This document shows, in pieces, positions 1 through 64,000 of a DNA stretch of 64,000 nucleotides. The first letter of the stretch is position 1; each line of letters starts with the position of its first letter. The stretch is from Pseudovirgaria hyperparasitica (taxonomy: Eukaryota), in the NCBI GenBank assembly GCA_010093815.1, contig ML996566.1; one strand, written 5' to 3'. The position numbers and the translations under genes are program-made. Below the pieces are notes generated by a model. The model did not search any database. It saw nothing but the letters and a program-made list of their open reading frames with translations, and was not told the DNA's origin.

Positions 1-388
1 GCTGCTTCGGTAAGACATCATTCTTTCTCTCCATCCATCCTGAGCCTTTCCCCCAGCACTAGCTTTTTTTTTTTTTTTTTTTTTTTAATTCCCCACGAGA
101 AGCAGAAAAACTAACCCCACCCCCCGTGTGCCCGCACAGGCGCGACTCTGCGATCTAGACACGGTGAAAGTGGACGTCAACCAGGCGTACGATGGCCTGC
201 GCGGCCAGTGGGCGTATGCGAATGGGTTTTTTGAGAGGTGGTGGTGTGCGGAGCAGGGGTTGGGGGAGGAGGCTCGGCGGGCGCCGGTTTCGGAGGATAT
301 GCTTGTTGCGCGGGAGATGATGGCTAGGGAGATGGCTGTGAGGTCGAGGAGGGGGGTGGCGCGGTCGGAGGAGTGGTTGTGGGTTTGA
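1..388 (+). CDS. 3' part of a SUMO-like domain protein (5' end outside window)
   Basis: GCT GCT TCG, then intron 10-139 (GTAAGA...ACTAAC...CAG, phase 0), then exon 140-388 ARLCDLDTVKVDVN...WLWV*. xxLxDxDTVKV matches the post-intron half of the SUMO-like domain in the next gene (FGMEDYDTIKV). Confidence 0.6.
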
Positions 389-1046
389 TGGTTTCTGGAG
401 AGGGGGGTTGGGGTTGGGGATGTGCTGCGCATTGGTATGGAGTAGGGTTGGGTATGGGGGTTTGGGATAGGATTAAGGGGGTATGGATGAGGAACAGGGT
501 GGGTGTTGGGACATGGGTTCGTCGTAGCCTGACGTTTTGGGTTTATTCGTAGGCGGTTCATGGCTGTGAAATGCTAAATGACACAGAGCATGTCCTACGT
601 GATGCGCAATGTTGGTTGTGGTTTGTGAAATTTGCCAGTGGGATCCTCGGTCAACGTCGATGAGGATGGCTATGGACTGCCGGGTGAGTTGAGCATAAGG
701 AGTTATAATTCAAGTGGTTTGTAGTGTGAGTCGGCAAGAGTAGTGATTCAAGTTGACGCTGTTCAAGCACTGTTGCGAGGCAAAACAGACGTTTCTGGAC
801 ACCGATTTGAAAAGGGATATAGCTTTCACTTGATAACTAAGTTGAACAGCACGGTCATGCTTTCATCATAGCCCAACACTAGACATGCCATGTTACTTTT
901 CTTGAACAGTACTGTTGTAGTCTTTCACCATCTGAGAGGAACTATATATAACAGGCACCGCCCATAGCAATCACAGTTCTTACACCTTCCACTACACACC
1001 ACCTACCACTACACACCACATACCACTTGACCTCTAACAATTCATC

Positions 1047-1718
1047 ATGGCTGAGCCAAAAGCAATCTCGATCGCGGTCAGCGGCCCCCACAACGAGATC
1101 GTCACCTGGAACAACATCCCTTTCCAGAAGATCCTCCAGAGATTCTGCGCCGAGCAAAACAAGACCTTCTCCGAACTGAGCTTCGAACTCGACGGCAAAA
1201 CAATCCATGGCCACGAGACACCTGCAGACGTAAGTTTAACCTCCATGACACTGATCCCGCGAGGAGACTTTTGGTGACCAATATATTATCTGAGTAGTTC
1301 GGCATGGAAGACTATGACACCATAAAAGTGCTTCCACACCTCGACATGGAAATCGAAACGTGCGAACAAGCCAAGCCCGAACCACTCGATGGTATCGCAG
1401 ACGACGCCCAGCCCGAACCGGTCAAGAAACCATCTCCGTATGCAAAGCTATATGTTGTAACCGACACGCTTGAGGCCCAGGAGACTGTACTTGAGATGCG
1501 TCTTACAGACAGTGCGAGACTGCTTTACGACGAGATGTATGCTGCCGAAGGGTATGAACCTACGCAATGGATCTATTACCTGGGAAATCAAATGCTGGAT
1601 GGGAGCCGCACGCTGGCCAGCGTAAGTATCCACCATTCAGATATGGAAAAGGGTCCTGCTGACATGGTCTTAGTATGGAGTTACCAATGGCTCTACTATT
1701 ATGGCTGAGCCCCAATAG
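1047..1718 (+). CDS. Small tandem SUMO-like/ubiquitin-like domain protein (2 domains, no C-terminal GG)
   Basis: Exons 1047-1229, 1298-1621, 1674-1718; introns GTAAGT...TAG. Domain 1 FQKILQRFCAEQNK..LSFELDGKTIHGHETPAD|FGMEDYDTIKV resembles SUMO (FxFDGxRI..xTPxxLxMEDxDxI). Domain 2 YLGNQMLDGSRTLAS|YGVTNGSTI resembles ubiquitin ([21 protein letters not shown]). Confidence 0.8.
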
Positions 1719-2007
1719 ATAGATGATGGATTGGAACGACCGGGTGTGGTCGTGGCATGGGCCTGTTTCTCATCATCATTGCTGTAGACAGTACTTATCT
1801 TTGAATTAGACATTTGGTCAAAGCTGCCATCTCTTGATTGATTCACTTTGTACTGTCCCGCCCAGTGCTTCACTTGCGCAAGTTCACCACACACCCCCTC
1901 TCTTACCAGACCACTTCAAATCTCGCAAGTCGTTCGTCCAAACCTTCCATCTCTCCCTCTCCCTTCCCACTCCACAAAAACGCCTCGACCCACGACGACT
2001 CAAAGCC

Positions 2008-2749
2008 ATGGACCAACCAGCCAAATCGATAGAAATCATGCTCTACGACAACGTGAGCGAGTTCCGCATCGTAACATGGCCAACCATGCGCTTCGACCAA
2101 ATCTTTGCCTCTTACTGCGAAGACTGGAAGAAGCCTTTCGACGAGTTCTGCTTCCTGCTCGGCGGTGAAACCCTAGACGGCTGCGAGACTCCGGCCGCCG
2201 TGAGTCCTGCATAGTCAGATTTCCATGTCAAGAAACTGACGAATGTATGCGCAGATCGGCTTCACGAACCGTGACCTAGAAATCGTGGTGAATGTCTACC
2301 AGCAGCCGCACTACGACCCCAAGACCGGTCCTCTCGCCAGGAAGAGCCTTGACGTTGGCAATTCGCTATCCGGGGCGGGATCGCAGGCACCCAGAGCCCT
2401 GAGCAAGTGTTCCATGAAGGAGAACATCATAGTCTCAATCGAGGATCCGTTCACGGGGACGAGACACTGGTTTCAGATCTGTCCCGCCAAGCACTTCCAG
2501 AGTCTGTTTCGAGAGTATGGTGCTTTCATAAAACGAGCTACGTCCACGTTTGATCTCCGGTTCAAGGGCCGCATTCTTGGTCGGAACGACATGCCTACTA
2601 ATGTTAGTAGATTGGTTGAGTAAGGTCGTTGACACTAATGTGCTAACAATTCGCAGATTGGTCTTGTTGCTAATAGCAACCTCATGTGCACGCCCACGAT
2701 GGTGGACGTAGACTGGGCTAAGGGTGACTGTGACGGCAAAGTGATATAG
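2008..2749 (+). CDS. Second small tandem SUMO-like domain protein (paralogue, 2 domains, no C-terminal GG)
   Basis: Exons 2008-2199, 2255-2602, 2657-2749; introns GTGAGT..CTGAC..CAG and GTTAGT..GCTAAC..CAG. FDQIFASYCEDWKK..FCFLLGGETLDGCETPAA|IGF and FQSLFREYG..FDLRFKGRILGRNDMPTN|IGL are both SUMO-fold-like. Confidence 0.75.
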
Positions 2750-3184
2750 TTGCTTGGATATCATCCTTAGCTGTTGTGCCGTTACGACCAGGAAATTCAC
2801 ATTGAGAGCTAGCTTATTAGAAGCACACGCACCTCCCAATCACACTTAAGGTAGATCTGCATATTTTTGCGACCCTTTCAACAGCAAGGAAGTTTATAAA
2901 TCGATTAGTCTAAGCATGATATGCTAGACGAGATACATAACGAAACTCTATCTGCATCATACAATTATACATCTACTTTCGTAATCGATGTACACGATAC
3001 TACATATCACTCAATAAGTCGTTCACGACCATCAATCGATTGATCTTATTACCTTTGTAAGTCTAAGTTCATGCACGGTAGCAGCGAGCATTTCCAGAGA
3101 CGAACAAGCAGGCAAGCTACAATGTCCTTACCACAACGACGCGTCGTGTCCATTTTATTCGGGTGATACTGTGAAGTACAACTA

Positions 3185-6100
3185 TCAATACGCCCCTTCT
3201 CTCTTCTCCCACTTCGTCAACGGCGCATTTTCCACCTTTCCAAACCCAGTCTGTATCACAGCCTGCGGCACCAACTCCACCTTCTCGACCTTGGCGCCAT
3301 CAGCCTCCAACGCCCAAAGCGACAGTCCAACCCAGTTCGTACCATGATAGTCCAGAATGCCCTCTGGCACAGGGAAGCTCCTCTGAGGTCCGACATTGTG
3401 CACATACTTGCCAAACTGCCAGCCGTTGACAAACAGCTGCACGCGATACGCAGACTCGGTTTCGTTGGTGAAGACAAACGACAAGGGGATGTCGTAGCCA
3501 TCTGGCATGTCTAGGTCAAAGGATGTGGAGAAGAATCCTACGCCGGCGGCAGAAATGCCTGTAGTGGGACCTTCACTGGTCTCCCAATCATCTGCAGGTG
3601 GTGCAGGGAGGTGGTATCCCTGACGTTCGACGAAAAGTGCGCCTTCATTGAGTGGACCACGGGCACGGTCAACGTAGTCTTCGCCTCCAAGATTACCAGT
3701 AATCTTCCATGTTACATCTGACTTATCATGACCAGATAGTGTATAGTCTAAGATGCCACGAGGGGTCTTCATTTCGTCCTCGCCAACAACGTAGTTCTCA
3801 TCGTATCCCATGTGGTCGATGACGACTGTCAGTACATAGTCTTGTCCTGAGCTAAGGTTGGGTAGAGTGTTTGTGCTTGTATAATTTGTGGTCACATCAT
3901 TGCCTTCCCAGGAGCCAACGAACTTGTCACCGAGCCAAATTGAGTGTCCGTATGCGGAGCCACCCTGTGTGTTTATCGTCAAGCTACTTTCTTGGCCATT
4001 TGCTTTGAAGTGGCCACGGAACACGAGACTGCCACTATGAAAGCTGTAGTCTCCAGCGAAAAGACTGGTAGGGGTGAGCTGTTCGTACTTATCATTATAA
4101 GTCTTCTCCAGGTCTGCATCGGGCCACGTCTCATCCGAGTAGTCTGCTTTGATCTCCGGAAGGCTATCAATGTACTTCCACTCCACAGCTCCAAGGTCTG
4201 GAATGCTTATGGTCGGCTTCTTGAACTCAGCGGTGGCAGTGACAACACCTGCATCATCTTGCTTGAAGTCGAGTGACTCTCCGTTGAATTGGAGATCTGT
4301 CAGCCCTTGAGGTGCACCGCCTATAATCTCAATGGGCGTTGTAACGTTCAGATCTCCGATCAGACTGAGTGTAGTTCCATCCGTGACTGCGGAACGGATG
4401 AGATATCCGGCTTTTACAATTAGAGAACCCTGGCCATAAGAAGCTGGTGTGGCAGGTACCCAGTAATTGTACGCCTCGTTACGATCTACCATTGTTTAGC
4501 ATGGGACTCTTATGGAATGGTAGAGAATGCGGACCTAAGAGGTATACATAGAGTCCTGATGGTGTCTTTACGACCTTCCGCTCACTTGAGGTAGCCCAAT
4601 TAAGGACGGTGTATCCTGTCTTTTGTGCGATGGCTACACCTGATCCCTCGATAGTCTCAGCGGAGCCGTACCCTTCGCTAGTATCTTCAATAGCAAGCTC
4701 GTGTTGCTCATTGGGGCCTCCATATACCACAAGAACAGTCTTTTCGTTGTACTTCTTCCATGTGTACACCTCGGCTGACGAATACACGATGTTGAAATCT
4801 CCGACTGAGTAATCGCTCACGTGGACTTTAGCGTCTCTACCGTTCAGAGACAGACTATTGTTCAATTGAGGAATAGTGATGTTACCATATGATGCAGTGG
4901 ACACGTGAAGCTTATAGCTGGTCGAATCGAGCGAGTTATACTTTGTGTGTCTACTGCATTATTAGAAACAGACAACATCACAGACACAAAAACACGTACC
5001 TTGTGAAATAGAACTTGGTGGTCTCCGTCGTCGCGGGGAAAACAATGATATCGGGAGAAGTTGTCCAGCTTGTGGAGCCGTTGATCCTATCTGCTACAAG
5101 GTATGCCGGAGATGAGTGCAGAAACGTGGCTTCGAGCTTGGCCTCGCTATATTTCTCACGGTTAACGAGACGCATCTCATCCACCACAGCACCATAGTCG
5201 TATGAAGTGTATCCACCTGGGTGACCAAGATTACCCCAGTTTGTTCCACCCCATGTCTGAAAACTGTCAGCACCGAGTCGCATCTACAACTTGGTCTCAC
5301 ACATACCATATAGATATTGAAGATGGTGACTCCGTATCCGTAGTTATTCTTGTAGAAGACACGCTCAAACTCTTGATTCAGAAGTGAAAGACACTTGTCG
5401 AAGCCATTTCCACCCCATGGGTCGAAAGCACCACCTTGAAACTGTACAAAGTCAGCCAATGGCTCTAGACGAGGATTGCAAGAAAGAATACCTCGACTAA
5501 TGAGAATGGAGTAGATGGAGCAAGCCGCAAATGTGTGTTCCACCAATCAGAAGGCAACTTGCCGTCCGGCCAGACGGTTGGATTTGCGCAGTCGAATCCG
5601 AGTGGGTAGCCGTCGTGGCCGTAGATGTCAATATCAGCTTCAGTGGTAGGAGTGATGTAGCCAGCTGGGTAAGCTTCGTTGCTGATGAAAGGAACCACGA
5701 TCCCTGCTTTTCGGTACTGGTCCTTGACTTGGTCCCAGTAGTTGAAGTTGGGAAACGGAAATCCATCAATGAAGGACTGGTATTCATTTTCGGGTTGTAA
5801 GAGAATGACTGGTCCACCATTGGTGATCTGGGCCTTGGCGACAATTTCACTGATTTTTTGAACGTAGCTGTCCTCGTCAGTGGCAATGTACTGGAACATA
5901 CGACGTGTCCTTACTTGTTTGTTGCCTCCATATACGCCGTGTCGTTGTCTCTCAACACACCTGGCACACGCTGGAGCCAGCCTGGAAAGCCACCACCACT
6001 GACCTCGGCGTTAATGTATGGACCAGGGCGCTATTATCTGGTCAGTGAACATGCTTACTTTGAGATGGCATGATCATACCGCAAGCACATAAATCCCAGC

Positions 6101-6573
6101 CTCTTTTGCCGCATCGAAGAAGGGCTCCCAAGCAAAGACGCCCTCAGCAGAGAAATCACCCGGCTTTCCCTCATGAAGAGCCCAATCGATATACACAGAC
6201 ACGCAGTTGTAACCCAAAGCTTTAATCTTCTGTAGGATATCCGGCCATAGACTAGGTACTGGTAACCTTCACGTGTTTCAGTATTTATCCTTTAGTTGAG
6301 TTCTCACAGCTGACCTGAAAGGATGAATTTCTCCACTGAAGAGGAGCACCCGCTCGCCATTGATGAATATGGACTTGTCATCCCAAGTAACCTGCCTGCG
6401 TCAGTAGGTACTTCTTCTGAGTACTGAAGTGGACACACGATGTCTTGCAAGACCTCGCCCCTCTTGTAGGGAGCTATCCAATCATTGGGATTCCTCCCAA
6501 TAGCAATTGACGCAGTCCTGACTGCAAAGAATGCAAGCAAGAGCGCTTGCAGCGCACTGAAAGAGAACAACAT
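3185..6573 (-). CDS. lacA: Secreted glycoside hydrolase family 35 beta-galactosidase (multi-exon)
   Basis: Signal peptide; motifs [36 protein letters not shown](A)[23 protein letters not shown]-terminal jelly-roll region [24 protein letters not shown] introns join the ORF fragments. Confidence 0.93.
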
Positions 6574-7480
6574 TGTGAGCCACAGTCAATTGAAGCTCCA
6601 ACGGTTGTATTCGTCTACCAACCGCAAATCTGCGGGGAAGCAGCTACCTGTATATACATTGGTTTTAGAGGAACCTGCTGGGGTGCATCTCGCGGACACT
6701 TCGACCGAGCGGCATGCGCCATTCCAGGCAATATTTCGTACATCCATGCTCTCACAGTGAGTGAGAGTAATAGCTGTCCCACCGGAACGCAGCGATCAGT
6801 CCATGTTGCAATACCGCTTAAGCATCGTTGCGGAGCTAAAGGTTGTAGTTGCGTAAAGAGGGCGGGGTGCAGGTTAGCGGTGATGATCAGACAAGGTCTG
6901 AAGGGTTACATCCATGCAATTCAATCTATACTCTACCTTTTCAGCGGTAATTAGCCGGTCCTACTCCTTGTCTTAATAAACTCTTCGAATGCTAGGTGTC
7001 TCCTTACCGTTCTTATAGTGGCGTTTCCTGGCTTGGCTCCCGATTGTCATCGCTACACATAATGCCCACTGTTTCCGGTAGCAAAGACACGCGTGACGTC
7101 ATTGAGAAAGATCGAATGAATGTATGAATTGACTAATCAAACATGGTCATATCTCTTCCGACTACATGTGATCAAAAGACGCGATTAAAACACGTGAGAC
7201 CAGTCCAGGAACCGTGATGGACACCTTTCGACGCGCGAGGAGCAAACACACTGCCGCATTCAGCCGAAGCTAAACCTCAAATGTACAACGACGCGAAAAA
7301 CGAAGTCCGGTCATCGATGAATCGACGATCATCACCGAAGTAATGCATGGCACGATGCAGTGATCGCAGGCATCATTATTCTTGCAGAGTCCGGACATAA
7401 TTCAGACATCACACTTCATCCCAACAACGCGTTCACCTCGAACTACTCCTCGACGTTTCCCAAAGCCAAATACGTGCACC

Positions 7481-8002
7481 ATGCCGGCGCTTGATCCACA
7501 CAAGAACACACGCGAGGAGTTCACGCAGTACGCACTCAGCCATCCTGTTCCTGACAATGCCCACAAAGACTGGCTCAAGGAGTTCAACTATATGATGGCG
7601 CTCGTCCCGAAACTTGCATACCACCCCGCGATGGCGCCTAATCTACAGCAGACGTACATGACTCCAGCTGCGGAGAAGAACAGTGTCTACTTCATGTGGG
7701 ACTTTGTGTCGCGCACACTCGTATGTATCCTCGACAAAGATTCTAATCAATGAATCCTGATAAATCTATAGAGCAACCTATACAACCAAGTCGACCCGGA
7801 GCTCAAACTCGAGACCAGGGCATCGAAGAACGCCTGGAATGATGTCCGTAGCAGAGGAATGATGGCCACGGAATTGATACTGGACACTACACCGGGGATG
7901 TTAGCCATGATGACTGGATCAGCATACCCCGAACAGAAGGACAAAGAACCTGCATTTGGAGAGGACATCCTAGAGCTGTGCAGAAAGTACAAAACCAAGT
8001 AA
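7481..8002 (+). CDS. Hypothetical protein (2 exons, ~156 aa)
   Basis: ATG 7481 in good context (CACCATG); intron 7721-7771 GTATGT...TAG phase 0; second exon open to TAA 8002. Confidence 0.75.
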
Positions 8003-8106
8003 TGCTGTGTTATATTGAAGGCGTACTATGTCATAAATGAAAGCCAGCTAGTACTTTCTGCTAACCCGGGTCTGTCTGTTCCCATGATCTTCATCATCGT
8101 GCTGTT

Positions 8107-9685
8107 TCATTCTCTCTTCTTGTTGTTGAACCGAGGGAGAGCAAGCCAGAGGACCAAGATCGTTGCGAGTAGCGCAAGAATGATTGGCTGCAAAACCTGC
8201 ACGCCTCTCGCCTGCGCAATAGCACCTACGGCGAATGGAAATACGCAAGCACCGCAGCCTCCGAAGGCTGCAGCAAATCCGATTGTACTGACATGTAGGT
8301 CCCGTGGTAAAAGCTTCGTCGCCGCCACAACTGCAGCCGGAAACAGCGGTCCCAGAAAGAATCCCTGGAGACTGACGGCGACGGCAGAGACATAGAATTG
8401 CGGTACGAGCCAAAACAACAACTCTAGACCAAGAGTGATGGGAATATACACCAGCATTGCGGTGTGCTCGCCTATCAATGGCGTAACGAACCCTAACACG
8501 ACACGGCCAACGGTGACGCCAAGCCAGAATCCTGTTGCTACCATTCCACTGGCAAAGGCTGTACCTTGTCGCTGGTTGAGCATGAATGTGACAATCCATC
8601 CACCAAGCGCAACTTCGATACCGACGTAGATGAGCAGGAAAAGGGAGATCAGCCATGAAACGCGGGCAGCAGGCATCTTCAGAAGTGCTTGCTTCAAGCG
8701 GCTGTTGCCCTGGCTTGATGTTCGAGGATTCTCGGCGCGAAACTGCTCAGCACTGGCATTCCAGAATGCGGAGAGAGAAGTGGTAAGCTCGATGACTGCC
8801 AGACTGATCTATAGCAAGTCAATATGTCATTAAGTTGAGGCAAATTCGGAGCTGCATACCATCACATAATAGAATGCATACCACGGAAGCTTCCCCTTCG
8901 TTATCATACTCGTCGCGATCAGGGGAGAGATTGTTGCTCCAAGACCATAGAAGCCATGCAGAAGACCGAGAACCTCATTAGCCCTTGCCATGTTTCCCAC
9001 CCAGGCATTCCACGCAGCATCCTCGAGACCATTGCCAAACCCAGCGAGGATAAACACAACGACCAGGACGGGATATGGCGGATGTACAGCAATGATTACA
9101 TACGCGATCAGGTGAGACATTGGTCCGAGAAAAGCTACGCCTCGTTGACCAAAAGTGAGGTGGATCCAGTTGTTCGAGAGAGCGGAGGCTACATAGCCGA
9201 TGAATGGCGAGAGAAAGATTAACGATACGACAGTGTAGCTGAGATCATAGTATGCCTCCAACTAGGAAATAGGTTAGTGCTATACTGTATTCGACTTTCG
9301 GGGAGTCTCACGTATGGTATGAGAGCCTGGAATAGTCATCAGTAACTCTGCAGTCCCAAACTAAGTCGCAGCTTACCCCATATGCCGCATCATTGGCCCC
9401 CATTAGCAGAAATGCAAAAAAGGTCGCGAAAGTTCTCAGAACATTCACTCGAGAGGAATTCCATCTCTGTAATCTGACGGACGCTGTTGTTGGTGATGGA
9501 AGCAGGTCATTGGGATCTTTGGAGGATCCAAGTACTCGTCCAGGAGAGCCCGTATCTATAGGCTGGACACTCTGTGGTGACGACGACTTGTCGGTATTGC
9601 TTATGTGATGCTGAGCAACCGGCAATTGATCAAGCTCAACGACAGCTGTGGTGGACCCGCCATTATGACGGGTTTGAATCGCCAT
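8107..9685 (-). CDS. MFS transporter (fucose permease/Bsc6-like)
   Basis: Multiple hydrophobic helices; GANDAAYG, GFGNGLEDAAWN, LHGFYGLGA, YVGIEVALGGW motifs; intron-separated ORF pieces. Confidence 0.88.
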
Positions 9686-10321
9686 CTCCTGTAGCAAATG
9701 ATAGTGAAAGAGAAGAGAGGATTCAAGGAACAATGGTAACAGGACTCGATCTCAAGAGAAGTTGTGGCAGTTATAAAGGATCATGAATCAATGGCTTGGC
9801 ACGGCATATAGTTGCCAACCATGTGCGGGGAATAGCTCGCCAGAACAACGGCTCCAGGATCTTCGACGCTCTGCCGAGTCAGATGCTTCGGAGTCTGGCA
9901 TAGCGTCCTCCTGGTATGCGTAGAAACTATGACTTGTATCATCGAGACCAGTAATTTGTGCGCAGGTAGACGGCCCGCATTGCCATGTCATGTCATGTAT
10001 ATATCGTGAGCTTGAGAACGTAGACATAGCTCATTGTTACCATGTCAGGAAGATCTTGCGAGTCCCCACAGTGAATGGCGCTCCAGTATATCCTGTGACC
10101 ATCTAAAAAAACCCTAAAGCATGGCTAACAGTCAACTCAAACTCAATAACGACCAAAGTGCCTTGTATCAGATTGTAGAGAGTGAAGAGCCTCCAAGCCG
10201 AGAGTTGGAGGAATTACCGGAACAGGTCTAGTAAGGTTGGAAGCCCTCTGCAGGTGGAGCTTTGACCAGTACCCTAAAACCATCTTCGTGTCAGTATTCC
10301 TCCATCTATCAGACATCGATT

Positions 10322-10900
10322 ATGGTCACTACTGGAGATCCAGTGCCTGCAAGGCTTGCATATCTACGTGAGTCTGCACGTCTACTGGCCATTGCCTCAC
10401 CCACCACCTCATCTTACCTCGGAGCTCAATATGGCAAGCTCCTACTCGACTCAGACGGAGATATCAATGAAACTCAAGTCCAGCGAGATGCCCGCCAACG
10501 TGAATTTTGCAATCGATGCGGTAACATCATGGTTCCGGGTCTCTCATACAAAGTAAGACAATCGAGAGAGCGGCCGAGATCCAAAGTGGCCAAGAAGGAA
10601 AAGACCACACTCAGCAGGTATACGGTGTACTCTTGTCACCGATGCAGCGCAACAACCACCCAGACTGTCCCGAGTCTTCCAAAGCCCGCGGAGGTGATGG
10701 AAAAGGTTATCCGTACTAATGAATCTACTTCAACGTATGCATTGACAGCGGAATCGAAAACGTCAACAATGCCCGAGAACAGAAAGAAGCGTGCAAAAGC
10801 TCGAAAGCAAGGTGTACTACAAGCATTGCTGAAGGATCAATCCTCGGCCAGGCCAAGCAGCTCTGGCTTTGGTCTTGATCTGATGGACCTAATGAGCTGA
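10322..10900 (+). CDS. RNase P/MRP Rpr2/Rpp21/Snm1-family zinc-binding subunit
   Basis: RLAYLRESARLL N-terminal helix, CNRC...PG and CHRC zinc ligands, basic C-terminal tail ending LDLMDLMS. Confidence 0.8.
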   Translation: MVTTGDPVPARLAYLRESARLLAIASPTTSSYLGAQYGKLLLDSDGDINETQVQRDARQREFCNRCGNIMVPGLSYKVRQSRERPRSKVAKKEKTTLSRYTVYSCHRCSATTTQTVPSLPKPAEVMEKVIRTNESTSTYALTAESKTSTMPENRKKRAKARKQGVLQALLKDQSSARPSSSGFGLDLMDLMS

Positions 10901-11186
10901 AGTCTCTGTAATATCTCATTGACTCTTCATGTTCAGGCGGTAAAATATCTTGTATATCTTGGCGCACAGGCCAGTGCGGCCGCCCCACTACGCGACTGAG
11001 GGGCAAAGAATTTAGAGCCCTTCGTCATCCCGCTGACTGTCAATTTTTACTTTCGATCTAAGTACCTGCTATACACGAGTACCATTCTACACTGCACGAC
11101 CGTCGAAGGAGAGATATAAAGATTGAGTCCAGGCATACACAAGACACTGCTTTACTGTTACGAAGCGCGAGCCGGAATTCTCCAAC

Positions 11187-12799
11187 ATGGCGATGCCAAA
11201 CATGAGTCTGGCGGCGGATCTCTTCGAGGATATGGGTCGCAAAGTCGCAGAGGCAAGCGCACAGAATGATATCGAAGACGGTGACTCAAAAGTCGTCGAC
11301 GAGATCGAAAGCTTATGCATGAATTGCAAGGACGACGTATGTACCACGAGGCCTTTATGAAGGTGTATTGCTAACAGAGCTTCTAGGGCATAACACGGCT
11401 TCTGCTCACAAAAATTCCCTTCTTCCGCGAGATCATAATAATGTCGTTCCACTGCGACCACTGCCACTTTCAAAACACTGAAGTACAATTTGCCGGACAA
11501 ATACAACAGCGCGGCGCAAAGATCACACTAAAGGCCGACCGCCCGGAAGACCTGAATAGACAAATAGTGAAGAGCGACACATGTATTCTTCGAGTAGAGG
11601 ACATGGATCTGGAGATTCCGCCAGGCAGGGGTCAACTCACCAATATAGAAGGCATACTCAGCATGATATCGACGGATCTTGGGGACAAGCAGGAAGAGCG
11701 CCGAGCACAGATACCAGAAGTCTTTGAGAGGATCCAGACCATAATACGGCAACTAGACGACATGTCAAGCGGCAAGCATTTCCCCTTTACAATCTCCGTC
11801 GACGATCCCGCCGGCAACTCATACATCGAGCCCTCGACCTCCGACACAGCCGGCAAATTCCACCGCCGCGAATTCGACCGCACACCAGAGCAAAACGCCG
11901 CCCTAGGCCTCACAGATACCGCCGAACCCAGCACAACCACAGCCACCGAAACAAACGGCGCACCCCCGACGGAGATCCGCCCCGAATACCACGCAAACCA
12001 GATGTACCCAGCCATGCCCACAGACGGCACAACCGCACCCGCCAACGTCGACGACGCCGAAATCGTCGAAGGCGAAGTCTACTCCTTCCCCTCCACCTGC
12101 CCAGGCTGCACCCGGCCCTGCGCCACAAACATGAAAATGGTCAACATCCCGCACTTCAAACAGGTCGTCCTCATGAGCACCGTCTGCCAGTCCTGCGGCT
12201 ACCGCAGCAACGAAGTCAAGACCGGCGGCGAAGTACCCCCTCTCGGCCGCCGCATCACCCTCCACGTGCGCTCAAAGGAAGACCTGTCCCGCGACATCCT
12301 CAAGGCCGAGAGCTGCGCCCTCTCCTGCCCAGAGCTATCACTACAAGTCGAACCCGGCACACTAGGCGGCCGCTTCACGACCATCGAGGGCCTACTAACA
12401 CAAGTGCGCGACGACCTCCGCGCATCCATCTTCTCGGACGGCGGCGGCGGCGGCGGCGACAGCATGGCCGGCCCGGAAAAGGAGAAATGGGACGGCTTCT
12501 TCGCGAAACTGTCCGCTGCTATCAATGGCGAGCAGCCGTTTGAGATTATCCTCGAGGATCCCCTCGCGAGCAGCTATCTGCAGAGTCTGGCGGATGATGG
12601 GATGCCGGATGCGCAGATGACGGTGGAGGACTACGAGCGTACGGACGAGGAGCTGGAGCATCTTGGCTTGAATGATATCAAGACTGAGGGGTATGAGGGG
12701 GAGGAGGTGCAGGAGGTGCAGGAGGCGCAGGAGGTGCAGAATGATGATGAGAATGATACCCCAAAAGTAGAAACGAACGGTGTAAATGGGACGTCGTGA
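11187..12799 (+). CDS. ZPR1: Zinc finger protein ZPR1
   Basis: EIESLCMNC, intron 11337-11386, TRLLLTKIPFFREIIIMSFHCDHCHFQN; second module CPGC..IPHFKQVVLMSTVCQSCGYRSNEVK; DDPAGNSYI and EDPLASSY motifs. Confidence 0.96.
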
Positions 12800-13777
12800 G
12801 AAGTGAGCAAGCGTGCAAACACGAGACGCTCCAGTAAAAAAAAAGAGGCATGTTTAGATCGTAAAAGATTTGAAAAATAAATTTGTCCCAAGATTTCATG
12901 CTGCATACACACATACATACACATATACATGCACGCAAAACCAGGTTCTTGCACGAAAGTATAATATATTTACAAACAGATCGCTCCTCAAACCCTCGCT
13001 GCCATAACGGGCTTGTTTACCTCCTTCATACCTAACTACCAGCGCGGACCGTTGTCCATCCTCGCTTGTCCTCGCTTGTCTTAGACCCCAGACCTCAGAC
13101 CTGGATCTCAGAATCCAAGAAGAGAGAGAGAGAGAGAGATTCAGCCAGACCATCTTTATCCTCCCCCCTCCCTTCCCCACTCCCTGGTCATGAACACACA
13201 GTCGCAGACAGAATCAAGCCATACACATCACCAATGCATGCGCGCCCCCCTTTCCTCGAAACCATCATCAGAAATAGCTACAAACACACAAACGGACACA
13301 CACCTGAGAGAAAAACAGCGCGATTCCAAGATTGGGCTCGCTAGAAACGTTTCGAGAAAAAAAAACCAGATCGATGTAAAAGCCCCCAGTAAGGGAAAGA
13401 TTTCCGTAAAAACAAAACTCCCGTGTAATGCTGCTGCTGCTGCTGTTGCTGCCGAAAAGTGGTATCTCAGGTCCTCTCCCGTGTGTGCCCAACAAGCCAA
13501 AAAATTAAAAAGAAAAGAAAGGACTCCAAAAAACACCTACAAGATCGTCCTCGCCACATCTCTTTCTGTTCTCCTCTCCTCTCCTCTCCTCTTACTCCTT
13601 TCAAAAGCTACCTCTACCACCTACATACACTGTCCACAAGATTCGTCATGTTTGCTTTGATATCCGCTTGGATCTCCGCCTTTAGGACGGTATATAGATA
13701 TTGAAGTTGACGAATCGGCACGGTGCTGCTGCTGAGGTGGATTTTTCGAAGTCAAGGTTGCGAGCTGGGAGTTCGAA

Positions 13778-13840
13778 TGGCCTGTCGTGCTGGTAGTCCG
13801 AGTGGTCTGTCGTGCTGGTAGTCCGAGCGGCCTGTCGTGT
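13778..13840. repeat. 25-bp minisatellite, ~2.4 copies (CTGTCGTGCTGGTAGTCCGAGYGG)
   Basis: Direct repeat read from sequence. Confidence 0.8.
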
Positions 13841-13866
13841 CGGCTCATTCGCTCTGTAGCTAGCAT

Positions 13867-14222
13867 ATATTCCAAAGGAATCATAAAAAGATGCAATGTT
13901 TTATCTAGCGCCCGCTAGCGCCCTCACCAAAATCACGTCTAAAAACTCACCTTTTGCCACATATTAAATTAACCAGGCCCTAATTCAAAAATCTGGTCCC
14001 CAGTTTTGTAGCCCTGCCTACGACGAGTATTTTCATATACTTTTTATCCTCTGCAGGGCTATACTCACGGACGAGATAGGTTTATAAGCCTCTGGTATCG
14101 CGTTTGGTAGCAGCTTGAAAATTCGCACGTCTTAGCCGTGGATTTTCCGGCGTGCCTTAGTGCCTTAGTGCCTTAAATTGAGACTGCACGCAGTCTGCCG
14201 GCCGCAGGCCACCCTAGTATAT
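13867..14222 (+). mobile_element. 356-bp non-autonomous element, Helitron-like (copy 1)
   Basis: Reverse complement of 41823-42178 with no mismatch seen; no TIRs; 3' end has hairpins AGACTGC-AC-GCAGTCT and GGCC-GCA-GGCC, then ACCCTAG followed by T; 5' hairpin ATTCC-AAA-GGAAT; no coding capacity seen. Confidence 0.75.
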
Positions 14223-14295
14223 ATATATATATATGCTTCGAGGAGGCTATCGTGACGATGATGATGTGGAATCACAACTCGCGTGTCGTGTCAGC

Positions 14296-15732
14296 TCACT
14301 CAATCAGGGGCTTCCTTTGGCCCTGTACCATAGCTATACCAAGCGCCCGATACCCATGTGGGTTGTCGGCCCCGATGATCGTCGGTGCCGGTAGCATTGG
14401 GTTATCCTCACTGACGGTGGCTGCGTCTCTGGCAGCATGCTCGATTGCCTCCATCTCTTCCTTGCACTGGGTGTGATCAAAGGGGCAGACAACGATCGGT
14501 TTTCGGAGGACTATGTCTTTGGCCGAGCCCATTTGTGCCTGCCGACGAATGAATGTTTAGAAACTTGCGGTGATTAAACTGCAAAATGAAATGAGCTTAC
14601 CTTGACAGTCAGATAATATTCAATCTTGTAGAGCGTCCCTGTTGTTGAGAAGCCATTGATCTGATACATCGGAAACTCCTTCTTCCCTCGCGGCAGCACA
14701 CCCTCACTATCGCGTAGATCCTTTGCCGGGAACACAAATCCCACATTCGTAAAATAGCCGGCCTCTGGCATCTTGACTCCAATGGCCTGTGTTGTCTTTG
14801 CAAACGTCCGGACTTTCCGAGACGGCTCGTCGCCCTCGTGATTGTATATGACTTCCTCCTCGACCGCGACGGTGATTTTCTGTATCGTAACCTTCTTCGC
14901 CTTCGCCATCCAGTCCGGGTTGGGGCTGAGCTTTATGTAGACGCTGACAGGATCGCCAGGCCCGTAGGACCACCGCGGCAGGGAAATGCCCAACGTCACC
15001 AGGTGATCCGAGACGACCTCTGCGGACTCAGGCCGGTTGTACATGCCGAAGGTGGAGAGAGTATCGTATCTCATTATTGGTACCGGGAATGCGTATTTCT
15101 TCTGCTCTGACGGGCCCTGCTGAATGGTGACGACGAGCTCGTAGAAGGTCTCCACCGTCCTGGACGGAAGCTGTAGACTGGCCGGTGGTACCCTCCGCGC
15201 CACCTCTTCGCCACCCCTGCCAAACGGGATAAAGATCATGAATGGTAAGTCCATCACCAGAACGCTGTCGTATTCCCTGCCAGTCGCACACCGGTATAAG
15301 AGCATTTCCTTCCCGACCGTATCAGCTATATCCTTCCGCGGCGCCGCCAGATGCCTCTTCGTCACTGACTCGGCAGACGGGTGTATCGATTCGCGACGCT
15401 GCAGACATATCGTAACGAGGGAAATGAGTACCGGGGCACTGATGCCCTGCTGAGGTCTGATCTCGACCTTGCCCACTATCCGGGGCTGACTACGCCGTCA
15501 GTATGCACACAAGAACAACGACATGTACGTGCAATGCAAAGTAGTAAAAAGCCACAAGAAGCACCGACAATGCGACCACGAACAATTGCTTTGCGGAAAG
15601 GGGCGGAAGGGGGGCAAAGGGAGATAGAAAGACAAGAAAGGAAAAACCACCCACCCGCGTCGCCGATATCCCCGGATAACCAACCAAGAAACTACTATTC
15701 GGCGACCCAGAGACGCGCACAAAAGCCGCCAT
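14296..15732 (-). CDS. Arrestin-like domain protein (3 exons)
   Basis: MAAFVRVSGSPNSSFLVGYPGISAT..PRIVGKVEIR; LPRWSYGPGDPVSVYIKL; FSTTGTLYKIEYYLTVK; beta-sandwich pattern typical of fungal alpha-arrestin-like proteins. Confidence 0.78.
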
Positions 15733-16726
15733 CCTTCCTTTTTTTTCTTCCCCTCTTCTCTCTTTCTGTTCCTATTCTATCGAGGAGGGTCGGGAGGCCT
15801 GTATGGGCTGTGAGGACTGCATGGGTCAATCAATGCCGTTCTGTCGCCTTGGGCCCCCGCGTGGTAGATATGCTTATGCTTATGCTTTCCGTGTGCGTGT
15901 GCGTGTGATGTATGTCGTGCGATCGACCAGGCACAGGCAGACGAGCGAGGGAGTGAATGTTGATGTGTGGATGTCGATATGTGTATGAAAAGCGCCGTCG
16001 CAGAATCGAGATCGAGATCGAGAGCCAGCGCGGCTTGAGCAAAGAGCCCCTTGGGCGAGGCAAAGGCACAGGATGCTCCAAGGCTGGTACCAGGCGTGAG
16101 GTGGGAGGACGGTGGTGTGTGGTGTTGGACGGGGATATCAAGAGCTTAGTGGGGGTCCTTGAGGGTGGTCTCTGGTCGAGAGGAGCGGCGGGCTGAGAGA
16201 GAGCGCACAGCGGACACGCGGGATTCGACGTAGTGAGGGAGCCTTGGAAGAGAGGACTATACAGCTTAGATATATAAGGATAGATGGTGGTGGTGGTGGT
16301 GTTGAGAAAGCGAAAGGCGGAGTAGCCAGGCAGGTAAAGTGAGCAAGTAAGTAAGTAATACGCAACCTTCGCAGGACAAACGACGACGACCTGATTTGGG
16401 GCGGCGTGCGTGCGTGCGTGCGCAGAGCACAGGTAGGAAGTAGGCAAGTAGTAAGTACTAAGCAGCCAAAGAAGCTTGGAGGAAGGGGAAGGCGCGCCTC
16501 ATACCTAGGTGGAAGGGACGATTGGGAGGCGCTGCTTATCCGGATCCGGACGCTCAGCCTTAGCGCTCCCGAAGAAGCCCCAGGCCGCCAGCCCTAATTA
16601 ACGCACGGACACGGTTCACTTCACATGCAGAAGAAATGTCACCGTCTGCTGTATAAATACACTTTGCGACGACGGCGACAGCAAATACCACAGCTATGCG
16701 ACTTGTGGTACCTCACCACCTCCACC

Positions 16727-17418
16727 ATGTCAGTCACGGTAAGCTCACCCCCAATCCATCCCTCCACAAACCTCACTCACCCACTCACTCACTCTCTCCA
16801 AAAACACAGCTCCACACAGACGCCGGTGACATCAAGCTCGAAATCTTCTGCGAAGCCGTCCCCCAAACCGCAGAGGTACGTCCCTCAATCCCCCCAAATT
16901 CCCATCGTCCCCTCTCCCCTCTCCCTTCCCACCATCTAACCCGCCCTCCACAACAGAACTTCCTCGCCCTCTGCGCCTCAGGCGCCTACAACCACACGCC
17001 CATCCACCGCCTAATCCCCGGCTTCATCCTGCAAACCGGCTCGCCGGCCACAGACCCCAAGTCCAAATCCTCCGTCTCCATCTACACCAACACCAACAAC
17101 AACACGTCCACCAGCCCCTTCTTCCCCGACGAAATCCGGCCCACGCTACGGCACAACGCACGGGGGGTGGTCAGTATGGCGAATAAAGGGCCGAACACGA
17201 ATGGGAGTCAGTTTTTTATTACGTTTGCGCCCGCGCCGCATCTGGATGGGCGGAATACGGTTTTTGGGAGGGTGATTCAGGGGGCGGGGGATGATGGGGA
17301 TGGGGATGGGGATGTGCTGGGGAGGTTGGAGCGGGTGGAGGTTGATGGGAAGGGGAGGCCGAGGGGGAGGGTTGTGGTTAAGGGGGTGACGGTGCATGCG
17401 AATCCGTTGGCGGGGTGA
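16727..17418 (+). CDS. cyp10: Cyclophilin-type peptidyl-prolyl isomerase (PPIL3/Cyp10-like)
   Basis: MSVT|LHTDAGDIKLEIFCEAVPQTAE|NFLALCASG..HRLIPGF..RHNARGVVSMANKGPNTNGSQFFITF..HLDGRNTVFGRVI..VTVHANPLAG; introns 16739-16809 and ~16875-16955. Confidence 0.92.
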
Positions 17419-17822
17419 GGGGTGGTGTGTTATATGGACGGGTGTCTGATTTGTGCGGAAAAGGGGGGGATGCGAGGAAGTGAGTGTCTGGGAGTGAGGT
17501 CGGGCCTGACGTCCGCATACTGCGCGGATGAAGACCTCTCAACACCTGGAGCGCACGTCGACTCACTCAGTCGGGCACCATCACTTGCCAGCGTCAACAT
17601 ATATAAACCCACAGGAGCAGCCAGCCCACGCACGAGGAAGCAAGCCAGAATCCACAGCATGCAAAGCAAATAGCAGAGCAGACAGTCGAAATAATAGACA
17701 ACCTCCAGCATCCACTAAGTACACAGACACACGGAACGCACACCTTGTCAAACCCAATAATATCAAGCAGTAAAAACACCCTCATCCCTCACTCAACCCT
17801 CAATCCTCACAGCATGCCCCTC

Positions 17823-19658
<1,836 letters not shown>

Positions 19659-19891
19659 CTAGAGAAGTTGCAGCGTGTGGTTGAAGGCTTGTCGTGAGAG
19701 AGGTAGACTCGAAGAGAGAGACAGAGTATAACAGGCCGTTCTTGTCCAGTGCAGCAGCAGTGATACCTAGCAGTATATATACTGCCCTACTGCCCGCTGC
19801 CTGGAGAAGTCGTTACAGCTCCGATAGCGAAGCATGACTCCCAATCCATAGGGAATAGTGACGCAGCCGCGTGAATGAACAGTCTCAAGCC

Positions 19892-20262
19892 TCAAGACAG
19901 CCTCACACCCTCCATCTTCTCCGTCACATCGCCCACTCCATCGCCCTCAGCCGACCCATTCGCCACCGTCATCGCCATTGCAGCATCACCACTACCAATA
20001 AGTGCCCGAATCTGCGCATTCACCATCGCCTCCAAGCTCTTATACTGCGCGCTGTCCGGCCCAAACGTGTCCTGTGCATTCTGCAGGTTGGCCTTTAACT
20101 AAAGGCAGAAGAATATAAGAAAAGTAATCGCTTTGAATGATGATGCTTGCTTGAGAGAAAACGTTCTTCACGAAGAAAGAAGAGGGAAGAAAGAAGGAGA
20201 GAAGGAGGGAGAGGACGTACAACAGCGACAAAATCGGCAGCAGCAGAATTTGATTGCGGCAT
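19892..20262 (-). CDS. Small hypothetical protein (82 aa, 2 exons), absent from ORF track
   Basis: Exon 20262-20221 MPQSNSAAADFVAV, intron 20220-20099 GTACGT...TTTAG phase 0, exon 20098-19892 LKANLQNAQDTFGPDSAQYKSLEAMVNAQI...EKMEGVRLS*. Confidence 0.6.
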
Positions 20263-21639
20263 TGCGTTCAGGTCCTTCCGTCCGATCGTCTTCTAACAAC
20301 GGAAACGGCGATGACGTGATTGACTGTGGATGTGAAGCGTGGGTGCGTGACCTTCCAACCTTCAATGTGAGGTCGTGGTCGTAGGAAATTCTTAGCTTGT
20401 CGAAGAGAGGAGGCGATACTGGTACTATGCACTAGCGTGCTGGCTTGCCCAATTGAGAAAGAAGATCGACCAGGCAATAGCGAATTCTTACCAATTCAAG
20501 TCATATCAAGAAGCCCAATGAACGTAAACAAGAGTCACTCATCACCAGATAGGCCGTCACCGTTTCAACCCGCTGCATGGTGGGAGTATCGTAAAAAACC
20601 CACCTGCAAGCACAACAAAATACACAGTAATACACGTCACGAGGCAAGAGCAAAAGATCACATAATCTTGGCTTCCATTGGTGTTCCAGCCCCCTCCCTC
20701 CAGTAACTATATACAGAAGTGCATCTCCCTCCGACTTCAGCATACCCCACTCCGACGTCCATGATTCGCACTGCCAGCAGATATTACAGCCACTGTAGCT
20801 CGTCCCCCCCCCTCCTAGCACTCTTCCGTCCTCCTCAAGAAAAAGGCCTCCAGCGACGTCGACACACGCGCGGCATGCATTACAAGTCAAGTCAAGTCAA
20901 GTCAAGTCAAGACAGAAAAACAGAAAAAGGGTATAAAACGCAGGATGGAACTGCCGCATCGAGGGTCGTCGAGCCAAAAGAACAAGGAGCAAAGGAGCGT
21001 CGTGACAGTTGGTTCGAAGAGAGAGATAGCGCGCGTGCGTGCGCAAGACAGTATGATAAAATGTCAGACCTGAAGATAGGAAAATACCACATGCATAGGG
21101 ACAACGTATGTATGTATGTTTTGATTTAGCAGGTACAACTACATCGATGACGGGTGAGATGTAGATAGCTGTGTACTGCAGACGGATTCGAGGAGTAATG
21201 AGATAGTCGTGCCGGATGTGGTGTTGGTGCTAGAGCATGCCTCGACATTAGATGGCTGAGAGCATGTTGATTAAGATGCCGTATTAAGCGATTATAGTAT
21301 GGTATAGCGAGTCGCAGCAATGCATAAAGGCCAGCGAACCCATCAAACTCTGGATTCAACGAGGCCGCCCGCTGTGAAGATGGATGGTGAAAAGTGGGAA
21401 GTGTGTGTGTTGGGGTGTTGTTATTTGCGCTTCTTCGGAGAGGTATCGAATGACTGTCGACGCGGGTCTACACGCAACGTTGAAACGGAGCCAAAGGACG
21501 GCAGCGACGGTAAGGGACCGAATTTTTTGATTGGAGAAACATGAACGCCATCATCGTATCGGCATGAATCGGGAGGGGAAATAGTAGTCGACACAGAGAA
21601 TTTCGCTGGGAAGGGGAGTTAGCATAAGCGGAGAGGAGA

Positions 21640-23655
21640 CTATGGTGGTGTTGATGTTCTTGGCGGGACATTACCACCGTGGGGGTCTGGAGCCTCGCCG
21701 GTGGTGTCCCCGTCAATAGTCTTCCGCCAATGCTGTGGTAAGCAGACGCAGACGAGCTACGAGAAACGTCAGTCAGATCGACGGTATCACAAGCAGGGTT
21801 TGGGAGAACTTACTGGGAAAGCTTTGATCTCGCCGGTGGCGGGTACAGGGCTGGGGCCTCCGCCGTTGCTGACACCACTGTCCCTCTGCTCTTGTCGCCT
21901 CCTCTCCCATGCTTCTGCCCTTTCCGTCACCTTTACACCCGTGGCCCAGCCATCATCCCAGATACCGACGACTTTGAGCATGTCACCACGCTCGAGTTCA
22001 AACTCGTCGTTGGCGCGTGGCTGGTATGCCCATAGTGTCGCTACTGTGTCGTGCGGATGGATTTCATCTTGGGAGTAGTAGTCCTTGAAGAAGGCCAGCT
22101 GCTCTGATTGACCAGATGTGACCGCGTCCGGTGAGGAGAACTGATCGCCAAAGCCGGAAGACGTCTGAGGAGAGTTGGGGTCCTCGCCGAGGTTCAGTGC
22201 CGACTGGCTTGAGAGCGAGCCATTGCGGCGTGGCAGGCCACCGGCAGCAACGATGCGATGACGATCAGGACTACCTGATTTGAAGCCACGCTCAGAGGAT
22301 GGAGCGTCGCTTCGAGGCCGCGAAGAGGTCGAGCCATCCTCTAGTGCTGCCATGCGAGCAACACGGCCAGGAACCATTTCAGGGCGTGCACCATCTCCGA
22401 ACGGCTTCTCGCGACTGGACCCCCGGCGAGCTGGAGAGGGCTGGTTGAAGATGCTGCTGGGTGGGTTCGACTTTCTCCGTCGAAGCAGAACGCAGCCAAA
22501 GATGATGAGTGCCATCAAGAGGAGAGCTCCTAGGACTGAGCCCACGACGATCCCGGCAATCTGACCTGCTGATAGAGTACCGTCATCACTTGCGACTGGT
22601 GCGGTACTGGCTGAGGAGGTTGGCTGGGCAATGGTGGTGGTAGTGAAGAGCGGTTCTAGTGAGGTGAAGGATGGCAGGTCAACATTCTGGCACCTTGACT
22701 CTGCATTGGCATTGACGCAGCAGGAATCAGTCGCGTTTGGGGAGCTGGTTCCGCAGAAACCGCATAGGCCGGAAAGGTTGCTGCCGTAGCCGCAGTCATT
22801 TGGTTCATTGTCGACAGCACTGATACAGGTCCCTCCAGAAAGCGAGCGTGCTGGAAGCGCACAGTTTGTGAAGTCGGCACGTATCTGAGAAAGGGCGTTT
22901 GGACCGGCTGAGCCACAAAGGTCTGAACTTGCGGAGATTTCTTGTTCTGAGATGGCGTACTCGGCCTGCACCTGTCAGCTCGCTCACATGGCACGACTGG
23001 GATAAGAGAACATACACAAGAGTCTGCACACAGTGGCTCTGGGTCCCGACTGGAGTCGCACAAGCCAATTGAGTTTTGAACGATAGCATTACATATTACA
23101 CTGTTGGTATAACGCGCATAGAGATCGGTGGTGTTGTCGAGATTGACAGAGGAGCATCCAATAAGCTGCTGATACCTGCGACGTGTGGTTAGAGGGATGC
23201 GCGCAAACAGGACGGTGAAAGATGTACTTTTGCTGGGCGTAGCTTGACGCGACATAGGTCTTGAGATCGTTGTCAAACTGTTCCCGACTTGAAACGTTCT
23301 GCATGAAGGGACTGTGGGGCACGTCAGCACTTTGTCCATGCTCGCATAGCGTCCAATTGGATGTGTCTTACAAGAGATTCGTGATACTGGTCCCTGTCGA
23401 CACAGAGGCCGAGCTGAAGGCCGGACAGGCAGACGAGCCCTCGAGCGAGATGCAATTTTGAGCCATGGCAGACGAAGTCAGAATCAACAGCGACGAAACC
23501 GATTTCTTCAACGAGGGCCGCGAGCAGGACTGGCGGGGGCGGAGAGTCGAGGGTCGTAGAATTTGTCGTGCAGTAGTGAGCGACGGCGCCGGAAAGTGTA
23601 GTTGCTTGCAGGAGGTGTGGCGTTGCAGAGCATCGGAGCTTGGTCCCTCGGCCAT
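21640..23655 (-). CDS. Single-pass membrane protein with Cys-rich ectodomain and cytoplasmic SH3 domain
   Basis: CISLEGSSACPAF, Cys-rich region, TM GQIAGIVVGSVLGALL..., SH3 LWAYQPRANDEFELERGDMLKVVGIWDDGWATG...IKAFP|LVCV; several GT-AG introns; start codon uncertain. Confidence 0.88.
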
Positions 23656-24297
23656 GGCGGAGGACTATCTGGAGAGCAAGCAACAGACGACGTCCGTAAC
23701 AGTGACGGTCGCGTCGAGGTGAATGGATGTCTGCGGCCAGGGATTGCTATTGTCCATGCACTCTATTCACACATACACACAAACACGTCTCTTTCTCTAT
23801 TCAGCAGTCCATCCGAACAGTAGGCGAACAATTGGCTTGGGCGGTATGCGATGCGACCGACGACAGAAGGAATTGGCGAAAGTCTGATGGATAAAAGGCA
23901 CAGAGGCGTAGAATTGCGGTGAGAAAGCGAAGACGACCGGGGTGGTGGTGGTAGTTGTTGTATAGGGAGGGATTGGACCAGTTGGATGGAACGAGTGACT
24001 GAGTGAGCAAAAGGTGTGCGCTGCGAGGGAAAGAGGCAGGCAGAATTAAGAATTGAAGAGAGCAAGCACGCGCCGAAGAAGAGAAAGCGTGATGGCAAAG
24101 AGCCAAACGCGCTGAGGATGACGACTTGACGGGCAGCAGCGACGAGAAGAAGAAGAAGAAGTACGAGGGAGAGAGGGTGAGAGAGAGAGAGAGTGGGAGA
24201 GGTATTAGGAGTGGTAACAGTAGGCGACGACAAGGTCTCTGCGCACTCTCTAGCCCTGGTAGGCTGTTGTAGCCCTCTAGCCCTCTAGCCGTTTTTT

Positions 24298-24298
<1 letters not shown>

Positions 24299-24338
<40 letters not shown>
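24299..24338. repeat. (CT)n microsatellite
   Basis: Read directly. Confidence 0.9.
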
Positions 24339-24339
<1 letters not shown>

Positions 24340-24751
24340 AAGCAGCCTCAGTCAAGTCAGTCAATCAGTACCCAGCCAGTCACCAGTCAGTCACCAGTCA
24401 CCCGCCATTCCGCTCAGACTCCAACCTAGCATAATAGCACATAGCAGCAAGATCCTCATACTGGTCTTTTTTTCTTTCGCCCGTATACAATCAGCGCCCG
24501 TTAAGCGGATTCAGGAACAGACACGAGATGCACCGTACACGATTAATTCTGGGGACTTCGGCTGCACTTGGACCCCTTGTTTATGGCGCACTCTCCACCA
24601 TTCCTGGCACGTTTCAGCCCGCTGATTGGTTGGCTGTCGTAACTATGCCTAATCGGGGAAATTGCACTGCCCGAAACGCACAAGCGGCCGTCTGAACCCT
24701 GTAACTGCTCATTTCAAAAATTGATATCCCACGCTCCACCGAAGAAACGTG

Positions 24752-24800
24752 CCTGCCGCTTGACTTGAGTGCTCCTGCCGCTTGACTTGAGTGCTCCTGC
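24752..24800. repeat. 22-bp direct repeat x2.2 (CCTGCCGCTTGACTTGAGTGCT)
   Basis: Read directly. Confidence 0.85.
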
Positions 24801-25759
24801 CCTATTGGTTTTCGCCGCTTCCGACACTCTGAGCGCGGATTAATGAATGAATAAGTGAGCGAGCGAATAAGTAATTGGATCAACTGTTTACCCACCCAGC
24901 AAACCAGCACTCTCCCTCCGCGATATATGCAATGCATGTACGAGCTATAATATGCATCGTATCTCCGGCTCGGCAACTTTGTTACAAGTATTACAGCTTG
25001 ATGTCAGGCAGGTACCGAACAACCAACTACACGCATGCACCCTTTTTCTCCTCTGTCCGTCCTCTCTATCCGCTCCCGTCCGTCCGTTCGTATCATCACT
25101 ACACATATCTACATGGAACATCCATTCAAATCCCATCCTTGATGATGAGCCTGTGCCGTATCGATATCTCCCCTATCAGTAATTATCAACCCTTCCCTAC
25201 TGCCCTTTGTCCATCATCCATCCTTCATAATCCGCTATCATCCCATCATCCGTATTGACCCAGCTTTCACAACTCCCATCTCCCTCTGTGCTCGCATTTA
25301 CATAATTACATCCTGCATGACGAACAGCAGCGAAATTGCCCTGCACAACGTCAAACACTAGCCTGGCTGGCTACTACTAGCTGGCTGGCTGGCAGCCTGG
25401 ACGTGAGTGAGTGACTAACTAGCTAACATCACGCTATCATAGGTATAATCACGCTCCTGCCTCTTATTACAAAGACTCCACTCTGCCGTCCATCACATCA
25501 CATGATCCACACCCTGTCCATCCTAGGCAGGCACCCTACCGCTCCTCTGTCTACCCTCCCTTCTATCATGCCTTCGTCTACCATTCGTTTGATGCCTCGA
25601 TGCCTAAGGGATTCTACGTGCCTAGTTGCCTGCCTGCCTGGCTTATGTTACACACCCTATCCACATATACACTACCTGGTAGGCATGGATTTCGTAGATG
25701 GTGTTGAATGGGCTTGGACATGTCACAGCTCTCGCAGTAGAAATCATTTTGGCGCTTGG

Positions 25760-26720
25760 GGATCATGTCAAAATACTTACACAATCTTTCAGGCTTCGTG
25801 ACATGATAGTGACCCTTAGCATGATGAAACTCTTCATATAACGCCAAGTATAATTAACATTGCATGCAAAAGAAGCGGAGGAGGCATGTGGGCGCAGTTT
25901 GATCTTCATGAGGAGGCCCTTGTGAAATTTCGCCCACATGCGCCTCTGATCCATGGTAGTCATGGAGGAAGAGGTTGTTCCCTTTGACCTCTCAGGCAAG
26001 ATGCTATAATGGCTTGCTCAAAAGCTACAAGTCACCCTCAGTGGGCATCCCATCATCGAGATTGCAGGACTCGTGGGCTCGGGTCTCCTGTTCCCTCTGG
26101 TGCGGTGGTTCGTCTGGCTGTGCGTCGCCGAAGTGCACGATGGTCGGTTACCAGTGATTGCTGCTGTAGTTGGCCAGGTAGGTGCTCGAACATGTCGCGT
26201 TCGTGGATGCGATATGCGGTCTCTACGATGATCATGATCGGGTATATATTGCTTGCTATCTCTGTGCGAGTCATGCAGTCTGGCGTCCCGATATGTACCT
26301 GCGCATGGAACGTTACAGTTCTCCATACGGTGTCATATAGCTGGTCCATCTGCTCGAGCTCGTCCTTGGATAGATGTTCCGTGCGGGCATAGCGCCTGTA
26401 CAGCTGCCTTAGAGGTTTGGCCGTCGTTGCCTCGAATCTTGGAGGAATCCAGTCATATTCCTCGTCCGTGGAGATCAAGCCTACTATCTCTAGGCTGATG
26501 TAGCCTGCATATAGCCTGTAGTGATGGGCTCGTTGTTCGGTGTTGACGCCCGACGGGTATTCGGCAGCCAACCAGACTGCTTTGGCACTTCAAAGAATTA
26601 GTAGATTATAGTTAGTTCGAAATATATCATAAATTTACTATTACTTAGTTCGTAAGCTCTTCGCGGATAGAGTTATAGTAATTAAATATGTTATAAGCTT
26701 AGAGAATCTAGTAGGAATTA
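25760..26720 (-). pseudogene. Orphan ORF (26053-26571) with RIP-damaged 5' region; possible pseudogene
   Basis: 172-codon open frame without an ATG start; upstream 26580-26720 is TpA-rich with stop codons; downstream frames are broken. Confidence 0.35.
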
Positions 26721-27700
26721 GTACTATATACTATGGATATTATATTATACCTAGTAGATTAGAATCATGTTATACTATACTAGCTATAATAAATATTACC
26801 TACGTAGATAAGGTAAACCGTAGTCGACGCTATATATTATAGTTATTATATTACATCTACTATATTAGAATCATGTTATACTATACTAGCTATAATAAAT
26901 TATACCTATGGAAATATAATAAACTATAGTAGACGGTGCTAGACATAGATATTACATCATACCTAGCATGTCGAAATCGGATTATACTATGCTAGCTACG
27001 ATAATTCTTACCTACATGAATATAATAAACCGTAGTAGACGCCGTATATTATATATAGCGTATTATACCTAGCATGTTAAAATCACGTCGTATCGTATTA
27101 GCTATGATAAATACTACCGACATAAATAAGATAAATCGTAGTAGACGGTGTATACTATATATATCGCGTCATATCTAGTATATCGCAATCACATCGTGTC
27201 GTATTAGCCACGATAAATCCTACCCACGTAACCACGACAAACCGCAGTAGACGCCATATACCACATCCATCTCATTATACCCAGCACCTCGAAACCACTT
27301 CATGTCGTGCTAGCCACGATAAATACCACCAACGCAATCACAACAAACCGTAGCGGACACTCCATGCTATATCTATCTAGCCATACCCAGCACCTCGAAA
27401 CCACTTCGTGTCGTACCAGCTACGATGAATTTTACCCACGCAACCACGGCAAACCGCAGCGGACAGTCCTACCACACCCATCTAACCATACCCAGCACGC
27501 CGAAACCACTTCATGTCCTGTTGCCCACGACAACTACCACCCACATAACCACCATAAATCACAGTAAACACCATACACAACACACACCTCATCACCCCAA
27601 ACCCCTCAAACCCCCATCACATCACACTGCCTACCCAAACCCCAACCCACACACCCACCCCAAAACCACACAATCACCAACAGCACACCAAAATCAGCAT
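26720..27700. repeat. Degenerate tandem array of ~106-bp units (~9 copies) with RIP-like mutations
   Basis: Homologous anchors at 26761, 26867, 26973, 27079, 27185, 27291, 27397, 27502, ~27607 (AGAATCATG / GAAACCACTTC variants). Confidence 0.9.
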
Positions 27701-27802
27701 CATCGCAATCTGCATTCTCTCCTCTCAAGCTACATAGTCTAAGCCCCATCTCCCACCTCACCTCTCCCACATCCCCCCTGACCCCCCCTCAATCCCAAGG
27801 TC

Positions 27803-30670
27803 TCAAACATCCCTCACCCCCTCCACCTCCACCTCCCTCTCCTCCTCCAGCCCACCCTCCTCCCCACCCCCAACCCCAACATCAGCAGCCACCCGGCCGA
27901 CCATCCTCCGCATCGCCCTCGCGAACCGCGCACTGTCATGCCCCAAGATCCCCCGCCGCCGCGGCTCCCAGCTCTCATACAGGCTCTCGAAGAACCTGCG
28001 GACGGGGAAGCGCGCGGTGCCATAGCTAGCTGGCTGGGCGTTGTTGTCGTCGTCGTTGATCATGTCGGTATTGGCGACATCTACAGCGTCAGCCTCAAGA
28101 TCTTCTTCTGGGTCATCTTCCAATTCTTCTTCTTCTTCGAAACCATCCTCAAAAGCGAGTTCGAATCCAAACTCAGAACCCAAGTCAGGCTCGACACGCA
28201 CGGGCCCACACCCATCATCGTACTCGACATAATCGGGCAGAAAAGGCGTGTAGTGCGAGTGATGCGTCGGCACGAGAACAGGTCGCGCAAGCGCAGACGG
28301 GCAGGAACAAGAGCGATGGGGAAAAGGGACAAGGGGAGGGGAAGGAAAACAGGGAGTGCGATACTCACTCGCTGAGGCAGAGCTTGGTCTGCCGGTTTCG
28401 TTGTTGCCGTCTTCGCCTTCGTAGCCTGTGCCGTAGCCAGTGCCGTAGCCAGTGCCGTAGCCGGAACCATACCCAGTATCATAAGTAGCATCGTACCCAG
28501 CACCATACCCCCCCTCACCCGCAAGCACAGTATTCATCACAAACGACGGCGTAGGCGGCGCAACAGCCCGATACGGCATCCCCGTGCGCGCATCCAACGG
28601 CACATACAAGCGCATATTGCCCAGCATCGCAAGCTGGAAATTGCCGAGCGCGTCCTCGCGCGCACGCAGCGCCTGTCCCTCTGGCGAATCCGGGTCTGCG
28701 GCAGCGACAGCCTCAGCATCCCGATCGCGAAGAGCATGCACGTCGAGATCAGCAACACCATCAATACCTTCAACATCCGAAGCAGCACCGACAACAGGCG
28801 TGTTCTGCGGCCCAAGCGAATCGTAGAATGCCCAGAGCCCTTGCTCGCGGCGGTGCAGGGCGGCCTTGACAGTCGGCGTGTTGCCCGTGTCCCGACCGCA
28901 TGGCGAAAGCGTGATGCGGCCCGTGTACTGCCGGCGACAAGCAGGCGGACAGGCCCCAGGGGCAATCCGCCAGCGCTCATCCTCGCGGCCGCTATTATCA
29001 CGGACAGGCTTGACAAAAGGCAGATTAAAGGGCCGGGTAGCAGCCTGGTCGAGGAAGCGCCAGTCAGCCTGGATATGGGTCGTCTGGTTCCTATACATGA
29101 GGCCATGGAAGCCGGTGTCGATGTCGCGGACGACGAGGTCGAGCGCGATGTTGGCGTCGAGCAGTTCGCGCGCGAGCCAGTCGAGGCTGTCTGCGTTGGC
29201 GCGGGTGGCGACGCCGAGGGTGAGGCGGGCGCAGGGCAGGATCTTGCCGATGCAGACTTTTGGGCCGTAGCAGGCGCGGACGAGGAGGGTGAGGGCGTAC
29301 TGTACGCGGAAGGCGTTTTCGTGCTTGGTGTCGGTGAAGTCGATGGCGTAGGGGTCGTGTTTGTCGATGGGGTCGGGGACGAAGGGGTCGGTGCGTGGGA
29401 GCCAGAAGGTGAGGTGGCGGAGGTTGCAGAGCTTCATTTTCTCGTCGCAGGGACGGGCGGGAGTGTTGCTGCTGCTGCTGTTGCTGCTGTCCGAACCAAC
29501 GCGCGGCGGGATGGAGAGGGCGTCGAGGAAGCGGAGCATGTCGTGGTCGGCCCAGCCAAACTGGAAGGTGTTGAGGCGGTAGAACTGCGTGATGGCGTCG
29601 TAGCGAATCTCCCTGTTGACCTTCTGGAGACGGAGAAGCGCGGCAATGGGCGCGTACTCCTTGATGGGCCTGTCCTGGGAGCCCTCGCCGCCGTACATCG
29701 CGCTGCGGTTGGTCTCGTGAAACTCGCGGCTGCGGGCAGTCATGACTTCGTCGAAGAACTGGTAGGTTGACCGGTATTTCGGATCGGGGTCGGCGGACAT
29801 GGCGTTGACGATCTCGATATCGGAGCGGGGAAGGGACCTGGGGTGAATAGGGCGCTTGCCTGTCAATGGGATGCCCAGGATACGCAGCCAGACCTCAGCA
29901 GGAAGACGGGAGCGAAGAGTCGAGAGATCGACGGAGGGCTTCTCGATAAGCACAGGGTTCACGGCACGGGGTTCAGGAACCTCGTTCAGAGGACGTGGCT
30001 TCGGGAACAAGACATCGAATTCGCGGCCGTTGGAGTGCTGCAGCGTGAGCGTGTCGTAGTTGGCCAGAGGGTCTTCTTCTTCCTCGTCAGCCTCAGGCTC
30101 ACCTCTCCACCTGCGGAGGATCTCGAGACGGCGACGCTCATGTTGGCGCCAGCTTTCAGTTGACTCAATGGAGTCGGCAGACGAGACAGATGCGGCGTCG
30201 TCATTGTCGTTGACAGTCTCTGCAAAGCTACCTTGAGGACCTGCAACAGCGGTGTTAGTGGTCACGATCACATGAGTGCCGTTGAGGTCCTTACCGGTGC
30301 TAAGCTCAGGCTCAGACGCGATGATGGTTGAGAAGCTGCCTGGCTGACCTGGAAACGAGTTAGAGGTCAGACTCGACTTGAAAAACTCAACCCAGAAGCT
30401 CACCGTTTTCGGTCTCGTTGACGTTCAGAAGGTTGACAGCATCGACAAGACCATCATCTTCAGCTGTGCTCCATGTTAGCCTTCACAGTAATTGCCATGG
30501 CAGGTCAAACACTCACCGTTGGTGTTCTCGTTCACAGTCTCGGAGTCAACGTCAGCTTCAACTTCAGCGTCAGTGACCGCATTGTTGCACAAAACCGCGT
30601 CAACACCAGCGTCAAACAAAGGACCGACAGTGTCAAGCTTGTCAAGCGGTGCGTGTTCGTTGGAAGTCAT
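27803..30670 (-). CDS. Large hypothetical protein with F-box-like motif and acidic/low-complexity tail
   Basis: ATG 30670; introns 30516-30464 and 30403-30349; LRSRLPAEVWLRIL and LLRLQKVNREIRYDAITQFYRLNTFQF resemble fungal F-box-like orphan families; GYGT repeats near 28421-28470. Confidence 0.75.
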
Positions 30671-31389
30671 GTTGTCAGACACGATCGGCGTTACAGAGAC
30701 GAAAACACAGGTCCAAGTAAGTAAGAAAGGTGGTGAAGGAAGGAAGTAAGAGACAGTCCAGGATATTGTGGGCGAGGAAATAAGGTGTGGGCACTGTGCG
30801 GTGTGCGAGCTCGTCGCTGTGCCAGCGGAACGCGTAGGTGAATCACTTTAGCATATTCAACGGGACACGACGTCATATCGAGCAAGTAAACAAGGCGTCA
30901 CGCACGACGAGAAGGTAAACAAGACGGGCGTGACAGAGGGTCGCGTGGCGCGGGGGAAATGAGACGTCAAAGTGAATCAAACACACAAGAAAAGAAGGGT
31001 GAAGTGGGTCAAGGAGTGTCAAGTGAACAAGGGAAAACTTGGACTTGAAAACCGATTGCGAGAACAGCTTGTGCGTAATTTCGTACTGTAGATATTCCCA
31101 TGTCCTTTCCGTCCGTCTAGAGTGGAGATGCTAATGCTATGGGTATGATACAATAAAATGGCGAAACAAAACTTTGACTTTACCTGACGGCCGTTGCTGT
31201 GCTATGCGTACACCAGATGCAAACAATGCACTTTAGCCGCCCTCGACTCCTTTTTCAAGACCCAGAAACACCAGCGCTTGGCATTTGTACAGGGGTTTGC
31301 CCATCCCACTATGACAATGACAAGCAGGACAGAACACCAAACGCCGTGCAATAACAAACGTAATATGTACGATGAAGTGAAGGTTGATT

Positions 31390-34300
31390 TTAGGTAGAGG
31401 CCTCCGTCATGGACCCAGCGGGCCGGCCGCCACCAACGAGCTCCATGATCTTTCCTGCAACAGCAGCGGGATAGCCGCGGGACAGACCCTCGTTGACGAT
31501 GGAGACAGCATTGGTACGGTCCTCGACGGCCATATATGCACGCGTCATGGCCTCGTAGGTGCTAGGCTCACGTTTGTCAGCGGGCACCATGTCGTAGATT
31601 GCCTTTGCCTTCTCAATGTCCTTGGCCATAGCCCAGCCATGGATGAGAGAGTTGGCAATGTATGGAGTCATCTCCACGCGGTGAGAGATCATACCACGGA
31701 GGATGGCGTCAGTCTCGGCGATCTTGTGGTTGGCGGCCATGGACTCGAACAATGCTTGATAAAGACATGCTTGAGGGCGGATGTCGGTCTCGTTGAGCAC
31801 CTCGTCGAAGAGCTTCCTTGCGCCCTCCATGTCATGCTGGACGCAGCCTTTTGCGTGGATCAGAGAAGAGTAATGTACAGCCTCTGGGGCAACACCAGAG
31901 CTGCGAATGTCGCGGAGAACGGCTTCGGCAGCGTCCATGTTGACAGGCTCGAGAGTCGCATAAGTGTCGATGAGGAGCTTGTATGTGTGTGTGGTTGGCT
32001 CAATGTGCTTGGCACGCATGCGCTCGTAGTAAGCCAACACCTTGCTGCGATCACGCTTGGTTGTCAGGAAGAATTGCATCATACTGTGGTAGGGTGCCGG
32101 GCGGGGCTTGTAGTTGGGCATGCTTTCCATCTCCTCAAAGAGTTCTTCCGCAAACTTCTCATCGCTGACGCGGCAGAGAGCATTGACGATCGTCCCGTAG
32201 GTGACACTGGTAGGACGAATACCAAGATTGCGCATCTCGGCAAAGTAGAACAAGCAGTCGTCGATACGTCGCGCCTTGCCGAGCTTGCCAATCAAGGCAT
32301 TGTATAGGAACGAGGACGGCTCAACACCCTCGGACTTTGCACGCAGAAAAATCTTGACAGCCTCGGTGGCCTCGTCAAACGTCTTTGTGGATTCCTTGAG
32401 GGTGGTGATGTATAGGCCAAAAGTGTTTGCAGAAGGGGCGGCGCCGAGGTCGAGAAGGTCTTGATGGTATTTTGCAGCTAGTTGGCGTTGGCCGGTCGTG
32501 AGGGAGGCAGCGACCATTGCATCTAGGATGGTGACCCATCCGTAGCGGACGATGCGGTACTGGGGCAGTAGTGGGACATCTTGTTTGGCGAGAGCGAGAA
32601 TGTCTTGGCAAAGGTTGAACCGATTCTCCTTGGCAGCGGCAGTGATCAACTTTGCGTAGGTGAAGAATCGTGGATGCCTGCCAGCTCGTCGGATGTTCTT
32701 GAACTTGGAGAGAGCCTCGTTGAGATGGGAGGAATACTCTCCGTACGTCTTCTCAAGAAGGTCCGTGATGGCGACAGAGCCCTTGTTGTCGGTAGTGGCG
32801 GCATAAGGGTCATGATTGTCTTCATACGGGGCGACAGGTACGGGAGCTGGCGGGGCTTGACCCATGATTGGGTAAGGTGCGGGACTGTAAGCAGGGACAG
32901 CGACAGGGTATCTGTATGTCTGCCATCGCTGAGAGATGTCAGGGCGATCAAGCTTCATCAGGGCTTTCTCTACCACGGTAGTGGTCGCGTTGTCGCAAGG
33001 CAGTCCAGTCATCATGACTACCTCGAGGAGATGAGCAAGGCGAGCAGAGTTCGCAATGTCCATGGTCGAAGAGTTCAGAAGCATACCGGCCTGCACCTGT
33101 ACAAGGAGGGAGAGATCGTCCCAGCCAAGTTGAGCGACGCCCTCAGGTCCAAGACCAGCGAGCAGGTGGCCGGCAACGGGAGCGACAAGGCCTCCGTTTT
33201 CAATCATGGACCACATGAGCTCCATACTGGCCTTCGCAGGAAGTACGATGCCACGCTTGATCATGAAGTGGCCCAAGACCTCAATGGCTTCGTCAATCTG
33301 CTCGACGACGTCAATCTTGGACTGGCTTGTCGAAGACTGCGAGTCTCGAATGCGGGCCATCATCTGCCTGGCCTGGCGCAGACCGCGTTCGGCCTGGCCA
33401 CTACCGATCAATGCAATCGCATGCATGGCAGTCGCCTCGATAAACTGTGGCTTGGTGCTGGCGACCTCAAGGACCTTCCAAAATCTGTCCGATTGTTCGA
33501 CGTTGCCAGCCCGGATGTTCATTGCACCCATAGCCATAGCGGGACCGCTGAGATCCACATCCTCCGGAAGGGCATCAAAGGCCTTGTTTGCAGCGTCGAT
33601 GTTGTCCACATCCGCAGCACGAATACAAATTGCAGCGAATGCCGTGACACGAGCCTGTGGGCTGAGGTATTGAGTGGACCAGGTCATGGCATGCTCGAAT
33701 GAGCCAACCTTGAGCCATTGTGGGACAAGCGCCTTCAAGCCGACTACATCGCGTAGGCGCACAAGTTGCTCATCCTGAACGAGACTGGCTTCAATCTTGT
33801 CCATGAATTCGGAGGCACCTTCGAGCCTGTCGCAGATGCTGTACGCCTTGATGAGAGACGCGTATACTTCGTTGTCTTTTCGGGAGATGGAGATCTTCCC
33901 GCTGTCATGTGATATGGCGAGGTTCTTGTACTCGTCGTAACACTCTACAGCACTGCGAAGATCGCCGGACTTGCCAAACGCCTGGATCATGGACACAAAC
34001 ATGTCAGGACTGGGCAAGACATTGTGGTTCTCCATATGTGCGAAGACGCGAACCATGTGTTCCATGTGGCCGGCTTCGGCGCAGGCAATGACCAACATGC
34101 GGTAAGTTCGCTCCGAGAATGCAAGTTTTGCCTTGGACGACGTTGCAGCATCGAAAACCTTGACAGCCATACCGACAGAGTCGTCTTCGCGAAGGATCTC
34201 GAAATCAGCCTCGTTTGATTCAAACATGAATTTTCCCGGCTCATCCATTCCGCCGTAGCGGGCGCGCTTCTCCTCGAGCGCTTGCTTGCCAGCAACCACA

Positions 34301-35211
34301 TCGAGCGACCGGACGGAAAGCACTTCAATCAAGGTGGCGTATGTAGACGAGTCTGGGGTAACGCGACGACGGAGCATGTCCGAGTAGACATCGAGGGCCT
34401 TGGGCACAACCTGATGCTTGGCCCTTGGGGTGTTGATGGTAGCGGTGAGGAGGATGTTGTAGGCCGAGGACGGTGGTTTGATGCCAGCCTTCAGCATGGC
34501 CTCAAACACGACGGAAATCTCTGCATACTGCTTGTTCTCGGCGAGTTGCACCAGGTGTTGGACGAATTGTTCGGCCTCGGATGAAGTGGAAGAGGGGGCA
34601 GTAGAGATTGATGCGGGAGATGCCGAGCGATCCGACGTGCTTTCTTGAACACTTCCAGGGGACTTGGGAGACGCGACAGAGATGGAATCGTCCTTCGATC
34701 TGGCCACCTCTTCCGCAATTGCTTCATCAACCCGAGCGAGAGCGGCAGCCTCTGCGCCATCATCACCAACCACCTTCCTGAAGTCATCGACAGCACTTGT
34801 ACTGTACGCACGATTTACACCGCTTCTGACAGCAACATCTTCGGGATCGATATCGTCGACATCTTCAACAGCAGTGGCCTTGGCCTTGGACGAGGGCGGT
34901 TCTGGCTTCCATTCTATCCTCTTTGTGAATTGAAACTGCGACCACTCTTTGTCATTGTGCTTCTGCCACGCGGCATAGTATGCGGCTAGACCAGAGTCGT
35001 TGTGATCATGGTGCGAGACCTTGACGCCGTGCTGATTGGTGGCAGGGTAGTTCTGGGCAGGACCAGACTTGAATCTGCTGGCAAAGTTGCCAAAGGAGTG
35101 GTTCTGGGAAGCGTATGAGGACTGCGAGGCCGCGACGACGGATTGAGCGTAACCGTGGGTGAAGGTCTTTGCGAGACTCTGGCGTGCTAGATGGAGTGTC
35201 TTAAACACCAT
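31390..35211 (-). CDS. Mitochondrial pentatricopeptide repeat protein (Ppr5-like)
   Basis: 1273-aa ORF; PPR motifs LYNALIGKLGKARRIDDCLFYFAEMRNLGIRPTSVTYGTIVNALCR, YNILL, TYATLI; N-terminus resembles a mitochondrial presequence; probable 5'-UTR intron 35305-35251. Confidence 0.9.
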   Translation of the reverse strand: MVFKTLHLARQSLAKTFTHGYAQSVVAASQSSYASQNHSFGNFASRFKSGPAQNYPATNQHGVKVSHHDHNDSGLAAYYAAWQKHNDKEWSQFQFTKRIEWKPEPPSSKAKATAVEDVDDIDPEDVAVRSGVNRAYSTSAVDDFRKVVGDDGAEAAALARVDEAIAEEVARSKDDSISVASPKSPGSVQESTSDRSASPASISTAPSSTSSEAEQFVQHLVQLAENKQYAEISVVFEAMLKAGIKPPSSAYNILLTATINTPRAKHQVVPKALDVYSDMLRRRVTPDSSTYATLIEVLSVRSLDVVAGKQALEEKRARYGGMDEPGKFMFESNEADFEILREDDSVGMAVKVFDAATSSKAKLAFSERTYRMLVIACAEAGHMEHMVRVFAHMENHNVLPSPDMFVSMIQAFGKSGDLRSAVECYDEYKNLAISHDSGKISISRKDNEVYASLIKAYSICDRLEGASEFMDKIEASLVQDEQLVRLRDVVGLKALVPQWLKVGSFEHAMTWSTQYLSPQARVTAFAAICIRAADVDNIDAANKAFDALPEDVDLSGPAMAMGAMNIRAGNVEQSDRFWKVLEVASTKPQFIEATAMHAIALIGSGQAERGLRQARQMMARIRDSQSSTSQSKIDVVEQIDEAIEVLGHFMIKRGIVLPAKASMELMWSMIENGGLVAPVAGHLLAGLGPEGVAQLGWDDLSLLVQVQAGMLLNSSTMDIANSARLAHLLEVVMMTGLPCDNATTTVVEKALMKLDRPDISQRWQTYRYPVAVPAYSPAPYPIMGQAPPAPVPVAPYEDNHDPYAATTDNKGSVAITDLLEKTYGEYSSHLNEALSKFKNIRRAGRHPRFFTYAKLITAAAKENRFNLCQDILALAKQDVPLLPQYRIVRYGWVTILDAMVAASLTTGQRQLAAKYHQDLLDLGAAPSANTFGLYITTLKESTKTFDEATEAVKIFLRAKSEGVEPSSFLYNALIGKLGKARRIDDCLFYFAEMRNLGIRPTSVTYGTIVNALCRVSDEKFAEELFEEMESMPNYKPRPAPYHSMMQFFLTTKRDRSKVLAYYERMRAKHIEPTTHTYKLLIDTYATLEPVNMDAAEAVLRDIRSSGVAPEAVHYSSLIHAKGCVQHDMEGARKLFDEVLNETDIRPQACLYQALFESMAANHKIAETDAILRGMISHRVEMTPYIANSLIHGWAMAKDIEKAKAIYDMVPADKREPSTYEAMTRAYMAVEDRTNAVSIVNEGLSRGYPAAVAGKIMELVGGGRPAGSMTEAST

Positions 35212-36342
35212 TTAGTAGACGGGGGAGCCCTTCAAGATGGAAGGGTGAGACTGTGGCGACGGGTTGTTAGCATTGGCGCGCAGATGGGAAAAACCATGTA
35301 CGTACTGATATTCTCGAGTCAAGGAGCTTGTGCAGGTTCATCAGACGACGCGATGCCGTCAAATGAACGCGCTTTGGGGTATATTGGACTCGGAGTTGGG
35401 ATGGTTGAAAAGTTTTGGATGCGAAATCTCACACAGAGGGATTCGCGACGGAGGGAGATGAAGGATAGTGGCAAGTGATGGATGATGGCTAAGGAACGAA
35501 GGCAGAGAGGCAAAAGCTGAGGATACCAGCCTGAATGTAAGACGTAATGCAGGAAGAGGAGAGAGGGATAGAAGGGGGAGTGAACAGTAGTATAGAATGA
35601 AGTGGTCACCAACCCAGCAGAACTCCTGTACTAGGGAGTTAGTTGACGTTTTAGTGCGGGTAATACTGCCTGGGAAGGCTGACAGAGACGCGCTAAACCA
35701 GAAGAGGAATAGACTGCACTCGGGCTCCGAAAACGTCCTTGAGTCCCCGACACGGGCGAATACAATTAGAGCGCGCCTGCTTGTTTTGTGAAGTTTGTGG
35801 TGCCGTTTGGTGACTCACACACGAGTATTTGTCGGAATCATTGTTGTTGTTGTCGTCGTCGTCGTCGTTGCCTCAGGCTCACACTGCTTTTTCTCCGGAC
35901 CAGCCAATCACGCCGGACGCGCGGAACAACTCCCATCTCCGCGCCCGCCGCACTCCACTCAGCCAGCCCTGTCCGTACAGGAGGAATCAATTATTAGTTG
36001 CTTGTTACGAAGGCTTACAGTGCAGTGCAGTGCGCAGCCATCCATCAGAGCTGAGAGGCGCTGGACCTGGACCTGGAATCCCACAGACTCGGAGACGCAT
36101 TGATCGTCCGTTAACGCCGTCGTCGCGGAACCTTGGCCCCCCGTTTTTCCCCACTCCACTGCAAAACGTCGTCGTTTCTATCAGCTCAGCTTCTCAGCCC
36201 GCCCTGAACACTGAACACACGAGCCCCTCTCAGACGGAGTTGACGGATCGTCCGGAAGAGAAAGAAACGGCTGCTGCCTGGCATCACGCGCCTGAATCCT
36301 GCCGGCCGGACGTTGTAGGACCACCAACCAACAACACGATAC

Positions 36343-38062
36343 ATGGCTCTCCCGCTCAAGGCTGTGTCTGCCCCCGGCAAGGTCTTGCTGGCAGGTGGCT
36401 ATCTGGTCCTGGATCGTGACTACACCGGCCTTGTCTTTGGCCTGGACGCCCGGATCCATGTTGTCATCCAGCCTCTGCCCACGCCGTCTGGCGTTTCTCT
36501 GCAGGAGATTATCGTCAAATCGCCGCAGTTCAAGGACGCCGTCTGGCAGTATGGCTACCGACAGGCAGCAGACGATGCCGGGGTCGAGGTGACGCAGCTG
36601 GACCCGTAAGTGGATTCCTGGTGTATTCTTCGAGACTCAATTGTGTTTCCTTTTTTTATTTTAATGTTATCTCATTGTTTACATTGCTCGTCTGAGACAC
36701 TCACTCCACCTCTGATCCCCCTTCCCTGATTGGCCAGCCAATAACTACAATATCAAAAAACCACAACACTCACTCACCACCCCCAGATCCCGCACCGGCA
36801 CCCTCAACCGCAACCCCTTTGTCGAAACCACCCTCGCCTACGCCCTCTCCTACATCACCGCCCTCACCCACGCCCCCATCCCCGCCTCCACCATCACCAT
36901 CCTCGCCGACACAGCCTACTACTCCAACACCCCCTCGCCCTCGCCCAACAACCCATCCTCCCAATTCGCAAACTTCGCCGTCCCGCTCCACTCCGCACAC
37001 AAGACCGGCCTCGGCTCCTCCGCCGCCCTCGTCACCTCCCTAACCGCCGCCCTCCTCGCCCACTACCTCCCGCCCACCTCCTTCTCCCTCTCCCCCTCCC
37101 CCTCCACCAACACCGACAGCAACACCACCACCAACACAACCAACAAAAGCAAAACCCACCTCCACAACCTCGCCCAAGCCGCCCACTGCGCCGCTCAAGG
37201 CAAAATCGGCTCCGGCTTCGACATCGCCTCCGCCGTCCACGGCTCCGCCCTCTACCGCCGCTTCTCCCCGTCCATCCTCGCCCAAACAACCTCTTCCACC
37301 CCCGGCTCCACCCCCGGCTTCGCACTCACCCTCACATCCCTCGTCCAGGACACAGCAGCACCCCCAAAATGGGACACCCAAATCACCAAATCCGCCATCT
37401 CCATCCCTGCCGGGCTCCGCCTCCTCATGGCGGATGTAGACTGCGGATCCCAGACGCCCGGGATGGTCAGGCAAGTCCTCGCGTGGCGCGCTGCGAATCC
37501 CGGTGCCGCAAATGAGATATACAACGCGCTGCAAGCCGCCAACGAAGCCCTCGCCGCCGAACTCGTCTCTCTCTCCTCCTCCCCCCAAAACCAATCCCAA
37601 TCCCAACGGCAGGACTACACCCCCCTCGCATCCCACCTCGCCACAATCCGCACCCATCTCCGCGCCCTCACCGCCGCCGCAAACGTGCCCATCGAGCCAG
37701 TCGAGCAAACACGCCTTCTAGACACGATTTGTGCGGTTGAGGGCGTGGTCGGTGGGGTTGTGCCGGGTGCGGGCGGGTATGATGCTGTTGCTGTGTTGGT
37801 GGAGGATCGGGAGGATGTTGTTGGGCGGTTGGGTGCGGTTTTGGGGGGGTATGCTGCGGGGGATGCTGGGGGGGATGAGGGGGATGGGGAGGGGGGGGAT
37901 GGGAAGGAGGGGGACAAGGAGGGAGAGGAGAGGGATGGGAAGGAAGGAGAGGGGGAGAAAGGGGTGAAGATTGGGAGGGTGGGGATATTGCCTGTGAGAG
38001 AGGAGATGGAGGGGGTTAGGGAGGAGGGGGTGGGGAGGTATGAGGGGTGGGTTGTGGTTTAG
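36343..38062 (+). CDS. ERG8: Phosphomevalonate kinase
   Basis: AVSAPGKVLLAGGYLVLD; intron 36606-36786; NPFVET, KTGLGSSAA, AHCAAQGKIGSGFD, VPIEP, VPGAGGYDA GHMP motifs. Confidence 0.96.
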
Positions 38063-38907
38063 GTGTGTTTGTGTGTGTGTTGATGTGTGTTGGTGGGGCT
38101 GCGGAAGGATGGAGGATTGGAACGGAACGGAGGGTGAAAATTCAACATTTACGTGTGCATATACATACATACATGCAGTCAGTGTGCTTCAAGGTTACGC
38201 CTAGAACCACGTCACCTCAAGTCACATCACATAACATCGTCACAACTCACTCGACTCACTTCTCACTCGAACTCACTACTCACTCGACTCACATCCTTAT
38301 TCACATACTCAAACAAGAGACAAAAAGCCACAAAAAAGAAGAAGAAGAACCCAATAATGTGTTTGTGTGTTTGTGTACGTGTGTGTGTAAACATCTATAT
38401 CGTCACTGTCGTTACCCTTTACCCTTTACCCAACCTTTACCGTCATCTCATGTTTCCTGTTTCATGTCCATGTTCAATGTTCATGTTCAATGTAGTAAGA
38501 AACCAAAAAAAAAGAAGAACTCCGGCTACGCTTTGCTTTCCTTTCTCTGCTTGCTTGCTCGCTCGCATGCTTGCTTTGACGTTAGCCATGCCATGCCATG
38601 CCATGCCATGCCTTGCCATACCATCATCCATCGAGCTTAAGCGTAATCCACATGCTCGCCTTTGTTTGTGTACGTTTATGTCTGTATGTGTGTGTGTGGG
38701 CCCATTACATGCGACAGCCTCACGGGAGTAGAACGAAAAGAACCAGATAATCTTCTTAATGCATCCAGAGAGTAGTACACGTCAGCCCATCATTCCACGT
38801 CTCCCAAGCCAGTCCCTCTCCCACCCTTACCCGAAAAGAAAAAATAAACTCCGGCCGTCAGAGAAAAAGAGAGAAGAAAAAAACAGTGACCAAATCAAGC
38901 AGTCAAA

Positions 38908-40614
38908 TCAATATCTTGCGCTCCCGCCTCCACTCACGATTGGCGGCGGTGGCACAGAACTGCCGTCTTGATAGCCCATCGGCGGCGGCGGGTAGCCCAT
39001 TGGAGGAGGAGGATACGCGGGATGGGACTGGGGATACATCATGCCTTGGTGCCGAGCCTCGCGGTCTCTGCGCTCCTTTTCCTTTCTGCGCTTCCGGCGC
39101 TTCGTCTCTAGCTCCTTGCACTCGTGTCGATGCTCGTTCATCTCCTTCCACTCGGAAAAGGCTCCCTTGATACCGAGGGCGGCGATGCCGACGGCGGCCG
39201 CGTCCTGCAGCATGTTCTTGCTCTTCTGCTTGCGTGCAACCTCGGCGGTCATCTCGCCCTCGGCCACCATCTTGCGGCGCTTTTCGCTGGCAACCATGCT
39301 GTTGTAGACACCGTGTGCGGCGTGGATGGTTGCGATACTGGCAAAGCCGGCGGTCAGCAGCTCCTTACCTCGCATCTTCTTGCGTTTGGACTCGATATCC
39401 GTGGTGGATTCCGAGTCCGAGCTGCCGCCGCCGCCGTTGTCGCCGCGGGTGGCCTGTCTAGTAGCCACTGCGCCGGCTCCGGCCGCTGGACCTGTCATCG
39501 AGCGTTCGTTATTATTGTTTGCTGCATCGCGTTGCTTATCATACCGACGGCCGCGGGACGGCACATAGCTGTCTTCACTGGACACACTCCGGGACCTGTC
39601 GCGGTTTTTCCTGGATCGGGACTTGGAACGGACACGGTCGTAGATGGCCTTTCCGGCGGCAAGGACGGCTCCAGCTCCAGCAACGTCGCGCACGGTACTT
39701 CTGCCCTCGGACCTGTCGCGGCCGCGGGATCGGCTACGACCAAAGATGGAACGGGACCTGGAGCGAGAACGAGAACGAGAACGAGACTCGGAGCGGCCTC
39801 TTCCACCGCGAGATTGAGAGCGGGAGCCATTTGCAAGACGGTTGGCAACAAGCCCACCAAGTGCGGCCTCGGCAATGTGACGCTTACTCTTCTTATCGGG
39901 GTCTCTGTCAACGAAGCCATCGATGCCAGCAGCACCAAGAGCTGCCGTGGCGATTCGCTGACCCTTCTCGCCCGTCCACGGACCAGGAGCCTTGCGAGAC
40001 CTAAAGGCTTCGACAGCACCAGCTACGACAGCAGCCTTGGCGGCTTGCTCCCATTTTCCACGAGACTGAGACCGCTTACGACGTCCGCCATGGCTTCTGT
40101 CTGAAGACGAGTCGCTGTAGCGGCTTCGACGATCACGGTCACGACGTCCTCCACGGCTGCGGCTGCGGCTGCGATTGCCACCAGCCAGACCACCGAGCAC
40201 GCCACCGAGACCTGCACCCTCAGCAAAGTCCTTGAGTTGGTCGCCAATAGACTTGCGACGATCACGGCGGGGCCTGTCATCGTGGTCCGAGTAGTAGCCA
40301 TCATCGCGGTGGGAGCGGCGTCGAGGCTCGCGTCGCGAGCCACGATCAGAGTAGTAGTCGTCGTCATAGCCTCCTCGCGAGGAGCGAGGAGCGTCGCGGT
40401 AGCCACGACCGTATTGATCGCCCGGAGGAGGAAAGTTTCGGGGGATATCTTCAATGTCGTCGTCGCGGGGACGGTAGGCTAGGTCGCGGACCGGAGCTCC
40501 CGAGCCTCGCTCAATATAAGTGTCCTCGCGTGTGTAGTCAGGGTCTCGTTCTCTGGTCCTATGTCCACGATAGCGACGGTCGTCGCGAGGGTCATCGTAG
40601 CCGTATTGCGACAT
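38908..40614 (-). CDS. Arg/Ser-rich DUF3824-like protein
   Basis: 568-aa ORF; WEQAAKAAVVAGAVEAFRSRK..GPWTGEKGQRIATAALGAAGID, ATIHAAHGVYNSM motifs of a conserved fungal family. Confidence 0.78.
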   Translation of the reverse strand: MSQYGYDDPRDDRRYRGHRTRERDPDYTREDTYIERGSGAPVRDLAYRPRDDDIEDIPRNFPPPGDQYGRGYRDAPRSSRGGYDDDYYSDRGSRREPRRRSHRDDGYYSDHDDRPRRDRRKSIGDQLKDFAEGAGLGGVLGGLAGGNRSRSRSRGGRRDRDRRSRYSDSSSDRSHGGRRKRSQSRGKWEQAAKAAVVAGAVEAFRSRKAPGPWTGEKGQRIATAALGAAGIDGFVDRDPDKKSKRHIAEAALGGLVANRLANGSRSQSRGGRGRSESRSRSRSRSRSRSIFGRSRSRGRDRSEGRSTVRDVAGAGAVLAAGKAIYDRVRSKSRSRKNRDRSRSVSSEDSYVPSRGRRYDKQRDAANNNNERSMTGPAAGAGAVATRQATRGDNGGGGSSDSESTTDIESKRKKMRGKELLTAGFASIATIHAAHGVYNSMVASEKRRKMVAEGEMTAEVARKQKSKNMLQDAAAVGIAALGIKGAFSEWKEMNEHRHECKELETKRRKRRKEKERRDREARHQGMMYPQSHPAYPPPPMGYPPPPMGYQDGSSVPPPPIVSGGGSARY

Positions 40615-41822
40615 GGTGGAAATGGTGATGATGCTCGCTCAAGTGATGTGTTCAGTCCTGTTCCGTAGTCCGGCAGTCTATCAACACAGTCAGTTTCACA
40701 GCTCGGCTCACGATGGCAATAGAGCACGACAGAACGTACGGTATGTCCAGAGTAGAAATGTAATCTCGTAACTCTTACGGTTGAAACGCAAGTAGTGGTG
40801 GTCGAGCAATGAAGGCGAGAAGGGCGCTGCGTGAGACAGACGAGGCTCAGAGAGAGAGAGAGAGAGCGTGTGTGTGGTGGGGTGATGGTAGTTTGTTTCA
40901 CGCAATGACGGGCGCTCGAGCAGGCAGCAGATATATAGACAGACCAGGAGAGTCTGGAAGATCCGGTCAGCTAGGACAGCGGCGGTGGTATGGGTTGTAT
41001 GGGTTCGATGGAGGAGGGATGTTTTTGGTCGTCAGTGTGATGGAGCGGACGGACAGTGACGGCAGAGGTGAAGAGGGGGGTGGTGGTGGTGAGAGAATGG
41101 AGATGGGCAGTAATGAGTGGGCAACAGTGGGCGATACTGGGCAGCAAAGATCTAGCGGGCAGCACCACCCACGATGACACAACCCCCCTCCCCTCCCCCC
41201 CTTCTCTCCCGCCATAACCGGGCTCAGCCAGGGTAAACAAGGGCTTTCACACATTCACACGCCTTTTCCTTTCTACGTCTTTGCACACCCAGCCTGACTG
41301 CCCACAGCCACAACCAGCCAATCATCGCTCGCGTAGGGCCGCAACCACGCCAAAGTTAGACTTTTTCTCGCGTGCAGCCCGACTTTGGCAGCCATGCGAT
41401 CGTGACGTCACTGACAGGGACAGCGACACAACAGCATCAGCACCGGCATCGACGACGACGACAACAATAATAAACGAGGCCTTTCTTTGCGTCTATCGTG
41501 ACTTTGATCCATCTATTATCCAGTGTGATGCTTGGAGTTAGTGAATGAGTAAACGCAGCTGACCGCAGCAGCGAGCGTATATATCTACCCTATGTCGACA
41601 GTCCACGTCCACCCTCATCACACGTGCCCGGTCAGCTCGTCTTCCCACCACCACCACCACCACCACCACACTAGGTATCCATGATATGCAAGTAAGAGAG
41701 AGGTTGTGGCGCAGTCTTCACCCTGCCTGCTGCTTGCTCAACACCGTCGCTGTCGTCATTCCTCATTCGTTACCGGTGTGCTGATGCTGTTGTTGCTGTT
41801 GTTGCTGTTAATAATAATAATA

Positions 41823-42178
41823 ATATACTAGGGTGGCCTGCGGCCGGCAGACTGCGTGCAGTCTCAATTTAAGGCACTAAGGCACTAAGGCACGCCGGAA
41901 AATCCACGGCTAAGACGTGCGAATTTTCAAGCTGCTACCAAACGCGATACCAGAGGCTTATAAACCTATCTCGTCCGTGAGTATAGCCCTGCAGAGGATA
42001 AAAAGTATATGAAAATACTCGTCGTAGGCAGGGCTACAAAACTGGGGACCAGATTTTTGAATTAGGGCCTGGTTAATTTAATATGTGGCAAAAGGTGAGT
42101 TTTTAGACGTGATTTTGGTGAGGGCGCTAGCGGGCGCTAGATAAAACATTGCATCTTTTTATGATTCCTTTGGAATAT
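41823..42178 (-). mobile_element. 356-bp non-autonomous element, Helitron-like (copy 2, inverted)
   Basis: Reverse complement of 13867-14222; CTAG end abuts an (AAT)n tract at 41809-41824. Confidence 0.75.
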
Positions 42179-42795
42179 CACCTCGTCAGGATAATCCCTC
42201 TAACCAAGCACTCAACACTTTCACACACACCACTTTTGTTTTGCGCACTTATCGTCGTATCTAGTCGTCATATTCGGCGCCGACGCATGGTCCCCCCAGT
42301 ATTAGCCTCATCTACGTAATTAACTGCTGTACATACATATTGCAAGACAGACGGTCAGTCAGTCTCAGTCAGTCAGACCGGCAGACGCCCCTCAACCCTT
42401 CTATCCACCGCGCTGCGTAAATATCTCGTTTCAGCCCTGAAACCGAACACTGCCCCGGTCGCGGACCAAAGCTTTTTCCCCCCCTTCGTTCGGACCCTGC
42501 CGCTGCCCCTTTTCTTTACTGTTATTTATTCCTAGCCATGCACGTGATTGCTACTGCGAATGAAATGCCCTTCTGTGTGTGTGTGTCAAGCCACGAAGCT
42601 TGTATACCTAGAGAGCCATTCTAAAAAGCGAGTGTATTACACGGGGAAAATGCCATATTTGGATGCTACATATGCCCCCCCAATTGCGCCCCAGAGATGC
42701 AGCCAGACAAAAAACTCTGTACCATATGCTGATTCAAAATGCTCATCATGCTTTCCTTTCCACTGCCTTGCTACTCTTCTTCCTCCTCCCCCTCC

Positions 42796-45161
42796 TCAGA
42801 CATCCCCCTCAGACACGCCGACACTCTCGACCGATGCCGGGTCGACCGTCTCGACAAACGCTCTCCGCACAAACGCGAGCCATTGTTTCGTCTTGTGCTT
42901 TCTCTTCTCGTGCTTCTTCTTCTTTTTCTTATTCTTGTGCTTCTTCTCCGCATCGACCTCTCCCCCTACCACATCACCCTCCTCATCGTTCTCATCCCGC
43001 CCTTCGTACTCTTCTTGTGACACGTCAGTCTCGCCCGCAGACCGATACGCGCCAATCTTCCTCGCCAGTTTGACATAGCTCCGCACCGTGAGGTCCTTCA
43101 GTCCAAACTCCTTGTCGTCAAACGTGCTGTACTCGACCTCGTACTTGAACTCGTTTGGATGGGGCTCCTGGTCCTTGTGCTTGTGAGGGTGCTTGCCGTG
43201 GTGCTTGCCCGGCTTCCAGCGCTGGCCATCGACGTCTTGGGCGGCACCGTTCTCAAGGCCGGAGAAGTCAGACACGTCATCCTCATTATCAGATGGCGTG
43301 GTGAAGTCGTTGTTGATGTGTGTCAGGTTGGCGAAGAACTGCGTGTAGCCGAGTAGCGACAGGGGCTGAGGTGAGTATGCAGGACCGGGCGGGCTGTGTT
43401 TCGAGGGCGGATGGGGAACGGTGAACTTGTACTTTTTCTTTTTCTTCTTCTTCTGCGCATCCAGGTCGTCGTCGTCGTCGTCCGTCTCGCTCTCCACTTC
43501 ATTCGCCCCAGCAAGAACAGTCTGCTGCTGCAGATATCGCCCGCGCACCACAGGGCTGTCTGCGTGCTCCAGGCCGCTCGTGTTGTACGAAAAAATGCGC
43601 ATGGTGGGGAAGTAATTTGGCACCACACTCGCCTGCACGTGAGTCACACTGTATCTCTCACCCCACTTGCCTCCGATCTTATCGCGATAGGCGGCGTGTC
43701 GACCACCACCATGTGCCTTGCCATGCTTCTTGTTCTTGCCCACACCAAGCCATGTGGCCAACTTCCTCCAAGACCAGGCCGTCGAGTCTTCCCCATCACA
43801 CTCCATCTCGTCATCTACATCGAGAGCTTCAGACTTTGCGGATGGCGGAGTAGGGAGTTTGCTCCACTCATCCCGCAAGTCCAGCAAGTAGTCCGTCGCC
43901 GAGTTGATCTTGATCTCATCGCCCAGAAACTCACGCTGGGTCGACAACGGGTCCATTCGCCCGTCAAGCACATCCGGCCTGATCTCGCTAAAGTCTTGGA
44001 GCATGAAATGCGCGATGTTCATGTGTCCATACATGCTGGCTATAATCACATCGCGATACTGCTGCATCCACAGTGTGTATTTTTGCCAGCACGTCTCTTC
44101 CCAACTCTCCTTGTTCTCTGTCCGTGCTGGTGGAACATGTCCGATCAGGATGGCCTTCATGCCGCGCTCACGCATGAATTGCAGCTGGATGCGCAGCCAC
44201 TCAAATTGTTCGTAGCCAGGCTCGGATTTGGCGGCGCAGCCATCAACGGCGGAGTTGGAGGCAAAAAAGTACCTGTTCTGTTTAGCAATGACAAAATGCG
44301 GAGGTCCTCTCACACATACATGGTATTCATGCTAAAGATAGCCAGCCTGTTCGGAATAGCCTCGACGTAGAACCAGCCGCCTCTCTGGAACTGATGACGT
44401 TGCTCCTCCGGGATAAAGCTCCGCCACACGTCCAGATACTTGTTCGTCCAGAAATTCGGCCCCTCTGTGAAGATGTTGTGGGGAAGAATATCGTTATTCC
44501 CAATATTCGGCACCACAGGAATCTCCAGGGCGTTCCGGGGATAGTCGTCCCCGCCGTCATGATGCTTCCGCCCAAACACCTCGAGGAACTTGGCCACAAG
44601 CAGCTGGTTCTGCTCGACCACAGACTCCGTGCTGCGCGGCAGCTTCTCATCGTTGTCGTGCCGCGCCGAGTCGCCGGTCCAGATGACAAAGTCCACCTCA
44701 TCCTTGATGTTCTTGTCGATCCAGTCAAACGTCGCGTTCACGAGCGAGATGGGCGAGTCACAGCTCGATGTTTCGGCGCCATAGTATCCAGCACTGCCGT
44801 TCCCTCGATGGCACGTCCCCTCGGCGTCTGTCGCAGCGTAGGTTTTGTAGAAAGGGTCAGGATGGAAGTCTGCAGTCCGCCCCGTTAGCCAAGTCCCAGA
44901 CCCCCCCAAACTGTGTCAAGCTCAAAACTCACCTGTGATATGCAAGAATCGCCCATGAAGCTTCTTCTTCCTCTTCCCTGTCACCGATCGTGAAATACCA
45001 CCATCAACACCACCACCACCACCAAAGCCAGTCGTTGCATGTGCAGCAGCAGCAGTAGTACCCGGGCCGAAGCGTGGCACTGACAGAGCTTGAGCTGGCT
45101 GCCCGAGTAGTGCCGGTACCAGCAGCAACAGCTCCAACGGGAGCTGGTTCAGTATCCGCAT
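42796..45161 (-). CDS. PPN1: Vacuolar endopolyphosphatase
   Basis: LHGRFLHIT|DFHPDPFY, VIWTGDSARHDND, GNNDILPHN, LIGHVPP, YGHMN, SVVPNYFPT, DLTVRSYVKLAR metallophosphoesterase motifs; 2 introns. Confidence 0.95.
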
Positions 45162-45915
45162 CTCTTTGACCTGCCAACGCTACCTACCTAGGTGACATTT
45201 GAAAAAGAACTCGCAAGGTTGAATGTTTATGTGCGTGCGAGAGACCTGAGCGATCCAATTTTGTATCTGGTTTGCAGTCGGAGTGTCCAAAGAAAAGAAG
45301 CAAAAAAAATGGTTCAACATGCGACTGACATGCAAGAGTGACTTTCTGCAAAACCGACCACCAGACACGCTGCGAATGACCCATGTGGATTTGCTCCGCA
45401 TCATGAGTGGCTGGCGCGGACGCGGACGTTGCCTAGCTGTCTCTTAGCGCCCCCTCAAAGCCCCCACGTGGCTGGCGACGGAAAGCCCACTGCAGCTGAT
45501 CGATCGTCAGTAAAAAATGCTCACTGGACTTTCCCAGACCTCCAGAGTCTCGTGACCCCCCCTATTTTACTATTCACATCCTAGACATGATACATCGCAC
45601 CAAACATTGAGCTGTAGTAATCCTGATGTCTGTTCAATTCTTGGTACAAGAGTTGCTCTCACGCGCCCGACTCTAATCTCTGGTTCTCTCTGATCATCTA
45701 CCCCCCCCATGCGCCCGTTTTGTCCTGGATAACAGTAACCGTTGCAAATGCCCGATATACACCGCCCAGTCAACCTGACCGTCACAACACTGTATGCTGA
45801 TGACCATTCCAAACACCATGCTATGATATGCTTTCAAGGGCACATGAACGGCGGGCTAAGTAAGCCTCGTCATTTCAAAAGATAATCAAAACGCCTGTGA
45901 TATGCTTCCCCACTC

Positions 45916-48900
45916 CTAGATCGCCGCGGATGGCTGTCCGTCCTCTTTGCTGCCGTTGCTTTTCATCGCCGACTTCTTCTCCACGTCTTTCTCGAGTTCC
46001 TTGTCTCGAAGCCGCTTGTACATCTTCTTGAGCTCTATGTTCGATATCTTCTTGTTTGGCCAGTATGTCACCACGAATGCCCTGCAATGCTGTTAGTACA
46101 TCGACCTAATAGTCTACACCAACTCGTTAAACATACCAGTATCGATCCTCCAAGGCCTCAGAAGAAGACGTCTTGACGAGTTCCGTTATAAATTCTCCAA
46201 TCCGGAGAGTCTCAATCTTGAGGATCTTGAGCCGCTGATCGTGTTCAGGCGTGCCTTGTTTCGTGGCCCCCTTGAGGCGATTGAGCCTATCTTGGATTGG
46301 CGTGAAGAGAACCGCAACGGCTTTATCACCGCCATGACTGTTGCTTGTCTCCTTCTCAGCCTTTTCGCCCTTCTCCTTTTTCTCTGATGTTGACGTCTCT
46401 CCGCTGCCTCGGACGGCGTTCCCATGATTGTGCTGCGGAAGAGTACGCTCAACCACTCTCTGTCGAGGCCGCTCCATGGTCTCACCACTGGGCTTGCGTC
46501 GAATCTCGGGTGTGCCATTCCTTTCACTATGATGATTCATGCGGCGATCCATACTTTTTCGGTGGTCGCTATTGCTCTGCGCTCGGTGACGAGACTTCTC
46601 TGGTTCGCGTTTACGGTTGCTGTGAGGAGCTGGGCTAGCTGATACACTGGCTCCGTTGTCTTGCCGACCCTTCTGAAGACTCCATTTCTTGTTGTTACGG
46701 TGGTGATTTTCGAGAGCCCGTTTGGCAGCCAGGTTCGTACCGTTACTGGTCTTATCCTTCAGGACGCTCATGAGGTAGTTGGCTCGTCGCACGAGGTGGA
46801 CCGCACCCGGGGACTTGGCGTTCTTTTCCTCGCCCTTGTTACGTTCTTCTTTCTTGTCGACACGGTGTTCTTCGAGGAAGAACTTGTCATTTAATGCTAG
46901 GTCGGGATCGTCGCGGATTGCTGTCCATGCACCATAGCCGTGTCGCATTATCCCAACGCAGAGCATGCCATCCTCGCGCGCACCCCAAGGGCACGTGTAA
47001 TGGGCAGGTTTTGAAGCCTCTGTGATTCGGAACGCTTTATGGTCTGCCACGGCTCCAATCACTTCTTTCAGCATCCTCATCTCATGAGGTCGTTCAGTGA
47101 TGGTCTCCGCATTGATGCGCTTTACACCCCTGTAGTCGAACAAAACAGCCTTCCTGTCCTTCTTGGTCAGGACCTTGTTAGCTTCGCGCTCCAGAGCGTC
47201 CAGCTTGTCTTGCTCTTCTTTGAGGAGTTTCTGGCTGATTCCCACAACTTCATTCATGGTCGCGTGCAAAAGATCGATGTTGCGGCCCACAAGTTTCGCA
47301 TCCTTGACCATTTCCTCGCCCTTTTCGCTGAGAGAGCCCCACTTCTCATACGCGCGAATCAGATTTCTGGTCTCCTTCTCGCTCAAGGGACGATTGGGAT
47401 CTTGATCAGGACCAGAGTCGTCGTCAGATGCGTCTTCAGCTGCCGCCGCAATCGCTGCCTGGCGTGCTCTTTTCTTTGCAGCTCTCTGTTCCCTCTCGTC
47501 GCTGGGCGCTTTCCTCTTGCGAGGAGCATTTTGTTCGATGACTTCGGCGAGATATTTCTCGTCTTCTTTCTTCTTTTCCTCAGCCTTGATGATGTCAAGA
47601 TGCTCTTTCGGTATGATCTCATCCCATTCGAGATCGATCTTCACATCCGTGTACTCAAAACTCTTAAGGAAATCCTCACCACCGTCGGACGTCAAGCCTG
47701 TTGCCTGTTCCGTCTGATGCTCTTCTGCGTTCTCGAGGACTGCATCAATGTCAAGCTCTTCAAGCCTCTTTTGATTGCCTGTTTGTTCAAACATCTTCTG
47801 GCCGCGTCGTTTGAGGATACGATTGATGTCATCTGACGATGTGGGCTCAGCGGTGCTATGTCCAGCACGTGATAGTTTCTCTCTGAAGTCCGTCGCGTCT
47901 TTGTCGGTGACACCGCGCTGAATAGTGATGAATTCCAGCATCAGTTTGTTTCTCGCACGCTCGAGTACCTCCTCCTCGACTGTGTCCTTCGAAACCAGGC
48001 GGTAAACGCTAACAGGTTTCTTTTGTCCAATACGATGCGCGCGAGCCATAGCTTGCAAGTCAGCTTGCGGATTCCAGTCAGAGTCAAACAAAATGACAGT
48101 ATCAGCTGTCATGAGATTGATGCCCAGGCCACCGGCTCGTGTCGATAAGAGGAAACAAAAGTCTTTGCTCTCTGGGGCGTTGAAATGATCGATGGCCATT
48201 CTTCGGGGGCCAGAAGCGATAGTGCCGTCAAGCCGCTGGTATTGGTGACCGCGAAGCTGCAAATAATCTCCCAGGATGTTAAGCATTTGCACCATCTGAC
48301 TGAAGATGAGCACTCGATGATTGTCCTTCTTGAGCTTCGTCAGGAGTTGATCAAGGAGCATCATTTTGCCACTGCTTGTGATCAATGCCCTCAGTTGATC
48401 CTCGCGAGCGTTGCCGTTTTCAAGCAACCTTTCCTCAACATTTGGAAACATGAAAGGATGATTGCTAGCCTTCTTGAGCTCCATCATGATGTTTAACAGT
48501 GACTGCTTTGGTCCTTTAACACCAGCATTGAGAGCAGTGTAGTTCCGGGTGAGGATATTCTTGTAATATTCCAGCTGGATGTCGGAAAGTTCCACGCGGA
48601 TGATCTTCTCAGTCTTTGGAGGAAGGTCATTCTCCACTTTCGACTTGGTGCGGCGTATCATGTAAGGACTGATAGCATCCGACAATTCCTTGATTTTCCG
48701 ACTTGCGTCTTCGGATTGTAGATCAAGGTCCTCCTCCACGGTCACCTTGCCAGGCATTAAGAAGTCCATGAGTGCTGATAGTTCGCTGAGAGTATTCTGC
48801 ATTGGCGTTCCGGTGATGAGGAGGCGACTAGGAACATTAAAGTCCATCAGACGGAGGTAGAGTTGAGAGTCTCTGTTCTTCAGACGATGTGCCTCGTCGA

Positions 48901-50834
48901 CGGCAAGAAATTGCCACTTGACTTGGGACAGGAACGAAGAATCGGCGAGGATGAACTCATATGTAGTCAAAAGGGCATTGAACTTGACTCTCTTGGGATT
49001 GTTGTCGACCAGGAGCTCATACTCGCGGATGATCTTGCGAGAGGGTTCGTTGCCGTTGTATACAACATAGTTGAGGTCTGGAGTCCAGTTATTGAAGGTG
49101 TCGGCCCATGCTGGAAGAGTTGACAAGGGTACGACGACGAGGAAAGGTCCTTGTTGGTCTCTGTCATGGCGAAGCCAATTCATAAAGGATACAGTCTGGA
49201 CGGTCTTGCCTAGACCCATCTCATCAGCGAGGATGACATTGTTGCCCTTGCACCAATGATATGCCAAGAAGTTGATGCCACGAAGCTGGAACTCTCGAAG
49301 CTCTCCATGCTTGATATAGTCCGGCTGTGTCTTGATTGTTTGATGAGGTTTGCGTGTTGCGACTGCGGATTCGGATTTCTTCGAGACCGGCAGTTGGCTT
49401 GAACGATCCAAATATCGATCTATCTCTTTCTGCGATAGTTCGCTAATGAGTTTCGCGTCTTCCCACGTGCTCGATTCGTATTGCAGTCCTTTCCCTAAGA
49501 GCTGTTAGATACTAAGTCAAGAATAACATGAGGACAAATTACATTTCACATAGTATTCCGTATCGTTTCCGTCATCACGAATTCCTATTACGCGTTCTAC
49601 TTGTTGGTAGTCCTCGAGCATGTCCGCGTCACGTTCGCGGTCCAGATGCCACGCCTCCTTTTCTTCCAGAGAGACGTCAGGGTCTTCTAGTATGCGTACT
49701 TCTTCCATGACGATCTTGCGCCAGTAGTTTTCGAGCTTGCGATAGCCGCGGTAGCCATTGAGGCTTGCAAATGTTTCCCATGAAGCATGATAGTGAGCGC
49801 GGCCGTTCCATTTTATCTGTGAACGCATTAAGAACATGCTCATGTCGAGGGTGCACAAGGCATTGCTTACATTAAATTCGTAGGACTGTTTAGAGACCAG
49901 GTCCTCTTTTCCAACGCCTTCTTTCAGTCGGTGTTTGAGGACGACATCGACACCAGTAGAATCTTGTTCGGGGTTGTTGACCCAATAGTTAGGTGTCAAC
50001 GCGTCAGATTCCAGCTCACTCAATGGGTCCTCCTCATCTTCGTTGTATGTCTGGACTTTGGCAGCCCTTCGAGTTGAGAATCGTACTTCGGCTTGCGATG
50101 GGGGTGCGAGACCTGCAGCCACTTGCATCTGGCGTCGTCGTTGTTTCTTTGTGAGGATGTGCTTCTTGTTGTTGACGTACACATCATCTGATTCTGAATC
50201 TGAATCTGCAGTAGAGTGCATTACAGGTGTTGCATGATTGGAGACTAGGAGACCACTATGAGCTATGATATGAGAGATGATATACCGATGTGACTTACCT
50301 CTGGCAGGAGCTGTAGGTCGACGCTTCTTACGGGCTGGACCACTGACAGCATCAGATCCTGAGTCTTCATCACTGCTGTCGACCTATGAGGCATCAGCAA
50401 TTGCGACGCGACAGATATTTATCGATACGTACCACTCGACGACGTTGGTTTGCCCGGCCCTGTGCGACTGTTAGTTATTATCATGAGGTTACAAACGGGC
50501 GACATACGCTACGTCGAAGACCGAACAACTCAGGGTTATTTCGCATGTGGTCTTCATCATCTTCATCAGTAGCTTTCCGTTTCATGGATCGTCGTGAGTC
50601 CTCTGAAGTTGCTGGGCTGTGAGCCTCAGCCACAGGAGGCTCTGGGCTCGGTGACTCCATGTCGTAATCGGCATCATCCTCGCCCTCAGCATCCTCATCT
50701 TCGGATGAAGCGACTCCTGCATCAGGCGTTTCCTCCTGCTTTGCGACAGATTGACGGTGGTCCTCTTCTGAGCTGTATGCCTCACCAGGCGCGTCATTGA
50801 TGTCAGACAGATCGCTTTCGCTGCGATGGTCCAT
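45916..50834 (-). CDS. CHD1: Chromodomain helicase DNA-binding protein 1
   Basis: Two chromodomains (IKWNGRAHYHASW; YYVKWKGLQYESSTWE after splicing), SNF2 motifs ILADEMGLGKT, DEAH, LLSTRAGGLGINL, QAMARAHRIGQ, SANT-SLIDE region, last exon WAFVVTYWP; start may lie further upstream. Confidence 0.96.
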
Positions 50835-51821
50835 GGGTTTGTAGGAGAGGTTTGCGATACTGGAAGCGTTTGTAAAGCCGTTCGTATGTGGTTCGAGGTT
50901 CACGAAGTCTCGTGAGAGTGATTGGGAGATGGCTCCCGCTGTAATGAGCGACGTTAGTGATGAAGTTGACCTGTACAAAATCTGCAGGGAGCGGTCTGAA
51001 TGCGACTCGAACATAGACAGACAGGCGACTCTAAGCAAGTACAATCGTCCAGAGTGTGACTTTAAAGGGAATAGTAGTCGCAGTGTACATGGGGGGAGTA
51101 GGTATTGATGACTTTGGAGATGGCAGCGGTGAAGGTACACCTGAAGGATCAATGATGGCTCAGAGAGTGACCAAAGACATCAGGAAGCCTTGGAAAGGTG
51201 CAATAGGTAGGAAACACCTCTCAGAAGACTGGAGCAAGCATATATCGTCCATATAGCAGACGTAGTAGATGGATTTGATAGAGAACGCTGGGCGACAGGA
51301 TGGCCGCCTGCCCAGCTCCAGGAGCGCGCGCATAAATCTAGCATATTCAAAGAAAGAGATCACTTACAGTCCATAGCTCGGGAGTCACTTCGGAATATAT
51401 ATGTAGGAAAAAGTGGTTTGACAGTATGGGGGTGGGTGGGTGCGTGTGTGTGGTGTATTGGAGTAGCAGTTTATTGATGAGCGAGGGAAAGCGCGCGGAG
51501 CGAGGTCTAGGTTTAAGCACCAGCGTTGAAGCGGCTGAGGCACTAAGGCATCATCTTCAGAGCGCGCCCGCGAATTACCCGTGCTATTCCGTGTAGAGAA
51601 TTCCATGGTACAGGCGAGCCAAACACAGTGTAGGGAGAGTCGCTTACCGCCCCAGTGCTCCCCGCGGTGCCGCGAAAAAATGCCCCTCCTGCAACTGCTG
51701 TATACATTTCGCGTAGTGTTGAATAATATCTCGACATCTGCTTTCGAGATCTGCCAGCAACGACAGCGTACACTAGATTCTACATTGCCATTGCTGCCGT
51801 TGCTTCGCTGCTCTCTACAGA

Positions 51822-53850
51822 ATGTCGGACAAACTTACTCGGTATGCATGACGCCAGTGCAATGCAATGTGTGTATGCTGACCCGTCTTGTCCAGTATTG
51901 CAATCGTGAATAGCGACAAGGCCAGTCTTCTGAACCCCACCCACCCTTCCGTCGCGGTTCTGACATATCGGAATACAGTGCAAACCCAAGAAATGTCGTC
52001 AGGAGTGTAAAAAGTCTTGCCCAGTCGTGCGGACTGGCAAGCTATGTATTGAAGTCGACCCGACCTCCAAGATAGCCTTTATCTCAGAGAGACTGTGTAT
52101 TGGATGCGGTATCTGTCCAAAGAAGTGCCCTTTCGATGCGATCAACATTATCAATCTGCCCACGAATCTCGAGACTCAAGTGGCTCATCGCTACTCCGCA
52201 AACAGCTTCAAGCTCCACAGATTGCCTTTGCCTCGACCCGGTGAAGTGCTCGGGTTGGTTGGAACAAACGGTATCGGGAAGAGCACAGCCTTGAAGATTC
52301 TTAGTGGAAAGCTGAAGCCAAACTTGGGAAGATATGACAACCCTCCTGACTGGGCAGAGATCCTGAAACACTACCGTGGATCAGAGCTTCAGAGTCAGTT
52401 ACTCTCTTCTCGAAGAAACTCCAAATGCTGATGAGCGTAGATTACTTCAAGAAGGTCCTCGAAGATGATCTCAAGTCTGTCATTAAGCCACAGTATGTCG
52501 ACCAGATTCCAAGGGCTATCCGTGGCCCTGTGAAAAGCGTTGGTGGTCTCATCAAATCACGCGCAACTATGGATAACCTGGAGGAGATTCTGGATGTACT
52601 TGAGCTAAGACAAGTCATCGACCGAGACGTCAGTCTTCTCTCTGGTGGCGAGCTGCAACGATTCGCTATTGGAACGACCTGCGTGGCCAAAGCTGATGTG
52701 TACATGTTTGATGAACCATCGTCCTTCTTGGACGTCAAACAGCGTCTCAATGCCAGTAAGATGATCCGCAGTCTCCTTCGCCCTGACGACTACGTGATCG
52801 TGGTCGAGCATGATCTGGCAATTCTTGACTACCTTTCCGATTTCATTTGCGTCTTGTACGGCAAACCGGCTGTCTACGGTGTCGTGACTATGCCTGCAAG
52901 TGTCCGCGAAGGCATCAACATCTTCCTTGACGGCAATATTCCAACAGAGAATCTGCGCTTCAGAGAGGAGTCTCTCACATTCCGTGTCGGTGAGGCTGGT
53001 GAAGAGTTCATCATGGACCGCAGTAACGACTACGGGTATCCCAAGATGGAGAAGACCCTGGGCGACTTCCACCTGAGCATCGAAGCTGGCTCCTTCACCG
53101 GCTCTGAAATCATTGTCATGATGGGCGAGAACGGCACTGGCAAGACGACCTTCTGCCGTATGCTCGCAGGCGCAGAGAAGCCCGACGGCGGTAAATCCAT
53201 TCCGCCCATGAGCATCAGCATGAAACCACAAAAGATCACCCCCAAATTCCAGGGCACCGTGCGCCAGCTTTTCATGAAGCAGATCCGCGCCGCCTTCCTC
53301 AACCCCCAGTTCCAGACCGACGTCTACAAGCCGCTCAAGCTCGACGACTTCATCGACCAGGAAGTGCAGAACCTGTCCGGTGGTGAACTGCAACGTGTTG
53401 CCATCGTGCTCTCTCTGGGCAAGCCCGCCGACATCTACGTCATTGACGAGCCCAGCGCGTACCTCGACTCCGAGCAGCGCATCATCGCCGCCCGCGTCAT
53501 CAAGCGCTACATTATGCATCTCAAGAAGACGGCCTTTGTCGTCGAGCACGACTTCATCATGGCGACATACCTTGCCGACCGTGTCATTGTCTTTGAGGGC
53601 CAGCCGTCCATTGATTCCCGCGCCAATTCGCCCGAGAGTCTCCTGACCGGCTGTAACAAGTTTCTGAAGAACTTGGACGTCACGTTCAGACGCGATCCCA
53701 GCACGTACCGCCCGCGTATCAACAAGCAGAACTCGCAGCTTGACCAGGAACAGAAGCTCTCCGGGAACTTCGTAAGTGTTGGAAAAGAGGGCTAATTATA
53801 CCTATATGCTAACCCTTCGATCACAGTTCTTCCTAGAGGAAGAGAGTTGA
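51822..53850 (+). CDS. RLI1: ABCE1 Fe-S ribosome recycling ATPase
   Basis: [54 protein letters not shown] x2, GENGTGKT; exons 51822-51841, 51896-51920, 51979-52393, 52441-53771, 53827-53850. Confidence 0.98.
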
Positions 53851-54490
53851 AATTGTTCTTCCTGAAAGCTTCCCAAAGACTTATCCGGCCGCGTCCCGGT
53901 TACCAGAGTCGTTATGCAAGCGTGATGCACCATTCTTCAGCGTAAGTACTGTTTCTCGACTAAGTCACCCACGTCAACTAAACTGTCCTAAGCCCACCGT
54001 GACCAGTCTTGTTCGGTGCGAGAACGAACAGCTACTGCTACGCAGTTGAGGATATATTGAACTGGGCATGGACGAGGACGTCACAGATGAAAGTGCACGA
54101 GTAGAGACGATGATGAAACTGGCAATAAATATATTACATTTTCGTGATTTTTAAGAGCAAAACGGGCCTACTAGTGCTTCCAGACGAGCGTGCATGTTTC
54201 AGAGTGCTGCTAAAAGCTGGACTTATGTTACGCTTCACACCGAAGCAATGCTGTGCTATTGTGAAGCGAATCCGTGATTAAGAACCTCAGATATGGGACG
54301 TACCGAGTTTTGTGTGAACCGAGAGCTGCTGTCAATTGTGAAATGAAAACCGTACAAGGGGGGGCTGTGTGTGTGTGTGCAAACGTGGTGGTGTCCGAAA
54401 TCGCTCAAAGCCGTTGGTCATGTACTGAAAACTACCGTTGCGGTGAGATGACTGTCCGTAGACTCGGCAGAACATACCGTCATCGGCGGC

Positions 54491-56963
54491 TTAATCTTCC
54501 TCGATTTCTCCTTCCTCACTGCCGGAACGAAGGCCTGGATCTTCCTTTGCCGGGACGGGTTCCGGCGGAGGCGACTTCGTCTTGCGTGGCGAGGGCGATC
54601 TTCGGTCGCGTTTGTTGCGCTATATCATAATATTAACGGCGGGAGCACGAACAAGAATGGAGACAAGGAGGAAGTTGATGCTGATCTCACCTTTATATCC
54701 CTTCGACTTCCAAGGCTCTCCGTATCACTCTCTCTGCGTCGTCGTACACTTCCAGGTCTGCTGTCTCCGTAGTCGAGCTCACTGCCTCTTTCACGAGGAT
54801 CTACACGACTCACGTACGAACGCTCCCGCTCTGCCTCTCGCTCCCGCCTCTCTCGCTCATAGTGGCTCTGGGCGACTGACCTTCTGTCGTATTTGTCACG
54901 CTCGTCCCGATCTCTGTTCCTGTATGGAGGTGGCGACAATCCCAGACTTGACTTCCGATACTGCTTTTCACGATCGGCTTGTGCTTTCCTGCGGTCGGCT
55001 TCGTAGGGGTCAGATTCTGGGGTTCGGCTGCGATGGCGCCCAGAGTGGCCATTACGGTGATCTCGATCGCGCTCACGGGGCCGTTCACGATCCTTTTCCC
55101 TGTCGTTACGGCGGCTGCGATCTCTCTCTCGGCGATCTCTATCGTCTTCCATCCTTTCCTTGAGACGAACGATATGTTTGTCAAACGCAGATCGGCGTAG
55201 TTCATCAGAATCGATAGCATGGTACTCTTCATACTTCTCTAAACGTAGACGTACCTTCTCCCACGCGTCATCAAGAGTGACAGGAGGCTCGAGACGCTTG
55301 ATTTTGGATCGCAGAGCCTCAACGGCTTTGCGCTGATGACGATCAGCATAGTGCCGGTCATCTTCATCACGCTTCCGGGACTTATCCTGCAACCTCTTGA
55401 ATATAATCTTGAGAGTGTCGTAATTCATGCCAGAGGTCTTGCGGTCACGTCGCACAACGTCCATATATTCCTCGAGGGATGTCTTAGAGGTTATTTGGAA
55501 GTTCTGTAAACCAATTAGCAGTGAACAATACCTCCAGGAATGGCTCTTACCCCAAGGGCACTGTCAACGTCATGTTTCTTGTCTTTGAGTGACTCCTCTT
55601 CTCTCTGAATCATGTCCCAAAACAGATCCAGGGGAGTAGATCCTGACTGACCGAGCATTGCTTTATAGCGGGGGTCGTCTTTGATATATTCATGTACTTC
55701 CATCCATCTCGTCTCGGCATTGATCTTCCCTTCACTGCGGAGACCTTCCAGAAGATCAATAAAATGATCGCGGTTGGTGCGGTCCTTTCGTGTTTTGAGA
55801 TTCTTGTCTTTTTGTCGAGCGTCGTTAAACTTTCGCTCGAGAGACTTGATATGATTTTCAAAGGTCTTCAAGACGTCAAGTTTCGTCATATCCTTGAATT
55901 TCTCATCATTCTGGAACTTTTCTGTGGACAGTATGATGCTCTCGGCTTCCTTCCAGCGAGTGTAGGGTTCAAGGTCCAGTGCACTAAGGTCGTTGGCCAT
56001 TTGCTCCAAAGCTGCCGAGCGGTTTGAGACCTCGCGCTCCTTATGTGCCTTCTTCAGCTCTACGATGTACTCCTCGAAAAGCTGTCTGCGCTCTTCGTCG
56101 CTTTTTGCAGATCTATAGATAGTCTCGCCTGCAATGATTGGCTGAACAGTCTTCCATCGGGAGTAATGCTTGATTTCAGGGTGACTCTTGAGCATATTAT
56201 TGAAGTCTGTACGTAGCTTAGCAAGTCGGTCCCGCTCCTTGTCTTTCTCCTGCGCGCGCAGATCGATGACGTATTTTTCAAACGCAAGCTTCCTGTCTTT
56301 TGGATCTTTCACTGCTCGGAACTGCGGGTCCTTTATTGTAGCTTTCATGGTGGCCTCCCATGTCCAATCCGCTTGTACACCGACGCGCTTAAAGAGCTTG
56401 AACAAGGCCGCTTCCGCCTCTTCGATTGTAGCATAATCTTGTTCAGGTTGTGATCCATACGGTGCATTGTTTGAAGAAGGGTACATTGACTGTCTGTCAT
56501 GACCCATCCTATCACGCGGATAATCGTCGCGATCTCGATCGCGGTCGCGGTCGCGGTCGCGTTCGCGTGGCTCATACGATGGCATGGAGGTACCACCAGC
56601 TACAAAGGTTGGGGCACTAGACGGCGATTAGTGATGCCATTATGCGCGCGGACAAAACATACGCAGCAGTTGGTCGCGGTGGTAAGGAGCTTTGTACTGG
56701 AGCAGAGCCTCGCATTTCGGCGGGCATCTCCCTGTTATGGTTGTTAGTTAGAACCACAGATGATAACTAGAAAGAGCTTGCCATTTCGTCTCTTTTGTCT
56801 CTTCATTGTGATAATACTTTCGACCGTCGCTATGCGTATGTTCTTTCCAAGGATGGTAACCGTCTGGCCGATTCCATACGGTTTGATTCGTTGTCGCGTT
56901 GAAGTAGTATGGTCTTCCTTCTGGAGTCTCGAAGCGACGCCATGTCGCTGGAGTTGTACTCAT
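54491..56963 (-). CDS. PRP40: U1 snRNP WW/FF-domain splicing factor
   Basis: Two WW domains (WRRFETPEGRPYYFNATTNQTVWNRP; WKEHTHSDGRKYYHNEETKETKW|EMP), FF repeats, GQSGSTPLDLFWD, RS-rich tail ending SEEGEIEED. Confidence 0.94.
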
Positions 56964-57468
56964 CACGATTTAATGATACACGGCTGTCGATGAATATTGA
57001 GTTCAAAGGCAGTCTTTGTGATACGCGTAGGTAGCCACGGAGCTTAAAGTGTGATGGGAAAGCGGGCCGGTGTTTCTCCGATTGGTTTGACGCGGTCAGT
57101 AACAGACAAACGACTCAAATATGGGTTTTGCGAATAAGCTCGTCAATACGCTTCTAAATCATAACACAATAGGTTATCGAGGGAAAGTTTGTATGGTTCT
57201 GACTACTGGACTTGATTACTTTGATCTGTGAATGGAGAGCCACATAAGAATATTCTGAGATTTCAGTAAGTCCAGGCCCTCCTTGAACAACGAAACGCTG
57301 GACTGAAGGAATATGAGCGAGCGACTAACAGCTCGCAATAACTTTGTATACATGTTAACAAAAAAAGATTCGTCAGTCGCCCCAAAAAATTGCTCACCAA
57401 ACTGAACGTCAAGGTCGAAAGCCGAGCTGAAAAGTCGAATAATATCAAACGCCAACAGGCTACAATCG

Positions 57469-60400
57469 CTACAATCGCAATTCGTCGAGAATCTTCTGTG
57501 CCATGTTCTTATACTGCCATGTTCCACCGTCAACCTTCTTGAATTGTATACCATGGAGTGAAAGAAGTGGGACTTTCACTAACACAATTTCAAAGCGAAG
57601 TATCATGCTGCCACCAAGATCACTTTGGACATGAGTCGTTGTTTCGCCCGCAGCTCTTGCACGAGACCGTTTATGATCGTCACGGCCAACACTTTCATCG
57701 GAGGCTTCCGAGTTCGTATAGCTCTGATCCAGCTGTCCCGATCGATGTCGGGATGATCTGGGCGTATTTGGGGCTTTATGCAGATCGCGAAAGTCATCCT
57801 TGTCACGATCTGATGGCATGAAACCAAAGCTGATTCGTCGTTTTTCCTTGGTGTCCCTTGCATTAAGCTGAGATGGAGGATCGACAACCTTGTTGAGATC
57901 GATACTGGGCGCATGACGGCAACTGAACCCTCCTCTAATTTCGGAATACTGCACTCCGATCTCCTTCAAGACTCTTATGATGTCTGCGCGAATGACGGGT
58001 AGAGGCTTGTTGCTAGTCGTGGATACGCTGAACAGGCCTTTCAAGTAGACGGGCTTCATAATTTCCGGGCTGCGAGAGCCATCTACTGCTTCCTCTTCGG
58101 CTAGTTCTTGGTCTGTCTCTTCTGGAACATGCGAGTCCCTAGTAACATCTCTTCGAGCACGCCGCGCTTGAATGCTTTCCCTACGGGCATGTCCTAAAGA
58201 CTTGGCTCGCATAGCAGGACCTCTGGGTCGAGCTGCTTCGTTGTGGGTCTCCTCCGACGCAGCATCGCCAGCTGTACGCTTCTCGCTTATACTGGATTTA
58301 TCTGATTCACTCGTCGGTCGAGGTTCAGTAGCAGATACTCCGCGACGGCTGAGTCGCCTCCTGAGATCGGTTGAATTGACACTGGCAGACCTCCCTAATG
58401 CTCTAATCCGCTTGGTGGCACTTCCGGCTGTATTGCCTCCGGTGCTATTGGGTGCCAACAGCTCATGCTGTTGCTGAGATTCGGTGGGTGGTAGCGTTGA
58501 TGTTGATGGCGCCTCTTTATCACGGACCCTCCTGACACTGAAGCTCTTACGGGGAGTACTTGACGATTCTGGAGGACCTGACACAGAGACTCTTGGTGGT
58601 CCATGTGACTTTTCGCGATCTGGTTCACGATGCTTGCGAGTGCTGAACCTTCGCAATAGAGCGCCAGCGGTGCTACTCTTCTTGACCTGGGGTTGTTCGC
58701 TCGGTGGAGTGACAATTGCTGGGGATGCTGGTCCAGCGGAAGTTTTCAAGGCCAGGTCCTGCATGGCTTGTTGAACTTCGTCTTCACCATGAGTTCGAGC
58801 TCTTGGTCTTGATCTTCCACCAGTCGGCTTCTCACCCGGCATCTCATAAGATGCGTGGTTCGTGTACGCTGCTTCTGGCGGCACAAGGTCGGGGATTCTC
58901 AGCGGTTTCTCACCCGGACTAGTCGGTAGGCCAAGCGCGCCAGGATTTACCTCTTGCTGATCGCGCTCAAGTTTCTCTTTCTGGAGGTAGTAAACAGATA
59001 TCAAAGGGCTGAACGCATTGACAGGGTCAGAGCCGACTGACAAAGCTTCTGCTGATGGATTGGTGAGTGTGTCGCGGCTCGTAGTTGAGTTTCGACGTTT
59101 GTAGAAGACTGTGTCGAAAACACCACGCTTGCGCTCAGTCTCAGGGGTTTGCACTTGGTTCTTTTGGGCAGCGGATCTGACTGCGCGATGGTAGTCGTCA
59201 GAATCAAGCAAACTTGTAAGTTGGGTATTGATGTATTCTGTGGTCCCAAAATCGAAACCTTGCATACCCTTGACGACATCAGGGTCCAAGGGCAATTGGA
59301 GGGGCTCTCTCTGGGGAAGATAGTTTTCAGGAGGAGCATTGAAGCCTTTGGTGATCCATGGGTGGTTCAAAATTTCTGATAGCGATGCACGCTGCCGTGG
59401 GTCGGTGACAAGCATTCTGGATATAAGGTTCTTGCACTCTTTTGTCATATCAGCCCAGCCGTCCTTAGTACACCTACAGCAAAGACTTACCGGCAGACAG
59501 CCAAGGAGGATACTCGACGTATCCTTTTTTGATCTTCGCATGTAGTTGAGGCATGCTTTGATCATCGAAAGGTACCTTTCCGCACACCAGGACATAGAGG
59601 ACTATACCAAAGCTCCAAATGTCGACCTCAGGTCCGGTGTATTGCTTTGCCTGTAGCAGTTCGGGGGCCGCAAAGTACAAACTGCCGCAGAATGTCTTGA
59701 GATGGCTCTTAGGCGAGAACAAGTTGCTCAAGCCAAAATCGATAATCTTGATATCGCCAGTCTTGCTAATTAGAATGTTCTCAATCTTGAGATCTCGATG
59801 AACGATGCTGTTGCGGTGGCAATAATCTAACGCACTTGCAATCTGACGGCCAAACTTGCGCGCTTGCTTTTCCTTCAATCGGCCGTGTGATATGATGTAA
59901 TCCAACATCTGTCCGCCATTGACATATTCGAAGAGCATATACCAATGATTCGCAGTCCGGACTACGTCGCGCATACCGCAGATGTATGGATGATGAACAA
60001 GACTGACGATTGCAGCTTCTCGAGCAGTCCTGACTTCTTTGGAGTGATCGGCTCTCTCACGATCCTGTTGCGTCTTATGTTCGTCTGTTGACTGCCGTGG
60101 AACGATCTTGACAGCGACCTAGACATCATTAGAGTGGTGTTATGGAGGATCCCATAATAGTTACCTGTTCTCCGGTTTCAACATTCTTTGCAAGCTTGAC
60201 TTTACCCATACTTCCGGCACCGATGGTCTTTCCCAGTGCCCAAACTCCTGTTGCAGCTTCTATTGTTGTTCTGCGCCCCCTTGAGGTCTGCCCTTGAGTC
60301 CTACTGCTGCTCCCGGCGCCAGAGATACCGTTTGTAGTCGCCGAGACGTCCGAAGCATATCTTGCATGCCCATGTCTTGAACCAGTATTGTGTGAGCTTC

Positions 60401-60701
60401 GGGTGGAGTCATTCCTCCCGGGCGCAGTGGTACGCTCGCGTGAAGAAGCTCTCTGGGCTGGCTGTTGTGCGATATTGGTTTGTTCAAAATCTCGTCGTGC
60501 GACATTGGTGAGATTAGGATGGTGGGATGCAGAATTCGAGTGAGTATGCGAATGAGACTGTGAGAGAGATCTATGGGGTGTAGCGGTCGAAGATGTCGAC
60601 GGTCGTGTAGCAGTGGAATGAGTCCGAAGCGGTCGGTCGCCATGGCGGGAACTTGGCGAATTACGAACAATGGCAGGCGATGACGGCGCTGTGCTGGACA
60701 T
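57469..60701 (-). CDS. KIN1: MARK/Par-1 family Ser/Thr kinase with KA1 domain
   Basis: [39 protein letters not shown]-terminal KA1 [41 protein letters not shown]; 2 introns. Confidence 0.96.
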
Positions 60702-62056
60702 GGCTATTTCTGCGCTTTCAGATTGTCCTCTGTGGTAGCAAGAATTGCAGAGAAATGAGGCGTCAAGGTGTTCGTCTGAGAAGAGAGCTCGCGTATGCAA
60801 GGACCGGTTGGGCTGCGGGGAGCTTTCGAACGCGCAATCTTGTCCAGCAGATAGGGAGTAGCAGGAAGATTATAGAAGGAGGTGTGAATGGGCGAAGTGA
60901 ATGATGCGAGTAAGTTCAATGAATAGGAGTTGTCAGCGTCGTCGCTGATGTTTAGATTGTCCAGTCCAAAAGACGTGGAGGGGTGTTGACAAGCCTGGGG
61001 GGCTGGGGAGCGAATGCAGCACGCTCACAAAGGCAATCAGCGAAGGTCATGAGCCTTGCCAGCCGTGAACATGTATTGAAGAAGTATGATAGTGTCGCTG
61101 CACGGAAGAGCAAATACCAGGAGCAGATCCAGAAAGGGAAGACAGTTGTTGGAAGAGTCGGATAGAAGCCTGAGGTCAGGCAAGGCTCTTGGAAAGGTGC
61201 ATTGGAAGCTGAAGGGCAAGGTAGGTAAGTAGAGCGTAGTGCGTAGGGTGTACCAAGACGCGCCAGGCACCAAAACTCCCGGTTGTTCGTTCTGCTGAGG
61301 TGTTGAAGAGGGGGAAATGCCTCCCGAGGAGCTAATGCTTGGGAAAGCTGTTAGGCTCTTAGCTGGCCGTTATTAGGCGCGGTATTAATTTGGTGAACCG
61401 TGAAAAAACCATGGATTCCACGATGGCCATCGACAGCAAGTAACCAGAGTCATCGATCGCTTGCTTGAGTCAAAATGCCTTGCGATAAATAATGTTCCGA
61501 ATGCACACAGGCGCATTAGGAGGTATAGACGTGGGGCAACTTGTCGAATGCACTGTACTGTACTGCACTGCACTGCACTCACTGCACTCACTGCAAACTG
61601 CTGGGACATATCCATGCACAGGAACCAAAGCAAGCGTCTACGATGATGCTCCACGAGTGAATAACTAGTACAGCCCATTATGGATATTAATCATACTATC
61701 CATCACTCCTCATTCATCATTTTCTCCTTCCACAACCACCCACGTCGCGAACCAGCTTCGTGCCTATCAAATCTCTTTCTGAGCGCCACAAATGACCAGG
61801 TACTGTAGTGCGATCTTTCTGTAATATAGGTACCGTTGCTGTGCAGTCAACGTCACGCTAGCCCCATCCAGATGACTTTCTGATATCACTGTCGTATGTC
61901 TACTAATTACCTACATTATCCAGAACTCCAAATCTATACTACCTTGACGCCGCCAACGGCTGTTGTCGCAACTTGATGATGTGCACTCTGCCGTGTGATC
62001 GTAGACTCGTTCTTGCTTTCTTTCCTACCTACCTGTGAACCTCTTCGGTCTGCGTA

Positions 62057-64000
62057 ATGCCTTCCAAACGTACTCGCGCAGCGTTCGAAGAAGACCTGCA
62101 AGCTCAACAATCGCCATATGTCTTTTTCGGCACCGCGCTACCTCCGATAGATCCGTCTGTCCGTGACGATGGCTCTTATGTCCCCATATGGAAGCAGACT
62201 GCGACTGACGACCAGGGAAGGAGAAGGCTTCACGGTGCGTTCACTGGAGGTTTCAGCGCTGGGTGAGCCTCAACCGAGTCCTCCCTCTACGATGGCATTG
62301 TAGACTCATGGACATACAGATACTTCAATACTGTAGGATCAAAGGAAGGATGGACGCCCTCAAACTTCGTCTCTTCACGCCAGAAGCGACACTTGGACGC
62401 TGCAACTCCAACTGTACAGCGACCTGAGGATTTCATGGATGAGGAAGACCTTGCCGATGCTGCTGACTCGGAACGCATACATACCTCAAAATCATTTGCG
62501 TCAATTGGAGCCACGCCCGCCGAACAAGCTAAGCTGAACCTTGCGCGGGGCTCTGAGGACACAATAGGTGCAAGATTGCTGCAGAAGATGGGCTGGCGCA
62601 AGGGCCAGGGGATAGGACCCAAAGTGCGCAGGAAGGCTGATCTTGGCCCTGAAATTGAGGGTGTGGACACAGATGACCTCACTTCATCATCACATTTCTT
62701 TGCTCCACCTAATTCGCCGCTGGTTCTAATAATAAGAAAAGAAGACCACAAAGGCTTAGGATTTGGTACGGTGCAAGACAAAGCACTATCAAGGGCAGGT
62801 GATCTCCCTGATAACGAGTGGCATGGCTTGCGTGATCCTGTAGACCCAGGGTTGAAGAAGAAACAAAAGCAGTCTCAATCGAAAAAGAGTGGCTTTGGGC
62901 TTGGTGTTTTGAATGATACTGGTTCTGATGATGAAGACCCTTATTCGATGGGCCCGCGAATCTCATTCACGTCGGTCTCCAATCGTGACATCAAATCTAA
63001 GAAAGCAGGATCAAAAAAGTCTCCTGCTATCAACGTGCCTCGAGCGGCAACTCAACCATTACTTTCCTCGAAGAACAGGATCGAACGTCAGAAAGCGGTG
63101 ACATGCCAGAAATGTCACGATGGAAAATTACCCCTGCAAGGCTTCCACTTGTCTAAGCACTCTCTCCGACTATCTGGGCCTAGCTTTCCACTCCCACGGA
63201 TACCCCAGGGGTGGTCCTCAAAGATAGAACTGCAAACGGGGGTCAATGGTCCAGGAGTTGTCAAAGAAACGGAGAAAGCCACTCTTGATCCCGTATCGAG
63301 AGCTCGAATTCTTGGGGAGACTCCTCTACCGGGCAAATCGGTATTTGATTTCATGTCTGCTGACGCTAGGAATCGGATAGCATCAGCCTCAGGCAGGACA
63401 AATTTGCCACCTGGACGTGGAGAAAATATTTCCGGAGGCCTGAACAAAACAGTCGAGATGCTCTCGGACCTAATACGACCGCCTCCTGCAGAGGCTGCTG
63501 AAGCGGCTCTAAGAAGATTGGTAGGGGGTTGGAATCCTTACGGAACTGATCAGGACAAGGCACTTCGATATCAAACTTTCTTGGAGATATGCACGAGTCC
63601 AAAACTAGGCTTGCCAGATCAGCCAAAGGGAATGTCGAAAAAGGACTGGATAGGCGAGTTGGAAGAGTTTGCACATGCTGCCCAGGTCTTCAAGCCTGTC
63701 ACAGGTATGATGGCTTCTCGTTTTACAGCTGCATCTAGCCACTCTACTGCGAATGCACCCGAACAAGTTAGTCAGGTAAGCGGAACCCTTACGAAGAGCA
63801 ACGGGGCGCAGGAAGCTGCAAGAGCCGGGATGTTTGGTCCATTGACAAGAAGTATACATCAATTCTATCCGACAAGACTGCTTTGCAAGCGATTTGGAGT
63901 ACCGCCCCCGAATCTTGCTTCAGGAGACAAACCATCAGAGCCCGTGAACAACCCAATAAGTACAAGTGGCATGGGCGTTCAAGACTTTCCTTCCCAGTCA
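62057..64000 (+). CDS. G-patch domain protein (GPATCH1/DUF1604-like), runs off window end
   Basis: [44 protein letters not shown]-patch [17 protein letters not shown]; intron 62263-62319. Confidence 0.92.

Follow-up and report, generated by a model that had tools for sequence, protein, structure and literature searches.

A SUMO-like tandem gene array without Gly-Gly ends in the fungus Pseudovirgaria hyperparasitica

The usual view of fungi gives them one SUMO and a RENi protein, and the proteins of the ISG15, FAT10 and di-ubiquitin type are vertebrate proteins with a Gly-Gly end for conjugation. The RENi proteins (Rad60, Esc2 and NIP45/NFATC2IP) are described as having an N-terminal polar or charged low-complexity region and two C-terminal SUMO-like domains that lack Gly-Gly, the second of which (SD2) is clearly SUMO-like and the first (SD1) divergent (PMC549199). 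In grasses, the DSUL/GSUL2 locus is reported to contain a tandem array of SUMO-like genes, including concatemers without diGly, and the same report gives diGly as a requirement for the E1 activation and conjugation of SUMO-type modifiers (PMC6680281).

The array described here is located at positions 1-2749 of the window, a stretch of 64,000 nucleotides from contig ML996566.1 (assembly GCA_010093815.1) of Pseudovirgaria hyperparasitica, a rust hyperparasite. It consists of three genes (A, B and C), all on the plus strand and all with canonical introns. Splice models of the three genes were built by script and compared with the deposited proteins. The spliced translations of genes B and C match P0001 (183 aa) and P0002 (210 aa) exactly. 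Gene A is P0003 (160 aa), and only its C-terminus lies inside the window (1-9 and 140-388). The original prediction, of three consecutive same-strand genes after splicing, therefore agrees with the deposited proteins, and all of the peptides that it quoted are present in their places. It had also described these as small genes for two ubiquitin-like (UBL) domains. This is correct for B and C, but gene A encodes one domain and a 68-residue tail, so that the domain count of the array is 1+2+2.

Gene A enters the window with the last three codons (AAS) of an upstream exon (1..9), the remainder of which is to the left of the window. Its intron (10..139; 130 nt, GTAAGA..CAG) has a T-run at about 65-86 and CTAAC at 111. 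The last exon (140..388, with the stop codon at 386-388) encodes the tail and, before it, the strand (ARLCDLDTVKV) that closes the one UBL-like domain. The tail is Trp/Arg-rich and helical and has no UBL signal. A TATA-like motif, TATATATAA (944..952), which is a consensus match only, is found about 95 nt 5' of the ATG of gene B. Exon 1 of this gene (1047..1229) encodes the bulk of the SUMO-like domain B1, and is followed by intron 1 (1230..1297; 68 nt, GTAAGT..TAG). Exon 2 (1298..1621) completes B1 (FGMEDYDTIKV) and continues with an acidic/Pro-rich linker and the bulk of the ubiquitin-like domain B2. After intron 2 (1622..1673; 52 nt, GTAAGT..TAG, with CTGAC at 1659), exon 3 (1674..1718) completes B2 (YGVTNGSTI) and adds MAEPQ and the stop codon. 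In gene C, exon 1 (2008..2199) encodes the bulk of the SUMO-like domain C1. Exon 2 (2255..2602) completes this domain (IGF..VVNVYQQP) and encodes a disordered linker (residues 81-107 of the model) and the bulk of C2. Exon 3 (2657..2749) has the final strand of C2, followed by a 17-residue tail to DGKVI and the stop codon. The introns of gene C are at 2200..2254 (55 nt, GTGAGT..CAG, with CTGAC at 2236) and 2603..2656 (54 nt, GTTAGT..CAG, with CTAAC at 2643).

All five introns are of the GT..AG type with a CTRAY branch-like site and are 52-130 nt in length. Each is in phase 0, and when the domains are aligned all five fall at one column. With its canonical introns, its open frames, a GC3 of 0.61-0.76 (against 0.54-0.70 in three conserved neighbour genes) and no RIP signature, the array sequence looks coding. 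The protein starts, MFSPHKQ, MAEPKAI and MDQPAKS, are of the cytosolic type and show no obvious signal peptide. A six-frame HMM search (1823 ORFs) found no further copy in the other 61 kb of the window, the best outside hit having an E value of 0.17. The neighbouring genes encode GH35 beta-galactosidase, MFS, Rpr2, ZPR1, arrestin and PPR proteins, and no SUMO-pathway gene was found among them. A link to transposons was considered and dropped, as the two papers that mention Rad60-SLD/PF11976 are irrelevant to the locus.

The identity of the domains was assessed with hhalign against a SUMO-domain profile from which the locus had been excluded, with 40 shuffles of each domain as the control. The five domains score 41.3 (A1), 73.6 (B1), 34.9 (B2), 53.4 (C1) and 42.0 (C2), far above the maxima of 11.6-16.8 for the shuffled domains. 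The two linkers and the tail of gene A (6.1-12.3, with the tail at 12.3) are inside the range of the shuffles. Among PDB sequences, B1 matches SUMO2/3 (32.5 bits, E ~7e-7), and it retains the signature ETPA..GMED..D.I.V.

Pfam recognizes part of the array. For Rad60-SLD (PF11976, cut-off 23.8 bits), P0001 scores 40.7 bits (residues 19-73) and P0002 26.6 bits, while an outside protein, P0024 (see below), falls short at 21.0 bits and P0003 has no match. For ubiquitin (PF00240, cut-off 25.4 bits), P0001 scores 35.2 bits, its best stretch being residues 124-179, which correspond to B2; no match is found in P0002 or P0003. These above-threshold scores, Rad60-SLD in B and C and ubiquitin in B, are in line with what the original prediction proposed for a profile search. 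The scan of P0003 returned no Pfam family at all. Full-length proteins are required for recognition: scans exon by exon gave sub-threshold scores of 20.3 and 14.0 bits and left three other pieces blank, and the exon-2 pieces carrying B2 and C2 are unrecognized when scanned alone. Automatic annotation already tags the array proteins as ubiquitin-like.

The domain B2 aligns with ubiquitin repeats among the PDB sequence matches. A quick tree also places it, with a long branch, among such repeats (SH-aLRT 97). Judged from its sequence, B2 is ubiquitin-like, not SUMO-like. The prediction of five SUMO/ubiquitin-like domains thus holds for all five by hhalign, but B2 belongs on the ubiquitin side. 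Its similarity to ubiquitin fits poorly with a purely SUMO origin, yet its intron position is common to the other domains.

Predicted structures are consistent with these assignments. The AlphaFold2 model of P0002, from a 30-row alignment, has two beta-grasp domains, with a pLDDT of 79.7 overall and 92-97 across residues 121-190, a quality that depends on the alignment of SUMO-like rows. A model of P0001 from its single sequence is unusable (pLDDT 37), and the ESM Atlas model of P0002 is weak (pTM 0.40). In the ESM Atlas model of P0003, which is alignment-free, residues 11-98 match SUMO/ubiquitin clusters, one of them SUMO3-like, with a TM of 0.82 by row over residues 11-94. A Foldseek search with the P0002 model finds di-ubiquitin, ISG15 and FAT10 at the top (E 1e-10 to 1e-8, 9-12% identity), and with the two beta-grasp domains this is the fold that had been predicted. 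With VIA-align, C2 (residues 117-198) superposes on SUMO1 with a Z score of 13.6 (rmsd 1.1 Å for 77 aligned residues), and C1 on Smt3 with a Z score of 13.2 (rmsd 1.6 Å for 76 aligned residues). The products of genes B and C each contain two beta-grasp domains joined by a disordered linker, and that of gene A has one domain and a helical tail. The array domains have both the SUMO sequence signature and the beta-grasp fold.

The pairing of two SUMO-like domains without Gly-Gly in B and C, recognized by the same Pfam Rad60-SLD model, is a hallmark of the RENi family as described in PMC549199, and the Pfam domain is itself named after Rad60. The three genes could then be wrongly split pieces of one long Rad60/Esc2 orthologue, an explanation that is hardly credible for this locus. 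Each gene has its own in-frame stop codon, noncoding gaps of 658 nt (A-B) and 289 nt (B-C) lie between the genes, and they have separate deposited models; the expectation of separate small genes rather than one long Rad60/Esc2 gene is thereby confirmed. There is no N-terminal region in B or C, with B1 beginning near residue 5 and C1 near residue 6, and gene A has one domain. The order of the domains is also reversed. In the array the N-terminal domain is the SUMO-like one and scores higher (hhalign, B1 over B2 and C1 over C2), whereas the easily detected domain in RENi proteins is SD2. The best 60 of 430 PDB sequence matches, as grouped, have SUMO2/3 as the best beside poly-ubiquitin and include no Rad60, Esc2 or NIP45 chains. 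The best structural match to the P0002 model is likewise SUMO (Z 13.6), over NFATC2IP (Z 11.7) and Rad60 SLD2 (Z 11.1), although gaps of ~2 in Z on an alignment-driven model are too small to tell SUMO from the Rad60/NFATC2IP families. The RENi assignment of the array fails on architecture.

The genes are highly diverged, as predicted. B and C have 25% identity overall. The domains B1 and C1 share 38% identity (E 1e-11), and the remaining domain pairs of the array 12-23%. An outside relative is the first domain of P0024 (P0024-d1). Pairwise identities among B1, C1 and P0024-d1 are 36-38% (E 1e-11 and 4e-16), the three share the family-specific residues IVTW, YCE and ETPA, and they form a clade in the quick domain tree (SH-aLRT 95). 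The sequence comparison shows the N-terminal domains of B and C, with P0024, as a distinct, SUMO-derived clade. In the same tree, 55 of the 74 inner branches are unresolved and the locus is not placed with any one outside group. P0024 is the only specific relative among the best 150 of 233 matches in a search of 1.84 billion representative proteins, and a metagenome scan with the three-protein alignment gave 294 pattern matches, of which 0 were confirmed. The protein search supports a family that is probably lineage-restricted, as had been proposed.

Could such divergence mean that the genes are functionless relics, recent tandem copies of one SUMO-like gene that drift neutrally with their frames still open? 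The identities of 12-38% between domains are extreme, a single specific relative was found among those best 150 matches, and Pfam is blind to A and to the isolated exon-2 pieces with B2 and C2. The very long branches of A1, B2, C2 and P0024-d2 (3.2-4.1 changes per column) would also fit relaxed constraint, and with no more than 38% identity between paralogues, synonymous sites are saturated. However, drift to this divergence should have broken frames and splice sites, and the three frames and all five introns are intact. The beta-grasp core pattern is kept in all five domains, GC3 is like that of the conserved neighbours, and the residues IVTW, YCE and ETPA have remained common to B1, C1 and P0024. 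Neutral relics are therefore considered quite unlikely. RIP was examined as a source of the divergence and rejected, there being no signature (TpA/ApT of 0.70, versus 0.68 for the whole window).

None of the five domains is followed by Gly-Gly, and there is no Gly at the tail position either. Proteins B and C end in MAEPQ and DGKVI, as the original prediction had it, and B2 terminates only five residues past the point where, in the alignment, its last strand begins. Without a C-terminal Gly-Gly, E1 activation and conjugation would not be expected, and non-covalent binding would be the remaining mode. Some UBLs deviate from Gly-Gly, and the tail of C1 (VNVYQQP) is SUMO-like, aligning with VIEVYQEP of SUMO1. 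That the proteins are still covalent modifiers, which processing at some non-canonical site would expose, is nevertheless extremely improbable, given the lack of a suitable Gly after any domain and the short end of B2.

The strand of SUMO2/3 with the sequence QFKIKR, SUMO's contact with SIM peptides, is aligned to EIVTWN in B1, RIVTWP in C1 and RFVAFN in P0024-d1. Three groove positions are K/R in 18/25, 18/25 and 21/27 of the outside SUMO-like rows and V, W/F and E/D in the family, and a conserved basic residue of the helix is acidic in the three N-domains (E, D and E). This comparison of three sequences in one alignment argues that the SIM-pairing strand has been lost in these domains. Alanine mutants of SUMO2/3 in QFI and IKR are reported to lose SIM-dependent binders, RNF4 and PIAS among them, but to retain UBC9, SAE1/UBA2 and several SENPs (PMC12077520). 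The loss of the strand therefore argues against simple SUMO mimicry, and it leaves contacts with Ubc9, E1 and proteases possible.

These data bear directly on the possibility that the array proteins are SUMO mimics or decoys, whose domains would engage the Ubc9 backside, E1, Ulp proteases or SIM/STUbL proteins and would tune or block sumoylation, like the SLDs of Rad60, Esc2 and NFATC2IP. The acid of SUMO's F-D-G matters for Ubc9 backside binding. The domain B1 keeps the F-x-L-D-G acid as well as its signature and its recognizable similarity to SUMO2/3; at the aligned position C1 and B2 have G, and C2 has K. Stand-alone SLDs are described as binding Ubc9 (PMC7849368, PMC11065178), and the persistence of UBC9, SAE1/UBA2 and SENP binding to groove-mutant SUMO is also compatible with decoys. 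On the other hand, the SIM-pairing strand is swapped in all three N-domains, the acid is replaced in three of the domains, and the neighbourhood has no SUMO-pathway gene. Mimicry as such appears rather doubtful.

The explanation preferred here, a SUMO-derived tandem array of diGly-less, non-covalent binders with a rebuilt groove, is judged modestly probable. A SUMO-like ancestor would have undergone duplication of its domain and of the gene in tandem, and the copies would then have diverged fast, much like those of the grass DSUL/GSUL2 locus. The proteins, having no Gly-Gly, would act non-covalently, as two-headed adaptors or competitors. The SIM-pairing strand would have been rebuilt in the three N-domains from QFKIKR to (E/R)(I/F)V(T/A)(W/F)(N/P). 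Because this strand is rebuilt and the basic helix residue is acidic, the ligand of the N-domains may be expected to have a motif that differs from the canonical, acidic-flanked SIM. Contacts that do not depend on the groove, with Ubc9, E1 or Ulp-type proteases, may persist, above all for B1 with its FxLDG acid. The array is thus read as a lineage-restricted set of putative non-conjugatable UBL binding modules. A bolder version, in which the locus is a fungal "SUMO-like hotspot" of independent origin whose charge-inverted-groove adaptors for a new peptide motif might rewire or disturb sumoylation-dependent signalling, the fungus's own or, if they are delivered, that of its fungal host, is very unlikely on present evidence.

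The array suggests that plants are not alone in giving rise to diGly-less UBL paralogues through tandem duplication and the concatenation of domains. The common replacement of the SIM strand in three diverged N-domains leads to a concrete idea, open to bench work, of a SUMO fold that serves another ligand. At present the significance of the array is limited by the tiny size of the family and by the ubiquitin-like label that automatic annotation already provides.

Compared with SUMO/Smt3 itself, the array shares the fold and the sequence signature (B1 with SUMO2/3 in sequence, C1 and C2 with Smt3 and SUMO1 in superposition). It differs in having no Gly-Gly and no flexible N-terminal tail, in the replaced SIM strand, and in the two domains per protein of B and C. 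ISG15, FAT10 and linear di-ubiquitin have the same tandem architecture of two beta-grasp domains in ~150-210 residues. In comparison, they are of the ubiquitin type with a terminal Gly-Gly, which B and C lack. The original prediction knew of no described equivalent. Among fungi none was found in the literature searched, but the grass DSUL/GSUL2 locus is a close analogue, and by this analogy the closest known one. Both loci have tandem, diversifying SUMO-like paralogues, with single-UBL genes beside head-to-tail UBL concatemers and some members without diGly, the arrangement seen in the 1+2+2 array. Maize DSUL is reportedly functional. The two loci are in different kingdoms and presumably of independent origin, and they differ in that Gly-Gly is absent from all of the fungal domains and the SIM strand appears rebuilt. 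The array may therefore be regarded as a fungal parallel to the gene cluster known in grasses, a new fungal version of a known arrangement.

Three genes, all on one strand, are located within positions 1–2749 of the window, in agreement with the consecutive same-strand genes of the original prediction. In splice models with GT..AG introns, joined and translated by script, the exons of gene B (1047–1229, 1298–1621 and 1674–1718) give a translation identical to the deposited protein P0001 (183 aa), and those of gene C (2008–2199, 2255–2602 and 2657–2749) one identical to P0002 (210 aa). The end of gene A, at the left window edge (1–9 and 140–388), is the C-terminus of deposited P0003 (160 aa). 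The peptides, lengths and termini quoted earlier are all correct. P0001 and P0002 are both annotated as hypothetical proteins; their source, Pseudovirgaria hyperparasitica, belongs to the Acrospermales (Dothideomycetes).

The five introns (52–130 nt) are all in phase 0 and have canonical splice ends as well as a branch-like CTRAY site. In all five ubiquitin-like (UBL) domains, named A1, B1, B2, C1 and C2 by gene and order, the intron is at one common alignment column, directly before a hydrophobic-Gly turn (AAS/ARL, PAD/FGM, LAS/YGV, PAA/IGF and PTN/IGL). The domains share only 12–38% identity, yet neither the reading frames nor any of the five introns are disrupted. GC3 of the locus genes is 0.61–0.76, compared to 0.54–0.70 in three conserved neighbors, and RIP indices are the same as those of the window (TpA/ApT 0.70 vs 0.68). 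The neighboring genes are unrelated: a GH35 β-galactosidase gene of several exons (3185–6010, minus strand; matches to BetaGal_ABD2, BetaGal_dom3 and Glyco_hydro_35), convergent with gene C, is followed by MFS (a transporter fragment, 8107–8808, minus strand), Rpr2, ZPR1, arrestin and PPR genes.

Several smaller features are found in the locus. The 130-nt intron of gene A contains an unbroken run of about 22 T (about 65–86), and the coding end and 3′ flank of this gene have a G-rich stretch containing imperfect repeats of the GGGTTGGGG type (257–297, 351–372 and 400–465). A proline-rich open frame of 162 aa on the opposite strand (85–573) is taken to be a by-product of base composition. The segment VDVNQAYDG, which directly follows the final A1 strand, is similar to the C2 tail, VDVDWAKGDCDG (170–186 and 2702–2718, 13/17 nt identical); being offset by about four residues in the domain alignment, this likeness is possibly due to chance. 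A tandem 17-nt repeat (CACCTTCCACTACACAC / CACCTACCACTACACAC, 983–1016) lies between a TATA-like box and the ATG of gene B. The gene B protein starts with MAEPK and ends with MAEPQ, and a 14-nt string, ATCATGGCTGAGCC / ATTATGGCTGAGCC (13/14 identical), is present at its start codon (1044–1057) and last codons (1698–1711). This pair may have been left by a head-to-tail repeat junction or may be coincidental, 23 short direct-repeat families being present in 3.2 kb.

The five β-grasp-like domains of the original prediction are supported by profiles and by models. Exon pieces alone match Rad60-SLD with 20.3 and 14.0 bits, both below the Pfam threshold. At full length, P0001 is over the Pfam cut-offs for both Rad60-SLD (40.7 bits, residues 19–73) and ubiquitin (35.2 bits, best stretch 124–179), and P0002 for Rad60-SLD (26.6 bits); a Pfam scan of the full P0003 protein finds no family. 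The weak domains were compared by hhalign with a SUMO-domain profile, seeded with one single-domain SUMO-like match and comprising 200 random domains of 558 from 146 library proteins, with the locus proteins and their outside relative P0024 left out. The scores are 41.3 (A1), 73.6 (B1), 34.9 (B2), 53.4 (C1) and 42.0 (C2) over 71–75 columns, against maxima of 11.6–16.8 for 40 shuffles per query. The two linkers and the gene A tail have no SUMO-domain signal (6.1–12.3, inside the shuffle range).

The AlphaFold2 model of P0001 from its single sequence is unusable (pLDDT 37). For P0002, a 30-row alignment of two-domain matches gives a mean pLDDT of 79.7, with β-grasp domains at residues 8–78 and 122–193 and a disordered linker (81–107), in a model that depends on the SUMO-like alignment rows. 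Foldseek matches it to linear di-ubiquitin, ISG15, FAT10 and the OASL tandem UBL (E 1e-10 to 1e-8). With VIA-align, C2 overlays on SUMO1 (Z 13.6, rmsd 1.1 Å, 77 residues) and C1 on an Smt3 fusion (Z 13.2, rmsd 1.6 Å, 76 residues); ubiquitin, Hub1, NFATC2IP (Z 11.7) and Rad60 SLD2 (Z 11.1) rank just under SUMO. In the alignment-free ESM Atlas model of P0003 (pTM 0.60), residues 11–98 match SUMO, ubiquitin and YukD clusters. The Atlas model of P0002 is weak (pTM 0.40), its feature search leading to Rad60-SLD/ubiquitin clusters (best 0.91, 175 features in common).

The domains are not all of one type. Among PDB sequences, B1 matches SUMO2/3 (32.5 bits, E about 7e-7), C1 matches SUMO1 weakly (E 0.03), A1 has only faint matches (E 0.35), and B2 matches ubiquitin repeats, with its stretch RTLASYGVTNGSTI aligned. 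In a quick maximum-likelihood tree of seven local domains and 70 outside domains, each from a different protein and chosen at random, B1 and C1 group with the N-domain of P0024 (SH-aLRT 95), and B2 is placed with ubiquitin repeats (SH-aLRT 97) on a long branch; A1, C2 and the second P0024 domain are unplaced on long branches, 55 of 74 inner branches being unresolved. On the basis of these matches and groupings, gene B reads as a SUMO-like plus a ubiquitin-like domain. The SUMO-like nature predicted originally is thus qualified for B2, which nevertheless has its intron position in common with the other four domains and could be of either origin.

As predicted, there is no Gly-Gly behind any of the five domains. 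The C1 tail VNVYQQP aligns to VIEVYQEP of SUMO1, with Pro-His at the place of TGG, and B2 stops five residues into its own last strand. An exposed diGly is required for conjugation, according to PMC6680281, so these proteins would act non-covalently only.

An alignment with diSUMO-2 indicates how the groove differs. The β2 strand QFKIKR of SUMO is replaced by EIVTWN in B1, RIVTWP in C1 and RFVAFN in P0024. The two strand lysine positions (K/R in 18/25 outside rows each) are V and W/F in these domains, and the basic helix residue (R in SUMO2; K/R in 21/27 outside rows) is E, D and E, respectively. B1 keeps the acid of F-x-L-D-G, which is involved in Ubc9 backside binding, and is therefore the chief candidate for possible groove-independent contacts with the SUMO machinery. 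According to PMC12077520, SUMO2/3 with alanines in place of QFI or IKR loses its SIM-dependent partners (RNF4, PIAS1-4, SLX4 and others), while UBC9, SAE1/UBA2 and several SENPs keep binding. Given these replacements and the role of the strand in SIM binding, the N-domain clade thus appears to have a conserved yet different groove, which would be expected to bind a non-canonical ligand. The second domains (B2, C2 and that of P0024) have no common family-specific surface.

Only the window's own proteins are recovered by word-index searches that take the second exons of B and C and the A tail as queries (1/2, 1/9 and 1/92 candidates, respectively), no additional copy is found elsewhere in the 64-kb window, and a metagenome scan confirmed no relative. 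A profile of B and C has 233 matches at E ≤ 1e-3 among 1.84 billion representative proteins. The best 150 of these are nearly all generic: SUMO, polyubiquitin and giant poly-SUMO-like proteins, whose scores add up over 8–16 repeats. The giants with the top summed matches (P0005, P0007, P0013 and others; 1057–2704 aa, 9–14 SUMO-like domains) have no Gly-Gly near any domain end.

Per domain, the best outside match of C1 among those listed is P0024 (46.4 bits), a two-domain protein of 204 aa without GG. Its N-domain has 36% identity to C1 (E 4e-16), a distance about that of B1 from C1; B1 matches P0024 at 39.4 bits, amid generic SUMO-like matches at 32–42 bits. Of the 34 two-domain proteins of ≤260 aa among the best 150 of the 233 matches, 13 carry GG near neither domain end; three of these belong to the present family and ten are others. 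The P. hyperparasitica locus is therefore not alone in encoding small di-SUMO-like proteins that lack diGly. The original interpretation holds in part: these are SUMO-derived proteins, lineage-restricted and non-conjugatable, but a decoy role is putative, and canonical SIM mimicry is unlikely with the QFKIKR strand replaced.

The defining features of the RENi (Rad60/Esc2/NIP45) family are, according to PMC549199, an N-terminal region of low complexity and polar character and, behind it, two SUMO-like domains without diGly, of which SD2 is readily detected and SD1 is divergent. B and C have no such N-terminal region and the opposite order of domain conservation, and membership is rejected for these reasons. 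ISG15 and FAT10 have the same two-domain fold but are conjugated, in contrast to B and C without Gly-Gly. In line with the original prediction, which recognized none, literature listings and abstracts, including those for the species, contain no fungal counterpart. The closest described analogue is the SUMO-like DSUL/GSUL2 locus of grasses (PMC6680281), and the present locus is a fungal version of a kind already known.
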